Assembly: GCF_003704095.1 (NCBI RefSeq)
Contig: NW_020846522.1
Coordinates: 62,001-126,000, forward strand
Reading direction: 5' to 3'
Source of the DNA: Pocillopora damicornis
Taxonomy: Eukaryota
DNA: 64,000 bases
Shown: positions 1 to 64,000 of the stretch, in pieces
Layout of the letters: each line of letters opens with the position of its first letter
Numbering within the stretch: position 1 is the first letter of the stretch
Position numbers and translations under genes: made by a program
The notes under the pieces: model-generated
What the model was told of the DNA's origin: nothing
The model's database searches: none
The model's input: only the letters and a program-made list of their open reading frames with translations

Positions 1-673
1 GAATTAAAAGAGAGATAAAAGATAGGTACAGACTTGCGTCAGGAGAACATTTCAATAAATGTTACTTTTGATAAACTTTGTTTTGACGTTCAAAGATGTT
101 TTTGAAATTTAAGACTCAAATCAAATCTGTGCGATACAAATATATATATTGATATTACCCCACGATTGAACTGAAAGTTACTAATACTAATCAGACTGTT
201 AATTTGTTTAATGGTAAGAAACCTTTTCCGTTCTCAGTGCAAAAGGAAAGAGGATTTTTTATTTATCATCATGGCTATTTACGATTTGCAATATTTTCTT
301 TTCAACAGTACTACACGACTTTAATTGGTCATGGCTTACACCGCTGAGTAAATATTGATGAGGTTTGTGACGCTACATGCTACCGTAAACATTCAAGCTA
401 TTGTAACGACTCAACTGTGTCACATCTGCGACGTTGAATCAGAGGCTATTTCAGTTTCTTTCGCATGATTATCATTTCCAGTCAGTATTCTAAATTTAAG
501 CTTGAACAGCCTGGCAAACAAAATTATCAGCCACTGGTGTCTGCATGGGCATAAAAGAAAGCAAGCATAATCTTATCTTGACATTCTCAGTTGAGCTGTG
601 ACAATCGACATCTTAGCAGACCGTGAATTCTTCACAAGACGAGAAAACTTTTATTCAAGACATACGCAATTAA

Positions 674-1195
674 ATGGAAAGGATAACCAAAAGAGCTCCT
701 CTCGTCCGACTCGACACGATCGAGGAAACATCAGAACCAGAAGAGAGCAGCAATTATTGTTTGGATTCAGCGCTGCCACGAAAACAATTTGGAAGATCCC
801 TTGATTTTTCAACTCTAAGGAGAAAAAGAATTGGCTCTCATCACACCAGACGAGTACGCAATAAAACTGACATGGAACATGATCATTCGATTTCTCAGGA
901 ATGTACTGGTGAACCTACAAAAACAATAAAGACTGGAGAAGGGACAAGATCTCACAAAGGAAAAAACCGCAATGTTAAAAAGAGACAAACAGACAACATT
1001 AATTCACCGGACATGACACAAGTTAAAATGCTCTTCCCAGACTTTTTCCCGAAGAGTTCCATTACTCAAATGAGATGGCAAAGTGAATTGGCTGGCACTA
1101 ATTATCAAAACTACAGAAACCTGCGAAAGAGAAAGGAAGAGGATCCTCTGATTCATTCTTGGCTAAACTTATTTGGCGCTCGTGCTATATTTTAG
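674..1195 (+). CDS. Orphan protein, tandem family member 1 (173 aa, basic/disordered)
   Basis: ATG-initiated intronless ORF. Contains VKMLFPDFF and C-terminal DPLIHSWLNLFG, both shared with the ORF at 4217; the C-terminal motif is also shared with the ORF at 7873. TATA-like CATAAAA at ~550. Confidence 0.65.
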   Translation: MERITKRAPLVRLDTIEETSEPEESSNYCLDSALPRKQFGRSLDFSTLRRKRIGSHHTRRVRNKTDMEHDHSISQECTGEPTKTIKTGEGTRSHKGKNRNVKKRQTDNINSPDMTQVKMLFPDFFPKSSITQMRWQSELAGTNYQNYRNLRKRKEEDPLIHSWLNLFGARAIF

Positions 1196-3872
1196 AATTT
1201 ATCACTTTTTGTTTCCATAACCTATTTAAGCCATGGAAAAATTTTACCATCCAAGCGGTACCTCGGGAAATGGAAAGCAATATCAACTTTTTTTAAACAT
1301 CATAAAAAATCGAATGTTCTATCCTAACTTTTATTTTCAGCAAGAAATCGGAAACATGAATTGCTTTTAAAATACAACAGCAGAACATCACATTAGCGGT
1401 AGCGTGCAGGCTACCAGCTGTAACGTGATTATATACATAAATGAGTAAAGTTTAGATTAACAAGATCCTGCGTGGCCTACTGTTTAAGATATCTATATTG
1501 CCAGTGGACAAAACGAACTCGAGAAAACTTAGAATGGGAAAAGTTTTAAGTCTTTCTTCGTTAGTTGAATTCCAAACGCATTCTCCCACAACAGAGTCAA
1601 CAGAGGGCAGACCATAAAGATCTGATACCCGCTTCAACGGCCTGCCGTCAACAAGGTTTTTATGAACCCCAGTGCAATTGGAAATAATTTGAATTAGCAG
1701 CATAAATGAAGTTTTTATGCAGTCAGGTGTAAAAGCGGTAAATAAAGCTGGATTGGTTTTAAAGCTGTTCCATCACACGGGAACCTCTCCTCGACACGAA
1801 GTACGACTAGTTCCGAGCCAAATGCAGTTAGGAAGACAGATAACCCCGGAAAATAAACTTCAGAAAAGATACCTGGAAATAAAAGAAGGGAATTTCTTAG
1901 AAGTGCCTCAAGCACTTTTTAATCGCCAAAAATCCAATTTTAGCTCAATCCTCGCCCGCTTTATTCTAAATCCGAATTCATAACTTGACTCTAACTCGCT
2001 AGCATCACATTTTTTAGTGCAACACGATAGTCCTCAACCGCAGTAGTGAAATGCATTGTGTTGCAATTTATTGTAATACTTACCATCTCAAGCTAGAAAC
2101 AAGTGATGCTTATCAAACATACAACTTCAAATGTAGGAAGTCAGTGAGATAGTAGATCATTCGTCTTGACTAAATATTGATTTCGAGGCCTTTCCAATTT
2201 AGGCCAGGGTTATTGCTTTCCCAAAGCGGTTTAGTAGTTGAATGGAATGTAGATTGACCTTACTGACGCGAATGAAGTAAAAATCTGAACAAGAATTAGG
2301 AAAATATGAAAATATTGAACACGGTGAAACTGCCGACTAATTCCTTAATAGTCATTTTATGTATGGCCTACAATTATTACACTAATTTTTATTTCGCCGG
2401 GAAAAAATTCGTCAGATTTAAGAGATGCGCCCGATGATTTACATTTTATTAGTTTTTTAAGATCTTTGATAAAATATAAAATTATTTATCCAAACCAGAG
2501 ATCAGGCATCAAACGTTTTGGGTGAAACTGTTACAGTAAGACTTTTCTAGATTTGTCATTGAGAGTGATTTTAAGATAATATGGAAAAAGCTGATGTTAT
2601 TGAGATAATAGATTCTTGTCAGTCCTGTACAAATAACGTGGGAGACGTACAAGACAGAAGGACGAACTGTATGCATTCGGCCTCCAGGTGTGAGTTTATT
2701 TTATTTTTCCCTCCAGTTATAATGTATTTTTACGGGCATGGAAAGGTTCAAAACAGTCGAACAAAATGACCCCTCAAGAGAAAACATCTGCGGCAGAATT
2801 GTTTTGTTGCGTGAGAAATAATAATATTAAGAGTGCAAGAAGTGACAATGGTACTACCAGCGATAATTTGCATGGAGCCAAAATAGCATTTTATGCGTGA
2901 AATAAGAGAAACAGTCGACATATTCCAAACAGTTTAGGGAAGAAATCCGAAGTTCGTACGATAGCGGTGGACTGCAGAGGCAGGGCGTGTTACAAAAACG
3001 TCAACGGAAATAAAGTCATCAGAGACAATAGCTCACAATGAAAACGTGATGTCGGAAGTAACTCCAGTACTAGACACGTGCTCGTATTTCTCAAGAAAAG
3101 GCTGCTTAAAATCTTACGCGATTGCTAATATTTATCTTTTTTTAAGAAAAACGGTCTCGTAGGTAAAAGAAAAAACCTCACAGAAATATGATCCATTTTT
3201 TAAAGAATGATTCTCGTTGGAACATTTTGTTTTTTAATTTGCCTCAACCTGAGCCGAGAAAGAAAAAAAATCAATTAGTGTGGATTAATGCAAGGATTTC
3301 AATAACTTTTCCATAAACGGTTGTTGGTGGTGGAGTGTGTGTCTGTGCCCGGAAAAGGGCCTGTTAGGCGAAACCCAAATGCGGGAGCTTGCTCGCTGGC
3401 GAAATAGACGGCGGTAACTGAGGCCTTACGGTGACGATAAACCGCTGATAACCGGCCTCTATCGAAACTCCTGTGAATACTTGGCCTAAATTTGCAAGCA
3501 GCAGGAGCTGCAATTGAATAGAGTTTCAAATTACCGACTCTCTGCCTTTGAAATTAAGTGCGATAACTAAAATTCATAAAATGCTCTCATAACGACGGAG
3601 TAGTGTTTTTCTTAACTGACGTAAATAACTTGCCGAAATGTTTGTTTGAAGCTTGCTCACTATTCGCACATTTTGTATCGACTGTATTATTTTGAACGCG
3701 ACAACAAAACAATTTAAAATTTATTCATTTGCAACGACATCAGACCTTAAGTAAACGAATCACCTGCGTTGAATGACAAATTCAACCAATTAAAAGAAAA
3801 ACAATATTATACTCTAACTCGCATCAATTTAGACCTCATCTAAATAGACAGGCGGGACTCCAACTAAGTAGA

Positions 3873-3958
3873 TCTGCGGCGACACGAATCAACTACACAC
3901 GAATTTGGGACAAGGTCTGCGGCGACACGAATCAACTACACACGAATTTGGGACAAGG
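3873..3958 (+). repeat. Perfect 43-bp tandem duplication in putative 5' UTR exon
   Basis: tctgcggcgacacgaatcaactacacacgaatttgggacaagg occurs at 3873-3915 and 3916-3958. Confidence 0.95.
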
Positions 3959-4216
3959 TAATTCTATATCTTTTAGTAGCTTGCGTTTGCAGCGTTTCAT
4001 CTCCCATTATTACCAGCATCTAAAAGTAACGTGTACCTTTTAAGTGGATTTTTTCTCCATTTATTTTCCGTTTCGTTAGCGTGTTCTTCCGTTTTAAATG
4101 TGCAAATTCATCGAGGCTCACGCGAGCAGATAAATTCCATTTCAAGTAGGATTTAGAACTCTAGAAAAGAGGAAAAATTAGATTTTATTACAAAACAATT
4201 TCACTTCAATTTCAGA

Positions 4217-4540
4217 ATGGATGTAGCTTTAAAAAGCCCCGAAAAATGCCATTTTTTTGGATCATTCGACGAAACACGTGGTAGTGAAGAACTTCCAACA
4301 ACCTTCCATGTGAGTGTGACGTCACACCCGTTCCACGACGCCGAGGAGAGAGGTCAATTTGACAAAAGTGAACAGAACTTAGTAACGCAGCTCTTTCCAG
4401 AATTTTTCATCCGACATAGCTCATCGGATGGTGCCCCTGAAAGTTGGAAGATCGTAATGTGTGGTAACCGGAGACTGGACTACAGACGTAACGACCCACT
4501 TATCCAGTCCTGGCTCAACATGTACGGCTGTAACCATTAA
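4217..4540 (+). CDS. Orphan protein, tandem family member 2 (107 aa)
   Basis: ORF contains VTQLFPEFF and DPLIQSWLNMYG. A candidate 5' UTR intron 3958..4215 (AAG|gtaatt ... ttcaatttcag|A ATG) ends 1 nt before the ATG. Confidence 0.65.
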   Translation: MDVALKSPEKCHFFGSFDETRGSEELPTTFHVSVTSHPFHDAEERGQFDKSEQNLVTQLFPEFFIRHSSSDGAPESWKIVMCGNRRLDYRRNDPLIQSWLNMYGCNH

Positions 4541-6745
4541 GGAGGGTTTGCGACCCAACTGGCTGTTCAGTAAGACAATCATGAACTATGATAAACAATG
4601 ACACGAAAAACTGATGACAAAAAATGTTTTTTAGCAAATAAATGAGAGGTAAGATAAAGAACAAATATACCGTCAGCGGAGTGCTTTTTTGCATGGTAAA
4701 ATGGAATTTCCGAAGAAAATTTGTAAGGAGATCTCCATAGGAAAACGTAGATTGCGATGTACTCGAACTGTTTAACGACCGAAACTTTCACTTTCCAGAA
4801 CTTTCGGTTTTTATAGCAAGGCTTTTTTTTTATAAACACAGCAGTCTGAATAATTAGCTCAAATTAAACTTGAAAGAAATGGAAGATAAAGGAGATATGG
4901 TGCATCTTTGGAAGTTGTAATATCAAATAATGTTGTAAATAAAAGGATTTGTATGCTGGAGAATCGATTGTGTTATTTTTTTAGAAACAAATGACTGAAT
5001 TATTTGTCGATTGGCTTCCTTAATCTAGTGCTTTATTTTTTTTCTTGTCTCTTGCGAAGCCCGTCAGCCGTCTCGTGGCCAAAGCTGTGTTTCTGTTTTT
5101 CCCTTCGGCAACGCTGAAGCCAAAAGGTATAAGCCGAAGAAAATATTTATAACCCGGGAGGGTAAACTTATTTCAAGCGCAGTGATGCTTCTTCGGAGCT
5201 GTTATTTCATTATTTTTGCTGATTCAGAATCAAACGACTAGTCGTTTAAAACTGAGCTGTTTGTTTTCTGGGTCTATTGAATTCACAAATTACTGATTCT
5301 TTCGGACAAAGCTTAAACCTCTTTCCAATGCTTTTAACAAGTTTAGAAATTTACCAAGAGCAATCGAGAAATATCATATAAATATAAACCAAACACTTTA
5401 TTTAGTATCGGGGAAAAAAAGTAATTCCCGCGGTATAACATCTTATCCTTCTGAGCAACGGTAACAATTGAACCATACTGACTATCATGATTACTTTCGA
5501 ACTTGAGATTTTCTAGAAACTATACCTTTAAAAGTTTCACTTGCTCTGGGCCCGTCTTTCAATAAATGCTTGCTAGAATTTCAAAGTTACTACAAAAAGC
5601 GTGACCCGAAGGTGAATCCCTTTCTTCTCACGTGCACAGGGTCTTTACATAAAACATAAGGTTTTTACGATATTTTTGGAATAATTTTGCTATTATAAGA
5701 TGGAAAATTTCCTATTTCTAGTAGAGAGGGCCTTCACAGGATGTCTTCATTCCGGCCAGAAATCGTACTTCCCAAAATCAAGTTATACAGTGTTTTATTC
5801 TTGCACTCCGATATTCGCCTTAAAAATATCCTCAACTAGTTTTTAAAAAAACCTCGATTATACTTCAGAGCCTATTGCCTAAATTTTATTACTTATTTAT
5901 TTGATCTCACTCAAAGGTGTCAGTTTTGAAGGCAATTTTGAAGCACAATTGGTGACGGCTAGACAAGATCGTATATCAATTCTGCTCTTACATAACGCAG
6001 CGGAAAGGTGGTCATTTGCAAAGCAAAAATGATTCACCAAGATGTAATTACAAGCTATGACAGCTTTGGAATATATTATACCACAATGGAGTTAATGCAC
6101 ACTGAATCCTTAATAATACTTGATGCGTGTTCTCTTTGGCCACTTGTCTACATACAATTTTGGCTCTGAGATCTAAATCGTCAGAAAAGACATGTGGAGG
6201 ATACGCTCGTCGAGGATCTAAAATAACTCCAACAATTGTGTTTTCACTTCAGCCCAAAAAGTAAGAGAGTTTTACAATCCCGAATCCCCTCTTGAAAAAT
6301 AGCGTTTCCCTAACACTGAACACGGCAAAAACCCACGGATCAGAGAAAAATATCTTCAACGTGACATCCTTCCTATGTAGATCGTCGATCGATGTAATTG
6401 TAACGTTAACCGCTGACAATGGATTTTCCTTACAAAAGTCATGTTCTCTCCCTCGTCGGCACGGTCTCACTTATTCTCATACCCAGACCCAGCCGGTATG
6501 ACCATTTTGACCGGCCGGTTGAGGTCTGGTTATTAGACTTACTATTAGGTCATCCGTCTTAGGGCGTTAGCGTTATTCATTTCTAACCAAGAAGACAGAT
6601 CGTAATTTATCTCAGTCATCTTAAGGCAAGTTTCAATTTACATCAGAAGTCGAAAAGGATTTTTAGATAGCTAAAAAAGAAATCCGTCAATCATATGGCA
6701 TTACTAATCTTTCGTGACGCTTGACTTTAACCGCGAAGATCTTGC

Positions 6746-6950
6746 TTAACCCTTTAACTCCCAAGATCTGATTGTTAATTCTCCCCTCTAGCTGCTATAC
6801 ATTTCCTTGTAAATTAGTTATGAGAACTTGGTACTAGATCAAGATAGCAGTTTCTACCTGATAAGTTTAAATATTCTCATTACCTGTTTGCGGAATGGAT
6901 ATTATTGAGAGAAGTTTCATGTTAATCACTAATGGAAGTTAAAGGATTCA
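6746..6950 (+). mobile_element. TTAA-flanked piggyBac-like MITE (~205 bp)
   Basis: Begins TTAACCCTTTAACTCCC, ends ggaagttaaaggattca (degenerate inverted terminus). Internal sequence is the near reverse complement of 30979-31184. Confidence 0.8.
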
Positions 6951-7872
6951 TAATCTAGCTGTAACAGAATCTGAATAACATGAGAGTTGTCGACCCGGTC
7001 ACTTCCATGGCATCGTTCATCACTTATGGAAAATAATAGTTTTCGAATTCAGCACAGCTTTTTCCGGTTTCAGTGCACCATAGAAAATCAGTTTCTTAAT
7101 CTGTCAGTCTATAAGTAACAATGTTTCTTTATATATATTTAAAACCGGCAACGAATTACAACTTACCTTATCAAACACTTGATATGTAAACTCAAAATCA
7201 GCCTCAGGCCTTGCTTTAGTTATTTAGTCCCCGAACTCGTGACAAAGTATTATCCATATTCTTTCGGCGTCGCCGGCAAACGAACGCCAAAAAATGAAAG
7301 GACAACAGTGAACTCTGAATTTATCTCAATTTTCTTTCACTGAATCCTTAAATCAAAATCAGTACTGATGGAAAAATCGTTCGTTCACAGCAATTTGACA
7401 TCAGTTTCACACAAGCGCTTCAACTGGGCCGAAAGTGAATGGCATAAACGGCATTTTTAGGCGTTCGACGAAAATTACTCCTTTGTACGTGCTGTTTTTC
7501 TCTTGGAGTCATCGGGTGCCTCCCACGTGAAGAACCTTTCTCATAGAGAGCTTCCGTAAAAACAAAGACAAGACAGGAAATTGGATGGAATAACACGCAC
7601 GAAAGTCACCAACAAAGGGCGACATCACAATTGTAAATCAAGCATCTTAAGCTATAAAATAAGTGGTGGTTGAATGCCATGTAAAGTGGTCAACTGATGA
7701 AAGAATTAGACCTAGGATAGACGTCTACAAGAGAACAATACTGGAAAAACCTTAGGTCTAACATTGCCCAAGATTTATTTTATATGCGTACGTCGTGGAA
7801 CGACTGGAAATATCGCTACAAGTCGAAGAGCTCAAATCAAACAAGAATCAAATCTACAGGCGAACAGGGAAA

Positions 7873-8454
7873 ATGTTGAAAGATTCCGATGGTTATATGG
7901 GCCTTGTACCTCGTATATCTTATTCAAGGCATTTTGGCGTCGGCGACTTCGCCTCAAATGAGAAAATTCATCAAAAAACAGAAAGGTCAGTTCCAAGCAA
8001 AATTATTTGTGCAGGAGAGAGTGTTCAGGGTCGCCAAAAGGTCACTCTGATGGGGAAAAAAGCATCCTCAGTTGAGCTGACGAGCAGAGGGATTCATTAC
8101 GGAGCAAGAAAAGACAACAAAAAAGGAAAGGAATATTTATTACCGCCTTCACAAAAATTTAAAACACCTTTGAGTGCGACGCACTCTCCCCAAATAAAAT
8201 TAATAACTGACAGCTCACAGAGCCTTTTGTCCAGCACTTGTACAGCGGGCAATGACTTATCATGCGAATTATCCAGAAGAGAAGCCTCCAGGGTTAAAGA
8301 ACAGGTTTCTTTGAAATTTTACAGCGACAGCCAAGGAAAAAAATGTAAGTCATCAAAGGTGGAAAATATTAAAATCGGATCTTTCTCAGAAAAACCGAAG
8401 GACCAAAATCAACGAGAAAAAATTATTAACTCGTGGATGCAATTTTTCGGTTAA
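7873..8454 (+). CDS. Orphan protein, tandem family member 3 (~193 aa from first ATG)
   Basis: Long open frame; the ORF track starts at a GTG (7795), first in-frame ATG is 7873. Ends EKIINSWMQFFG, matching the motif of members 1 and 2. TATA-like TATAAAA at ~7653. Confidence 0.55.
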   Translation: MLKDSDGYMGLVPRISYSRHFGVGDFASNEKIHQKTERSVPSKIICAGESVQGRQKVTLMGKKASSVELTSRGIHYGARKDNKKGKEYLLPPSQKFKTPLSATHSPQIKLITDSSQSLLSSTCTAGNDLSCELSRREASRVKEQVSLKFYSDSQGKKCKSSKVENIKIGSFSEKPKDQNQREKIINSWMQFFG

Positions 8455-8729
8455 GAATTATAGCTGCCAGCCCCTTGTTGTAAATGAGACCAAACGACCT
8501 TACATGAATAGAAAGAGGAAGAAACTTTTCCAACACGACGGATGTTGTCGCGCGTAAAGAAAACTCAACTTGAAAAACTGCGCTTCCTGAAGAACACTTG
8601 GTAACGGATTTGTAACTGGCATAGACTCAACTGAGAAGGACGGAAGAAGCGTATGAAATGATAATTGATCCGAAGAGAAATTTTCTGGTTGCGTGTCTAA
8701 AGTCAATTCAAGATTACGCAATACAGTAG

Positions 8730-9006
8730 CAGATAAGTTTCTAATGAAACTGTGGTGCTGCGTCGGTGGAAGTATTAAGGATAACTTGGTTTTATTAACT
8801 TTATTGGTAATGTAAATTGGCCACCATAAAGAGTTTCTGAAGCTGACGTTTCGAGCTTTAGCCCTTCGTCGGAGCTAATTTAGAAATATTGTGGGTTGTG
8901 CGTGGTTTACGAACAGAAAGACTGAGCTACGCTATTGTTTGGACCATGGCAACGTGAAAACACAAGAATAAATAAATTATTTAAATGAAAAGCGTTTGTT
9001 GAGATT
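8730..9006 (-). mobile_element. Penelope-like element 3' end / pLTR remnant with minimal hammerhead ribozyme
   Basis: Minus strand reads LNKRFSFK* (8977-9003), resembling recalled Penelope GIY-YIG C-termini. Downstream on the same strand is agctCCGACGAagggctaaagctcGAAACGTCagct (8841-8876). Confidence 0.65.
8841..8876 (-). ncRNA. Minimal type I hammerhead ribozyme motif, core variant CCGACGA
   Basis: Stem I agct/agct; core C(C)GACGA instead of CUGANGA; stem II gggc-taaa-gctc; GAAAC-GUC with palindromic ACGU stem III. Confidence 0.55.
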
Positions 9007-10106
9007 GCATTAGTTTCACTTTACTTCACCCCGACTGTGAATGATACAGAACACTCGCACCGCTTTACAATCAATGTGGTACAAGACTAAAACCAATCGC
9101 GACTTACGTCGCCCGCGGTGTTTTCACGCGCTTGTATCTGTAACATATGCATCTAACTGAAGTTCTTATTGGATCTATCTGTGTTGGTAGTCTCTACACT
9201 TCTCTACTCGAGATAGAAATTTCATATCTAATGTGACAAAGTAAAACGTCAAAAGAGCTTGAGTAGTCAAGTAATAAATGGGAAAAACATATCATGTAAT
9301 AGTTCTGATTGGCCCTCAGTTAGGGTCTATAAATCGTAACTTCTTTGGTTACATTCATTAAATCTGCAAACCAGAGTAGCGTCAAACTATGTCTGATTGT
9401 CCACCTGGTTGCCTTGTGAACTTTAATATAAGTTATTTCATGGATTTACTTTACGACAGTAAAGCGATAAATTTTTTGTACAGTGTCTTCTAGTTAGATC
9501 TTAATTTTTTTTTATATGTGTCCTACCATTTCAGTTTTCGTATTTTTATAAGAAGTTTTAAAGTCGTCATTTGACCCAATGGCCAACCATTTCAAGTTTA
9601 GTTCTTCACTTCTTTAATAATAAAGTCTCATCTTCTGCAAATGCTGAGAATCTTGTAATTAGCGAAAGATACCTTCGTTTGTAATGGGGATTGAAAATAA
9701 GCGTAGAGGTGTTAATGGACCATATAACACCCCTACCCTCCACGCCCAAACTTAGTAAATATAAAAAGAGTGCATCTAAAGGCTCGAAATACCATGTTAT
9801 TAGGGGGACTGAGCCCCCTGTACTAGTGTAATAATACTAAACCGCACGGAGTCCCAACAGCATTGAGGCCGAGTGTAGCTATTTGATACGGTTATCAAAC
9901 ATTTGAAATGATTTGCAACACAGATGAAATGGGCTTGACTAAAGTGATCGAGAGAAATGTTCCTTAGATACTGCGGTGTATAACTTTTTATCCTTAGGTT
10001 CCGTTTTCCTGATCTGTCTTTTTCTTTCTGTGCAATACTGTGTGATTTGATGAGTTTTCGAAACAGTCAATTCCTTTTCTCCACTGACGCGTAACGCGCC
10101 TCCTCA

Positions 10107-10324
10107 TTACCACTTTCACTCCCATCAGTGATCAAGACAAAATTTCTTCTTACGATATCAATACAATATCCAGCAGTCAAGTGGTGAGTATAAACAAAAA
10201 TGTTAATTGGGGGTTATTATTTGATCCAATACCAAATTATCTGAACTATCATCACACGAGTTGCTTGGCAGACAGTAAGGAGATCGGAGAATTAGTGATG
10301 AGATCTTAGGAGTGAATGGGTTAA
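10107..10324. mobile_element. TTAA-type MITE, diverged subfamily
   Basis: Starts ttaccactttcactccc, ends ggagtgaatgggTTAA; same terminal pattern and ~215 bp length as the other copies. Confidence 0.65.
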
Positions 10325-10712
10325 ATTGGTGGAGGTCATCGAAGAAAGGCCACCCCGAAAAACCCTTACATCATTTTAAACAACACAGTCGACGAGAGAA
10401 GAGCGAATGTGATTCATCTGATTGCCAGTAGAGCTTTTATCAAGTTTCAAAACAAAAAACAAATGAAAATGTAAATCAGAAGACATTGGAAACGAAATGA
10501 AGAAACACCTCTAATCCAGACCTTCACTGTCAACTTGCCTGGTTACTAAGCCAAGAAACAAGAACATGACGTGAGATCCCTAATTATAGGCTATACTAAG
10601 AACGAGTTGGTGGAGTGTTCCCTACTGGTTTTGAAAGAGATTTTGGCTTCATATCTCCGCTTAAAGACTGTTTTCTTACCTTTTTAAGTAGTGAGATAAT
10701 CAGCAGATCAAA

Positions 10713-13700
10713 ATGTGGAAGATTTTTGGAGGAAAAAGTAAAGAGCAACCGCCAACAACTCAAGAGGCAATTCAGAAGTTACGGTCCACAGAGGAAATGT
10801 TGACGAAAAAAAGTGAATTTTTAGAAAAGAAAATCGACGGAGAAGTACAAACAGCTAGGAAATTTGCTTCAAAAAATAAGAGAGGTGAGCACAGAGTGTG
10901 TATCAGTGGCAAAGATTTTGTTTGCTTTTCTTCTTAGCGACTCGTAAGGCGTCGTCGCGTTAAATTTAAGGTTACTGACATGTTTGTATGTTTGATGAAA
11001 AATTGTAGCTGCTCTGATGGCATTAAAGAGGAAGAAACGACTCGAAAAACAACTTCAGCAAATCGATGGAACGTTGTCTACGATTGAGTTTCAAAGAGAG
11101 GCGCTGGAGAACGCTAACACTAACACTGAAGTGCTTAAAAATATGTCGTATGCTGCAAAAGCATTGAAATCTGCTCATCAACAACTGTGAGTTTATTGGA
11201 AATTTACTCTCTGGGTTAAGGATGTGTTCATACCTTTTCACGTTCCAGATCTAAACAACAACTCTTCTCACTGTCTACCAAAAGTTTCTTGTGACATTTA
11301 CTCGTACAATTTGGTGTGTAATCGGACAATATCCTTCGAATGTCAGATTTCTTTCTCACTTAGTCGCCCCACTACTTAATAGTGTCCATCTATTGGAAGG
11401 AGGGAATCCATTTTGGTCACTCCTGCCTGCAAGTGAGAAAATGATGCCCTGTTTTGATTTGTAGAACTGATTTGTTACCTAATTCTACTGTAAAACAACA
11501 CACAGTAATATTGCAGCCAAAATAACAAACTTAACCAAGAAAGTAAAAAGTACACCTACAAAGAGGGTTATTGGGTGAGAAAACAATCACTTCACAGCGG
11601 TATCATTACAATATGATAAGCATAGGTTGGTTAGAATGGCAGGCAGGTAGTTTTGAAAGTATAGAGAGCCCCTTGTACTAATGAAGTCACAGGGCTATTT
11701 GAAAATTTATACTCTTGCAATCACATTTTCCTACATTGTGACTTCAATTGCAATTTATATTGCATTGTTTTTCCCCTAAGTCAACCAATTTGGAAAAGGT
11801 TGAAGAGAATTGCATATATGTTGGGAGCACAATGGCATTTGTACAACGGCTACGAGTGGGTAGCCAACACCTTACCAGCAGGTAGATCATCTACCCATTA
11901 CCCAGCTGCTATTGAAACCCTTGCTTCAAGTTGTATTTATGTCAAGGGTTTGTTTTTTGCCATCATGAGGTTTCAATAACCTTGGGCTATAACTGGATGT
12001 GATGAGAGTTTTTCACTGCCGATCAAATTTCTTTTAATGAAGTTTACAAAATTTGTCTGACCTGTACACAACTACACAAGACTTTCTGTTGAGAAAAAAT
12101 AGGTCAAGGATTGAGGTATTGCTTTAATAGTCTGTGAATAACTACTCCTTGTGTCTAGATAAGGTTTCGGAGTGTTGTTTTATTAACTGTACTCTTTATA
12201 AACCTGCCCAAAAACAATATATATTTTCAATTTTCAAACATTTTTCCCATGGATTTTTCAATTAGTAGTAAGAAGTCAATTGTTATCAGAGATGCTCTGC
12301 CACACAGTGCTTCCATGTGTGACCCCATTTTCTTCACCTTCCTTTTTTTATCATTGATATTTTCTCCACCTTGGTAGTGATGTTGAGGATGTGCATGAAA
12401 TGATGGATGACATTCAAGAACAGACAGAACTGGCAGATGAAATATCTAGAGCCATATCAGAACCAGCAGGCTTTGGAATGGAAGTAGACGAGGTAAGTAC
12501 CAAACATTATGCAGGTTGTAAGATGTACATTTCTAGAAATTTTCTAATTTCTAACTCTAGTTCAAAGGTGAATTCAGGTATTCAAAATCACCATTATTGG
12601 TTTTTTTTTTTGTTGTGTTCAAGTATCAGTGCAGATTGTCCAATGGGAAAAATCGGATTAAAAAGTGAAATAATGCAAGAATTTCAATCTATTGCAAATT
12701 GTTAAATACTTACAATGCACATGTTTAAAATTATGAGATACTTTTGCAAAGTTTCAATATAATTCATGCTGTACTTGTTTGAAATTGCACATATTATCAG
12801 ATTTTTGCATCTACAGCATTTTTACAAATTCAACCCAATTAAACAGTCTAAATGCCTGTGTAACAAACATTTACTACTCCGAGACAGATACTTACTACAA
12901 CAGCGTTTAAATTGTACTTGCGTAGCAAGTTTTTCCTGATTTTATATAACAGGGTAATCAAATACCAAAATGAACTATTGAAGGCTTTGATTAAAGGCAT
13001 TTGATCTACTACAAAGGCAAAAATTTAATGTAAAACAATGACAAGAAACTCTAATTGAAGTTGCACTGTCTGTATTAACATGTACGATGAAAAGATTGAT
13101 TTTTGTGTAAATGTCCACTTTGAACTTATCTACAACTAGTACAGAAACACCTTTCTGTTGAATTGCAATATGAGGTCATATAAAGGAGGCTATTAAAATT
13201 TGCAAGAGAGGGGTGGGAAGAGGTCTCAGAAATAGTAGAAAATCATCAGTTAATTTTTGGTACAAAATAAAATGTAACAACAGATTGAGTCAATTATTAC
13301 TGGTACCAGGCAGTACTGAAGGAAGTATTTTCCTGGCTTTGTAGATGACTTGTAATTTTGACTTTACTCTGAATGTTTGTTGATGTATTTTCTCATGTAG
13401 GATGAATTACTGAATGAACTTGAAGAACTTGAACAAGAGGGACTGGATGAACAGTTGCTAGATGTTGTTGGAACAAGTAGTCTGCCAGCAGTTCCTGAGA
13501 CAGAACCACCAGCTGCCCCAGGTAGGTTCATAGCCTATGTTTTCTGTGTTCTCCATAATTATCCTCTTTGGAGAAACAGACTCAATTTTAAAGATTTTGT
13601 AATAGATCAGAGGTACATGGATACTTGATCTTGCACTATTTTAAAATTGACTCGAAAAACACAGCCCTCTTTATGGCTATGTTTCATTTTGAGTGAGAGT

Positions 13701-13738
13701 GCCACTGACACTATCTTAATTGTGTAGAGGTCATTTTA

Positions 13739-13788
<50 letters not shown>

Positions 13789-14194
13789 GTTGTATTGAAT
13801 TTGTTACCCTAGAGTATATTCAGTGTTCTCCTTTTCAGGGGGTAAAATTTAACACCTATTGTAATTCCTAAAATTGCTTGGAATTCTTGAAAATTTAACA
13901 GATAGGAGGATTGCTCCACCAGTTTGAAAGTTTCTTTTCCCTGTCGTGCTTAAATAAGAGAGAACACTGCAGATTACCATGCCTGATAAAGCAGAACATG
14001 TTCTTAGCAGAAGAGGGTGAAAGATGCAACACAGTGGCCTTCAGAATAACCCCTTCAATCGATAAGAGAAATAGTCAGATTTTATTTCCAGCAACTAAGA
14101 TTGTCTTCTTTTACTATCAATTTCAGCCAAAGCCAAGACTAAAGCAGCAGCAGAAGAAGATGATTTAAGAGACCTTGAGGCATGGGCCTCTTAG
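10713..14194 (+). CDS. CHMP4B: Charged multivesicular body protein 4 (Snf7/ESCRT-III), 217 aa
   Basis: Exons 10713-10884, 11009-11186, 12378-12492, 13401-13521, 14127-14194, all GT-AG and phase-consistent. Protein includes QEAIQKLRSTEEML...AALMALKRKKRLEKQLQQIDGTLSTIEFQREALENANTNTEVL...DDLRDLEAWAS. Confidence 0.96.
13742..13790. repeat. (TTA)n microsatellite
   Basis: About 15 tandem TTA units in the last CHMP4 intron. Confidence 0.95.
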
Positions 14195-16484
14195 ATTCAA
14201 TTGATCATTTAAACTTTTTTCATGTTTAGTCTAGGACAGTCTTGTAATCAACCCCTGCCAAAAACAACATACTGTTTGTGTAGTGGCCTCTTAGGACAGT
14301 CAGTTATTTCCTTAATCTTTTTCAGTTTGAGCACTAAATATTTAAAGCTCTTGAAATACAATTCCTGGTATGGATATAGCATGGTCAAAGTCAGTATTCA
14401 ATAAAATCCTCAGTACAGTGAATACTCTGTAACAAGGAACAGGTCAAAACTTGGCAAGGTATACCGAGAAAGGTCACTGATGTTAAAATATTGTGGATCA
14501 ATATATGAAATGTAAATTTTTGCCACCCATCAGTAAAAATGGGTTGATACCATTCTTCTTTTTTTATTTGATATCAATAATGATTTTGATGGTGAGACAT
14601 TTGTGATCTGTTTCACTAAATGTGAGGTTTCTTCCTCTATAAATGTTAATTGTTATTCAGTGCTATGTTCTTGACTCAACAACACTGATAAACAGAATAG
14701 AAACTGACCATTATTCAGTGCCCTCTAACTTCACTGGCCTCCACACATGAATGTACTCTTTACCTTTATGTGATGAGAAGAAGAATGCAAGCTTAGAAGG
14801 AGATAAAGAGTGGCTAGAACAATGATTAGGAGTATCAGTCCATCCTTATCCACTAGTGCACTGGAATAAACTACTGCTAGTTATGTTTTAAATTATTCTT
14901 AATTAGTGTATCAACTATTACTTTAAGGCTGTCCACATACTCATACATGTGGTAATGTTACACCTGGGGAATGGAGGTGTACATCAGTTTTAAAGAGAAA
15001 CAATTGTGAGGTTTTTTAGTTAGGGTGAGAAGATGGTATGAACCCAAAGTAAAGATTAAATCATAATTTTACTTTACTAGGCAGTCTCTTAAGTTGATTA
15101 TTCAAAAGAAATTGTCCTGTGCAACATGTACAGGAAAATTTTAGGTTGGTATTTTCTTCCATAATTTCTTCAAGAACATCTGATTTTGTTGACTTAAAAT
15201 GATAGCTGCATCATTTGATGCAGGTTTGTCTTATTTTGAAAACTTCTCCCTGAGAAAGTGGCAGGAATCTGGATATTAAGTTTAATTACAACAAAGTAAA
15301 GTGCCAAGTGGGATGTTTAAGTTGTGGATAATTGAAGTTGTGAGGGTGTGGAGTTTCTTTAAAGTTTGTATTCTGGCCAAAAATACTTACATGCTTGATG
15401 CCAAAACAAACAAACAATTTACCAGACAAATATTGGGGAAAGTTTACTGAAAATAAATAACATTTTATTCAACAAGCTCTGAGATTTAAATAACAAACAT
15501 TATTTAATTTATCAAGTAGGCAGTAATTAATTCCTAGGCCTAAAGTGTGTACCATCATTCTATCAAATACCAAAATGCTAAAAAAAGATGTTAGACACAT
15601 AAAGCAAAGTCTGATTGCCTTACCCCTTAAACTTGTATGAGTGACTAACATTTAATTTTCCCTTCATTATCACCCCTGATTTAAATTTTAAGGTCATTGT
15701 CATATGCCAGCTAATGAATATCTTTAGAATATATTCTTAAGAATTTACATATCAATGGTTAATAATTAATCATTTATTTTATGCAATGATCCACATGTGC
15801 AATTTTACAGCATAATACAGATGCATAGGACCTTACATGATGAATCAGAATGTCTTTATCCTAAGAGTTAATCACTGAACTCCTAAAGACTTCCAGTATC
15901 AAACCTTGCTACTCAGTTGACTATAACTCTGTATCCTTGTCTTTCTACAAACACAATTTGATTGTACTGAAAAAAATTGATCTACCAAAGTGAGAGGATG
16001 GGTGAGCAATAGAGGTGGAACAGGACACATTTGGGATATGATGACTCAAAGATGGAACTTGAGCAACTACAGTGTGAGGGAAAAGACTATTTTGACACTG
16101 AAATTAAGAGCTGGAAACTGTACCATCAGTTTTATCTAACTATATTTAAGAGATTGTCCTTAGGATTGGTAAAGTGTCTGCATATCAGATATCTCAAATC
16201 CTTGAGCTAAGGATGAAGAGAGCTAAATGTTTTTCATAAAGTGTCCTCAACAACAAGCTTTTGTGTCTCAATTTAGCCTAGGAGAAATTTTTGAGCAGAA
16301 CAGTTTGGCCTCCCTGTCACTTTCCCTCTAACTAACCCTCTCAGACCCCACCCACCCGGTTCAGTTGGCGCAAGAACGTACCCACAGATAGGCTATCAGC
16401 TAACTACGTTACATAGATAAGAATTATTTTATTACCTAAATTAACACTAGAAACATTAGAAAAAATTAAAGAACCGATCATTGT

Positions 16485-17201
16485 TCAGGTCTTTTTCAAA
16501 AGACTAGCTGCAGCATCATCAACAAACCAGTGCAGTTCACCACAAGCTGGCTTCACCCTTGCAGCTGGAAGCAGCTCTGCGGTGTCGCCCTCCAACACTT
16601 GCTGAAGAACACTGGCCTTGCTAGCTCCTGTACTCACAAACACTGCACACTTGGTCGCATTTATGATTGGATACGTAAGCGTGATCCGACAGGGAGGCGG
16701 CTTAGGTGAATCAGAAATCGGTGCTACAAGGCGAGATGTTTCTTCAAGCAAAGCATGGGCAGGGAAGAGAGAACAGGTGTGCCCATCTGGCCCCATTCCC
16801 AACAGCAGCATGTCGAGAGAAGGGAGGTCATTGCCAGAGTACCAGCTCTTCAGACGAGATTCATAGTCTTTCGCGGCCTCATCCAATGCAATATCAGGAT
16901 TGATGATTAACACCTCTCCTACAGAAGCTTTATCTAAAAAGTGTTGCTTTACTGCTTGATAATTGCTGTCAGGGTCTGATATTGGCACGTACCGCTCGTC
17001 GCAAAAGAACACTCGCCACTTCGAGAAGTCGATCTTTTGCGATAACAGACCGGGGGAAACGATCTTCGGTAGACTTCCACCTGAAAAACCGACCGTAAAA
17101 AATCCATGATCTTTGATAGCTTCTGATGACTTTTGGGCGATCAGGGAACAAACCTCACGCCTCAAATCCGCTTCGTTTGCAAAGCAATGTCTAGCTGCCA
17201 T
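16485..17201 (-). CDS. PGLS: 6-phosphogluconolactonase, 238 aa, single exon
   Basis: Motifs GFSGGSLP, FFCDERYVP..DPDSNY, LLGMGPDGHTCSLFP, DSPKPPPCRITLT, WFVDDAAA. Confidence 0.97.
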   Translation of the reverse strand: MAARHCFANEADLRREVCSLIAQKSSEAIKDHGFFTVGFSGGSLPKIVSPGLLSQKIDFSKWRVFFCDERYVPISDPDSNYQAVKQHFLDKASVGEVLIINPDIALDEAAKDYESRLKSWYSGNDLPSLDMLLLGMGPDGHTCSLFPAHALLEETSRLVAPISDSPKPPPCRITLTYPIINATKCAVFVSTGASKASVLQQVLEGDTAELLPAARVKPACGELHWFVDDAAASLLKKT

Positions 17202-17305
17202 GTTTGAGAGGAACTAGTGCATCACGGTCAGGGGAGGGGTGGAGTCACGAGTTGCGCGTGAGTGCTTCGCGACGCGGACACTGGAAGAGGAAAAAAACAA
17301 AAGCG

Positions 17306-17405
17306 NNNNNNNNNNNNNNNNNNNNNNNNNNNNNNNNNNNNNNNNNNNNNNNNNNNNNNNNNNNNNNNNNNNNNNNNNNNNNNNNNNNNNNNNNNNNNNN
17401 NNNNN
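17306..17405. other. Assembly gap (100 N)
   Basis: Run of N just upstream of PGLS. Confidence 1.
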
Positions 17406-20400
17406 CCCCCCCCCCCCCCCAAGAAAAAACGTACCTTCCCTAAAAGGAGAATTTATTAAATTGGTTTTAGTCTGCTTTGCTCTCGAGTAGGGAAAACAAG
17501 TGCTTTCTCGACATGGAGCGAAAATTTTGGTCAAAGATGGATTGAGACGAGACGCGGAAGAGATAGGGTGTGTCTCGGGTGTGTCACGCCCTAGCCCCTT
17601 CTCGTCCTGATAAATTCATTCACCATCCCAGGGGCGAAGCCAAAGGGGCCCTGGGGAGCCCACCAATTCCCCCTCCCCTTCACCCTAAATGAGATTTCGT
17701 CCTTTTTAAAGTCAGTATCATACAAATCTTATGATTTAGGCGCGCGAAAACTTGCACATCTTCGTGGCATTAATATTTTCCGAAGTAAGACACTGCATTA
17801 ATTTAGAGGTCCGTATTTCCGCAGGAATACAAACCCGCTGATACACATTGTAGAGGGGAAGTATGAGCAATTTCACCTGGGGTACGCAGAGCGTCGGAGG
17901 TGAGACCTTCCCTCCTCCCCTCCACCCCCCTTCCCCCTTTTTGCGTTCTCGTCGACTACTGGCAGTGTGGGAATTTCTCACCCGAATTCGTGCATATGCG
18001 TGCCGTGTATGATACCCCTGAATGCCATCTGCTACCATGTCTCCCCTGCCTTCTGTGTATGCGTTATCCTTGATCTGGCAGACGCTTCAGCATTTTTTTC
18101 CAACATAATCATAATGGTTATCAATGAATTGTTTTCTCAAAATCCTGGCGGAGGTTCAATGAACTTGGGTAGTTTTATTCGGAAGTGAACGAAAGATGCT
18201 TTTGAGACCTTTTTCAGGAGCCAGTATTACCTTTGCCAATATTACCTTAGCGAATAAAATGGACTGATGAAATTATCAAATCCGAATTACTAGTTGCTTT
18301 GACACCGTCTACTGTGACAGACTGAATCAAATTGGTGAGTAATCCACGGTTTTTCAGGTATTGGGAAGGTTACCCTAAGATATAAAGATTTGTTGAGTAA
18401 CATCTCCCGCATTTTACCGACTCGATGTGGAAATTTGTTAATGATAGCCTCCACGCATAGTGGTAAGGGATGTATAGGGAGATTACACTCGAAAATGTGT
18501 AAGATTTCCGTGATAGCAGGCGAACATTTTAAGCCTCTTCGCTTTCAATATCAGAACGTTCCTTGCAGTGATGGTAATGGTACTATGGTAACCTTAGTAG
18601 CGAAGACATTGAAAATTTTACACTAGTTCCGCAAAACTGTCGGCATATATTCTGAAGATTATACCAGAGTAAACATCCCGTTAGTTTTGGTAAGTGATGT
18701 TCAATGTCCTTAAAAGTACTTGTTTTTGATGGCATTGGTTGCGAAGGATAAATTTATGTGTCTTCGAAACCGAGTCTTATTCCTAAATTTCTCCCAATGG
18801 TACACGCCGGGCAAAAAAAGAGATCAAAACAGCACTAGTTTCACTGAATCTGGAATATACAATTATTCAATAAGAATATGACGTTGATTTGGAGTCGCAA
18901 CTGAACTAATCGGTCGTTCCTTACAAGCGACTAGTTATGGTGGTTCAAAGGGAAAGCTTACACCAGTTTGCCCTAATGCCCACTTCTTTGAGAAAAACAT
19001 CTGATCCGCTTTACTGATATTTCAAAAACAATTTTTAATCTAGTTACGTTTAGAAAGACTAAATATACTTTGTTTTCTTATTTTTAAGCTTAAAATGAAT
19101 AATGTTTTTCTGTTTCCTTTTAACTTTTCTTTTTCATTTTTTTTCCTGCGCTTAGATTTTTATTTCACCCAATTCACCTCACGAAAAATCGTTTAGCAAG
19201 ACAGTTTTACGTTCTCGTGGAGTGAAGCTGTGAACTTTTGGAAAAATATTTTATTCTCTGTCATACAACCATAGGTCCAGCCGAAAATAATCGTTCACTT
19301 GTCAAGGACAAGAAAAAAAAAACCTTATCAAACGTGTCAGGTGAGCCGGAAATACAACAGTGCTTGTTAAGTTTTAAAGTCTATTTTCACTTTCCTATTT
19401 GTTTAGCTAAGATAATAAGTTTTTAGACCAGGTTGTCATGAACGTTTACCAATCCTAACAACATTATAGACCGTCCAGTCCTTTCCAAAGCGTTGCTAAC
19501 CAACGCGGCCGGGCAGGATGGGTGCGAGAAATGATAATAGCTTGGGATAAAGTCCCTTCTCCTCCAAATAAGCCATGCTTATTTGGAAGACGACTAGAGA
19601 AATGAGAGGGCCATTCAAAGTGTTGGTGGAAATCATGTGCAACCAAGTACACTTCGTTATTCACGTTCACGAGTGATGTTGGAAAGTTTTCATAATAACT
19701 CGAGCCTTTCAAAACATCATGAGTCAACCATGGATTAAAAACTGCCCGAGCATTACGTGCAATTTTTGGTTTACATATTTACTATGAACAAAATCACTTC
19801 GATCGCAAATTTGTAGGTAGTCGAGGTACATTACTCGAAACAATGACTTTTAAAACTTTGGAAAATCATTTCTATCCTGTTGCAATAAAATAAAGTTAGA
19901 AGCTAATAGGCGTTTTAGGTTCGGTCAGACCTAGAACCTATTGTTATCTTTGACGTAGGGAGTGGCCGCAAAAAACGTTGCCGAGGTCGAGAACACTTGC
20001 TACTGAGCACTCAGTGATGGTTAAGGGAATGTGGCGGACGGAGTGTCTTCATGCACGGCATGAAATTATAGATTTACGAATCCGTAAAGATGCTGTAAAG
20101 TAAGCGTTAAGATCGTCTTTACGCGTCTTTACGAACTTCTCTACACTTTCGTAAAGAATGTCTTTACGCATATGATGTACTCTAAGGACAATAGCTATCT
20201 ACAACAGGATTTTAAAGCTCCCTCGCCTCCGTTTCACCTTGGGGGGGGGGGAGAGGGTGTGGCTACGCGTAGATTTCTGTAGAGACTGAGAATAAACTAA
20301 CTAGGTCACAAACCTGAGTATGAGAATTTACCAACATTCAAGTGCTAACTGACTGGAAAAAAAGTAACACAAGGAACAGAGAACAATTTCCTTCCCCTTG

Positions 20401-21929
20401 AATAAGAAGTCATCACATTATTATGACTGTTTTGTTAAGAGAGGTCTTTGATATCTTAAGACACGTTGGACACAGGGATAGTTTGGCTGGTTCGATCATA
20501 AGGCAAATACGAGGACAATCAGCTGCGTTTTCTATCGAGTTTAGTCCTCATCAAACCTATAAGGGCATAAGTTGAGTGACAGGTGAAATACATCTGAGAC
20601 ATTGAAGAGGCGTTAGACTCCTATCCCAGCTAGATGTTACTAACAAACGACACCGAATTTGAATGCTCGATTTAATAAATAATTCAGCCTGAGGTCGCAC
20701 AGTTTTGCAAGTTGAATATATCAAACACAGCCCATTTAAATGTTGTTGTAAGGAAATGGGGGTAGTCGGTGTATTTCTTGGAATGCACACGCTGGAGTAG
20801 TCTTCGTATTTAAGGAAACATCTGTTAACTAAATGTTTTTCATTTCAAAGTCACTTGGTACTAAAAGATTCCCAGGAGCATCCAGCCCGTATTTAAGCCA
20901 GGCAGCTAAATCTTTGACGATTAGATTTTCATTCGAACTTCCAATTTAGTTTTCAAAATAATAAAAATATAGACATTTTCACTTATTCTTGATTTACTAG
21001 AATATCCATTAAGACACATTTGTGCAGTTGGGTTGAGGTACTGATATTCTCAGAATTCCTATCGTAACATCCATGCAGCTTATATAACTTTTGCTGTCTA
21101 GGTCGTCCTTGTCAAATTCGCCAGGCAGATAAAACTCAAACGTGCTAAACCATCTTTAAAATTTAGCCTACCAGTGATATGGAGGATCAATCTTTATGAA
21201 TTCGTTCAGATCAAACAACTCATTTGCAAAGAGACATCAAAGTTTAAATGGTCTAGAATCGCGGCCTCGGATAGACTTCTTTTTAACAACCTTTCTTTGA
21301 AATGTTTAAGCTCTCAAGAAAAACAATTACATTTTTTTTTTCAGGTTTTTTTTTCTTTCTTTTTAATCTTAATTTTGTTTCTACTTAGAATCAAAAAGTG
21401 ATTGCTCAATGTTGGTTTTTACGTATTCTGGCCTCATTTTGTCACGCACTGTTTCATTTTCAGGCGTTTTAACTTTCGGTTTCCTCTGATTAAACAAGTT
21501 CGTGACCCGATGGTTATTATTTTACATGTAACCCAGGTAACTGCCGAGAGTCTGCCGAAATGCTAATTTTACATAGCAACATCAACCTCTTGAGAAAGTC
21601 GATTAGAGAGAAAACAGAGCAAATTGAAAGTAATTAGCACACAGCGTAGTTAGCGGTTTGTTTCGTTGTTCTTGCTTTGATCTCGCCTGGCAAAGAGAAG
21701 TAAGAGAATAACTGTTTTGAATAAAAAACACGTATCGAAAGAGAAGTGTGCTACCGCTTCCGGTCTGTCGCTTATTTAGATTAGGGGGGTTCGCCCCTGA
21801 CGTATATCACAGCGGAAGCATGTAAGAAAGTGCTTGCGAAGCTGAAAGCAGTCATGTTTGTTACTACAGTTTAATACAATTTTTGTCGTCTTGCCACAGG
21901 GAAACAGACGCTAAAGGCTCAAAATTGAC

Positions 21930-23492
21930 ATGGTAGTGATCATTAAGATGAAGGGTCTTCCCTGGGAGGCTACGGCCCGAGAAATTAGGCAATTTTACCG
22001 AGGGTTGGAAATAAGCGAGGATGATATTCATTTAGCTCCAAGTCAAGAAGGGAAGGCATCTGGATTTGCATTTGCATGCTTCAAAAAGGATGATGAGGCG
22101 AGGAAGGCTATGTACAGGAATGGAAATTACGTTGGAAAACGATACATAGAGCTCGTTCTAAGCAGCCAATCGGAAATGGATAAAATTTTGAGTGAGGGCG
22201 TACGATTTCGCCGATTTGAAGGAGAGCGACCGCCTATGAAAGACATCAAATCCCAGACCGAAATTAAATTGAGATCGAATGGTGTGAAAGAGAGTTCAAG
22301 GAGTAGCCGAGATACTCCTCGGCGATCAAGGAGTCGAAGTCCAATTCGAAAAAACAGTAATGTTGATGGTTCTAAAAGTCAGAGGGACCATGGTGCTTCG
22401 AACCATGTGAATGAGCGACGCGAAGCCAAGAAGTTCAGTGAACGTAGTAGTTTGCGAATCGTAAACGGGAGAGGTGTTAATGGACTGTCAACAAAACGAG
22501 ACGAACAAGACCGGAGGGGACGGGATAAGGAAAAGAGGAGGGATCTTGTCAAAAATGTTAATCGACGACGTTCACGAAGTTACAGCAGAGATAGGGAGGG
22601 AAAGGGAACCCGACGTGAGACCTCTTTTGCCAATGGAACGCGTGAAGTAACGAATGGTTTTATAAGTATTCCCATGAGCAGATTAAATCGAGGTCGCCAT
22701 GACTCAACCAGTCAGGATGGTTTAAAATCCACGTGGGTTCATATTACTTCTCTACCTTACAGTGTTACTGAAGATGAAATCGTCCAGTTTTTCTCGGGGC
22801 TGAATGTGCTGCATGTTCGTCTCATGTCCCACGCATCTGGACCATATGCTGGTAAAAATAATGGAGAGGCGTATGTGGAGTTTAGGACAGTTGGAGACCG
22901 TATTCAAGGAGAAGACAGAAACCGTCAGTTTATAAAAAGTAGATTTGTGGGTGTAAGACAATGCAGTGTGGAAGATGTGTTGGCTGCCTTGGAGAACAGA
23001 GATGCTTGGACACTCCAGGAACCAGCTGTAGCTAGGCCCAGCTTCTCTCCGGAGAGTACAATGTATTCTGTAGGGAACTTGAACAGGAAGAGTCAAAATC
23101 TTTCAGCTGCTGACATGGGTATGGCTAATGTTGTAATGAATTCTCCAGGAAAGATACCTGTTCCTACTAATGAAGTTGGTGGCATGGAGGGGCAAGTAAA
23201 TCCTCTGAACCAGCTTGCTGCAGGGGCAAATATAAGTATGAATGATATCCAAGCAGGTTGTGTGATTGGTATGCGTAATTTACCCTCCACTGTTTCTGCT
23301 GAGGAGATTTTGGATTTCTTTTATGGGTTTCCAATTATTCCAGACTCCATTCGTATTCATTACCTTGCTCCTGGGCGATCATCTGGGGATGCCATGGTTA
23401 CATTACCAACAAGAGGGGAGGCTCACAGTGCGATTAAACAGCTGAACAACAAACCTGTTGGAAAGCGAAAAGTTCAACTATTTTTGGTCTAA
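21930..23492 (+). CDS. RBM12: RBM12/RBM12B-like RNA-binding protein (3 hnRNP F/H-type RRMs plus RS/RD-rich linker), 520 aa
   Basis: N-terminal MVVIIKMKGLPWEATAREIRQFYRGL, central VHITSLPYSVTEDEIVQFFSGL, C-terminal IGMRNLPSTVSAEEILDFFYGF...SGDAMV...LNNKPVGKRKVQLFLV, matching the recalled RBM12 termini. Single coding exon with a 5' UTR acceptor at 21899. Confidence 0.85.
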   Translation: MVVIIKMKGLPWEATAREIRQFYRGLEISEDDIHLAPSQEGKASGFAFACFKKDDEARKAMYRNGNYVGKRYIELVLSSQSEMDKILSEGVRFRRFEGERPPMKDIKSQTEIKLRSNGVKESSRSSRDTPRRSRSRSPIRKNSNVDGSKSQRDHGASNHVNERREAKKFSERSSLRIVNGRGVNGLSTKRDEQDRRGRDKEKRRDLVKNVNRRRSRSYSRDREGKGTRRETSFANGTREVTNGFISIPMSRLNRGRHDSTSQDGLKSTWVHITSLPYSVTEDEIVQFFSGLNVLHVRLMSHASGPYAGKNNGEAYVEFRTVGDRIQGEDRNRQFIKSRFVGVRQCSVEDVLAALENRDAWTLQEPAVARPSFSPESTMYSVGNLNRKSQNLSAADMGMANVVMNSPGKIPVPTNEVGGMEGQVNPLNQLAAGANISMNDIQAGCVIGMRNLPSTVSAEEILDFFYGFPIIPDSIRIHYLAPGRSSGDAMVTLPTRGEAHSAIKQLNNKPVGKRKVQLFLV

Positions 23493-26400
23493 AAGAGAGG
23501 ACGATGTTTTGAAGGATATTTTAGGAGGGATCATGTACAGATGTATTTTCTTAAATTGCTAACATTTAGTATAGTTTGTAATTCATATAACACCTAGAGG
23601 GTTTTAAAAGCAGAAGTAGGATCATTTTCTCTGGATGCCGCTCAATATTGGTATGACTTTAAAAGTTTGGGTAGTATGAAATAATTTGATGTTGGTCATG
23701 ATATCAATAGTCAGTATATTGTACCTGATTGGAATAGCTTGTCTAGGAAAGTTTATTTCTATTGAAAAAATCTTATATTAATATGAAATTTTGGTTGAGG
23801 TAGTTTTGAGATACTTTTTTTATTTTTAAGTGATGTAAATAACCAAAAATCATTTTATCAGCTAAATCTTGTACAACTGATCACTGGAACACATTCTAAT
23901 GCATCTGGTAGTGGTACACAATTTGCATGATCAGGATCAGGGGCTTGCTTGCTACTCAAGTTAAAAATCTATTGGCTTGAAAATGAGCTTTGGGAGTTAT
24001 TACATATGAAGTTGGATCAGACCTTACTCAGTCAATTATTTACCAAGTTCAAGTAATCTGGATTTTTTGGTAGTGTATAGGGCATGAATGTTTTTGGCAG
24101 CACTCTCATGGAAAGAGGATTTATTCAGGAACTCTTCATTTTTGTATTATGTGAGTTAACAATATGTTTATTGGGAACTGTATTTTACTTGGACATTTAT
24201 CCAAGTTTGGTCAGTATTCTGCACAGTTTGGTGGAATTTTTACTCTGACATGGGCAAGGGTTAGAGTTTTCTGGCTTTATGTGGAGACAAATTTTTTAGA
24301 AAGGCAAGCAATCCACATGGTTTCCCAAAATGTTACTCCATTTTTTAGGTTTGTGGAAAAGCAACCAGTTTAGGAGTTACGTGTTTGACCGTTTTGTAAT
24401 GACCTTTTTTGTATCAAGGCGAAGTTTTTTATTAAAATTTAAGCTAGCGACTGAATGATCTCTAGCCCGCTAGTAGTGATGCAAATCAAATATACTTCGA
24501 TAAGAATTTTCTCGAGAAAGTATGTACTCTTCTTGGTTATGCATCAGTGAACTTTGCGATTTGTGATTGTTGTTTACATTTGCACGAGAAGATTTTCTGA
24601 CGGTTTCATTTGGTTGACAAAGCTCGACGCAATTCAACAGTGCAGATTTTCTGCAAAATCATCTTACGAACAAAAGTGGTTGGCGACATTTTTCGCTGGC
24701 GACAGTGGTGGGTTTTGGCAGCAGGCATTGTTTTGGAGCTTATTCTGTCTATTTTTAACTCACATGATTGTCACGCAAGGCAAGAGCAGCTGGCACGCAA
24801 TTTTCACATTTGTTATGAGTCATTGGGCATGGGTGCCTTTCAATTCAGAGATCGTTCGCCAAGCATGAAACGCCCGTGTGTTGGTGGGTTTTTCGATGGT
24901 TTGGTTTGTTTATTTGTTTGTTTGTTTTTTGTAACACAATCCGCTTAAAAGCACAGTTAGGGAACTCAAAGCAGCGCTTGAGAACTTGCTTTAGTCATCT
25001 GTGGAATTCAGGTTAGACAACAAGGTGACAGGCAACAAATTCTAAAAGAGGTAATGCGCGTCTGACGGCATTCGAAATGTAAGAGCAAATGAATTCTGCT
25101 AAAGAAACATCAGACTCGACTCCTCATAAATAAAGTTCAATGCTCAATGAACAATAATGCAAGTTTCAGAATTCAGACAAGGGATTTGGTTAGTGACTGA
25201 GCCTGTTCTAAAGGAGTGTCTTTCCTTAACCAATTACAACAAACAATTTTAGTTGAGTCTGAGCATGTTCCTCTCAACAACAAAGTAAAAAAAAATTTTC
25301 CTTAATGTTCGTTGTCTTAGGCCCTACATGTGCTAAAACTTATTCGAACGAACGGAAGTGTAAGTAGTGGTGAACATTGCCATTTGTTCGGTAGATAAAC
25401 ATTCTGTAGAGCGAATTTCAGGCCTTTTAGAGCACTTCGAGGCCATGTACTAAATTTAGAAATTTATTTACTACTTCAAACACGGACAAATTGGATTCTG
25501 ACAAATGGCCCTATTTGATTATAGAAGGGGGTTCCCCTTATTTCCATTTGGCCGGAAAGTGAATCTGTCGAAGCCGAAAGGTCTTGAACTTGTCATGTTA
25601 CAGCTGTTAGCTTGTCTATGGTCTGACAATAATCATCACAAAACGGCAATATTTAGAAAGTTGAATCGAAACGAAACTGAAAGGAAACAAATAGAAAAAG
25701 AAAAGACAAACCGGTTTGGGCTAAGCATTGTATTAAGTCTCGCACTGCAGCAACCAACTAAAAATTTCTGACTTGTTTCAGTCCAAAATAACTTGGTAAC
25801 TAATTTGAGCGGCTATTAATGCATTCAGATATGCTCTAAAAACTAGAAATAACCAGTGGATTTAAACTTATCCGCGCTCCTCTTCCAATGGGATAAAAGA
25901 CTTAAATAACCTCTGCATGTGGTTCGGTATGTTAAGCGAATAACGCCATGCGATCACAGATTGCATCATTTCGTATTATACTTGAGCTTACGTTTCATAC
26001 TGAGACGTAAGGTCACATAAGCCTAGCAGACTTTAGTCCACTTTATTTCGATAGGATGCATATTTACAGCCAAAGACTATAGTCTCCCTTATGGTCCTGT
26101 GAAAGATCACACGATTAAAAAAAGAATACCAAACTTTGAGGCAAATTAAATAACTTAAATATTCTATCAATTTCGAAGCTGTCAGGCGTGAATTTCCTCG
26201 AAACAAACTCAAAGTAACTTCGTTTAAACTTATTCACATGGGAAAAGCAGACTAACTCATTTACGTTGTTTCACAGTTTGACGGTATTGTATAAAAACAT
26301 TCGCTTCATATTGGGTAAAACTAAGGGAGAGGAAAATAATGGTAGAACTGGCTGCAAAGTGAGACAATGAATGAAAAATTAATTTTAAGTTATATCGTGC

Positions 26401-27652
26401 GTTCACTAACAACCCGATCCGGAATTTTGGAACAAAAGAGTTGAAGAGAGAAAAGCTCGATAAATTGAGTTAAACGAGTAGCGTCCGAGAGCCAACTATC
26501 ACCCTTTTCAAAATTGTTATCATAAAATTGGTCATATACACTTCAATTAACATAACGATCACACTTTTTCAGATTACCTCGCATGTTTGAGGAGAAGAGA
26601 AGAAGTTTTATAAATTGTTTAATATACTGTAAAGTTTCCAAAACATCACAAAGATATCATAGTTGAGTAGGCGGCCCATGCAATCTATATAAATCGATTA
26701 GGTAAAGAAGAAACATGCTCTGCATGTATAACAGGCTAAGTAGGGTATTTAAAAGTTTTCCACCGTCAATTATCAAAGCACTTACTTACTTTCGAGTGAG
26801 AGTGGACGAAGCGTAACAAAACTTCGATGTGAGGTTTAAATTAAGGTGACAATATCTTTTTTTTTAATAAAAAACTTTCGTGAAAACAAAAAATAAATAA
26901 AAAAAAATATAAATTCATAAATAAATGATTCAAAAAATGTTAATATGTTCATATGATAATATATGACCTTAGCAACCCCCTGGGTTTAGCCAAACGAGAG
27001 TGAAAAATATGGCGAAGTAGAATCCATCATCCAAGAGAAAAAAAAAAGTCTTGGAAGTTACCCATTCTTCGCGAGAAGACGTGACGGCGTAAGTTTTAAC
27101 GTAATAGCATGCATTAAACTTTGTCCATGGCTGGTTCTCAATACATTTAAAAAATAAATAAATATGTATCAAATACCGAAATCCCTCTAATAAGCCTCTC
27201 TTTCCTCAGTCATAAGCCTTATGCCTCTTCCTCCTATCTAATAGAAGCTGTTCATTTAGGCTAGGTTACGTTTTAGAATAAAGTTGTCTTGTCAGTTTCT
27301 GTTTTATTCAAAGTAGCTTTTCTTAACAGAGAAATGCAGTACTCGATATTAATCGAGGCTAACTATAGGTCAGAGGAAAAGTAACGACTTGCAGTTCGGC
27401 TCCATGAGTTAGTTCTTGGTGAGCCCTCCTTCTCTCTCTCTCTCTCCGTCACTCTGAAAAGCTCCCTATCTAAAAACCCTGGAAATTAACAAGCCCTCAG
27501 CAGAGGTTTAGTAGAGCCTTAACGACAAATACAGGGTTCAAAATTATGTCTCTCAAAGACTGATGCTTTGTTCTTGCTTTGTTTATTACATTGACAATCC
27601 TCTCTCAGCCAATGCACGTGCTTTTTTCTGTTCAGCCATTAGGAAGAGTCTG

Positions 27653-30600
27653 TCATTCGAAATCGCTAGTATCCTCGTCACCATCTACACCTCTGTCACT
27701 CCTCCCCGTTCTGTTTAAAGACTGTTGCGATCCCATCGAGCCTTGAGAGCTGAATCGGTTTAGCGAGGTCTGAGAACCACTTTTCGCCACATCCAGGGTA
27801 GAGGGAAATGATGCAGGGTGAAGGTCATTCTGGAATGCCTATGGACAAGTGGAGACAACGAGAGTTTATCATAGCCAGGGGTGGATGTAGGAATTTTTGA
27901 TAGGGGGGTCCTTAACTTTCATTTAATTATTTTTCCACTATGGCTTCAAAAAAATATCATTTCAAAATAACTTATGATTTAAATACTTCATATCGAGTAG
28001 TAACATAAATCCTGTCACTGCACTACTTTGATGTCAGACAAGTGTTAAAAAACCCCAAAAGTCTGATGGTGGGGAGGATCAGACCCCCTTGCACCCTCCC
28101 CCCCCCTGATTTACCTCTGATAACCAAAAGTTGAATACAAAAAGAACTTATCAGACTCTGCAAAGTGTAGAAATGCAAAAATCTAACAATCCCCTTAAGA
28201 GCATGATGGGTAATCAGGACAAAAGAGAACAAAATTCAAAAAAGAAAAATTATATGAAATTCACTTTGTGTTTTTGTTTAATTCGATCATAATGTGACAA
28301 TAATTCTGGGAACAGCTAATAAACAAGTAACAAAAAATTTCTCTAGGCAGGAAAATCTCCTTTGCCAGCAGGGCTCCTTTTTCCTCATTTTGAGTATTTT
28401 AAGCCTTGTAAACAGTTTTGTATGGGAACTTGAAGGTTATAAATAACCATTCATTAAAGGAGAACCCTTCTCCCCTCAAAACACCATGATGGAACAATCA
28501 AGCAATAGGTAGTTGAGAAAAAAAGACAGGGAAAAAGTCCTGTTGACCATAACTTTTCAACATTCAATTTGTATGGTGAGTAACAATTGCCTTGTTGCTC
28601 CAAAAGCGTCAACCAATTTGATGGTTTTTGTAAAGAGAAACATGTATGAGAAAACAGCTTTGTTTCCCACTGGCCCACACAATGAGCCAATAGTCCACTT
28701 TGCAGTTACATGCTTGGTTGCCAAGCCTTTGAACAGGAGTGAGGCTAAGGGTGACCTTGTTATGATACAAACTTTGCCGCTTTTCAAATGTAAGTGACTT
28801 TGTTATCATGCTAACAAGATACTGGTCTTTATCACAACATGGTCAACTTCAACCTCACTCCAAATCAAAGGCTTGGCAACTAAGAGCACAACTGTAAAAT
28901 GGCCCATTCATTTTTTTCTCACACACATAAATGCATGCTGAAGTACTGAATTAACAATACCTCTATGTCTTGCTCCTCATCCAGGGAACTCAGCCTTTGA
29001 AATGCAGTTGTATAGAGCTCCAGTGCTTTTGCATGAAACAACATTTGACCATGAAAAAAATTGCTAAATACCAACTGTAAAAGTAAAGATACCATAATTT
29101 ATCAAATTACATTTATTTCTTGAGTTTATCAGGCTTAATTGTTTATTCAGCTCATTAACCCTTTTACTCCTAAGATTTCTTTAGTAATTCTCTTTACTGT
29201 TAACGTTTGCGATACAATTCTCATGATGTTAATTTAAAAAATCTGGTATTATTTCAAGTAATAATCCTTCACTGATATTTTTTCTTTATTCTCAAAAGTT
29301 GTCCCCTTAATAATACATTAATATTGTAAGGAGAAGTTCTGTCTTGGTCACTCATGGGAGTGAAAGGATTAAGCAGATGCTAATCAGAGAACTCAGCCTG
29401 ATATTGGGGGAATAGAAGATATGATACTTTATTCCAGACCTAAAAATAGGCATTCATTTTCTATGATTTTGACTAACTTGTCCTTCAACACCGTTACAAC
29501 CAGCATACACTCTCACCCTGATATCTTCAATCTTCTTTCTTTCAAATTCCACCATTTGTTCTTCCAGTGTCTGTCTTGATCGGTTAGCATCAACAGTTAA
29601 CTTTTGCAGGTTCTGCTCAGCCTTGAATGTAAAAATTTACAGATTATTTAACTGGAAAAAAACTGCTGTTTTTGTATCAGCAAGCATTATGAAGTCTACT
29701 CTTAATTCTTCAAGAGAGCCATAAGAAATAAGACATTTTCCTTTGAAATACCACCATAAATGAAACCTTCATCCCCTAGAATTGAAGTTGCCACCCACCT
29801 GTGACTGTTTAACAGTTAAGAATAATATTCTCACTGAACAATGTACAATAAAACTGCAGTATGTATTCAATATGTAACAAATTTATGTCCCTAATAGGAT
29901 CCATTCAAGTCTAGCTATTGAACAAGAATCCTTGAAATTGCCTTAAAGAGGATTCAAGGATACAATTTTTCCCTTGTTCTTTGGTTCTTTGGCCCTAAGT
30001 TTATCCACTGCTTTGCGTTTTATTGATTCTTTTTCTCTAGTGACAGCCAGTTCCTTGACATATTCTCTGGCATGTTTGACATTTGTGGCATTCAAGGACA
30101 ATGGGGGAGAAACCTTTGCTTGTATGAAGTCTACCTGTAAAAAGGAAATTTTTATCATTGAAATTTTTTGGAACAAGATGGGGAGGGGGGGCTGGGGGGA
30201 GGAATAAAAATTGTGGCAAGCATGAAATCTTAACATACAAACACCAACAGTTCTCTAAAATAAGTCCACCATAACTAACAATAAGGATAACAGAACATGA
30301 ACAAATTATAAATGGAAACATTCTATAGTCCCACTCCACATTAGAGCAAAGATCCAGTCAAGTTGTCGGCAAACTACATTTAAGAGAGGCAAGGGAAGGA
30401 CCACTTGGCAAACAAAAGACCATGGTTGCAGGTATCCCTGTTAATCTTTTTTTTTTTTTCAAGACTGAGAAGAGGATAACAAAGGGTTTATAGGCGATGC
30501 ATGATTTAGCCCAAAATTAATGAGACATGTGAAGTTTTCAGAAACTAAGGCAAGGCAGGCTAACAAATTATAGTTTTCCATTTAAAATTTATGATGCTTG

Positions 30601-31802
30601 AATTTTTCTAAACTTTGTGCATGAAATAAGATCAGGACCCAGCCTGTGCAACCCTCTGTGAAGATAGACATTATTGGTGATTTTTAATCAATAAAAGGAA
30701 CTATAAATTCCTTGTTACCTGGGCTCCCATATAGTCCTGCACTGCAGCTATACTTTCACTGATACCACCTAAACTTGCTTTCATTGATGGGTACTCATCA
30801 TCAGCAAAGATATCTACACTCTTCGATAGTTTCATGCCTTTTTCTTGCAAGGATTGCAGTCCTGTAGCAAAAGCTGTAAAATCTTTTAGTAACATGCTGA
30901 AATGTCTCTCTGCAAGGTTGATTCTCTCTGTTATAACTTTGTTTTCATGGTCCCTGAAATGTAACACCAGTACATAGTTTAACCCTTTAATTCAGAAGTG
31001 AGAGATAACTAACATGAAACTTCTTAGCTTATGATGTCTATACATTATCAAGCAAACAGGTAACTCATCTGGTAGAAGTTTTTTGTCTTGATCTAATACC
31101 AAATTCTTGTAACTAATCTACAAGGAAATGAGTAGCAGCTAGAGGGGAGAATTAACAAACAGATCCTGTGAGTGAAAGGGTTAACCCTTTCACTCTCAGG
31201 AGTGAATGAAAATAAATTTCTCTTCATAATGTCAATACATATTCATGCAAAAAGGTTACAAGAAGAAAGATAGGTATCAATAGGGGATATTAATTGATTT
31301 GACAGAAAACTCTCATTCCTCAAATTCTAATGGGAAAGCATAACAGACTGTGTAAAGAATTGATATTTATATCTAGAGAGTGATCATAAGAGGGCTAACT
31401 TTGTTATGTGTGTTAATGAGGCCAGCTCTCATTGTCTGCTGACAAGCATGGCTCTCTGCCTTTTAGGGTCTGCCTCATACTGAAGGAAGGATGCTATTTC
31501 TCTCTCTCCCCCATCTAGNNNNNNNNNNNNNNNNNNTCCCTTATGAAAAAACAACTGCCTCATTGAATAACCACCAGACGATTCTGATAATTGACTCGCA
31601 AAAAAAAGGGAATTATCCATTAATGGATGAATCAGAACCAAGTTCTGCGACCGTTTTATAACTTTGTAATTAATATGCGTAATCTATTTTTCAAATCTTT
31701 AGATCGTGAAACTATACAAACTATGTTTGCAAACCTTGCTTTCGTCTCGCTTCTCATCTCACTGGGAGTAGAAGCATTCAGATTTGATGAGGACTTCTTC
31801 AT
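27653..31802 (-). CDS. CIBAR1: CBY1-interacting BAR domain protein (FAM92), 294 aa
   Basis: Exons 31735-31802, 30719-30953, 29964-30134, 29799-29804 (6 nt), 29517-29621, 28961-29074, 27653-27838, phase-consistent. Motifs AERHF..L, QDYMGAQVDFIQAKV, ISQAEQNLQ, LEEQMVEFERKKIEDI, QMLFHAKALELYTTAFQ. Confidence 0.92.
27877..28119. mobile_element. Probable MITE with G/C-rich inverted termini
   Basis: caggggtggatgtagg at the left end versus ccctgatttacctctg at the right end (imperfect inverted repeat), inside a CIBAR1 intron. Confidence 0.45.
28690..28906. mobile_element. MITE with ~40-bp imperfect TIRs
   Basis: tagtccactttgcagttacatgcttggttgccaagcctttg ... caaaggcttggcaactaagagcacaactgtaaaatggccc. 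A second copy begins at 63001. Confidence 0.8.
29155..29372. mobile_element. TTAA-flanked piggyBac-like MITE
   Basis: TTAAccccttttactcc ... ggagtgaaaggaTTAA; TTAA at both ends. Confidence 0.8.
29805..29963 (-). other. U12-type (minor spliceosome) GT-AG intron in CIBAR1
   Basis: 5' splice site GTATCCTTG; branch site TTCTTAAC (29815-29822) ending 10 nt before the intron end; no polypyrimidine tract. Confidence 0.85.
30979..31184 (-). mobile_element. TTAA-flanked piggyBac-like MITE
   Basis: TTAAccctttaa ... gagtgaaagggTTAA; reverse-orientation relative of 6746-6950. Confidence 0.85.
31181..31398. mobile_element. Second TTAA-type MITE sharing a TTAA with the previous copy
   Basis: Starts TTAAccctttcactc at the shared TTAA; ends aagagggctaa (degenerate). 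Confidence 0.65.
31519..31536. other. Assembly gap (18 N)
   Basis: Run of N in CIBAR1 intron 1. Confidence 1.
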
Positions 31803-32350
31803 CTTTCACGGGAATTTCACGGATCGTATGTAGATTCTTTGCAGTCAAAGCTTTGATAAGCCACCTTCCTGCAGTGATCTGCTCGGTAAAATTATGGACG
31901 CGATCAAAACATCACCAAGCAACCATGTAACAATTGCTTTCCTCTAAAATTTCTCCGAGGAAGATGTAGCTTTTACTTCTTACGCACTACGATCTATGTA
32001 CAAGAGTATTCAGGCACAAGCTCGCGGTAAATTCATTCAGCTAGATCTCGAGATTCTACAGCTTTAGACTACAACTACGATCGCCACTTCGTCCTGATAC
32101 AACAATTTCCCTCCTTTGTCGGGAGGTGAAGGGCACTTTTTTTCTCCTGTTACACATGCGCACTTCTTGTCGTTTCCCGGTTCGCCATCTTGTGTTTCCA
32201 AGTGAACTAAATGAGCGAATCCAAAGGCGTCTGTATTCATCGCAGCACATGTTTATTCGTTTCTCTGACCTCTGACAAATATACTGGATTGTGCAGCTTA
32301 CTCTGATGTTGTTTTAGCGCTGTTGTTTTCTGTATAATTGGACAGACTGT
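31803..32350. promoter_or_regulatory. Bidirectional promoter region (CIBAR1 / dsRBD gene) with non-coding first exon
   Basis: CpG-retaining island between divergent genes. X-box-like ATCACCAAGCAAC (31911-31923), YY1-like CGCCATCTT (~32183), donor ACT|gtaagt at 32349, acceptor at 33556. Confidence 0.55.
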
Positions 32351-32715
32351 AAGTTTTGTTGCATTCACGTGGTTTGATTAAGGAAGGAATTAAGGCTTAA
32401 CGTTTGTAGTTTTGTGTTGTTGGTCGCTAAGAAAAGGGCTTGGTATCCTTAATTGTCGTTTTTCTATCTCTCTTTCGAATTTTAGACTCTGAAATGTTGC
32501 AGTCTAGATCTAAACCCAGTTGTCCGTGTGTTTGAAGCTATAGAACTTCCATATTAGTAGTTCCAAATTGTACTGACAATAACAACCAGACCTATTTGCA
32601 CCACTTGCCAAGTATCCAAAAGGAAGAAAAGTATACTATTGTATGTTAACCTTTATAACAGTTTCCACATAAAAGTGTTGCTTGTAATGACAGGATATTT
32701 AAAGCTCCAAGATTT

Positions 32716-32936
32716 TTGACATTTTAACCCCCAAGGTGTGGTTGGGTTTTAATTTTTTAATTTCTCCTCGTAGCAAAAATATTAAATCAAACATTAAGGT
32801 CATGAGGACAGAGGAAATGATCATCAATTTAAGGAGCTGCTGGTTGTCAAATGAATTCAAACTGTCAGTACCAGAGGGGATGTAAAGAGAACCTTGTAGT
32901 GAATATGAATAATAATGCCAGAGTGTAAGAGGTTAA
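32716..32936. mobile_element. Diverged TTAA-type MITE
   Basis: Internal sequence (acattaaggtcatgag...ggaaatgatcatcaa) matches 59431-59641; ends gtaagaggTTAA. Confidence 0.7.
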
Positions 32937-33322
32937 ACAAAAGAGTGAATAGTCTTCTGTTTACAAACAATTGATGAGGTGTTGGAAATGTTTATAAATG
33001 ATTCCACCACCTGACTGGATCTTAAAAATTAGATAATAATGATCCAGTCAAGAATATAACCAGTAGCTTGGGCTGCAGTTCTTTTCTGTTTCATTTCATA
33101 TTTGCTGTGCAAACATACAAACAGCTCCATATTGCACTACACCCATGTGGAACTCTTGTTCAGGCCACACTTTTCAAATGTGGCTGAAAGGAAAAGGATG
33201 AGATTGTTCTACAATCTGTAGAAACGTTTTGTAATTTAATTTTATATCTTTTTATTTCAAAATTACCATGACCAGTAATTTGTATCTGTAATTACTCTAC
33301 TTTGTCTAGATATTCTCCAAAT

Positions 33323-33485
33323 ATACACTGAATTGAAATATGGCGTCTAATTTGAATTGTAATTGTTCTGGAGTGATTAGCTTCATCTTCAGGTGGAAAC
33401 ACAAAAGGATCATCACATGTTTGAGAGGCTAGTCAGTCCAGAACGATGGCATTCAAATTACACACCATATTTCAATTCAGTGTAT
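33323..33485. mobile_element. MITE with ~35-bp TIRs (Tc1/mariner-like TA ends)
   Basis: atacactgaattgaaatatggcgtctaatttgaat ... attcaaattacacaccatatttcaattcagtgtat. Confidence 0.75.
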
Positions 33486-33584
33486 TGTCTTTGTTATAAT
33501 AGTTGTTGTCTGTCAAGACCTCTATGGAATTTTAGATTGTTTTTTTTTTCTTGTAGAGACACCCTCTGACATCCTGGAACTTTA

Positions 33585-36500
33585 ATGCGAAGAAGGGGAG
33601 GTCCTCCCCCATGGGGATCACGCAACAGGTTGCATCCTCCCTCACCACCACCACCACCTGAGTATCATGACAGGTTTGATCACCCACCACCTCCTCCCTC
33701 AGGAAGGGCACCACCTAGATTTTGGGATGATCCACATTTATCAAGACCTCCTCCTTGGATAAGAGACAAGTTTGATGGTCCACCCAGACATCCACCATGG
33801 GCAGATGATTACTCTCCTCCACAACACTGCCCGCCACCTGGCTGGTCAGCTCCTCAGGGCCCACGTCCTCCTTCATTTATTGATGATGGTCCATCCAGAA
33901 CCCCCCCATGGAAAAGTGACTCGCCCCCACATCATCCACCCCTTCCTCTATTCAATGATGATGATCCTCAAAGAACCCCACCATGGAAAAGTGACTCTCC
34001 ACCTCATCCTGCTCCACGATCTTCATTTGCTGATGATGACTTTGATATTCCTCCTCCTTATCTTCCAAATAGACCACCTAGAGGAAGAAGGAGAGCTGGA
34101 CGTGGTTGCATTCCTGGTAGAGGATCACTCAGTGGAAGGGGTGAGGCTCCTAAAAGAAGAGCTATGATTACAAGAGGTACAAATCAAGCAAAGGGTGCCA
34201 TGATGAGGGGTGTAAATAATAGAAGAGAGTGTTCTCCAGCCCCAAGGGGTAGGGGTGCAGCCATTACAACTAGGGGAGCTCAAAGTGCAGCAAGGGGTAT
34301 GCCTATCACACGAGGACAGACTAGGGGCAGAACCAATGGATCTAGAGGAGCAGCAAGGGGTACTCTTGTATATAGAGGAGGAATATGTGTCTCCAATATT
34401 AATGGTAATGCAAACAGTAAAGAGGATATATCAGGACTGTCAGATGATACTAGCAAAGGATTGGCCAAATGGCTGAATGCTATCAGGAATGGGAAGTTAG
34501 ATACAGAATGCCAAACCTCAACAGAGGCTCCTGGAAACAACATTAATGCAGCATTGCCACAGAAACAAGATTTTCAATCAACAAATACAGATGCAAAGAC
34601 TGGAAAAGGGAATAATGTGAATAACTATGGTGCAAAGGACAAGCAAAAGACACAGCCTAGTGTTGTCAAAGGTACTTGAACAATAATTAGTGCAAAAACA
34701 CACAGAACACCACAGAATTAATGTGCTGATCATTAAGAAGCTTCAACTTTCCCCCCTCCCTCCACCCCCAGGCAACCCACAGGCATTTTACCTTCGTCTG
34801 TGCCCTGGGGGTGGGAAATTTGAACCTTACCTGGCTGGGGTGGGGAATTTGAAACAGAATTATCAACTCTTTCCAACAGAATACAAGTGTTAGATCTCAT
34901 TGAATATGAAAGAGTTTAAAAGTAGATAGTTCACTTTTGCTAGCAAACAGCTCAGAATGAAAGGTGTACAAAGTCAAGGTGAAAAAGCTTGTATCCTGTA
35001 GAAAGTCATGATCACTGTTTTGCCTTTTCCATGGAAAATTGAAGCAGCATTTGAACTCAATTTTTTTCTCTTGGGGGCATGATAACACTGAAGCTTGCTA
35101 GTCAGCTGAATGAAGGTGCTCTAACCTCCTCTTTTTTTTAAAGCACAATCTACGAGGAAGGCATGACATTACTTGGAATTATGTTTTTCGGTGAAATACT
35201 TCAGTCATAAAATATTAATTATGAGTTGGTTTGTGCAATGTGACTAGCAGAGTTCTCTTAAAACGCTATCAACCTGCTATAAATGGTTTCTGTTGATTTT
35301 TCAACTGAATATCTTATGGCAATACACTTGACGTTTGGGAAGGTATGTGAGCTTAGTGCTAGTAAGATTAATTTCATGTATAGTTTATTGCACAAGAGCA
35401 CAATAACACTACCTCTGAGGGCAGATAGTGATGAGAATGAATACAGCTGTTTTGAAAAGGGTTGACAGGGTTAAAGGTAAAAGTGCCCATGACAACCCCT
35501 AAAGGTATTGTTGGCAGTTTCCAGGTCACAGTTCCTTGACCTCAGAATTTCAGGGAAATCTGAGAAAATGTCTCTGAAAGGACCAGGCATTGGGGGTTTG
35601 ATGAATTTATTTGTTTATTTCACTCATTGAAACTCACCTATTATCAGATTATTATTACCTACCGAGATTGCAGCTTGCAATTTCGTCCTTTTTTCTGACA
35701 ACATTTCTCAAAACAGCCGTATATCTTTTCCACCAGGATAAGTGGTCAGGTTTTAGGTAAAATCCTGTCCAGTTATCCCTTTTTTGTTAACCTTGTCTTG
35801 GTACTTTTTATTTACCTGTTGCTGGGTTTGTCTTGTTGTTGCAGTACCTGGGAATCCTGACTTCATTTCATTCAAGAACAGTTTACAAGAATGTTGCCAG
35901 AAGCAGCAGTTACCAGTCCCTTCCTACACAACTTGGAAAAATAGCTTTGGTTACTCAGGAAAAGTTGAGGTTGCAAACAGTACTTTCAAAAGTACTGGTG
36001 TTCAAGGAGAGCGTAAGGAGGCCGAGCAAGGGGCTGCATATTCTGCTTTAATGGCTCTGGGCCTAATTGATGCCTCTGTCAAGTTTGATGTTAAAACTGC
36101 TGCAGGTATACATGTAGTTTCTTTTTTAAGTTGAGTTTTGGCTATAATTACAGTTATATGTGTCTTAACTCAGAAGGCCTCAGCCTGTGAACACCTTTGA
36201 CAGTTCCATGAGGATTGTAGTAATTAACAATTTTCCTGTGAGTGTGCGTTGGATGTGAGATGGTAAATAGGCATCAAGGTGCATATTGCTGAGTTTGCTG
36301 TAACCAATCTTGCACCTGAAAAGCATTAATGGAGTAATTGTTTGTTTGTGTTTTTTTAATTTTATTAGTACATTCTTGGATGTTTGAATATTTTCGGCCT
36401 CCAACACATAGCAATGCATTTCCTTATAGGGTGACTCAGAATNNNNNNNNNNNNNNNNNNNNNNNNNNNNNNNNNNNNNNNNNNNNNNNNNNNNNNNNNN

Positions 36501-39500
36501 NNNNNNNNNNNNNNNNNNNNNNNNNNNNNNNNNNNNNNNNNNAACAGAATGCTGCACAAGTTGTTTTACACTTTCTGAACCAGTGTCCTCCTCCGGCACC
36601 CAGTTATCAGGATTATATGGAACAATGCAAGAAGCTCACCTCAGGACAGGATCAACCGTCAGAATCCATTGCTACAGAGGCATCTACCACTGCAGTTACT
36701 ACTACAAGTAAGAATTCCTCGATTTTAAATTACGAAACAACAGTATGACTTGGTTTTAAACTCTTTAGTAAAGCAATGATTCTCACAGGTGATCTGTAAT
36801 TTCAACAATTGCAGAAAGAAATCCTGAAAAATTCCAGTATTTGATGTGATTCAAACCCATGCTTCCCCCCAATTACCTGTTGTGTGGTAGAATCAACTGA
36901 GCTACCAAGCCTCACGTTGGGAGTGAGGCAAATTTTAGAGGGTTCTTTTTTCCCGTGAAGGAATCTGGTTTAAACTTTTTTATTTTCATAAAAGCAATTC
37001 GACCCACAGCTTAATTTGTTACTACATAACTTTGATATCACATCCTTCTATGTAATTGACGACAAGCTGTCAATGAACAACAGTCACGAGAAATGTTTAC
37101 TCCATGGTTGCAGTACATCTGAAAAAGCTGCAGGTATTGATGCTATTTGATAACTTGCCACCATGCATGCTCAGGTCTCCTCGTTCGTTGAAAATTCCCA
37201 TTATTTGGAGCCAATAAATGTTAAAAGTAGGAGCAGTCGAGAGTAGGAAAATACCATATGGGCAGGAGTAAACTAAATGTCAAAAAGGATGAAGAAGACT
37301 ATCACGGATTTCGACTAGCCATGTTGGAAAATTTAAGTCGAATCTATACAAACCATACCGAAGCTCTTCTGTGGTATGCACACAAGAGACTCACGTAGCC
37401 AACGCACCTGTCATGTGTTGCCTAGGTGTCCTCATGTGTCAAACACATGCAAAGGACGTAACAGAAAATAGTCACTTGCGACACGTCTCTAGTCTTGCTG
37501 TGTTTTTCTTTTTTTTTTTTCTTTTGCAAATGCAAAATTTTCCTGGGGTTAAATTAACTTGTTGATGGTATTTCTCTATTCATGCTACGAAAAGCACTGC
37601 ATGTCTCCATACTCCACTTGCGCTGTATTTTTAAGTCCTTTTCCTCTTTTCCCGTTGCCGCCTTTACCTTGAGTTATAATTATGATGAAATCTTGTCCCA
37701 GCGACGTGAGAAATTGGGACTAAGCCATATTGATCTTCGACTGGTAACCAAAATTGTTTTCTAACCTTTTCCCAGTAGTTTGTAAATGTGACTGTTTCAT
37801 CCCTGTCATATGTCCCGCCTCACGTCTCTGTTGCGCGTCTCCTCAGTGTGCTCTACACGTGGTGTTGTCTCTGTCACGTCTGTCACGTCTGTCACGTGTC
37901 TATGCATCATGGCCTCTTTCCGTTCAGCCGGAGGAAAACATTTTGCGTCCACTCCCCATTGCCCAAGGCTATAGCGTAGTGTTATGGGCCAGGTACTTTG
38001 TCTTCATGGTATCCCATTCCATATATACATGGATACCGGCAAACTGTGAAAGTTACCTGTCGGAATGCTTCGGGGTAACCTGCATCAGACTTCTCATTAC
38101 AAGGGGAGTGGCATAAATCTTGCTATAACCCCGCACAATGGGCCACCTGGTGCAAGTGACGACATTTATTCTCACCTTCAGGTCTTCGCTGTTATGTCAC
38201 TGCGAACGAGTGGAAACGTATTGCGCGTGCCTTGATAATGAGACAAATGCAATGCTCTCCTTCGCTTGCATGAGGAAATTTGATCGAGTGGAGACGTAGG
38301 GCGTGTGTCTAGACAACGAGACAAAAGCGATGCTTTCCTTCGCTTTTATGAGGAGATTTGATTGAGTGGAGACGTAGGGCGCGTGTCTAGACAATTAGGC
38401 AGATGCAATGCTCTCCATCGCTTGCAAGAGAAGATTTGATTGAGTGGAAAGGTAGGGCGCGTATCTTGATAATTAAACAAATGCAATGCTCTCCTTGCTC
38501 GCAGGAGGCAGGTGGACTTGCTGTTCATTCGCTTCACCCCGCTGAGTTCAGCGGTATATCTTCGCACGTGACTTGCAACCAGTGGGCGTGTATTGTCAAG
38601 AGTGACATTTTAGCAATTTTTTCGATGACTGGTTAATCAAGTTTGTATCAAAACGATTTGAGCTCGCCTTAATCTGATCCCCCCTCACCTTAAATACCTC
38701 CTAGACGTGAAAGCAATGCCTCAACAGTAATTAAATGCCGGTGTTGAGTGCCTTTCGTTTGTATGTGAATTGACAAATGTTGTGTCGAAGTCAGGAGTTA
38801 ATCCCAGACAACAGTAGTAACACATTTTTTCAAAAAGCATGAAGTGCTGGAAATAGAAAATGCTGCTATCTTGAAATGTCTAAGAAAAGAAATTGAACCG
38901 AGGTAATACGGAAGGTTTGAAAGATGAAATTGAGACTTATAGTTCATTTATCATCCCTGAAGTCGTTTTGTTGTGTTCAAAGTTTTTCTTACCTGGTGTG
39001 GCGTATCTTCTTAATCCTTCCAACCTTGTTGATTTACTTGTAATTCCAAACGGTATTTCAGAATACGGAGATTTGCGACATAAACCGAGGACCATAGCCA
39101 ATTTTTTGCACAGCCTAGATTTAGATTCTTATCTTTGTCAGACAATTGTAAAGTTGCAAGTAAACTTGACCCCCAGACAGGCTTCTTCAGCTTATCGCGT
39201 GGCCATAATACTTATTGTCTAAAACCTTGTCTGACCTAAGCAGGGTTCGCGACGATTTATCTTATTTGAGACGGAAGCGTTAAACACCCACAAATCAAAG
39301 TTACTATCAAGCAAACTTTGTAGCAAGATACTCCAGTTAAATTTTACCTTGTTTGAGATTTATCCGTGGGTACAGAGTTCATAATTGTATTGCCAACGTA
39401 TTCAGTTGTTTTAAGAAGTGTTTTAACAAAGGAAGCTTTCATTTGTCCGATCCATGGCTACTTCAATGACACGCTTCCGACTGCGAGGTGTCGGGTTACC

Positions 39501-40418
39501 TTGCGGTGCTCATTTGCAACAGCACATTTTAATCCACTCTTATCTTCAATCCAGGAGAGCATATCTTGGAAGATCTACTTAAAGTTGTTAGTTTTGCAGT
39601 ACGAAAGCCTCGGTACGAGCCCTTTACATTAGTTTCTAGACATTAACATTTGACCTTCTCTACTTTTCGCGCGTCTCTTATGTCTGTCTGATGGATGAAG
39701 TAGACGTTAATGAGATGTACTAATTCAACTGCCATTATGTGGATTTGGAATTTCCGGTATTGGTCGCAAAAATATCACGTTTTTACGCTAATAGCCGGAT
39801 GTTCTTGTTAATCAAGGGGCGTTTGTAATTTCCGATCCAGAGTCAATTGGAAAATTGAAGCAAAATTATTTGCCCTGGTTAAGTTGCAGTCGTTCATTAT
39901 TGCTGACAAGGTCTATTATGGGATATGAACAGGGTACCCAACCCAACAAACGCATACTCACAGGAATCTCAACCCCAATTTCCGAGCACAACTTGTTATA
40001 TTCCAGCTTAAAAAGCGCGGATTATTGGCTCTTGCCGAGTTATTTTAAGATTTTCTTGATTTTTATCCTAAATTGACGCATAAAAGAAGGTGGTCTGACG
40101 GAAATTTTTCGATCTCTCATATTTGTGTCGTAACTTTGAAGCAATCTCTGAGTCGTTTCTTACGGTGTTCATTGTCGAAACACCTGTTGCAACGAAAATA
40201 GTTAATCCAATTTGGACCGCAAGACGAGGTAATTTTCCGGTTGCACCAAGGTCCAATTTCATGCGGTTTTAAGGCTCTTTGCCCTATCGCTTTTTAAGTG
40301 CCAAAAGCATTAAAAGTGGCTACTTATGATTTTTTCTTTATTATAATTGTTTTTATTAATGATCTTGTTATTATTAAAATTGATGCTGTCCTTGTTATTA
40401 CTATTATTGTTATTATTA

Positions 40419-40459
<41 letters not shown>

Positions 40460-41325
40460 TTAACACTAGTTGACCGATTTTAACGAGTGGTTTAGACGCC
40501 TTACAACAAGCATGCGCAGTACATGAAGTCATGGCAAGATCTGCTTGGCTTTGATCTCAAGTTTAATCTCCAGTGAAAAACAACCATCCTCAACTGACAA
40601 CCCGATCACCTCGGAAATCTCAGCCATCGGAGCTGACATATCTGATCGAAATTCGTGAGCCAGTGGGGACAAACCACTTTGGTTCATCCAAATAAAAAAA
40701 ATCGGCACTGAGAACTGAATGTAGCTTTACGTGTTAATCCTCCGTACACATAGCAAATGGACTGCGAAACAAGAAACAGAGCCACAAATTAAACCATTTG
40801 AAGGCGTGTTATTCGTTGAGTTTTGTCCTTCGCGTTTTTTTTTCTTTTTCAACTCAAATCACCACTACCCAACTCTCCGTGTTATTCTTGATTCTGCTCT
40901 ATTCCACTCATAAGTCCAAGTATAAAGTCTTGCATTTTCACCACAGTAGTTTTCCTCTTAACATTTCTTTGCCTTTTCGATTTTCAGTAAACGCAGCAGT
41001 AGTGCAACCGATCTCCACATCCACAGCGCCCAACCCTTTCGTACCTACAGACCAGAACAATTCCGACCCTACAGCCTCAGAGACTCTTAATGCAGACGTA
41101 GCCAAACCAACCATTACTTTCACGTCGCACAAAAACAAACTGCAAGAATACTGCCAGAAGTCCAAGATAGAACTACCTGTTTACTCCTGTCAAAGGGAAA
41201 ATGGCGTCTTTACTTGTACGGTTCATGTCGCTGGACGATCGTTTTCCAGTAACGGCTGTAACACTAAGAAAGGCTCAGAGCAGACTGCGGCCAACATAGC
41301 GCTGAAAGCTTTGGGACTTATTTAA
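33585..41325 (+). CDS. Double-stranded RNA-binding protein (2-3 dsRBDs, HYL1/DRB-like) with Pro-rich and RG-rich N-terminus
   Basis: Coding exons 33585-34671, 35845-36105, [gap]-36707, 40988-41325. dsRBDs: SFKNSLQECCQKQQLPVPSY...RKEAEQGAAYSALMALG and SHKNKLQEYCQKSKIELPVY...TKKGSEQTAANIALKALG. A probable third dsRBD tail, QNAAQVVLHFL, emerges from the gap. Confidence 0.8.
36443..36542. other. Assembly gap (100 N) hiding exons of the dsRBD gene
   Basis: Run of N; coding sequence resumes mid-domain at 36543. Confidence 1.
36765..36962 (-). mobile_element. Degenerate tRNA-related SINE
   Basis: Minus strand has A-box-like GGTAGCTCAGTTG and B-box-like GGTTTGAATC, followed by gaatttttcagg...caattg. 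I could not build a complete cloverleaf. Confidence 0.6.
38208..38505. repeat. 78-bp minisatellite, ~3.8 diverged copies
   Basis: GAGTGGA anchors at 38208, 38286, 38364 and 38442 (period 78). Confidence 0.9.
40395..40459. repeat. (TTA)n microsatellite
   Basis: Imperfect then perfect TTA run; source of the spurious poly-Ile ORF. Confidence 0.9.
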
Positions 41326-41521
41326 CACGGTTTGTACGCAGTTTTGACACATTTCTATTGCGGGCGTAGTCGAGGTTTGGGCACAGGAATGCACAAGGTA
41401 TGAAAAATAATTTAAGACCATGATGGAAATTTATTTTATATCCATTACCTTGGTGTCAATGGGACGCAAGAGACGTTGGTCAGGTTTTTACCTCCATGGA
41501 GTGTTCGGCTAAGAAAAGTCT

Positions 41522-41680
41522 ATGAAATGACAAGCGCTTTGTTCGGGCGACATGTTGGACAGAGCGGGTGCCCCCTGCAGGAGTCTTCCAAGGACTTTCG
41601 GCACAGCACCCGGAGCGATGTCGGGTTCGCTCGGGTTTACGGTCGGTAACCAACATGGTGCCCGAACGAGATGTTATCAT
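41522..41680 (+). ncRNA. Candidate structured RNA element in presumptive 3' UTR
   Basis: 18-bp outer stem 41541-41558/41650-41667 enclosing three hairpins, folded by eye (see findings). Confidence 0.5.
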
Positions 41681-43028
41681 CGCATTAAGTATTAGTTTGT
41701 CGTTATTTGCAACGTCGAACCTTAACTAATGACTCAGTTTCTTGTAGAATTTTATTTGATTAGACAGAAGCACTCGTGATTGAACGTTTGCGAGACTATG
41801 ATCGGACTCATTAGCATTTTAATGAGAAACTCTCATTAAACGAACTGGATTAAAAACTAGGCTGCCACAGTTACATCTGTCGTGTTGTACTATGTGACGG
41901 AATACATAAGGAGAAACTGATATACAACATTATTTTACTGGTTATAGTTTTTTTTTATTCACTTTGTCTTTGAAATTATAACACCTGGAACGGTCAACTG
42001 TAAGGTACCAGAAAGATTCTTCTTGTCCTACAACATGTTGTTTTAGCCGTCGCGCTAAAAAATTTAAGGGTTTTACAACATCGTCGACAGATATCTTGAC
42101 TTGCCTAAAATATTCTCTTATCGTTCGTTTCGTGAAACTAATGTCAGAATCGGGTGTTTAAAGGCTTTTAAATTGTCTCAAAGTTAAATGTATGAAAAGG
42201 AAAATCAAATGAAGTAGTTTTCTAGAGGAATCGGCGAAGCTAGACCTCCTTTTTGGTCGAGAGTTGTAACCATACTAGTTGTTGTAAATAAATGCGTTAA
42301 GTGTTTGAAAGTGTAGCGGTTGACCTCGCGAGTGACTTCGGATCTGGGAGCTTTGTGCGTGCATTCTGGCGCCTATTCGCGCGTGTCGCGTGTCGCGCGT
42401 GGCACGCGGAGCACTAGAAACGAGTCGATTACTACGAATCCTTACTGTTGCCCAGAAACAATATGATCTCGAACAAAATTAACTCAGATTTGTTTCTCTT
42501 TGTGCCATGCTCGTGACAAGTGTGTAGAAGGAAATTTTCCTTTCTTTCACAATCAAGGGTAAATTGTATTCATCGTCTTTTATCGTTTCTTAATATAATT
42601 TTCTTTTCTAGTCTTTAACTTTCGAGTAAAAATTGGTTTTTCACCTTTATTGAGTACATGCTGTAGAAAGTGCTTGATCCTAACATAAAACGAATGCGTG
42701 ACAACTACAATTGGAAATAAGTTTTCGTTCGCGTTAAGCTTATATTTTACCATGCCAATCTTCGCGTCAATTTATATCGTGAAACTTTTTTTTTATTATA
42801 AATGACTCTGACTGGGTCAAAATAAAAATATTTATTCACCTACTGTTTCACAAAGAAAACCGAATGTCGTCAACCGAGGAGAAGTGACGCACTTTTGAAA
42901 CAATGAGGAAAAAACGCACCATTTTCAAATGCATTTTGGTTTTTTTGTTTGACTGAGTTGCATTGTATGCCAAAAATACAAACTTCGTGACGACAAGGTA
43001 TCACGGCGTGCATTGCCCACGCTGTTTT

Positions 43029-43032
<4 letters not shown>

Positions 43033-43066
<34 letters not shown>
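43033..43066. repeat. Poly-T tract
   Basis: About 32 consecutive T. Confidence 0.9.
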
Positions 43067-43067
<1 letters not shown>

Positions 43068-46000
43068 TTGTGAACTTCGTTTTTCCTTCTTACTGAAATA
43101 GTCCAGTTCCATCTCTCCTACATATTGCAAGAGTTATTTCAAGAATAAGAACGAAACATTGAATTGGACTCAGATCAATTCTTACAGAATAGCCCTTTTC
43201 ACAGAAATCATTTCGACACTTTGTTCACTTGCTCCGACTGTCAGGTGAACCGTTTACACTGTCAAAACTCGACGAGTTAACTTTTCATCCGTCACTTTCT
43301 GCCATTAAAATCTCGCTACATGTTTATTCATTTGTTACCATTCTCAGGAACACACTGGTTGAATCGAGTCAACACTGACATATGTAAACTTCCATCCGGC
43401 GGATTTTTCTCCGTTTGTCGCAAAGGATGAAGATAATTCTCCTTTTTCGACTCCTCTTATGATTTTATTTACTTTCCTTTGTTACCTTTCTAAATCCTCC
43501 CTTTAATCTCCGAAATTTCTTTACGAATTTCTATTTTCCTATCGTTTGTTTTTATTAATGGTAATCTTTTTCTAGCCTTGACTTTTTGAGCGCTTAGGAT
43601 CACATGCAACAGGGGTCAAATTGAAAGAATTTTGAAAAATAGTTGTGTATATATCATTACCATTTCTCTCGAAAATTCATGAAAAAAAAAACAGACAATA
43701 AATAAAAACACTCAGTCCATAGCTTTATTGTATGAATTGCTCTGAACATAAACAACGAAAAAACTTCATTTAAAAATTTACATTCTTAAACAAACTTTTT
43801 TGTAACGAGGCGCAACCTTTGTTCTCGGCCAAACAGTTTGATGTTTTTCTTTTAATTGAACCTACAGATTGCAGCAGTTGTTTGCTATTTTTGTACCAAT
43901 CTTGTTAACTTGTAGACTCGTGGACATTTTCAATCAGTTCGTGCCATTGTTCCGCCCACGGAAAAGGTGGAAACTTTAACAGTTTCCACTTAACCATACT
44001 TTAGGCCATCATCTGGAGCTAAGGACAAAATTATCGAGTTTGTCTAATTACATATTTATGATGTCGCTTTCAAAGGTGAAAGAGTCAAAATTAAAAACTA
44101 ATTATTTCAAAACATGTCTCAAGGAGATTTCAATTTCACAGAAAGAATTTAAAAGAATTGAAGAAAATATGTAGCCGTAAAATCTTCGCAACAGGAGGCG
44201 AAGCAATAACTTTTCATAACCTAACGATGGTGCGCGCCCGTGAGACCAGACGCGTGGGGCGTTTGCCCATGCTCTTTGGTCATGTTTGGCACACGTCTTG
44301 CATGCTATCAGGATCACAAGACCAAGTGCGCTGCGTGCAAAGAGAGACGACAAAAAAACATTCTTTTTTCGAGACTTGACATAAAGTTTGATTCTTGTGG
44401 GCGACCAAGTTGCTTCCCTAAGGTGGTACAGATACTTATTTGCGTCTGTATTTAAACGAGTCAAGGGTATTTGCCTAAAATGGTTTTAGATGAGCTTGAT
44501 ACCTTAGGAGGACATTTTTCGTGTGATTTTTAGAGACAACCTTTGAAGATCTACGTGATTCCTTTGTCCCTTTCATGCCAAATGTGTGTTAGTGGGGAGG
44601 GGAGGGGATGTTCAGCACACTTTTCGCCACCCCACCAGCCCACTCAACCAGTAAAGTAAATGGAAGCGTTATTTTCAGTTCGTCTTTCCGCGTGACTTTA
44701 GTACTTTGAAATGCCAGGTACGTTCAGTGTATTCAAGTGTGTTCATTGTGTCATGCGAAGTCTTGTATACGAGGAGGTTATAATTAGCACAGCTTGTCTC
44801 CTGCACTTCTCGAGGTCGACCCGCTCAGTTTTTTTTTTTCCCTCAAAAAAACCGAAAAATAGGGCGCAGTTCAGTCGCAACTCTCCAAGGAAACATTTTT
44901 TTCAACACAGAAAAGATACCAAAGTTGAAACAACAACCACAACATCGCGCATGTTGTTTTGTAGTTCGCCTTTATAGGGCATTTTCCTTTCAGGTAGATC
45001 TCGTTTATCATTTGTGAAACATGAAACTCTGTTAGAATTTTACTAAGAATGTCGTTGAAATTGATGTTACTCGTTTTATTTCCTCTGGATTTCAATGCAA
45101 AAATGTGAATGACTTGGTATGTTTTCATTAAGACAGACGATGTGTGATAGTCTCTTTTTTGATTTAACTTATGTAGTTTTTTCGTTGGAAGACGAAGTCC
45201 AGTTTAGTTTCGTTTCAATTGTTGATATCACAAGCATTTATACCACGGGTGTATATGTCATGTGTTTCGTGAGGAATTCGTTTTGAGGGGAGGAACCCTC
45301 GTCAATTCTTCTTGAAATGCTCAGGATATGTCGCTTTATGTTCAACTATCGGGAATTCCACGAAACTTTCCGAACAATGATTCTTACGGCAATGGCAATG
45401 CTTCGTCATTCTCATGAAGGAAGACTCCATTCCCTTTTTTTTCCCACCGCCTCCGCGCCGGATTAAAGAGCGTAAAGTGCTGCCGATGAAAATTAGGTTT
45501 TGTATAATTAGTTGGAAGCTACGCGTGGGTGACAGATCGATAGTTTCGACAAGAAACAATCGATCTCTCGCCTAGCATACTACCTTGGAAACAGAAGAGC
45601 TTGGAGTAACCAAGTGAATTTACTGCATTCTGAGAATGAATGAATAAACTAAACCGACTTGGGCAACAGAAAAAAAAAATCGTTTCCAGTTATGTAAGTT
45701 GCTAGTGAGTTGTTGCTAAAATAGTGAGCGCTCACCTATACATGTTTTGTGTGGTAGCTGCATAAAACAATAATGAAAACATGTTTACAGACAAGCAAAA
45801 TCTGAACAAAGTTTAAAATGTCAGTATCCGAAAAGTAGCCCGAAGTTAGTGTTTATCGAGTAAAGTCGGTGACATTCGGCCTTCCTTTGAAAGTGTTCTC
45901 TTAAGTACTCGCTATTTTCGTTTGAACTGTTGCGTGTCACCTCAGAACAAACCGGTTTTGTTTCTTCCCCCGTAGGTAAACAGTGCACTTAATTTATTCA

Positions 46001-48730
46001 AGAGCTGTGTTCCTGAAGGAAGTTAAATCCCTAACGACCCGATCTCGCAAGGAAAAATCCGCGCTATTGTTAACTTCTTGCAAATAATCTTCGCATCTTT
46101 AGTTTCCAGCCAGGCCAAAGTTATCTGTCTCCAAAGCACACAGTGTGCAGTATACCACTGTTTTTTTTTTTCTTCTCAGCCACGCTAACTGATTTTATGT
46201 CGTACTACAGGAAGGCAGTACTGTCACATAAGATTTATATTTCCTTCTTAATCGTAGTGTTTGGTCCTAATTTCTGACGCTCATAGGAGTTAAATGGGGT
46301 CTTAATCATAACAAGGAGGGTCTTTTTTTGCAATTCCTTTTGAAATTAACCTTAGTTGACATTCTGTTCCCTGGTCGTTAGCGTAGAAAAGAAAAGTTTC
46401 TAATGAATCTTCTTTGTTTTTTGAGTAGTCTCCTAAGACTCCCATCGCTTGTGTCGACAGCTCACGTGTGAAACATAAATAATTATTTCGTGTACTCCTT
46501 TTTAGCAGTTTTTTTTTTATATCAAACGCCCTTGGCTATAAGTGTAAAAAGTCTTTTTTTTTTTGCGGCGCGTTCTATAAAGGCTGTGGTAGATGTAAAA
46601 AAGAATTATTTCATACGAATCACAACTTACTTCTCATATTTGTTTAGCTTTACAGGCGGATTTATTGAGCTAATAGTAACTCGAGGTTACGAACTTGCTT
46701 GTGAAACATTCTGCATTGGTTATTCGTTTTAAGGGTAAAAGAAAGATTTACTTGATATCTCCGAATTTTTTGGCGCTCCAGAAAACTATATTCAAAGAAG
46801 AATTCTTAACAGGGTTCTATTATCGCAAATTTTTAAGAGGATATTCGATCAAATAGTTCATTCAGTTTGATTTTTTATGCCCAAGTCTTGTCTGGTTTAA
46901 TGAATGTTCATAAGTTTTTCTTGTCCTTTAAGGCATCTCGCATGTAAATTGGCGTGGGAGTTTTAAGACACTGAACTTTTGGTTTTGTTTTCGCGAAAAA
47001 ACGGAATCTTCGAAGTAGAGATGATTTGGAGGGTTTTAACCTCGATCAGAGCTGTACTGAGATGTAATATCGGTGTACACTGATGTATCGCACCACAGCT
47101 TAAAGTGCCTTTCTAATAATTTAATCTTTAAAAGCACTATTGAATATCGTTGTTGTTTCAAGGGGGAATTTAGAGATCGTAAACACCCTCATCGCGGGGA
47201 ATATCAGAAACTGTAGTATTTAATCTTACAAGAAAAATAATACGATGATCCAGATGAAGACAATTCCGGCAGCTAGTTATTTCCGTTCGTCATCAGTGGT
47301 GAGAAGTTAGTTTTGAAATTGTAATTAATCAGTGTATTTCTTGAATATTGCTATATTTCGCCCGTAACTCGGAAGTGCGTGTTAAAGGTTGGAGAGATTG
47401 CGTGCGTGAAATTTTATGGAAATTTTCTCGCAAAGCTAATATAGCAGCCATAAAGTTCGCGTGAATTCAGGGAATGTTTCCTTCATTAAGGATCTATATT
47501 TGCGCGCTTTTTTTGTTTAGAAGGATTATTGAATGAAAAGCTTTCAAGGTATCATCGTACCGGCTTTCTGCTAGATCTTGAGTCCTGATAATGTGAAATC
47601 CGTGAGTTTCGTGTTTATGTTTCACCTTGGGTTGTACTACATGCGTTGTAGTTGGTCAAAATGTTCGAGTATTGGGCCAATGGCGCGAAGTTATGCTTCG
47701 GCTTACAAAGAAAGCTTTTCTAGAAAGTACCGTTTCAATTTATTTTCCCGATCGGAAATAGCTCTTCAAGTATTAGTTTATTTCACTTACTTTCCTTACA
47801 AATAACCAACGCAGCGTGTCTCGCCTTGCGCTTGAAGAGATGTTGTATTCGAATCAATATTCATTCCCAATTCCTGGTCGCTGCAAGTGTTATGACAGAA
47901 ATTTGGGGTTTTTCGCTTATTTATCAAGTAACGTTCTTAAAACCTGTGATAACAGGTGTTACCTACCATTGCACTTAATCTTCTCGAAAAACTGTGGAGA
48001 AAAGCATTACAAAACAACAATAAGAGGAAGGACTGTACCACAGGCGAATTCTTTAGTAACGGCAATTTACTCTGGGCACGAAACTCATCCTCTGCGATTT
48101 TAGAGCAACTAAGGCAAACAGAAATTAAGAGTAATAGTCATGCCTGGTTAGAAATTTCAAGGTGAGAATGCGATAGAAAAAGAGCACAAGTGACTGTTGT
48201 ACGTGTTTTTAAAAAAACCGTGGTTGTATTTATGCAAGATTAAGGTGGATATGTGCCTATTCTGGCATCGGACCAGTTTTAGGCCAGTTCAGGTAAATGA
48301 TGTGATAAACAGAGACACTCGCCCTTCTCCTATCTGTCAAATTTTACTAACATCATCAGTGCCAGAAAGGCCAATTAAAATTTAAAAGCGTCGTTTGTGA
48401 GAAAACAGCTCGAGCTCGTCATTAAGCGTTCTTTTCGTAGACGCGCCAACGTTGTTTATTCTCAAATAGCGGAGAGGGTAACTTCGTTGCCCGGGTTAAA
48501 ACTCGTCTCTAGCGAGAAAACTGTTTTAGTCAGAATTCACTCAAGCGTGGTAATTATTCCAAAGCCACGTGGCATGTGGGCCAGCCCCCGTTTCTTCTTT
48601 CAGCCAATCAGCTACCAGTATTTGCCGGTATCTTTAGTGACATGTGACTAGACCCGGCTGGTTTTCTGTTCCCACTCACACTTACTCAAGAACAACATTT
48701 CATTGATTCGTTCCCTATGCAAGGGAAAAC

Positions 48731-51700
48731 ATGGGCTCTCCCGAGCATTTGGTGTGTTTTCACTGCACTGTCACAAGATTGCCGTCAGGGGAATCGGACG
48801 CCGAGGAGGAAACCATCTCAGAGATTTCGTGGGTTGTCGTCGACGTGAAATCCAATCAGGTAAAAAAAATTTTCTTGCGGTAACTTGTTATGGATTGTGT
48901 AAGCTACGTTGGGGTTTCCCTTGTCGGACGCGAGAAAAATTTTCTCAAGGGCTCTGGGGGCGATACGGAGTTAGAACAATATATTGTTGATTTTTATCCT
49001 AACGCTGTGTTCATTTATGCCGAATTAGCCTGGTTCCGTGCATAGATGTGTTGTGAAATCGGGCCTGTCTGGAGCGAACGAAGCGTTAAAACAACCCACC
49101 AACAAATCGCTTGTGACCAGTGAAGCTCAACAGCTCGGGGACGCGTTAGAAAAGGTAACGTTACCAGTAGTGTGTATTTAATCCATCATTTCCGTTCACC
49201 CTTTGTTCGATCAACAACAAGACACGAAAAATGTCGATGTTAAAATACTCCGTTCTCTATTGCTGCTGACGTTATCCCGTCTTCGGAAGAGCGCTTTAAG
49301 GCCGAGGAACAGAGGAGGCGAATTTTCAAGACGTGCATGTCATGTAAAATTCATACATGTTTCATTGGCGTGTTGTGATCGCTTGAACAGTCCTCAATCA
49401 CATAGACACAATGACAACCAGCAAAGGCCGAAGAAGTTTCACCAAATTTATGTTTTGATCGCTCGACGGGGTAGGAGAATACATGCTTTTTGTACATTCG
49501 GCATTTCAAATGTGATCTCCCTGGTAAACAGGGGAGACGGGTCACACGACAGGAATTGGCCGCGAGTTTAATTCAAGACGGTGCCGTTCGAAATTTAATT
49601 CTCGAAAGAAGTAGAAATAAAATATCTATATAACCGCGCTGAAATGAAATATTAAAAAGGCAAACAGTTAATTCTAACAAGCTTTTATTCTTGAGGTTTT
49701 TGCGAAGTAAATATGTCCAAGATCAGAGATTGTATCGTTGGTTGCGGCACCAGGGCAAGTGGGAATGCGACGCAAGTGATGTACGTAAGGGGCCTACTTT
49801 CTCTCGCCCAAGACAACACTGTGTGTATCGGATATTCCAAAAAAAATTTGTAAATATTCTTATCTGGTCTTTTGTTGAACTTTCGTATACTTGTGTGGCC
49901 ATGCATATTCCCATAGTTTCCGAGTCGCCAGGCGTCTGTTTGTTATAAATCTCGGTTTTTATTTTACATTCTCTCTCTAAAACCCCCCTACGCAAGAGAT
50001 ATTATTTTCTCTACCGCTTTCGTATACAATATTCATGATCCTTATCGGCAGTTTAGAAAGAAAGTGTTAATACAGGTCTCTCTTTGGGCCAATGAAATAT
50101 TTGCTCGTACAAATTCGTGTTTGGATGATTTTTTTGTCGTTTCCCCGGAAATGTAGGGAAACCCAAGATTTAAAAGTGCTCACAAGGTTGGATAGAAATG
50201 GTTCCCAAGGTTAAAAACTGAAGATTCGCATCGGGTCAAGAACTGAAGAACACCTCCACCGATCGTTCGATATCATGTGTTTCCCTCGCGATCGCGTCTA
50301 ATCTCGTCCCAAAATAAATCTCAAGTCTTAACTGATTGTTTCTGGAGTGTCACGTAAATGCCCGTCCGCCTATTAGCCCAAAACAACACTTTCCTCTCGC
50401 ACGCGTGTTTTTAAGTCTTAATTGACTAAATTCTCGTTAGGAAAATGCAATCAAGTAATCTATGAGGATTTTTTAATCGCTTGGTTGCCGCGTGCTAAAA
50501 AATTTGCATCGGACCGAAACATTAGTGATCTCAAATGCTTGAAGGGGCGGCTGTATTGTTTTGTGAACAAAACCTAGACACTTCTATTTCCCTTTGGTAT
50601 TCTTTAAAGAACAACAAGAATGTGCGGACGTCCAGGTTCTTCTGTAAATAGCGCACTGCGTGAAATTTCTTTGTCCCGCCATTGTTTTGTGACTGCAATT
50701 GTGCCTAACAGGAAACCCCTTAAAATATGTCAACATGGAGTGATTGGCAGCTAGTCTTGTCAGGGAGAAGAGGCTATTGGTTGCTTGTGTTGATATATCA
50801 GTGTTTCTTCGTTGTGTTTCTTTTGTCCCAAAATATGCTGAAGAACTTTGTGTGATGTGATTAATTTTTCACCAGCTCATTCTAATTTGGCACAGGTTTT
50901 ATCTTCTCAGAATGACTAAACCTAAATTTTATTGCTATAAGACCTAATTTATAATTAATTTTAAGGAAATTGTTTTACTTTATCTATTTTTTATTGCTTT
51001 GCATTTCTATATTTTGACATCTGCAAAACGTTTCTTCTGTTAATGATTAAAAACTCTGATAGTGATATCCTTTACCAAATGAATGATAGTCAGCTGTAAA
51101 TGAAAAGCCTTGGCTTATTTCCATAATATGTAGACATCTCGTCTGTGGAAATAATTTTACACCTCTGAATAGTTGAAGGCCCAGTTTGTTTCACAAATGC
51201 ATTTAAATGCAGACTAGTATCTCTTTTGGGTCCATTTACAACATCTCTATCAACATTTTGTTGTCTTGTATTCATTGCAAATGAAATTCCCTTTTCTTGG
51301 CTGACCAGCTAAAGTTGCTGCCATATTCCTTCTTAAATTATCACCATAGTAATCTTCGCTTAATATTTGAAATATGTGAATATCTAAAAAAAAAAAAAAT
51401 CCAGAAAGAGGTTATAGTTCTCACCTTATTGAAGTCCACTCATAATGAACTATTGTAGTTTGTGTAACAATGTGATTGCTAGTGATGTAAATTTTTATGT
51501 TCAAATGGAGACTCCTTGTTGCTTGGTTTTCCATTGGCTCCTTGTTCAAAAGGATACTGTGGTGTAATTTGTTTCTTTTTTACAGCTGTGTTTGGGGCAT
51601 TTTAATCCAGACTGTTTCAGAAAGCTGCTCCCTTTCCACAGTTCTAATCGGAGCATTTTGATTTGGGATGGTTTAGGAAGCTGTTCGCTTTGTGATCTTT

Positions 51701-54700
51701 TGTTCAAATGTTTCCTGCTTGTGGCTACATTTATTAAGAAATTTCAGCACCACTGTCTTTGATGATGTTGTTAGGGAAAAGCCTTTGGTGAATAGTTTCT
51801 TTGACCCAGTCTGTTTTGTTGTGAGGATTGCATTCAATAAACTTCACTTCATTCCAGAAAGGGAGGAATCCTGTGTTATGAGCATGCTCTGAAGTGGGGA
51901 AGCTTAAGGCAGATCTGATACTCCAGTCTTCCTCTCTGATTTGATCATGAGTTCATGTAAATCTTGTGGTCTTACCAATGTCACCTTTACCAGGTTCACA
52001 AATTTATTAATTGCACAATCTAAGTTAACCAAGTCATTAGCATCTTTTGGATTTTAACTGTGATCTTACTGTGGTCCCCAAGTTGTAAACAGCAGTGTGT
52101 GTTGTTGGCAACCATAAGGTTGCTCAGACAGACCTCTGACATAGAATAAAACTGTAAAGGTTTTGAACTCAATTATAGGCTTGAATTTATTGTTCATTGT
52201 GTTTTCCTGAGGAGTTATCTGAAATAGAAAGGGATGATAACATTGATCTTTTGTAGGATCCTTTTGACATCATTGGTGCAGAACATAGATGACTTGCTTA
52301 GCCATATGCATTATTTGATCCAAAGTCTATATTAACTTGCTATAACTCATAGTTTTACTTACAAAATTGAACCAAGAGAAAAGCGTAAAAGTTAATCAAA
52401 CTGGTAAATTTTCTTATGGATATCAAAATCTCACAAAGAAAGCTCCCAAATGCAGATCTAAATACAAAGCCACAACCAAGTACACCAACAGACCACAATA
52501 CAAAAAATTATGAGACTTCAACCTTCTTCACATGTTGAAAAATCATTTTGTTTTTCTATAGTTTGACAACTTTGTTGAGAAGACAGTGACATGTTCTGGG
52601 GAAAGATGGAATCTTGTGACAGATGGACAGTTTCCATTAAGACATTACCTCCATTTGGAAGCTAGTAGAAAGAAAACCAAATTGTCTCAACATTTCTACA
52701 GCTTTTACGATCTTAGGAAGGAAGTCAGAAAGGCACTGAAGCATGATTCAGACTATAGAAGCCTTGAGGAAGTGGCCTCACGTATCCTTATCTTACATTT
52801 AACCCAGTGTGTTTCTGTTATAACCTTATTTGTCATTATAATATTTTTCCATGAACCAAAAAGAGGGGGGAAGGAGGGGGGGGAATAAAGTGAAAAGTTC
52901 CAAATTATCAATCCCTCTCTTCATGCCTAGGACAAGGCAGCCTTTGCCCCAACAGCTGTTCAAAGGAGTGGTGGTGGTTTGACAGTAATCTTTTAAGTTT
53001 TTAATTATAAGCAAAGGAGGCCATCTTAAAAATCCTACTTTATTTTATTCAAAGTGATTTTAATAAAGGGCGTAATTACAGGATAAATGCAGCCTAGTGA
53101 ACCTTTGGAGTTGACCCTTCTGGGATCCATGTATGTAAAAAAAGGAATTAGGAAGGGCGAAACAGTAATTATCAATCAGCTTTAACTAAAGACAGCAGGC
53201 AACATAAGCTAAATGGAAAACTGTCTTATAAATGACTAAAACAAAGAAGGCTTGTTATCTTAAGGGAATAATAAGGAAGGTCAAGCCCTCTACTACAAGG
53301 AGTCATTGTGACTCATTAAGACAATTCATCATTCAAAGTGTTGTAGCGTTTACACAGGAATGCTTTCAAGCTGGTATTCCCTTTATCACTTAAAGTTGGA
53401 TATTTTCAGTGTTTGTTTTAATCTGCATTTCAACTGGTGTCAAAAAATTGATATCAAGCTTAAATGGCTGTTTTCCTAGGTCAAATGAAACTGTGCAAAG
53501 ACATAGTTTTTGTCAAACATTTGCATGGGTAATCGATTATTTTATGCAATTTGGAATAAATTAGCAAAAGTTAATTATCTTAAGACAAGGTAAAATGAAA
53601 GGCTGAAAATGAGAAATCATGTAAATTCTTGATACTGATTTACATTTTGTTTCAACATTCTGCACTCAATTTCAACTTTTTGCTTTGAATTTTAACTTTC
53701 TATACTGCTCTGATTAATTGAAATGCTCTCAGTCTATAAGAAAGCCATAATTTGATCAGCTCTGAAATTACATAACTTGGCCAAGTTTCCTTTACATTGA
53801 TCTCAGATTGTAGAATCGATGCTAATAACAACAGTCCAGCAGGTCTGGAACACTGTAAACTCATGGCAAGTGTGGTTCAGTATCTTGTTACAGAAGGTAA
53901 GCTCACAAAATCTTTTGATTAGATGCAATAAAGTGTGTCAGTAGAAATTCTTGCTCTTATAGGAGGTTTTACATCAAAATTAAAAGTAGAGGAACCTGAT
54001 TATTTCCACTTTTATTGCAATATTCTGTTGTTCTGTGAGTTTCATATTTTAGTTTTTAATTATATTGGAATGCTTGATTTAATATTTTGGGAATTTGGGT
54101 TCTAACTTAGATGAGTATTATATTTTGCCCGTAAGACTTGAAAACTATATTTTAGTACAAAGCAGAATATACTTTTTGTAATTTTAGATGTACATGCAGA
54201 TTGAGAAAAATGTGTCTACTTTTAATTATTTTTAAAAAAGATTAACAATTAAAAACGGTTTGTGAGGACTAGAACATTCACGAGGTTGTAAGTTGTGGAT
54301 CATCTTTAATCCCAATAATAAAAATAACTTTTCAAGCAAGAGGTAAAAAGTTATCTTGAAAATATTTGAACTGTGTCATGGAGACAAAAAAATGCCATGC
54401 ACATATCAGCTAAATTTTTAGGATGCATGCAACAGTATATCTTTGTGGTCTAAGTCCATCACTTTGCAGTTAATGTTTATCCTGCTTTACTTTTGTTATC
54501 ATTCCTTTTGGACTAGCAGTAAGAAAAATTTGCATCACTTTGAAAAAGAAAAATTTCACTATATTGTTGTTTAAGCCTATGGTTGGCTAAGATTGGCCCT
54601 CTCTTTTGTTTGAGAACTGAGTAATTTATTTGTCATTTAAAACACAAACCCAACCCCGCATTATTTTAAGAACTTTGGAGACAATTACCAGAATTCCTGT

Positions 54701-57700
54701 TCAATTTCTTCGATAAAGTTTGTCCAAACTCTTGATTTCTTCACACACATTAATTATCAGAACAATTTTGTGTCATGGTAACACTAAATAAAACAGACTT
54801 TACTTTCTCAACACATTCTCTGTACTGAAGAGAGCTATGTTCACATTATTTTAGGTCACAAATTTAAGGATCCAGAAAAGATCAGTTCCAAGTATGAGCC
54901 AGGAGCATGGTATGGTGCTTCTTTACGAACAAAAAAGTTGGTACCTCAACAACATTTTTAATCTTGCCTTTAGTAACATTTTTATAATGTCGACATATGA
55001 AACCATTCCAGTCAAATCTATTTACAATTCTGTATGGTAATATAACAGTTCATTGTGTGACTGTAATTCCTAGCAAATAACACTTTAAAAAAGAGCAGCC
55101 CCTACAAAGTCAATTATTCACAGTCTTCCCAATGTCAAGGATTTATTAATTATAGGAATTTTATGATTCAATCTTTACATTTTTAAGGACTTTCATAAAC
55201 AAAATGTTAGGAAAATAATCAAAAAAGATTACTGGAGGACTATTGTAAGCAAATCTTAACAAGGTTTTTTTTTCTTTGATACATTAAAAACCTTGTGCAT
55301 TATGTGAATGATATAACATGAGGCAGTTAGAAGCTATAGGTGTTAGGTTAATTGCATCTATCCACTAACATTTGGCTTGCAAACATAGCTGATTTTGTGG
55401 TTCCTTTTCTCTGCCCTCAAAATGAGGAAGAATGGGAGCTATAGTTCCATGGTACAATCACCTTAGTCAATCTTTAGGATTTTGTGTCACAATTTATTTT
55501 ATCACCTGTGGTTGCAAATGTTATTTATTGAGCTTAGAGAGGCAACAGCCACAAATACCACTGTGTTTGCAAGGTAGCTCACATGGTAACTTCTATTTTT
55601 CTTTTCTATCATCTTTATTGCTGTGCAACCTTAAATTTAAAAATTATCAGAAAAGATGTTTTATATGAGGAGTGATATCCTTTTGTCAATCTTTAGAAAC
55701 CTCTCACCAGAATCAGTAATGTTATTGAAATCATCTTTTACCTAGTATAAATACCAATGTGACTTAAGCTATAACACTGTTGTCCATTCATGGAGATTTA
55801 TCTCTAACTGAGTTTTGAATCTAACATCAGCTAGCAATAAAATTGGCTGCCAAAAAGTTCAGAAAGTGTGTAACTTTCCATTAATAGAGGCTTAACCACT
55901 GAAAATTCTACTTACAGTCTTGGGCCTGTACTTGATGATACAATCATAAGAGCAAGGGGGCTTCCCTGGCAAGCATCTGATCAGGATGTTGCAAATTTCT
56001 TTAAAGGACTTAATATTGTAAGGTATGTGGTGTTAGCATTGAACAGGGAAAAAAACCATTGATAACCATTTCTTAGTACAATAATTCTTGATAAATCAAT
56101 TAATATTTACCAAATATTCATTATTTACTTTATTGAAATTAACTCTCTAAATTTCTGAAAATGATAAGTATTGCCTTTTTTCCATGGGCACCACAAGAAA
56201 TCTTGAATAAAGTGTAGAAAGAGTGATCAATAATACAAGCATGTTACTATTTCAGCATGTGAACTCACACAACCTCAACTTATCCCTATTCCTTATCTTG
56301 ACAAGGAGTCAAGTTGCTCCCCGAGTTGGGAAGTTAGTTGCACTTTAAGATACACAGGCACTGTTAAAAGATAATTATGACTTAGTTTTTCTAGGAACAC
56401 ATTCTGCAACCAGATGTAAAATTGATTTCTTGGAGTGTTTTTGTTGTTGATAGAGGTGGGATAGCATTTTGTTTAAATGCACAAGGAAGAAGAAATGGTG
56501 AAGCATTCATCAGGTTTGAGAAAGGGGAACACAGAGAATTTGCATTGAAAAGACACAAACATCACCTTGGTACAAGATACATTGAGGTGAGAGGTGACAG
56601 ACATGAATTGTTTCCTTTACATCCTTCTTGTGTTTACATAATTTTAAAAAAACATGCTCATTGACCTTGCTTAAAGAGACCACACATTTATATAAACTTG
56701 GAATCTTCCTTGGGGATTGATTTTGGACTTATTTCACAACACCATTAGTTCATGGTAAATAAAGTACAGAAGATCAAGCAAAATAAAGCATTGAGAAAAA
56801 ATTTGAAAATTTTCAGTATATTTGAATAACAAATAATTTTGAAATCTGACTCACAAGATTGAAGGAGTATTTCCTAATACACAAACCAAACAGTAAAATA
56901 CATCAAACTTGTGAGCCATCCTGTTTTAACTTGATCTTTATCAATGTCAATGTCATTGCATTGGTTCATGTAATTGGGCCCCTTTTTATACCTTATTTTT
57001 CTGTTTCACTCTTTGGAAGAGCATATTTTAACTAAGATTTTTATTCAGGTTTACAGAGCAACTGCACAAGATTTCCTTAAGATAGTGAAAGGTAATCTAC
57101 TTTCATATAACCTTTCAATACCAGATTACTCAAATTGAAATATAATTCATATTGTGATTGGGGCTACACTAAGTTGAACAACCAAAATTCTTGTAAAATG
57201 CCCAGAAACTGCTTACCAATATATATCGAGAATAATGGAGGTAAGCCTTGACAGACTAGCACCCTATCCCAGTAAAATTAAAATGTTCCTAGTCACTTCA
57301 TGCTACAGAAATAGGGATGCAGTCAGGTGTTGATTGAGCCATAAGGATTAGGAGCAGATTTTACCTTTTTCACCACCTTTTTCAAAAATATTTTGGAGTA
57401 CATAAAAAGCTTTTAATTCAGGGCTATTCTACTCATTCTGTTGAAAGGTTATATTTTACCAATTTCCTTGTTTTGTTTATTCCCATTAACTGACTTATTT
57501 ATACATATAGGTCCTGTTGATGTCACCCAGATTGCTGCTAACTTTGTATCAAACAAAGCTGAGGTGATCATTAGAATGAGAGGACTTCCATTCAACTCAA
57601 AAGAGAGTGATGTGGTGAGTGTTCAGGAGTGAATTATTGACATCTGATACATGTAGTCTCACTTTCTTGTATGTGTTATGACTATGTATTGATATATTTT

Positions 57701-59843
57701 GCATTTCTTTTTCCTATTTTTTCCCTTGTGTAGATTGAATTTTTTGAGGAGGATGCACCAGTATTCAAAAGTGATGAAGGAATTCTCATTGTTAGGAACA
57801 ACTTTGGGAAGGCTACTGGAGATGCATTTGTTCTTTTTGAGACAGAGGAACATGGCCATGCAGCATTGAGGAAGCACAGATGCATGCTTGGCTCCCGTTA
57901 TGTTGAGCTGTTCCGAAGTTCACAAAGTGAGGTTCAGCAAGTTCTAAACTCTTACAGCAATCTCATGCACAATTTTCCACCAATCATGTTTCCACCCTTG
58001 CCACATCATCCTCCCTTTCACCCTCCCTTCTTAATTCCTGGGCTGGGTGTAAATGGTATGAACACCAAAGACTGTCTGCGCTTACGAGGGTTGCCGTTCT
58101 CTGCAACAGTACAAGATGTATTAGACTTCCTAAAGGAACATGCTGCATTTGTAGTTCCTGGTGGAGTTCACATGGTGTACAACACTCAGGTGAGATGGGT
58201 TGTGTAATGCTTTAAAAAGAAATTAGTCTCATTTTCTGATTACTGTAGTTGCGGAAACAAGTAGCTGTCAAAAGTCTTTTTCTATCTTACATATCAAGAG
58301 CTGGTGAAGCAGATTCAAAACTGCTTTTTTAGAAACTTCATTAATATTCCCTACCCTTGTTCCTCTTCTCCATGGCTCCTCCATAGTTATCCCTCTAATC
58401 TTCAGAAATGAGAATAAATTCTTGTAGTGAGGGGCTTGAGCACAAGTAAAAATTTCACCTCTCAGTATGACTGGTAAATTTTCTGTTATGATTATTTAAA
58501 GGGTCGCCCCTCTGGAGATGCATATGTCCAGTTAGTATCACCTGAATGTGCAAAATCTGCCACCACGGACTTGCACAGACAACACATGGGAGAGCGATAC
58601 ATTGAAGTGTTTCCCTGCTCAGGAGTAGATATTGCTGCAATTATAACCAGCAGTACAATGAACCAAAACAAGATGACCTCACCCAATAACACTCCCTACA
58701 GCCATCCATGTTCATACCCCATGACCAATGGTGTGGTCACCAGCCCTAATGGGACACATATGAATGGACACACAGACACTGTTGGAGCTGCTACATCAGC
58801 TTGTCGCAGTCCCACAGGATTGTATGTACCTCATTCACCCACATACTTCAACTGCATTATACCTCAAAATGGCATTGGTGGAGGGAATGTGAGTTATTAT
58901 CCACCTGCCAGTGCAAATTTTAGGATGCGCATGTCACCATATTTGCCACAGCCCTATGAAGTGATGCCTCTCTTTCAAGGATACCAGGTAGACTAGGCTT
59001 TAATTTTGATTACTATCATTTTTTCAACATTAAGTTTGTTAAAGTAAGTCATTATTGAGTGAGAATGGTTTCCTGAGTCTTGTGTGGTTGTTTTGGTTCT
59101 GGATCTACCTTGGGTTAGGTCTGTATATCTAGTGAAAATCTGTTTGCAAAATTTACTTTACCAAAACAATATCCTATGCCAGCCAACATGTCTAGAATCA
59201 GAGCCAACAGATTTTTTGTTAAAGAACAGATAAAATCAAAAGATGTCAAATAACATCCCCAAATCTTTAGAAGACATTTGGAAGACTTCTGAGACTACCC
59301 CTCTCCTTAGCTGTGGAGTAGCACTGGAAAGGGGTTTTTGGAAAGGATAATCATATACCAAAACTTTTCTCTTCTTGGACTGGTATGAGCCTTTTTACCC
59401 CATTTATTTTCTGGAAAATGTGGTTTTTTTTTAACCCTTTGACCCTGAGAGTGACTAGCATCAAATTTCTCCTTTCAATAACACCCCTGAATCACACATT
59501 AAGGTCATGAGAATAAAGGAAATGATCACCAACTAAAAAAGCTCTTAACTGTTCAACAAATTCTCCCTGTCAGCACCTTAGGAAATGTATGGAGAACAGT
59601 ATGGAAAATATGTATGCCGATGTAAGGCTGTGAAGGGTTAAGTTTTAAGAGTAAGAAACTGATCAGCAGACTGGGGCTGAGAAAACTTTCTCCTGCAAAA
59701 GAGATAATCCTGCTCAGGGTGTGGGGGTTGGCAGGTGTGTTGTTACCTAAGCTTCTTTGGTAACAGCAATAGTTTTGAACAGAGACTAATAATACCCTTA
59801 ACTGAACATCTTTCATTCATAGATCGCAGACTATGGCAGGTAG
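48731..59843 (+). CDS. ESRP1: Epithelial splicing regulatory protein / fusilli ortholog (~655 aa; N-terminal DnaQ-like region plus 3 qRRMs)
   Basis: Exons 48731-48859, 49029-49154, 52562-52781, 53807-53896, 54855-54909, 55918-56022, 56454-56586, 57049-57091, 57511-57614, 57734-58189, 58502-58987, and probable 59823-59843 (alternatively read-through stop at 58996). Motifs [79 protein letters not shown]. Probably co-orthologous to ESRP1 and ESRP2. Confidence 0.94.
52782..53806 (+). other. U12-type GT-AG intron in ESRP
   Basis: 5' splice site GTATCCTTA; branch-like TTCCTTTAC (53787-53795) 11 nt before the intron end. Confidence 0.75.
59431..59641. mobile_element. TTAA-flanked piggyBac-like MITE
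   Basis: TTAAccctttgacc ... gctgtgaagggTTAA; related to 32716-32936. Confidence 0.85.
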
Positions 59844-62800
59844 TTCAAGCAGATCACCTCTCTGGGATCCTGCACAAAATCAAAGCAATCCTTAATAGAA
59901 AAGACTGGTCCTGCTATATGAAATGCTACTTGCAAAAGATTAAATTAGAGACAAGTTCTCAGAGCGAAACAGCTTTTGCTGCTGCTACTACTGCTGCTGA
60001 AGCATTTGCAATGTTTTTAGATGCCTTCCTCTTAGTCAACAAGAAAAAAAAGTATGACTTTATCATTCAGTACATTTGAGTGAAGAATCCATAATTATTT
60101 TAGATGTAATGTACATGTAATTATGCTGCTAACATTCAAAACTGATACATTGAGTGAAATTCAGTATAAGAATGTTCTAGACATTTTTGATGTGTCACCC
60201 TGAAAGACAGTGGTAGAAATTTTCATTCGACTATGTGACCTGTGTACTACTTATTAACAATCAGAATCAGATGACTTGATAAACACGAGTCAAATCTTCT
60301 AAGAAACTTAGTTCAAAGGTCTGTTACTTAAACGGTAACACCAAAAATAAACAGAGATAAAAAAAAATTATGTAGTTCATAAAAATGCAAGCAAAAATTT
60401 GTCAAGGAGAAGTAGATGCCTTCAAAATTTTTATCATCAGATTTGATGAAAAAGGATAATTTCTGACACCAGGTAGTTTTTAAATAAGCCCAGCGTTTAA
60501 TTGCTGCAACATGGATTTCGTGCGAAGATACCTTGACAAATAGGAAAAAAAAATACAAAGGAGAAAACATACAATACTAATTGAATTATGAGAGTGATAT
60601 TGTATAATTACAATGAATTGTAGAAATATGTTCAGATACAAATTTTATTTATTTTTTGCTGGATACCCAGACTCCAGCTCAAAATACAATCTTTTTAGCC
60701 TCGATACATGGGAGATAATACTCCTTAACCTCTGATGCACACAAAATCCCAACATCAGTGGTAAACAGTGCAATATCTTTTTGCATTGTGTAATGATTCT
60801 GACAAAATGGTTAATGCATCAAGTCACTGAAAGATGTCAGAAGAATTAAACACTGAGGCAGAAAGGCTTATTTGGCTGTCAGTGAAATGCTGTAAATTAG
60901 AGCATGATGTACCCTGACTGTACATTAATGTAATTAGTATCAATTTATGCTTGATAGATAATCTTGTTTAATTTAGTTTTTAGAACTTTTTATACTAGTA
61001 ACCAGTCTTAGTCAATGAAACATGAATTTGCCATGGGCTTGTTGTACATTGTAATTGAAAAGTTTGATTGACTGAATATTTATGTTAATTCCACAATCTA
61101 ACTTGTGGAGGACTTTAACCATTCACACTTTGAAACAAATGTTCAAAATCTTCAACATGAGCTGAAAGTTTGTTTCAGAACAAGATGGTAGATATCATCA
61201 TTGTTTTAATGTATTGAAATTTGATTATTAGTATGTATTTGTCATAGTAACCGTCCAATCAAGTGTGTATTTTCAGGAAAAATCATAATTTAGTTCTCAG
61301 CGCTTAAAATGTAAATGGTTGAATCCTATAATTAACATCAGTTGAAAGTGGATAGTGTTATAATCGGTGATGACAAAGGGCAAAGTTGCTGGTTAAAATT
61401 AATCATTCTGATACAAGGCTGGATCAAATTTGCAAACCAATTTTTTCAACATTTATTTGTCTCTAAACGTGCAATATTTATGGGCATAGTGTTCAAAACT
61501 AGCCATATTGTTTTTATTTACATGACAACTAATTATGTATGACAAATAATTGTTAATAGCCAGTCAATGCAAGAGACGCTGCTCTAAAAAGAGTCTTACA
61601 ACCAGTACTTGTCACTCAGAGCACATCTAAAAATATATGAATTACAAATAAAAATATTATTTTAACCAAGAGAAGCTTAACTAAGCCAGGATAGACCACT
61701 TAATAAATGACATTTATAACACATAAGGCAAAGCCAGAGCATAATTAAATTATCACCATTAATAAAGTTGCTCTAATTATATTTTCCGAATGTGTTAGTG
61801 GTATGTGTGAATACATGCCACTGTCGGTAAAATTATTTCTTGAATGTTTATGAATTGTCATCATGTTGTTACCAAGAATATCTCATTTATCTGGACAATC
61901 TGGACTTGTTAGACAGTGAAATATGCCATAACTTGAAAACGTTTCTGATCCATTTACCTTATTTATCCTTGATAGAACAAGAATTGTTTATGGCAGTGCC
62001 ATGAATAAGTGCAAGGCACTAATGCTCATTATAACAATCTTTGTCTTGTTTTTTTTTTAGACCGGTTATTCTTAATGTGATATTTTTGGTAACAGAGAGA
62101 CTAAAATACAGATAATTATTTTAGCTATATTTTTAAACATACTAAAATAAATAGCCGTACTCCAGTGTAAAATAGAAGAAAACTTGTTGGTGTTTTTCTT
62201 ACAGATACAGTCATTGCAGTCACACATCTTTTCATGTTCTTTTTTCTATGTATGATTTTTACCTTAATAAAAAACATGCATAGCTCAGTAAATTGTACTT
62301 GTAACCTGGAAATGACTGTACTTTCTTGAAAATAAAAAAGTGAATCTTGTTACATGGCAAGATTCTGATTTGAAATGATTTTTCTCAGTGTAGCAATATG
62401 GAAAATCCTTTGTTTGTGTGTTGTTGAGCCCAATGGTAGGAGGTAATGTCCTAGTCAGGGATCTAAAAAGAATTTCTCAGAAGTGGGTTCTTTACACTAG
62501 TGTTTTACCATCATGAATGGGTCCCCAGTTAGTTTTCTTATTCTGAAATTTAACTTTTACCATTGATAGAGAAAGTAATTGAAGTGAACCTCAACACACC
62601 CCCCCCCCCTTCCCTTTTTTAACCCCTTCTTTTAGCCAAGCCCTTAGAGGTGATCAATGCATCAGATTCAAAGCCTAGAAAAAGACATAGAGTTTGAGTC
62701 ACCACTGGCAGATTGGATTCATGGTAGTTCTAAGTACTACTTTGGCAGCTTGAAGATAGCTTTATAGATCCATTAATGGAACGATGAAACACTGCCACTA

Positions 62801-63000
62801 AATGTATACAAACACTTGGAGAGACTAATTAAAGTCTGTCTCTGTCTGTGTCAGCCTTCTATACAGACTTCCTAAGGCTTGTCATGCAATCATTCCTCCC
62901 CAAGAAGATCATTGGGTTATGAGCCTAATAATGTTAGCATAAAAGGCTATTTTTGGGTCAATATGTGAGTGACATGTACCTGTAATTCTCTTTTCTGTAA

Positions 63001-63081
63001 GAGGCCATTTTACAGTTGTGTACTTAGTTGCCAAGCCTTTGATCTGGATGGAGAGAGGCTGATGTTGACCATGTTGTGATA
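63001..63081. mobile_element. Partial copy of the 28690-28906 MITE, cut by gap
   Basis: ggccattttacagttgtgtacttagttgccaagcctttgat...gttgaccatgttgtgata is the near reverse complement of 28829-28904. Confidence 0.85.
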
Positions 63082-63181
63082 NNNNNNNNNNNNNNNNNNN
63101 NNNNNNNNNNNNNNNNNNNNNNNNNNNNNNNNNNNNNNNNNNNNNNNNNNNNNNNNNNNNNNNNNNNNNNNNNNNNNNNNN
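63082..63181. other. Assembly gap (100 N)
   Basis: Run of N; probably contains the remaining SIRT5 3' exons. Confidence 1.
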
Positions 63182-63435
63182 ATGCAGAATTAAGTGTACA
63201 AATATACAATTTTGGGTCCCTCTGGTCATCAGGAAATTTAGGGTCTACCTGGAAATTGGCTTTATTGTTGTTGTTCCATTTGGGGGGTGGAGGAGAGGAG
63301 AGGTACTTTGGGAGTAGGGGAGAGAAGGAAAAGGGACTTTTGGGGGAGAGGGGAAAGGGAAGGACAGAATAATAACAGCAACTGAGAGGAGCCTGGAAAT
63401 AGGGAATTTATCTTCAATATTTCAGAAATCCATAC

Positions 63436-63887
63436 CAAAAGACACATATCACACTTTTCCAAGGCATTGTTTGTAGCTTTCAATACATTGTAGTCTAGAT
63501 TTTCTCCAAACCACACAACATGAGGACGGGCCAATTGTCCACAATTGGGCTGGACACACCTGAATTAAAATTTATAATTAATCAAAAAGATACATTAGGA
63601 ATGGAGTACCTATTTTAATAATACAGCAGAGTACCATAAACACCATTGTATAAGCTTCACTTGCAGATGAGCCACACCTCAAGTTTAGCAACTCAAATAT
63701 TGGAAAGAAATCAAAACTACTTTAAAACTTTCTGGCCACCCTGAAGGTGTTTGTGTATAGCAGAGTCTCAATAATAAAAAGACCCGAAATGTATGTTTGA
63801 CTATATTTAGACACGTTATCTCAAGTTTCTTACCTGGGTAGATCTTTCTTTGGAATCTTTGCATCCTGGGCATCAGGATCAGGTGCT
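63436..63887 (-). CDS. SIRT5: NAD-dependent deacylase sirtuin-5, two internal exons (partial)
   Basis: Exons 63834-63887 and 63436-63559 join to [40 protein letters not shown]...CDMCLL. 5' exons lie beyond the window. Confidence 0.92.
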
Positions 63888-64000
63888 CTGAAATCATGAA
63901 CAGTATATAATTTATAAAGTCAAAATCTGTGAAAAGTGACGTGAACAGTCAAAGGCACCAGTTGGAAAAGAATCAAAAATTCATTTTTTTTTTTCAATTT

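Follow-up and report, generated by a model that had tools for sequence, protein, structure and literature searches.

A six-nucleotide exon behind a predicted U12-type intron in a coral FAM92/CIBAR gene

The window, a 64,000-nt stretch of the Pocillopora damicornis genome, carries a FAM92/CIBAR gene in which six bases, TCACAG, form an exon of their own in spliced RNA, between a 159-nt intron predicted to be U12-type and a 177-nt U2-type intron. The best overall explanation, to which we give a probability of about 0.7, is that this microexon is real, ancient and near-constitutive and that the two introns beside it are removed in turn.

Gene model and family

The gene lies on the minus strand, and its seven-exon model encodes 294 amino acids and differs from the database protein P0001 in two places. 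Matches to Pfam PF06730 and a three-helix BAR fold place the product in the FAM92/CIBAR family, whose basal-body and transition-zone location and CBY1 binding are described for mammals and the fly in the parts of the literature consulted. On re-reading the window sequence, we found the coordinates and splice motifs of the original prediction to be correct. The features, in window positions and with the evidence for each in brackets, are as follows.

31735..31802, minus strand: exon 1, coding part, with the ATG at 31802 (tblastn of P0001; RNA joint skipping 781 nt)
30719..30953, minus strand: exon 2, 235 nt, Pfam FAM92 (gene model, RNA joints, Pfam match)
29964..30134, minus strand: exon 3, 171 nt, last codon ATT (Ile), following the BAR domain's basic tip loop (RNA joints, structure model)
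29805..29963, minus strand: predicted U12-type GT-AG intron, 159 nt, phase 0 (motifs; codon position the same as that of the catalogued human/mouse minor intron)
29955..29963, minus strand: U12-type donor GTATCCTTG (0/8 mismatches to the U12 consensus, 6/9 to the U1 consensus)
29815..29822, minus strand: putative U12-type branch site TTCTTAAC (branch A at 29816)
29806-29805, minus strand: acceptor AG of the 159-nt intron (window sequence)
29799..29804, minus strand: 6-nt microexon TCACAG, Ser159-Gln160, placed by the model in the first turns of BAR helix 3 (RNA joints, coral loci)
29622..29798, minus strand: U2-type intron, 177 nt, phase 0, donor CAG/GTGGGT with GTGGGT at 29798 (window sequence, gene model)
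29517..29621, minus strand: exon 5, 105 nt (RNA joints, Pfam match)
28961..29074, minus strand: exon 6, 114 nt (RNA joints, Pfam match)
27653..27838, minus strand: exon 7, coding part, through the stop codon (RNA joints, gene model)

The gene had been called CIBAR1, a name that did not hold up as one-to-one orthology. In a quick tree, vertebrate CIBAR1 and CIBAR2 formed one clade (support 100), while the window gene fell in a cnidarian clade outside it, with the deep branches open; the window gene is therefore at best co-orthologous to both. The genome also has two further FAM92 genes, both intronless (G000:C4204:465032-465667, loci L002/L010; G000:C2238:142328-142939, locus L011) and likely old retrocopies. 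The first of these has relatives in sea anemones, and its Pfam FAM92 score is above that of any exon of the window gene.

In the structure model (pLDDT 86.5), helix 3 comes right after the tip loop and spans residues 155-224, and Ser159-Gln160 fall in its first turns. The mouse protein has a basic patch, R201/R203/R205, at its distal ends (PMC12269497), and by our numbering the counterpart of that patch is about 10 positions upstream of the coral Ser159-Gln160. Residues are present at the place of the microexon in both intronless paralogues and in a Pigoraptor protein, which suggests that two introns have set two codons of old coding sequence apart. Ser-Gln would then be ordinary old residues of BAR helix 3, isolated between introns, and not a new insertion. 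A fold of P0004, a protein model without the two residues, was computed without an alignment and reached a pLDDT of 55, which is uninformative on the effect of skipping.

Short, very high-copy repeats occupy parts of introns 6, 5 and 1 (window 28569-28902, 29237-29403 and 31074-31240), and reads that link 29208-29340 to 31088-31161 across opposite strands suggest inverted repeat copies around exons 2-5. A transcribed plus-strand neighbour begins head-to-head about 100-200 nt away (window 32180-32460). Its first exon seemingly ends at 32348 on GTAAGT, and a U12-like GTATCCTTA at 32443 is apparently intronic.

The six bases in spliced RNA

To follow the exon in RNA, we used 7 of the 23 runs listed, from six studies; three are on record as RNA and four are presumed to be RNA. 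The samples with matching RNA and the nearest named proteins both point to a stony coral. A joint between 29623 and 29964 with four letters between them, which together with two shared letters give the six-base exon, was found in all seven. The support consisted of three raw reads with three starts in run X23, of which about 12% was read, and of contigs in runs X1, X3, X6, X9, X15 and X17. Transcripts joining 29964 straight to 29621 would have spoken against the exon; no such joint of exon 3 to exon 5 without the six bases was among the joints listed for the seven runs, although low-level skipping could escape such a sample, since contigs drop rare forms and raw-read depth was tiny (three joint reads). 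A processed copy is an unlikely origin of the spliced reads, as the two intronless paralogues are far diverged (33-35% identity for the C4204 copy).

These data indicate that the six bases are a real exon in spliced coral RNA, as originally predicted. It is internal, falls in the size class of at most 27-30 nt and is flanked by AG and GT, as expected of a microexon. It is likely to be near-constitutive, that is, nearly always included.

U12-type signals of the 159-nt intron

The donor of the 159-nt intron has no mismatch to the U12 consensus RTATCCTT, compared with two to six in the gene's five other introns, and its branch site has one mismatch to a TCCTTAAC-like consensus, compared with three to four in the others. 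From base composition, the chance of such a donor is 3.4e-4 and that of such a branch site in range is 5.6e-3. Branch A lies 11 nt from the AG that is used, while the AG at the end of the microexon is 17 nt away; the optimum described for U12 introns is 11-13 nt (PMC3584512). U12-type introns lack a polypyrimidine tract; the count here is 8 pyrimidines of 14, against 9-11 in the other introns. Judged by its donor and branch site, the intron before the microexon is almost certainly U12-type, in agreement with the original prediction, and its removal by the minor spliceosome is predicted.

Minor-spliceosome RNA genes are present in the genome. U11 (92.7 bits), U12 (100 bits) and U6atac (104.6 bits) exceeded their Rfam cut-offs, and the best U4atac score was 52.2 against a cut-off of 53. 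In the sole U6atac found, GCCGA replaces AAGGA, and PSE- and TATA-like elements lie upstream (L023:1501-1625, equal to G000:C1986:362277-362401). We considered this box as a novelty and dropped it, since it equals the CC variant published from cnidarians, whose poor pairing with standard donors is described as an open puzzle (PMC2396436). The genome with this variant nonetheless keeps a standard donor in the 159-nt intron. Duplex energies of the donor with U11 and U6atac did not serve as a discriminator, because ordinary donors did equally well or better in other registers.

Conservation in corals and in cnidarian gene models

Seven coral metagenome loci were retrieved, and the four with exon 3 were counted; L004 and L005 (exon 2 only) and L009 (a doubtful 29% match) were excluded. 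Each of the four has an ATT/GTATCCTT donor, a U12 branch site, a TCNMAG exon encoding Ser-Gln or Ser-Lys, and a U2 donor. The distance from the branch to the first AG is 11 or 15 nt, with no earlier AG, while the lengths of the two introns drift (446-728 nt and 497-1385 nt). In three of these corals, the microexon's own AG is 21 nt from branch A. The microexon ends in AG at all five coral loci, the window included, and both codons found there permit a synonymous non-AG ending.

At the protein level, we compared 41 cnidarian sequences, six of which did not run across the junction or started inside an intron. Short spliced Logan/JGI contigs contributed 19 coral proteins across the junction, and all of these keep the two residues (SQ, SK or LQ), though clustering at 90% could mask a two-residue skip isoform behind its representative. 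Of 16 cnidarian models from NCBI, five are right and 11 wrong at the junction: four are without exactly the two residues, three continue past the microexon into the following intron and four are otherwise aberrant. Automated annotation was expected to miss the microexon, and in these models it often does. In Nematostella, one model has Pro-Gln and another reads into a U12-like donor.

A genome-wide search for a branch site, AG, microexon and GT in this arrangement gave five matches against seven in a reversed control and missed the window's own site. One match, L018 (G000:C3096:410892-410921, minus strand), has a branch-like site, AG, six bases and GTGAGT, with ATATCCTT 297 nt upstream; we treat it as likely chance, since there is no clear gene around it.

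Bilaterian counterparts and age

Supplementary tables on human and mouse introns contain a minor intron at the same place. The donor is ATT/GTATCCTTT in human and mouse FAM92A and ATC/GTATCCTTC in FAM92B (PMC6717393), and the human introns are at chr8:93705011-93708010 and chr16:85107673-85107845, respectively (PMC6717393, PMC11039992). One of these sources classes the human and mouse introns of both genes as U12 GT-AG (PMC11039992). As in the coral gene, the GT-AG U12 donor of human and mouse FAM92A and FAM92B follows an Ile codon at a matching position in the BAR domain. The coral branch site is nearer to consensus than that of human FAM92A, and the coral introns, at 159 and 177 nt, are short. 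The CIBAR1 chains of human (8ceg) and mouse (9uhd) align without gaps and read Ile-Ser-Gln-Ala-Glu, which bears out the earlier match of Ser-Gln to the human protein.

The other edge of the exon was traced through protein models. Our profile alignment held 147 new representatives and P0001, and 138 distant rows cover the column in question. Eighteen of these are without exactly the two residues, and two more have the loss one column on; other columns have at most three such rows, bar one lineage indel with 59. Nineteen short-form proteins were looked up; every one is an NCBI/UniRef entry, with no Logan or JGI sequence among them, and they include both CIBAR1 and CIBAR2. They come from vertebrates (bat, whale, narwhal, marmot, colobus, tuatara, Xenopus, three ray-finned fishes and elephant shark) and from invertebrates (nemertean, limpet, mussel, oyster, sea spider, millipede and two spiders). 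In 9 of the 147 representatives, among them proteins of amphioxus, octopus, an annelid, a snail, a viper and sheep, Val-Ser follows Ile or Leu, as read-through into GTA TCC would give. Mammalian CIBAR gene models likewise either lose exactly two residues or read through into the donor at the place of the coral microexon. Many FAM92/CIBAR database proteins thus lack two real residues. Two Octopus sinensis entries, P0111 and P0249 (isoforms X2 and X3), differ exactly here, with Val-Ser-Ser-Lys versus Ala-Gln; the difference is either real alternative processing or a conflict between models.

Both edges of the microexon appear to be present across bilaterians, with the 3' edge read from the protein models. 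The exon downstream of the human minor intron, for which the tables consulted give no length, is probably annotated as 6 nt, to judge by the protein models. Exactly these two residues are missing from models in groups as far apart as mammals, molluscs and arthropods. The exon is therefore likely older than the split between cnidarians and bilaterians, and we consider it very likely that the microexon comes from the common ancestor of corals and vertebrates. The arrangement of U12 intron, 6-nt exon and U2 intron is likely common to human CIBAR1 and CIBAR2. The suggestion of an ancient microexon thus gains from the catalogued minor intron at the same codon and from the two-residue losses across bilaterian models.

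Removal of the two introns

How might an exon of six bases be spliced between introns of two types? We propose that U11/U12 would bind the donor and branch site over the 159-nt intron as one unit and that the minor spliceosome would pick the first AG, at the optimal distance of 11 nt. With both sites bound as a unit and the first AG optimally placed, U11/U12 would need no partner across the tiny exon. The 177-nt intron would be removed by the major spliceosome in a separate step. Since the first removal, of either intron, would fuse the six bases to an exon of normal size, the two spliceosomes need not share 6 nt. On balance, the two introns are probably removed sequentially, which would account for the data and which we find likelier than the physical coupling across 6 nt that was originally inferred.

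The original prediction also held that the microexon should be obligatory, which goes further than the evidence. Cooperative bridging of the intron by U11/U12 has been described, along with rare skipping at U12 introns and a large incompatibility of U12 and U2 sites (PMC3584512). Direct skipping should be rare here as well, as the U12 donor makes a poor site for U1 and a motif scan of the gene's introns found no U12 branch site near the acceptor of the 177-nt intron. The incompatibility argument is sound, and the coral RNA joints listed agree with it. Inclusion is not forced, however, because the microexon's own AG could be used by the minor spliceosome unaided, although the branch-AG distance likely favours the first AG.

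Retained introns bear on whether the two spliceosomes depend on each other. In five of the six contig runs (X1, X6, X9, X15 and X17), both introns are kept on one unbroken contig, and no contig with just one of the two removed was among those listed for the six runs. The depth of the both-intron contig was 56 versus 66 for the spliced form in one run, 47 versus 36 in a second and 32 versus 25 in a third, contig depth being a poor measure from which rare intermediates are dropped. Introns 1 and 2 are almost without RNA coverage. This pattern is what would be expected if the minor and major spliceosomes were interdependent at the 6-nt exon and the pair formed a slow, rate-limiting unit that sets FAM92/CIBAR output, but it fits removal in fast succession as well. 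Introns 5 (window 29075-29516) and 6 (27839-28960) are also retained in several RNA contigs, and the main contig of run X3 keeps part of intron 5 with the microexon spliced in and the 159/177-nt pair not retained; the hint of joint retention is weak for these reasons. In favour of coupling, U1 and U12 introns are known to assist each other across an exon (PMC3584512, PMC8329584), and human CIBAR1 transcripts are reported to be about 70% lower in SCNM1-mutant cells (PMC12750831). Against it, three cnidarian and two mammal-like CIBAR2 models, which are models and not reads, run on past the microexon into the U2 intron, with the U12 intron alone removed. Taken together, we regard coupled removal as unlikely.

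A bolder reading, doubtful but worth stating, would make the U12 intron, the 6-nt exon and the U2 intron an interdependent unit kept for more than 600 million years. FAM92/CIBAR would then sense minor-spliceosome activity, with both introns stalling together and a ruler of 11 versus 17 nt from branch to AG deciding the fate of two residues at the BAR domain's membrane-binding tip. If true, this unit would be the minimal natural case on which cross-exon contact of the two spliceosomes could be tested, and the high sensitivity of CIBAR1 in SCNM1 ciliopathy would be easier to understand.

We also considered whether the exon is regulated or leaky, the minor spliceosome sometimes using the microexon's own AG, an AG/GT zero-length site, and leaving the protein two residues shorter at the membrane-binding tip. 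The AG ending shared by all five coral loci despite synonymous alternatives would fit this, as would the many gene models without the two residues and the error-prone acceptor choice described for U12 introns (PMC3584512). Mouse and human tables also flag "downstream exon skipped" for this intron, with a mis-splicing index of 0.46-1.0 in mouse and 0.88 in human testis (PMC6717393). These FAM92A values may reflect real skipping or possibly a mapping artefact, since exons as short as 6 nt are difficult to align. U1 pairing at the downstream donor also accounts for the terminal AG, and in three corals the second AG is as far as 21 nt away. No skip joint was among those listed for the seven runs, none of the 19 transcript-type coral proteins is a skip form, and every short form looked up came from NCBI/UniRef and not from Logan/JGI. 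We therefore judge leaky or regulated use quite improbable. Inhibition of U12 leads to skipping of both flanking exons in human FAM92A (PMC8034651); the coral equivalent, computed from our model, would delete 177 nt in frame.

Least probable by far is that the major spliceosome has taken over the 159-nt intron and left its U12 signals as relics, for although the intron's termini are GT-AG and the sole U6atac found has the altered box, the CC variant is normal in cnidarians (PMC2396436), the donor has 6/9 mismatches to the U1 consensus, and donor and branch site are intact at 5/5 loci amid free intron drift.

Comparison with known systems

Our literature search, which had subscription papers outside its reach, found no description of this exon, its age or a U12-microexon-U2 module. 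The portions consulted of the PMC7821500 and PMC8850803 supplements held no FAM92 rows, and the FAM92A1 row in the part of the PMC4317164 supplement that was searched concerns a different, 24-nt exon. The coral exon extends a catalogued minor intron of a human ciliopathy gene, with its tiny exon, back to cnidarians. At 159 + 6 + 177 nt, the arrangement is also a compact natural substrate for asking whether spliceosomes must touch across an exon or work in turn.

Neural microexons that depend on SRRM3/4 are skipped outside neurons and have a UGC enhancer before the acceptor. The coral exon shares with them a 6-nt size, an intact frame and a place beside an interaction surface. Unlike them, it has no skip form among the joints listed from whole-colony RNA, TGC stands just before the acceptor in only one of five coral loci, and its residues are ancestral helix residues kept in the intronless paralogues. 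We therefore do not assign it to that class.

Closer likenesses are the 4-nt exon of MPC1 (PMC9929638) and the conserved microexons of plants (PMC8831610), which by their descriptions are likewise tiny, conserved, included and missed by annotation. The coral microexon may differ in having a U12-type intron upstream. Recursive AG/GT sites leave nothing in the mRNA and typically lie in introns of more than 10 kb (PMC13149111). There is an AG/GT at 29800-29797, but here the mRNA keeps six bases and the whole span is 342 nt, so we rejected a recursive zero-length site.

Close contact between U12 and U2 sites is known from the JNK (MAPK8/9) hybrid intron, the prospero twintron and exon bridging around minor introns, as described in the sources consulted (PMC3584512, PMC8329584, PMC8034651). 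The coral introns differ from these in being consecutive, neither nested nor mutually exclusive, with a spacer of only 6 nt. The parts of the arrangement are thus of known kinds and do not make a new kind of system, the minor intron being already catalogued in human and mouse. The coral arrangement is real, expressed and likely ancient: it is the counterpart of the catalogued human minor intron, followed by a microexon that annotation often drops.

Follow-up and report, generated by a model that had tools for sequence, protein, structure and literature searches.

Drosha substrates of the DGCR8 type resemble pri-miRNAs: single-stranded flanks border an unbranched stem of about 35 bp. Inverted repeats within 3' untranslated regions (UTRs) form duplexes that serve as binding sites for Staufen or as substrates of ADAR editing, and 16–20 bp of duplex suffice for a double-stranded-RNA-binding domain (dsRBD). 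The HYL1-like proteins of cnidarians have a central place in the debate over a common origin of the plant and animal miRNA pathways; the gene class is treated in passages of PMC3840309. Cleavage of mRNA stem-loops by Drosha is described, in the part of PMC3814725 consulted, for the 5' end of the DGCR8 mRNA and for the Ngn2 3' UTR. In a RIP-seq pull-down of Nematostella Hyl1La, pre-miRNAs were enriched and mRNAs were not significantly enriched, according to the portion of PMC9098223 available. The literature passages covered mention no UTR element for Nematostella Hyl1La, and a literature search by listings returned no paper on HYL1 autoregulation or coral UTR hairpins. The element considered here (positions 41522–41680) lies in a 64,000-nucleotide stretch of Pocillopora damicornis DNA, referred to as the window, to which all coordinates apply unless stated otherwise. 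It had been put forward in a preliminary description as a multi-branch RNA structure in the 3' UTR of a dsRNA-binding protein gene, bound by the encoded protein or cut by Drosha or Dicer. The element is real, undescribed in the literature searched, old, single-copy, modestly constrained and dispensable, and is best read as a repeat-derived 3'-UTR stem-loop.

The host gene encodes a product of 700 aa (P0001), Pro/RG-rich at its N-terminus, in which three dsRBDs follow; Pfam called the first and third, and internal repeats were also used for the domain calls. Its upstream coding exons (33585..36707, + strand, edges read by eye) comprise the Pro/RG-rich exon (33585–34671, +), the first dsRBD exon (35845–36105, +) and the second dsRBD exon (+), which is partly N and ends near 36707. 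The last exon (40988..42300, +) carries the third dsRBD (about 41125–41322), the stop codon TAA (41323–41325) and a 3' UTR of about 1 kb. The best PDB matches of the host protein are plant DRB4 and HYL1, its 90% cluster includes proteins named from Pocillopora, and its best anemone match (P0095) has the same layout, with 39% identity across residues 365–700. Judged from these protein comparisons, the gene is assigned to the cnidarian HYL1-like dsRBD genes and is likely, but not certainly, the orthologue of Hyl1La. A second HYL1-like paralogue with multiple dsRBDs, of which one long exon encodes two to three, was seen at G000:C3270:245242-245886 (L044). Three further features of the surrounding sequence were recorded: an exon of FAM92 (BAR domain) at 30704–30991 on the minus strand, the gene of which appears to be arranged head-to-head with the dsRBD gene (about 31800–32300); a tandem array in the last intron (38240–38500, by eye), in which a unit of about 78 nt is imperfectly repeated three to four times; and a segment downstream of the gene (43719–43911), about 70% conserved with L005–L008 and L010, which is probably the end of a neighbouring gene.

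Placement of the element in the mRNA was read from a single stranded polyA run (X21, fragmented library), 6% of which was read. The last exon was covered on the + strand, with a depth of 31–34× over the element and of about 0 after 42296. The polyadenylation signal that had been noted (AATAAA, 42287..42292, +) is directly followed by a depth near 0, and the element lies, as claimed, inside the polyadenylated 3' UTR of an mRNA that extends beyond it and does not end before 41520. Read depth was at its maximum over the element, with no break; neither a splice joint nor an antisense read was found among the X21 reads there, and no pile of read ends occurred inside the stem in the polyA reads of this one run. 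At about 30× in X21, the changes listed for 41522–41680 (listing threshold 3 reads) included no A>G, so that the A-to-G signature of an ADAR-edited duplex was not seen. Over seven runs no variant was found within the element, which is weak evidence, since about 1.4 would be expected from the 10 variant sites in the remaining 1154 nt of the exon, over the whole of which only some of the runs were aligned.

The terminal stem was reproduced as first described: 17 of the 18 positions in 41541–41558 are paired with 41650–41667, a G-U and an A·G being among the 18. Its 5' arm (41541..41560, +) contains a 16-nt core common to other corals (41545–41560) and a YY1-like motif with an ACAT core; the 3' arm (41648..41667, +) contains the conserved core 41648–41663 and a YY1-like motif on the minus strand. 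The enclosed region comprises H1 (41565..41612, +), with an outer helix (41565–41571/41606–41612) and an inner hairpin (41580–41587/41591–41598), the 6-bp hairpin H2 (41613..41632, +), the same columns of which can form it in other corals, and H3 (41637..41649, +), which is weak and not conserved. A G-U-rich basal extension (41527..41540, +) can pair with 41668–41680. CGGGT occurs three times (41565, 41622 and 41632) and ACCCG once (41608), as had been pointed out.

For the 159-nt element a minimum free energy (MFE) of −69.4 kcal/mol was calculated (z −4.36; equalled by 0 of 200 shuffles), and none of 158 sampled 159-nt windows within the 64 kb reached z ≤ −4, the coordinates for the fold test having been picked around the stem itself. 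The 64-kb window contains seven inverted repeats that reach 16 or more Watson–Crick pairs out of 18 within 300 nt, and such a stem is therefore not rare in this genome. Folding of the whole UTR upheld the proposed multi-branch fold in part: the core stem (pair probability about 1.0, G-U pair 0.46), the inner H1 hairpin (0.56–1.0) and H2 (0.69–1.0) are predicted firmly, whereas the outer H1 helix (0.39–0.45), which competes with an extension of H2, H3 (0.25–0.36) and the ATGA/TCAT basal extension (0.01–0.03) are weak, only 41539–41540 of the extension being favoured (0.71–0.84); the stability of the branched fold as a whole is thus partial. The + strand, which had been said to be favoured by G-U pairs, does fold better, but the bias is weak: good folding, at z −3.27, was calculated for the minus strand as well, and homologues from other corals gave z −1.3 to −3.2 with no strand preference. 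No Rfam family reached its gathering score in the window, and none was found over the element at E ≤ 10, in keeping with the statement that no known family is matched; covariance models from Rfam gave nothing on two homologues at E ≤ 5. Readings of the element as SECIS, C/D box, hammerhead, tRNA-derived or 5S-like RNA were rejected on the absence of the core motifs (by eye) and of an Rfam signal.

A high-copy MITE, named beforehand as one outcome that would overturn a regulatory reading, was not found: DNA matching and a paired-arm pattern (3 mismatches) both returned a single locus in G000, a count to be read with the qualification that this assembly may be incomplete and that old copies may escape detection. 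As a control, an intronic inverted repeat of the host gene (33320–33488) was recovered as a multi-copy family at five G000 loci, showing the search to be able to detect such families. The version of the element from other corals had no match in G000, and the covariance model R1, run on the loci collected from 35 sources, recovered the orthologues without any paralogue at E < 0.5, so that very old copies may still exist elsewhere in G000. The outer-arm pattern matched G000 four times, against one match for the control, and the arm motif alone 25 times, against none. This motif sits in two related interspersed repeat families of G000, likeness to the element being confined to about 20 nt at E ≥ 0.16; a family with the same terminal repeats was not found in G000. 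The two families (L014, L016, L017, L023, L031 and L035; L019, L020 and L024–L028) both have a YY1-like core and a common downstream motif. Searches of prokaryote genomes returned no related locus, and viral contigs contained no match to the arms. As in a MITE, terminal inverted repeats (17 of 18 pairs, 91 nt between them) bound a short non-coding element; many dispersed copies were not seen, and no target-site duplication was recognisable by eye. Given the failed copy-number test and the missing duplication, the element, although it resembles a MITE relic, is not classed as one.

The orthologous last exon was found at ten loci, nine of which form one group. The last exon of L005 is the same as P0005; the C-terminal part of P0005 in turn matches P0006, which clusters with an Orbicella protein. 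The element is present at the same UTR position in six of the ten loci (six of the nine in the group), as three distinct sequences, and in four of four distinct carrier sequences the core stem is predicted at this position with a probability above 0.9. At L005, L009 and L010, a fourth type within the group, the 5' arm is kept and 116 nt, comprising the interior and the 3' arm, are missing. These three loci form a well-supported clade, the place of which inside the group is not settled by the tree; as both arms occur in the window and in other members of the group, the absence is most simply explained by loss. The last exon of this lineage is intact, and the element is dispensable. At the distant locus L004, which is saturated (21 of 28 four-fold sites differ), no homologue of the element was found in the UTR, even though an alignment with L006 could be made over its first 110 nt (0 of 200 shuffles); the element is absent there, but divergence is too high for a clean empty site. 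A young Tourist-like insertion of 156 nt, with perfect 22-nt arms and TAA/TTA flanks, was observed at L005 (2640–2795) and also at L009 and L010; it follows the deleted element at a distance of about 180 nt and has no match in G000. Further inverted-repeat insertions were found beyond, in or behind these UTRs at L003 and L011.

Comparison of the orthologous UTRs had been proposed as a check, and its outcome was divided: the arms are conserved above background, while covariation is not significant and the element is lost in one lineage and absent in the distant coral. The arms of the window are identical to those of each of three homologues at 26 of 32 positions, against 44–47 of 83–84 (about 54%) in the interior (Fisher p 0.006–0.017). 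Of the four-fold sites in the last exon, 14 of 26 are identical between the window and the group (arms versus four-fold sites p 0.044). Among the three homologues themselves 1 of 32 arm columns varies, compared with 96 of 444 other columns in the first 480 nt of the UTR (p 0.011), and the change in that single column breaks a pair. Another UTR block (41383–41412) is equally well kept (23 of 30 positions identical to three of four homologues). This region (41383–41420, containing AAG/GTATG) is kept even in the hairpin-less L004; its AAG/GTATG has the look of a 5' splice site, one that at about 73 nt past the stop codon would invite NMD-type feedback, and no splice joint at the putative donor near 41398 was found in the reads.

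The covariation set consisted of four sequences, effectively two lineages. No compensatory double change was found in the core stem, and covariation in the outer stem was not above shuffles. When the fold of the window was placed on a sequence-only alignment, H1 and H2 kept 79–100% of cells paired, and over the whole fold six pairs had changed on both sides (0 of 500 shuffles, a control that ignores relatedness). Conditioned on the changed sites, pairing of changed interior pairs was retained in 8/12, 9/14 and 10/15 cases (p 0.07–0.10; 0.2–0.4 with a higher transition bias). Imposed on the homologues, the three-way fold of the window lay 3.4 to 4.4 kcal/mol above their own MFE, and the MFE folds of the homologues differ from one another in the interior. 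Transitions in the core, counted by eye in alignment A3, were evenly divided (2 G-U versus 2 A-C). These alignments support conservation of the arms; for the branched structure they are no more than suggestive.

Our preferred reading, which is tentative, is that of an old MITE-like relic in the 3' UTR of a HYL1-like gene, the terminal 16–20 bp stem of which may have been kept by modest selection as a dsRNA handle. An old small DNA transposon, of a family since lost, would have inserted into the UTR; the terminal stem of 16–20 bp would then have been retained under modest selection while remaining dispensable; and, as the simplest mechanism at the RNA level, dsRNA-binding proteins, of which the encoded protein is one candidate, might bind the duplex, if it folds in vivo as predicted, and shift decay or translation of the mRNA. 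A MITE-like origin is suggested by a size and anatomy like those of other UTR insertions with terminal inverted repeats (for example the 156-nt insertion at L005), by restriction to certain lineages and by an arm motif that is a common repeat motif; it is unproven, since no family and no target-site duplication were found and repeat likeness covers only about 20 nt. Modest selection is suggested by the better-kept arms, and the mRNA-binding step is weakened by the lineage loss, the lack of covariation and the non-enrichment of mRNAs with Hyl1La. The arms might instead owe their better preservation to small-sample chance in an old inverted-repeat insertion that decays without function. We doubt this account, though it deserves serious consideration: the interior is as diverged as four-fold sites, the element was deleted where the last exon stays intact, comparable inverted repeats occur seven times in 64 kb and lineage-specific ones lie in or behind these UTRs, the core transitions are even, and a 30-nt UTR block is conserved to the same degree. 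It sits poorly with arm conservation in two partly independent comparisons (p 0.006–0.044 between groups; about 0.01 within), in arms that had been picked by pairing in the window and not by conservation. CpG-rich arms, moreover, are expected to decay faster, not slower. Selection could also act at the DNA level, on two inverted, predicted YY1-type binding sites of which the RNA stem would be a by-product, a reading that we regard as unlikely but worth taking into account. Both arms fit the YY1 consensus CGCCATNTT (given in the part of PMC1904287 consulted) with 0–1 mismatch, the sole variable arm column coincides with the N of the motif, precisely where the change breaks the RNA pair, folding shows no strand preference and the motif is enriched in G000; yet conservation spans 16 nt on both arms and so exceeds the 9-nt motif, the 5' arm of the window has an ACAT core, and X21 contains no antisense reads.

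The remaining explanations assign the RNA a more specific role. Because the host is a HYL1-like dsRBD gene, feedback by the encoded protein or by Drosha, proposed by analogy with the hairpins of DGCR8/Pasha mRNA, is plausible; true HYL1-like feedback through the element is nevertheless improbable. In its fullest form, a coral HYL1-like Dicer partner would autoregulate through a transposon-born three-way-junction RNA in its 3' UTR, as the HYL1 counterpart of DGCR8 feedback, the duplex rather than its sequence being required, and the lineage that deleted the stem would have made up for it with a newly inserted MITE hairpin of 22 bp, about 180 nt further downstream (L005); this, too, we hold to be improbable. 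DGCR8-like cutting of the hairpin by Drosha/Pasha, or by Dicer with the HYL1-like protein, which would destabilise the mRNA itself or free a small RNA, is more doubtful still. The likely miRNA-pathway function of the encoded dsRBD protein, the precedents of Drosha cutting other mRNA stem-loops (DGCR8 and the Ngn2 3' UTR, in the part of PMC3814725 consulted), an isolated stem which with its basal extension amounts to about 27 pairs, and a left read end at 41525 (+), just 5' of the element, that is common to eight molecules at a depth of 37 in X21, all speak for it. However, the firm stem of about 20 bp stands beneath a branched interior and not a simple loop, 41525 falls outside the stem, read depth peaks unbroken over the element, and Hyl1La binds pre-miRNA, not pri-miRNA, in the portion of PMC9098223 seen. 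Nor did the coral miRNA lists searched contain an arm-derived sequence: no arm k-mer occurred among 31 Stylophora miRNAs and five supplements (PMC3962355) or in the part of the PMC13343488 supplement covered, where the miR-100 control gave nine matches; no arm sequence was present in one supplement of PMC7935066, which may lack sequences, in text passages, as distinct from the supplements, of PMC12022774 and of bioRxiv 10.64898/2026.05.09.724056 (A. digitifera), or in a full-text literature search; and about half of the PMC9098223 supplements were covered, so that a miRNA of this locus could still be listed in the rest. Least probable of all, and by our estimate very improbable, is that a shorter but stable 3'-UTR RNA starts at the structure, its 5' end being produced by a block to a 5'–3' exonuclease or by an internal start at 41525. 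The eight shared ends precede the predicted basal stem by 2 nt and coincide with a rise in depth; against this, they come from one run of a fragmented library, read to 6%, may be duplicates or mark a fragmentation hot spot, and are given little weight because similar piles of six occur at 41901 and 42105, and the basal extension is itself improbable in the full UTR.

If feedback through the element were true, it would add to the HYL1-like proteins a homeostatic loop not found in the literature searched, together with a recruited small transposon. The present evidence describes a modestly constrained, dispensable UTR hairpin, which makes a cheap and well-defined reporter target.

Set beside the known systems, the element shares with DGCR8/Pasha mRNA hairpins the location of a stem-loop in the mRNA of a probable miRNA-pathway dsRBD protein. 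The DGCR8 hairpins occupy the 5' end of their transcript, and their cutting has been demonstrated (PMC3814725, in the part consulted), whereas the coral element is situated in the 3' UTR and its cleavage is hypothetical; it is also branched, shorter-stemmed and not universally kept, and its host is HYL1-like, not Pasha. In place of the long, unbranched stem of a Drosha substrate it offers about 20 firm pairs, a branched interior and a basal extension with pair probabilities of 0.01–0.03. With Nematostella Hyl1La the host protein has in common three dsRBDs, to which the best PDB matches (plant DRB4 and HYL1) and the equal layout of P0095 may be added; orthology is likely rather than proven, as Hyl1La has 11 exons and, judged from its morpholino, begins with MAA where P0095 begins with MGN (by eye), and a second paralogue with several dsRBDs exists. 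Like the duplexes recognised by Staufen or ADAR, the element is an intramolecular 3'-UTR duplex formed from repeat-like arms, but it measures only about 20 bp and shows no listed A>G change at about 30×. The likeness to MITE-derived 3'-UTR hairpins extends to a length of about 120–150 nt, terminal inverted repeats of about 16–20 nt, short internal palindromes, a patchy occurrence among related corals and the presence of younger examples in or behind orthologous UTRs. From these hairpins the element differs in being single-copy in G000, with neither family nor target-site duplication, and in having arms that are conserved across two distant coral groups.
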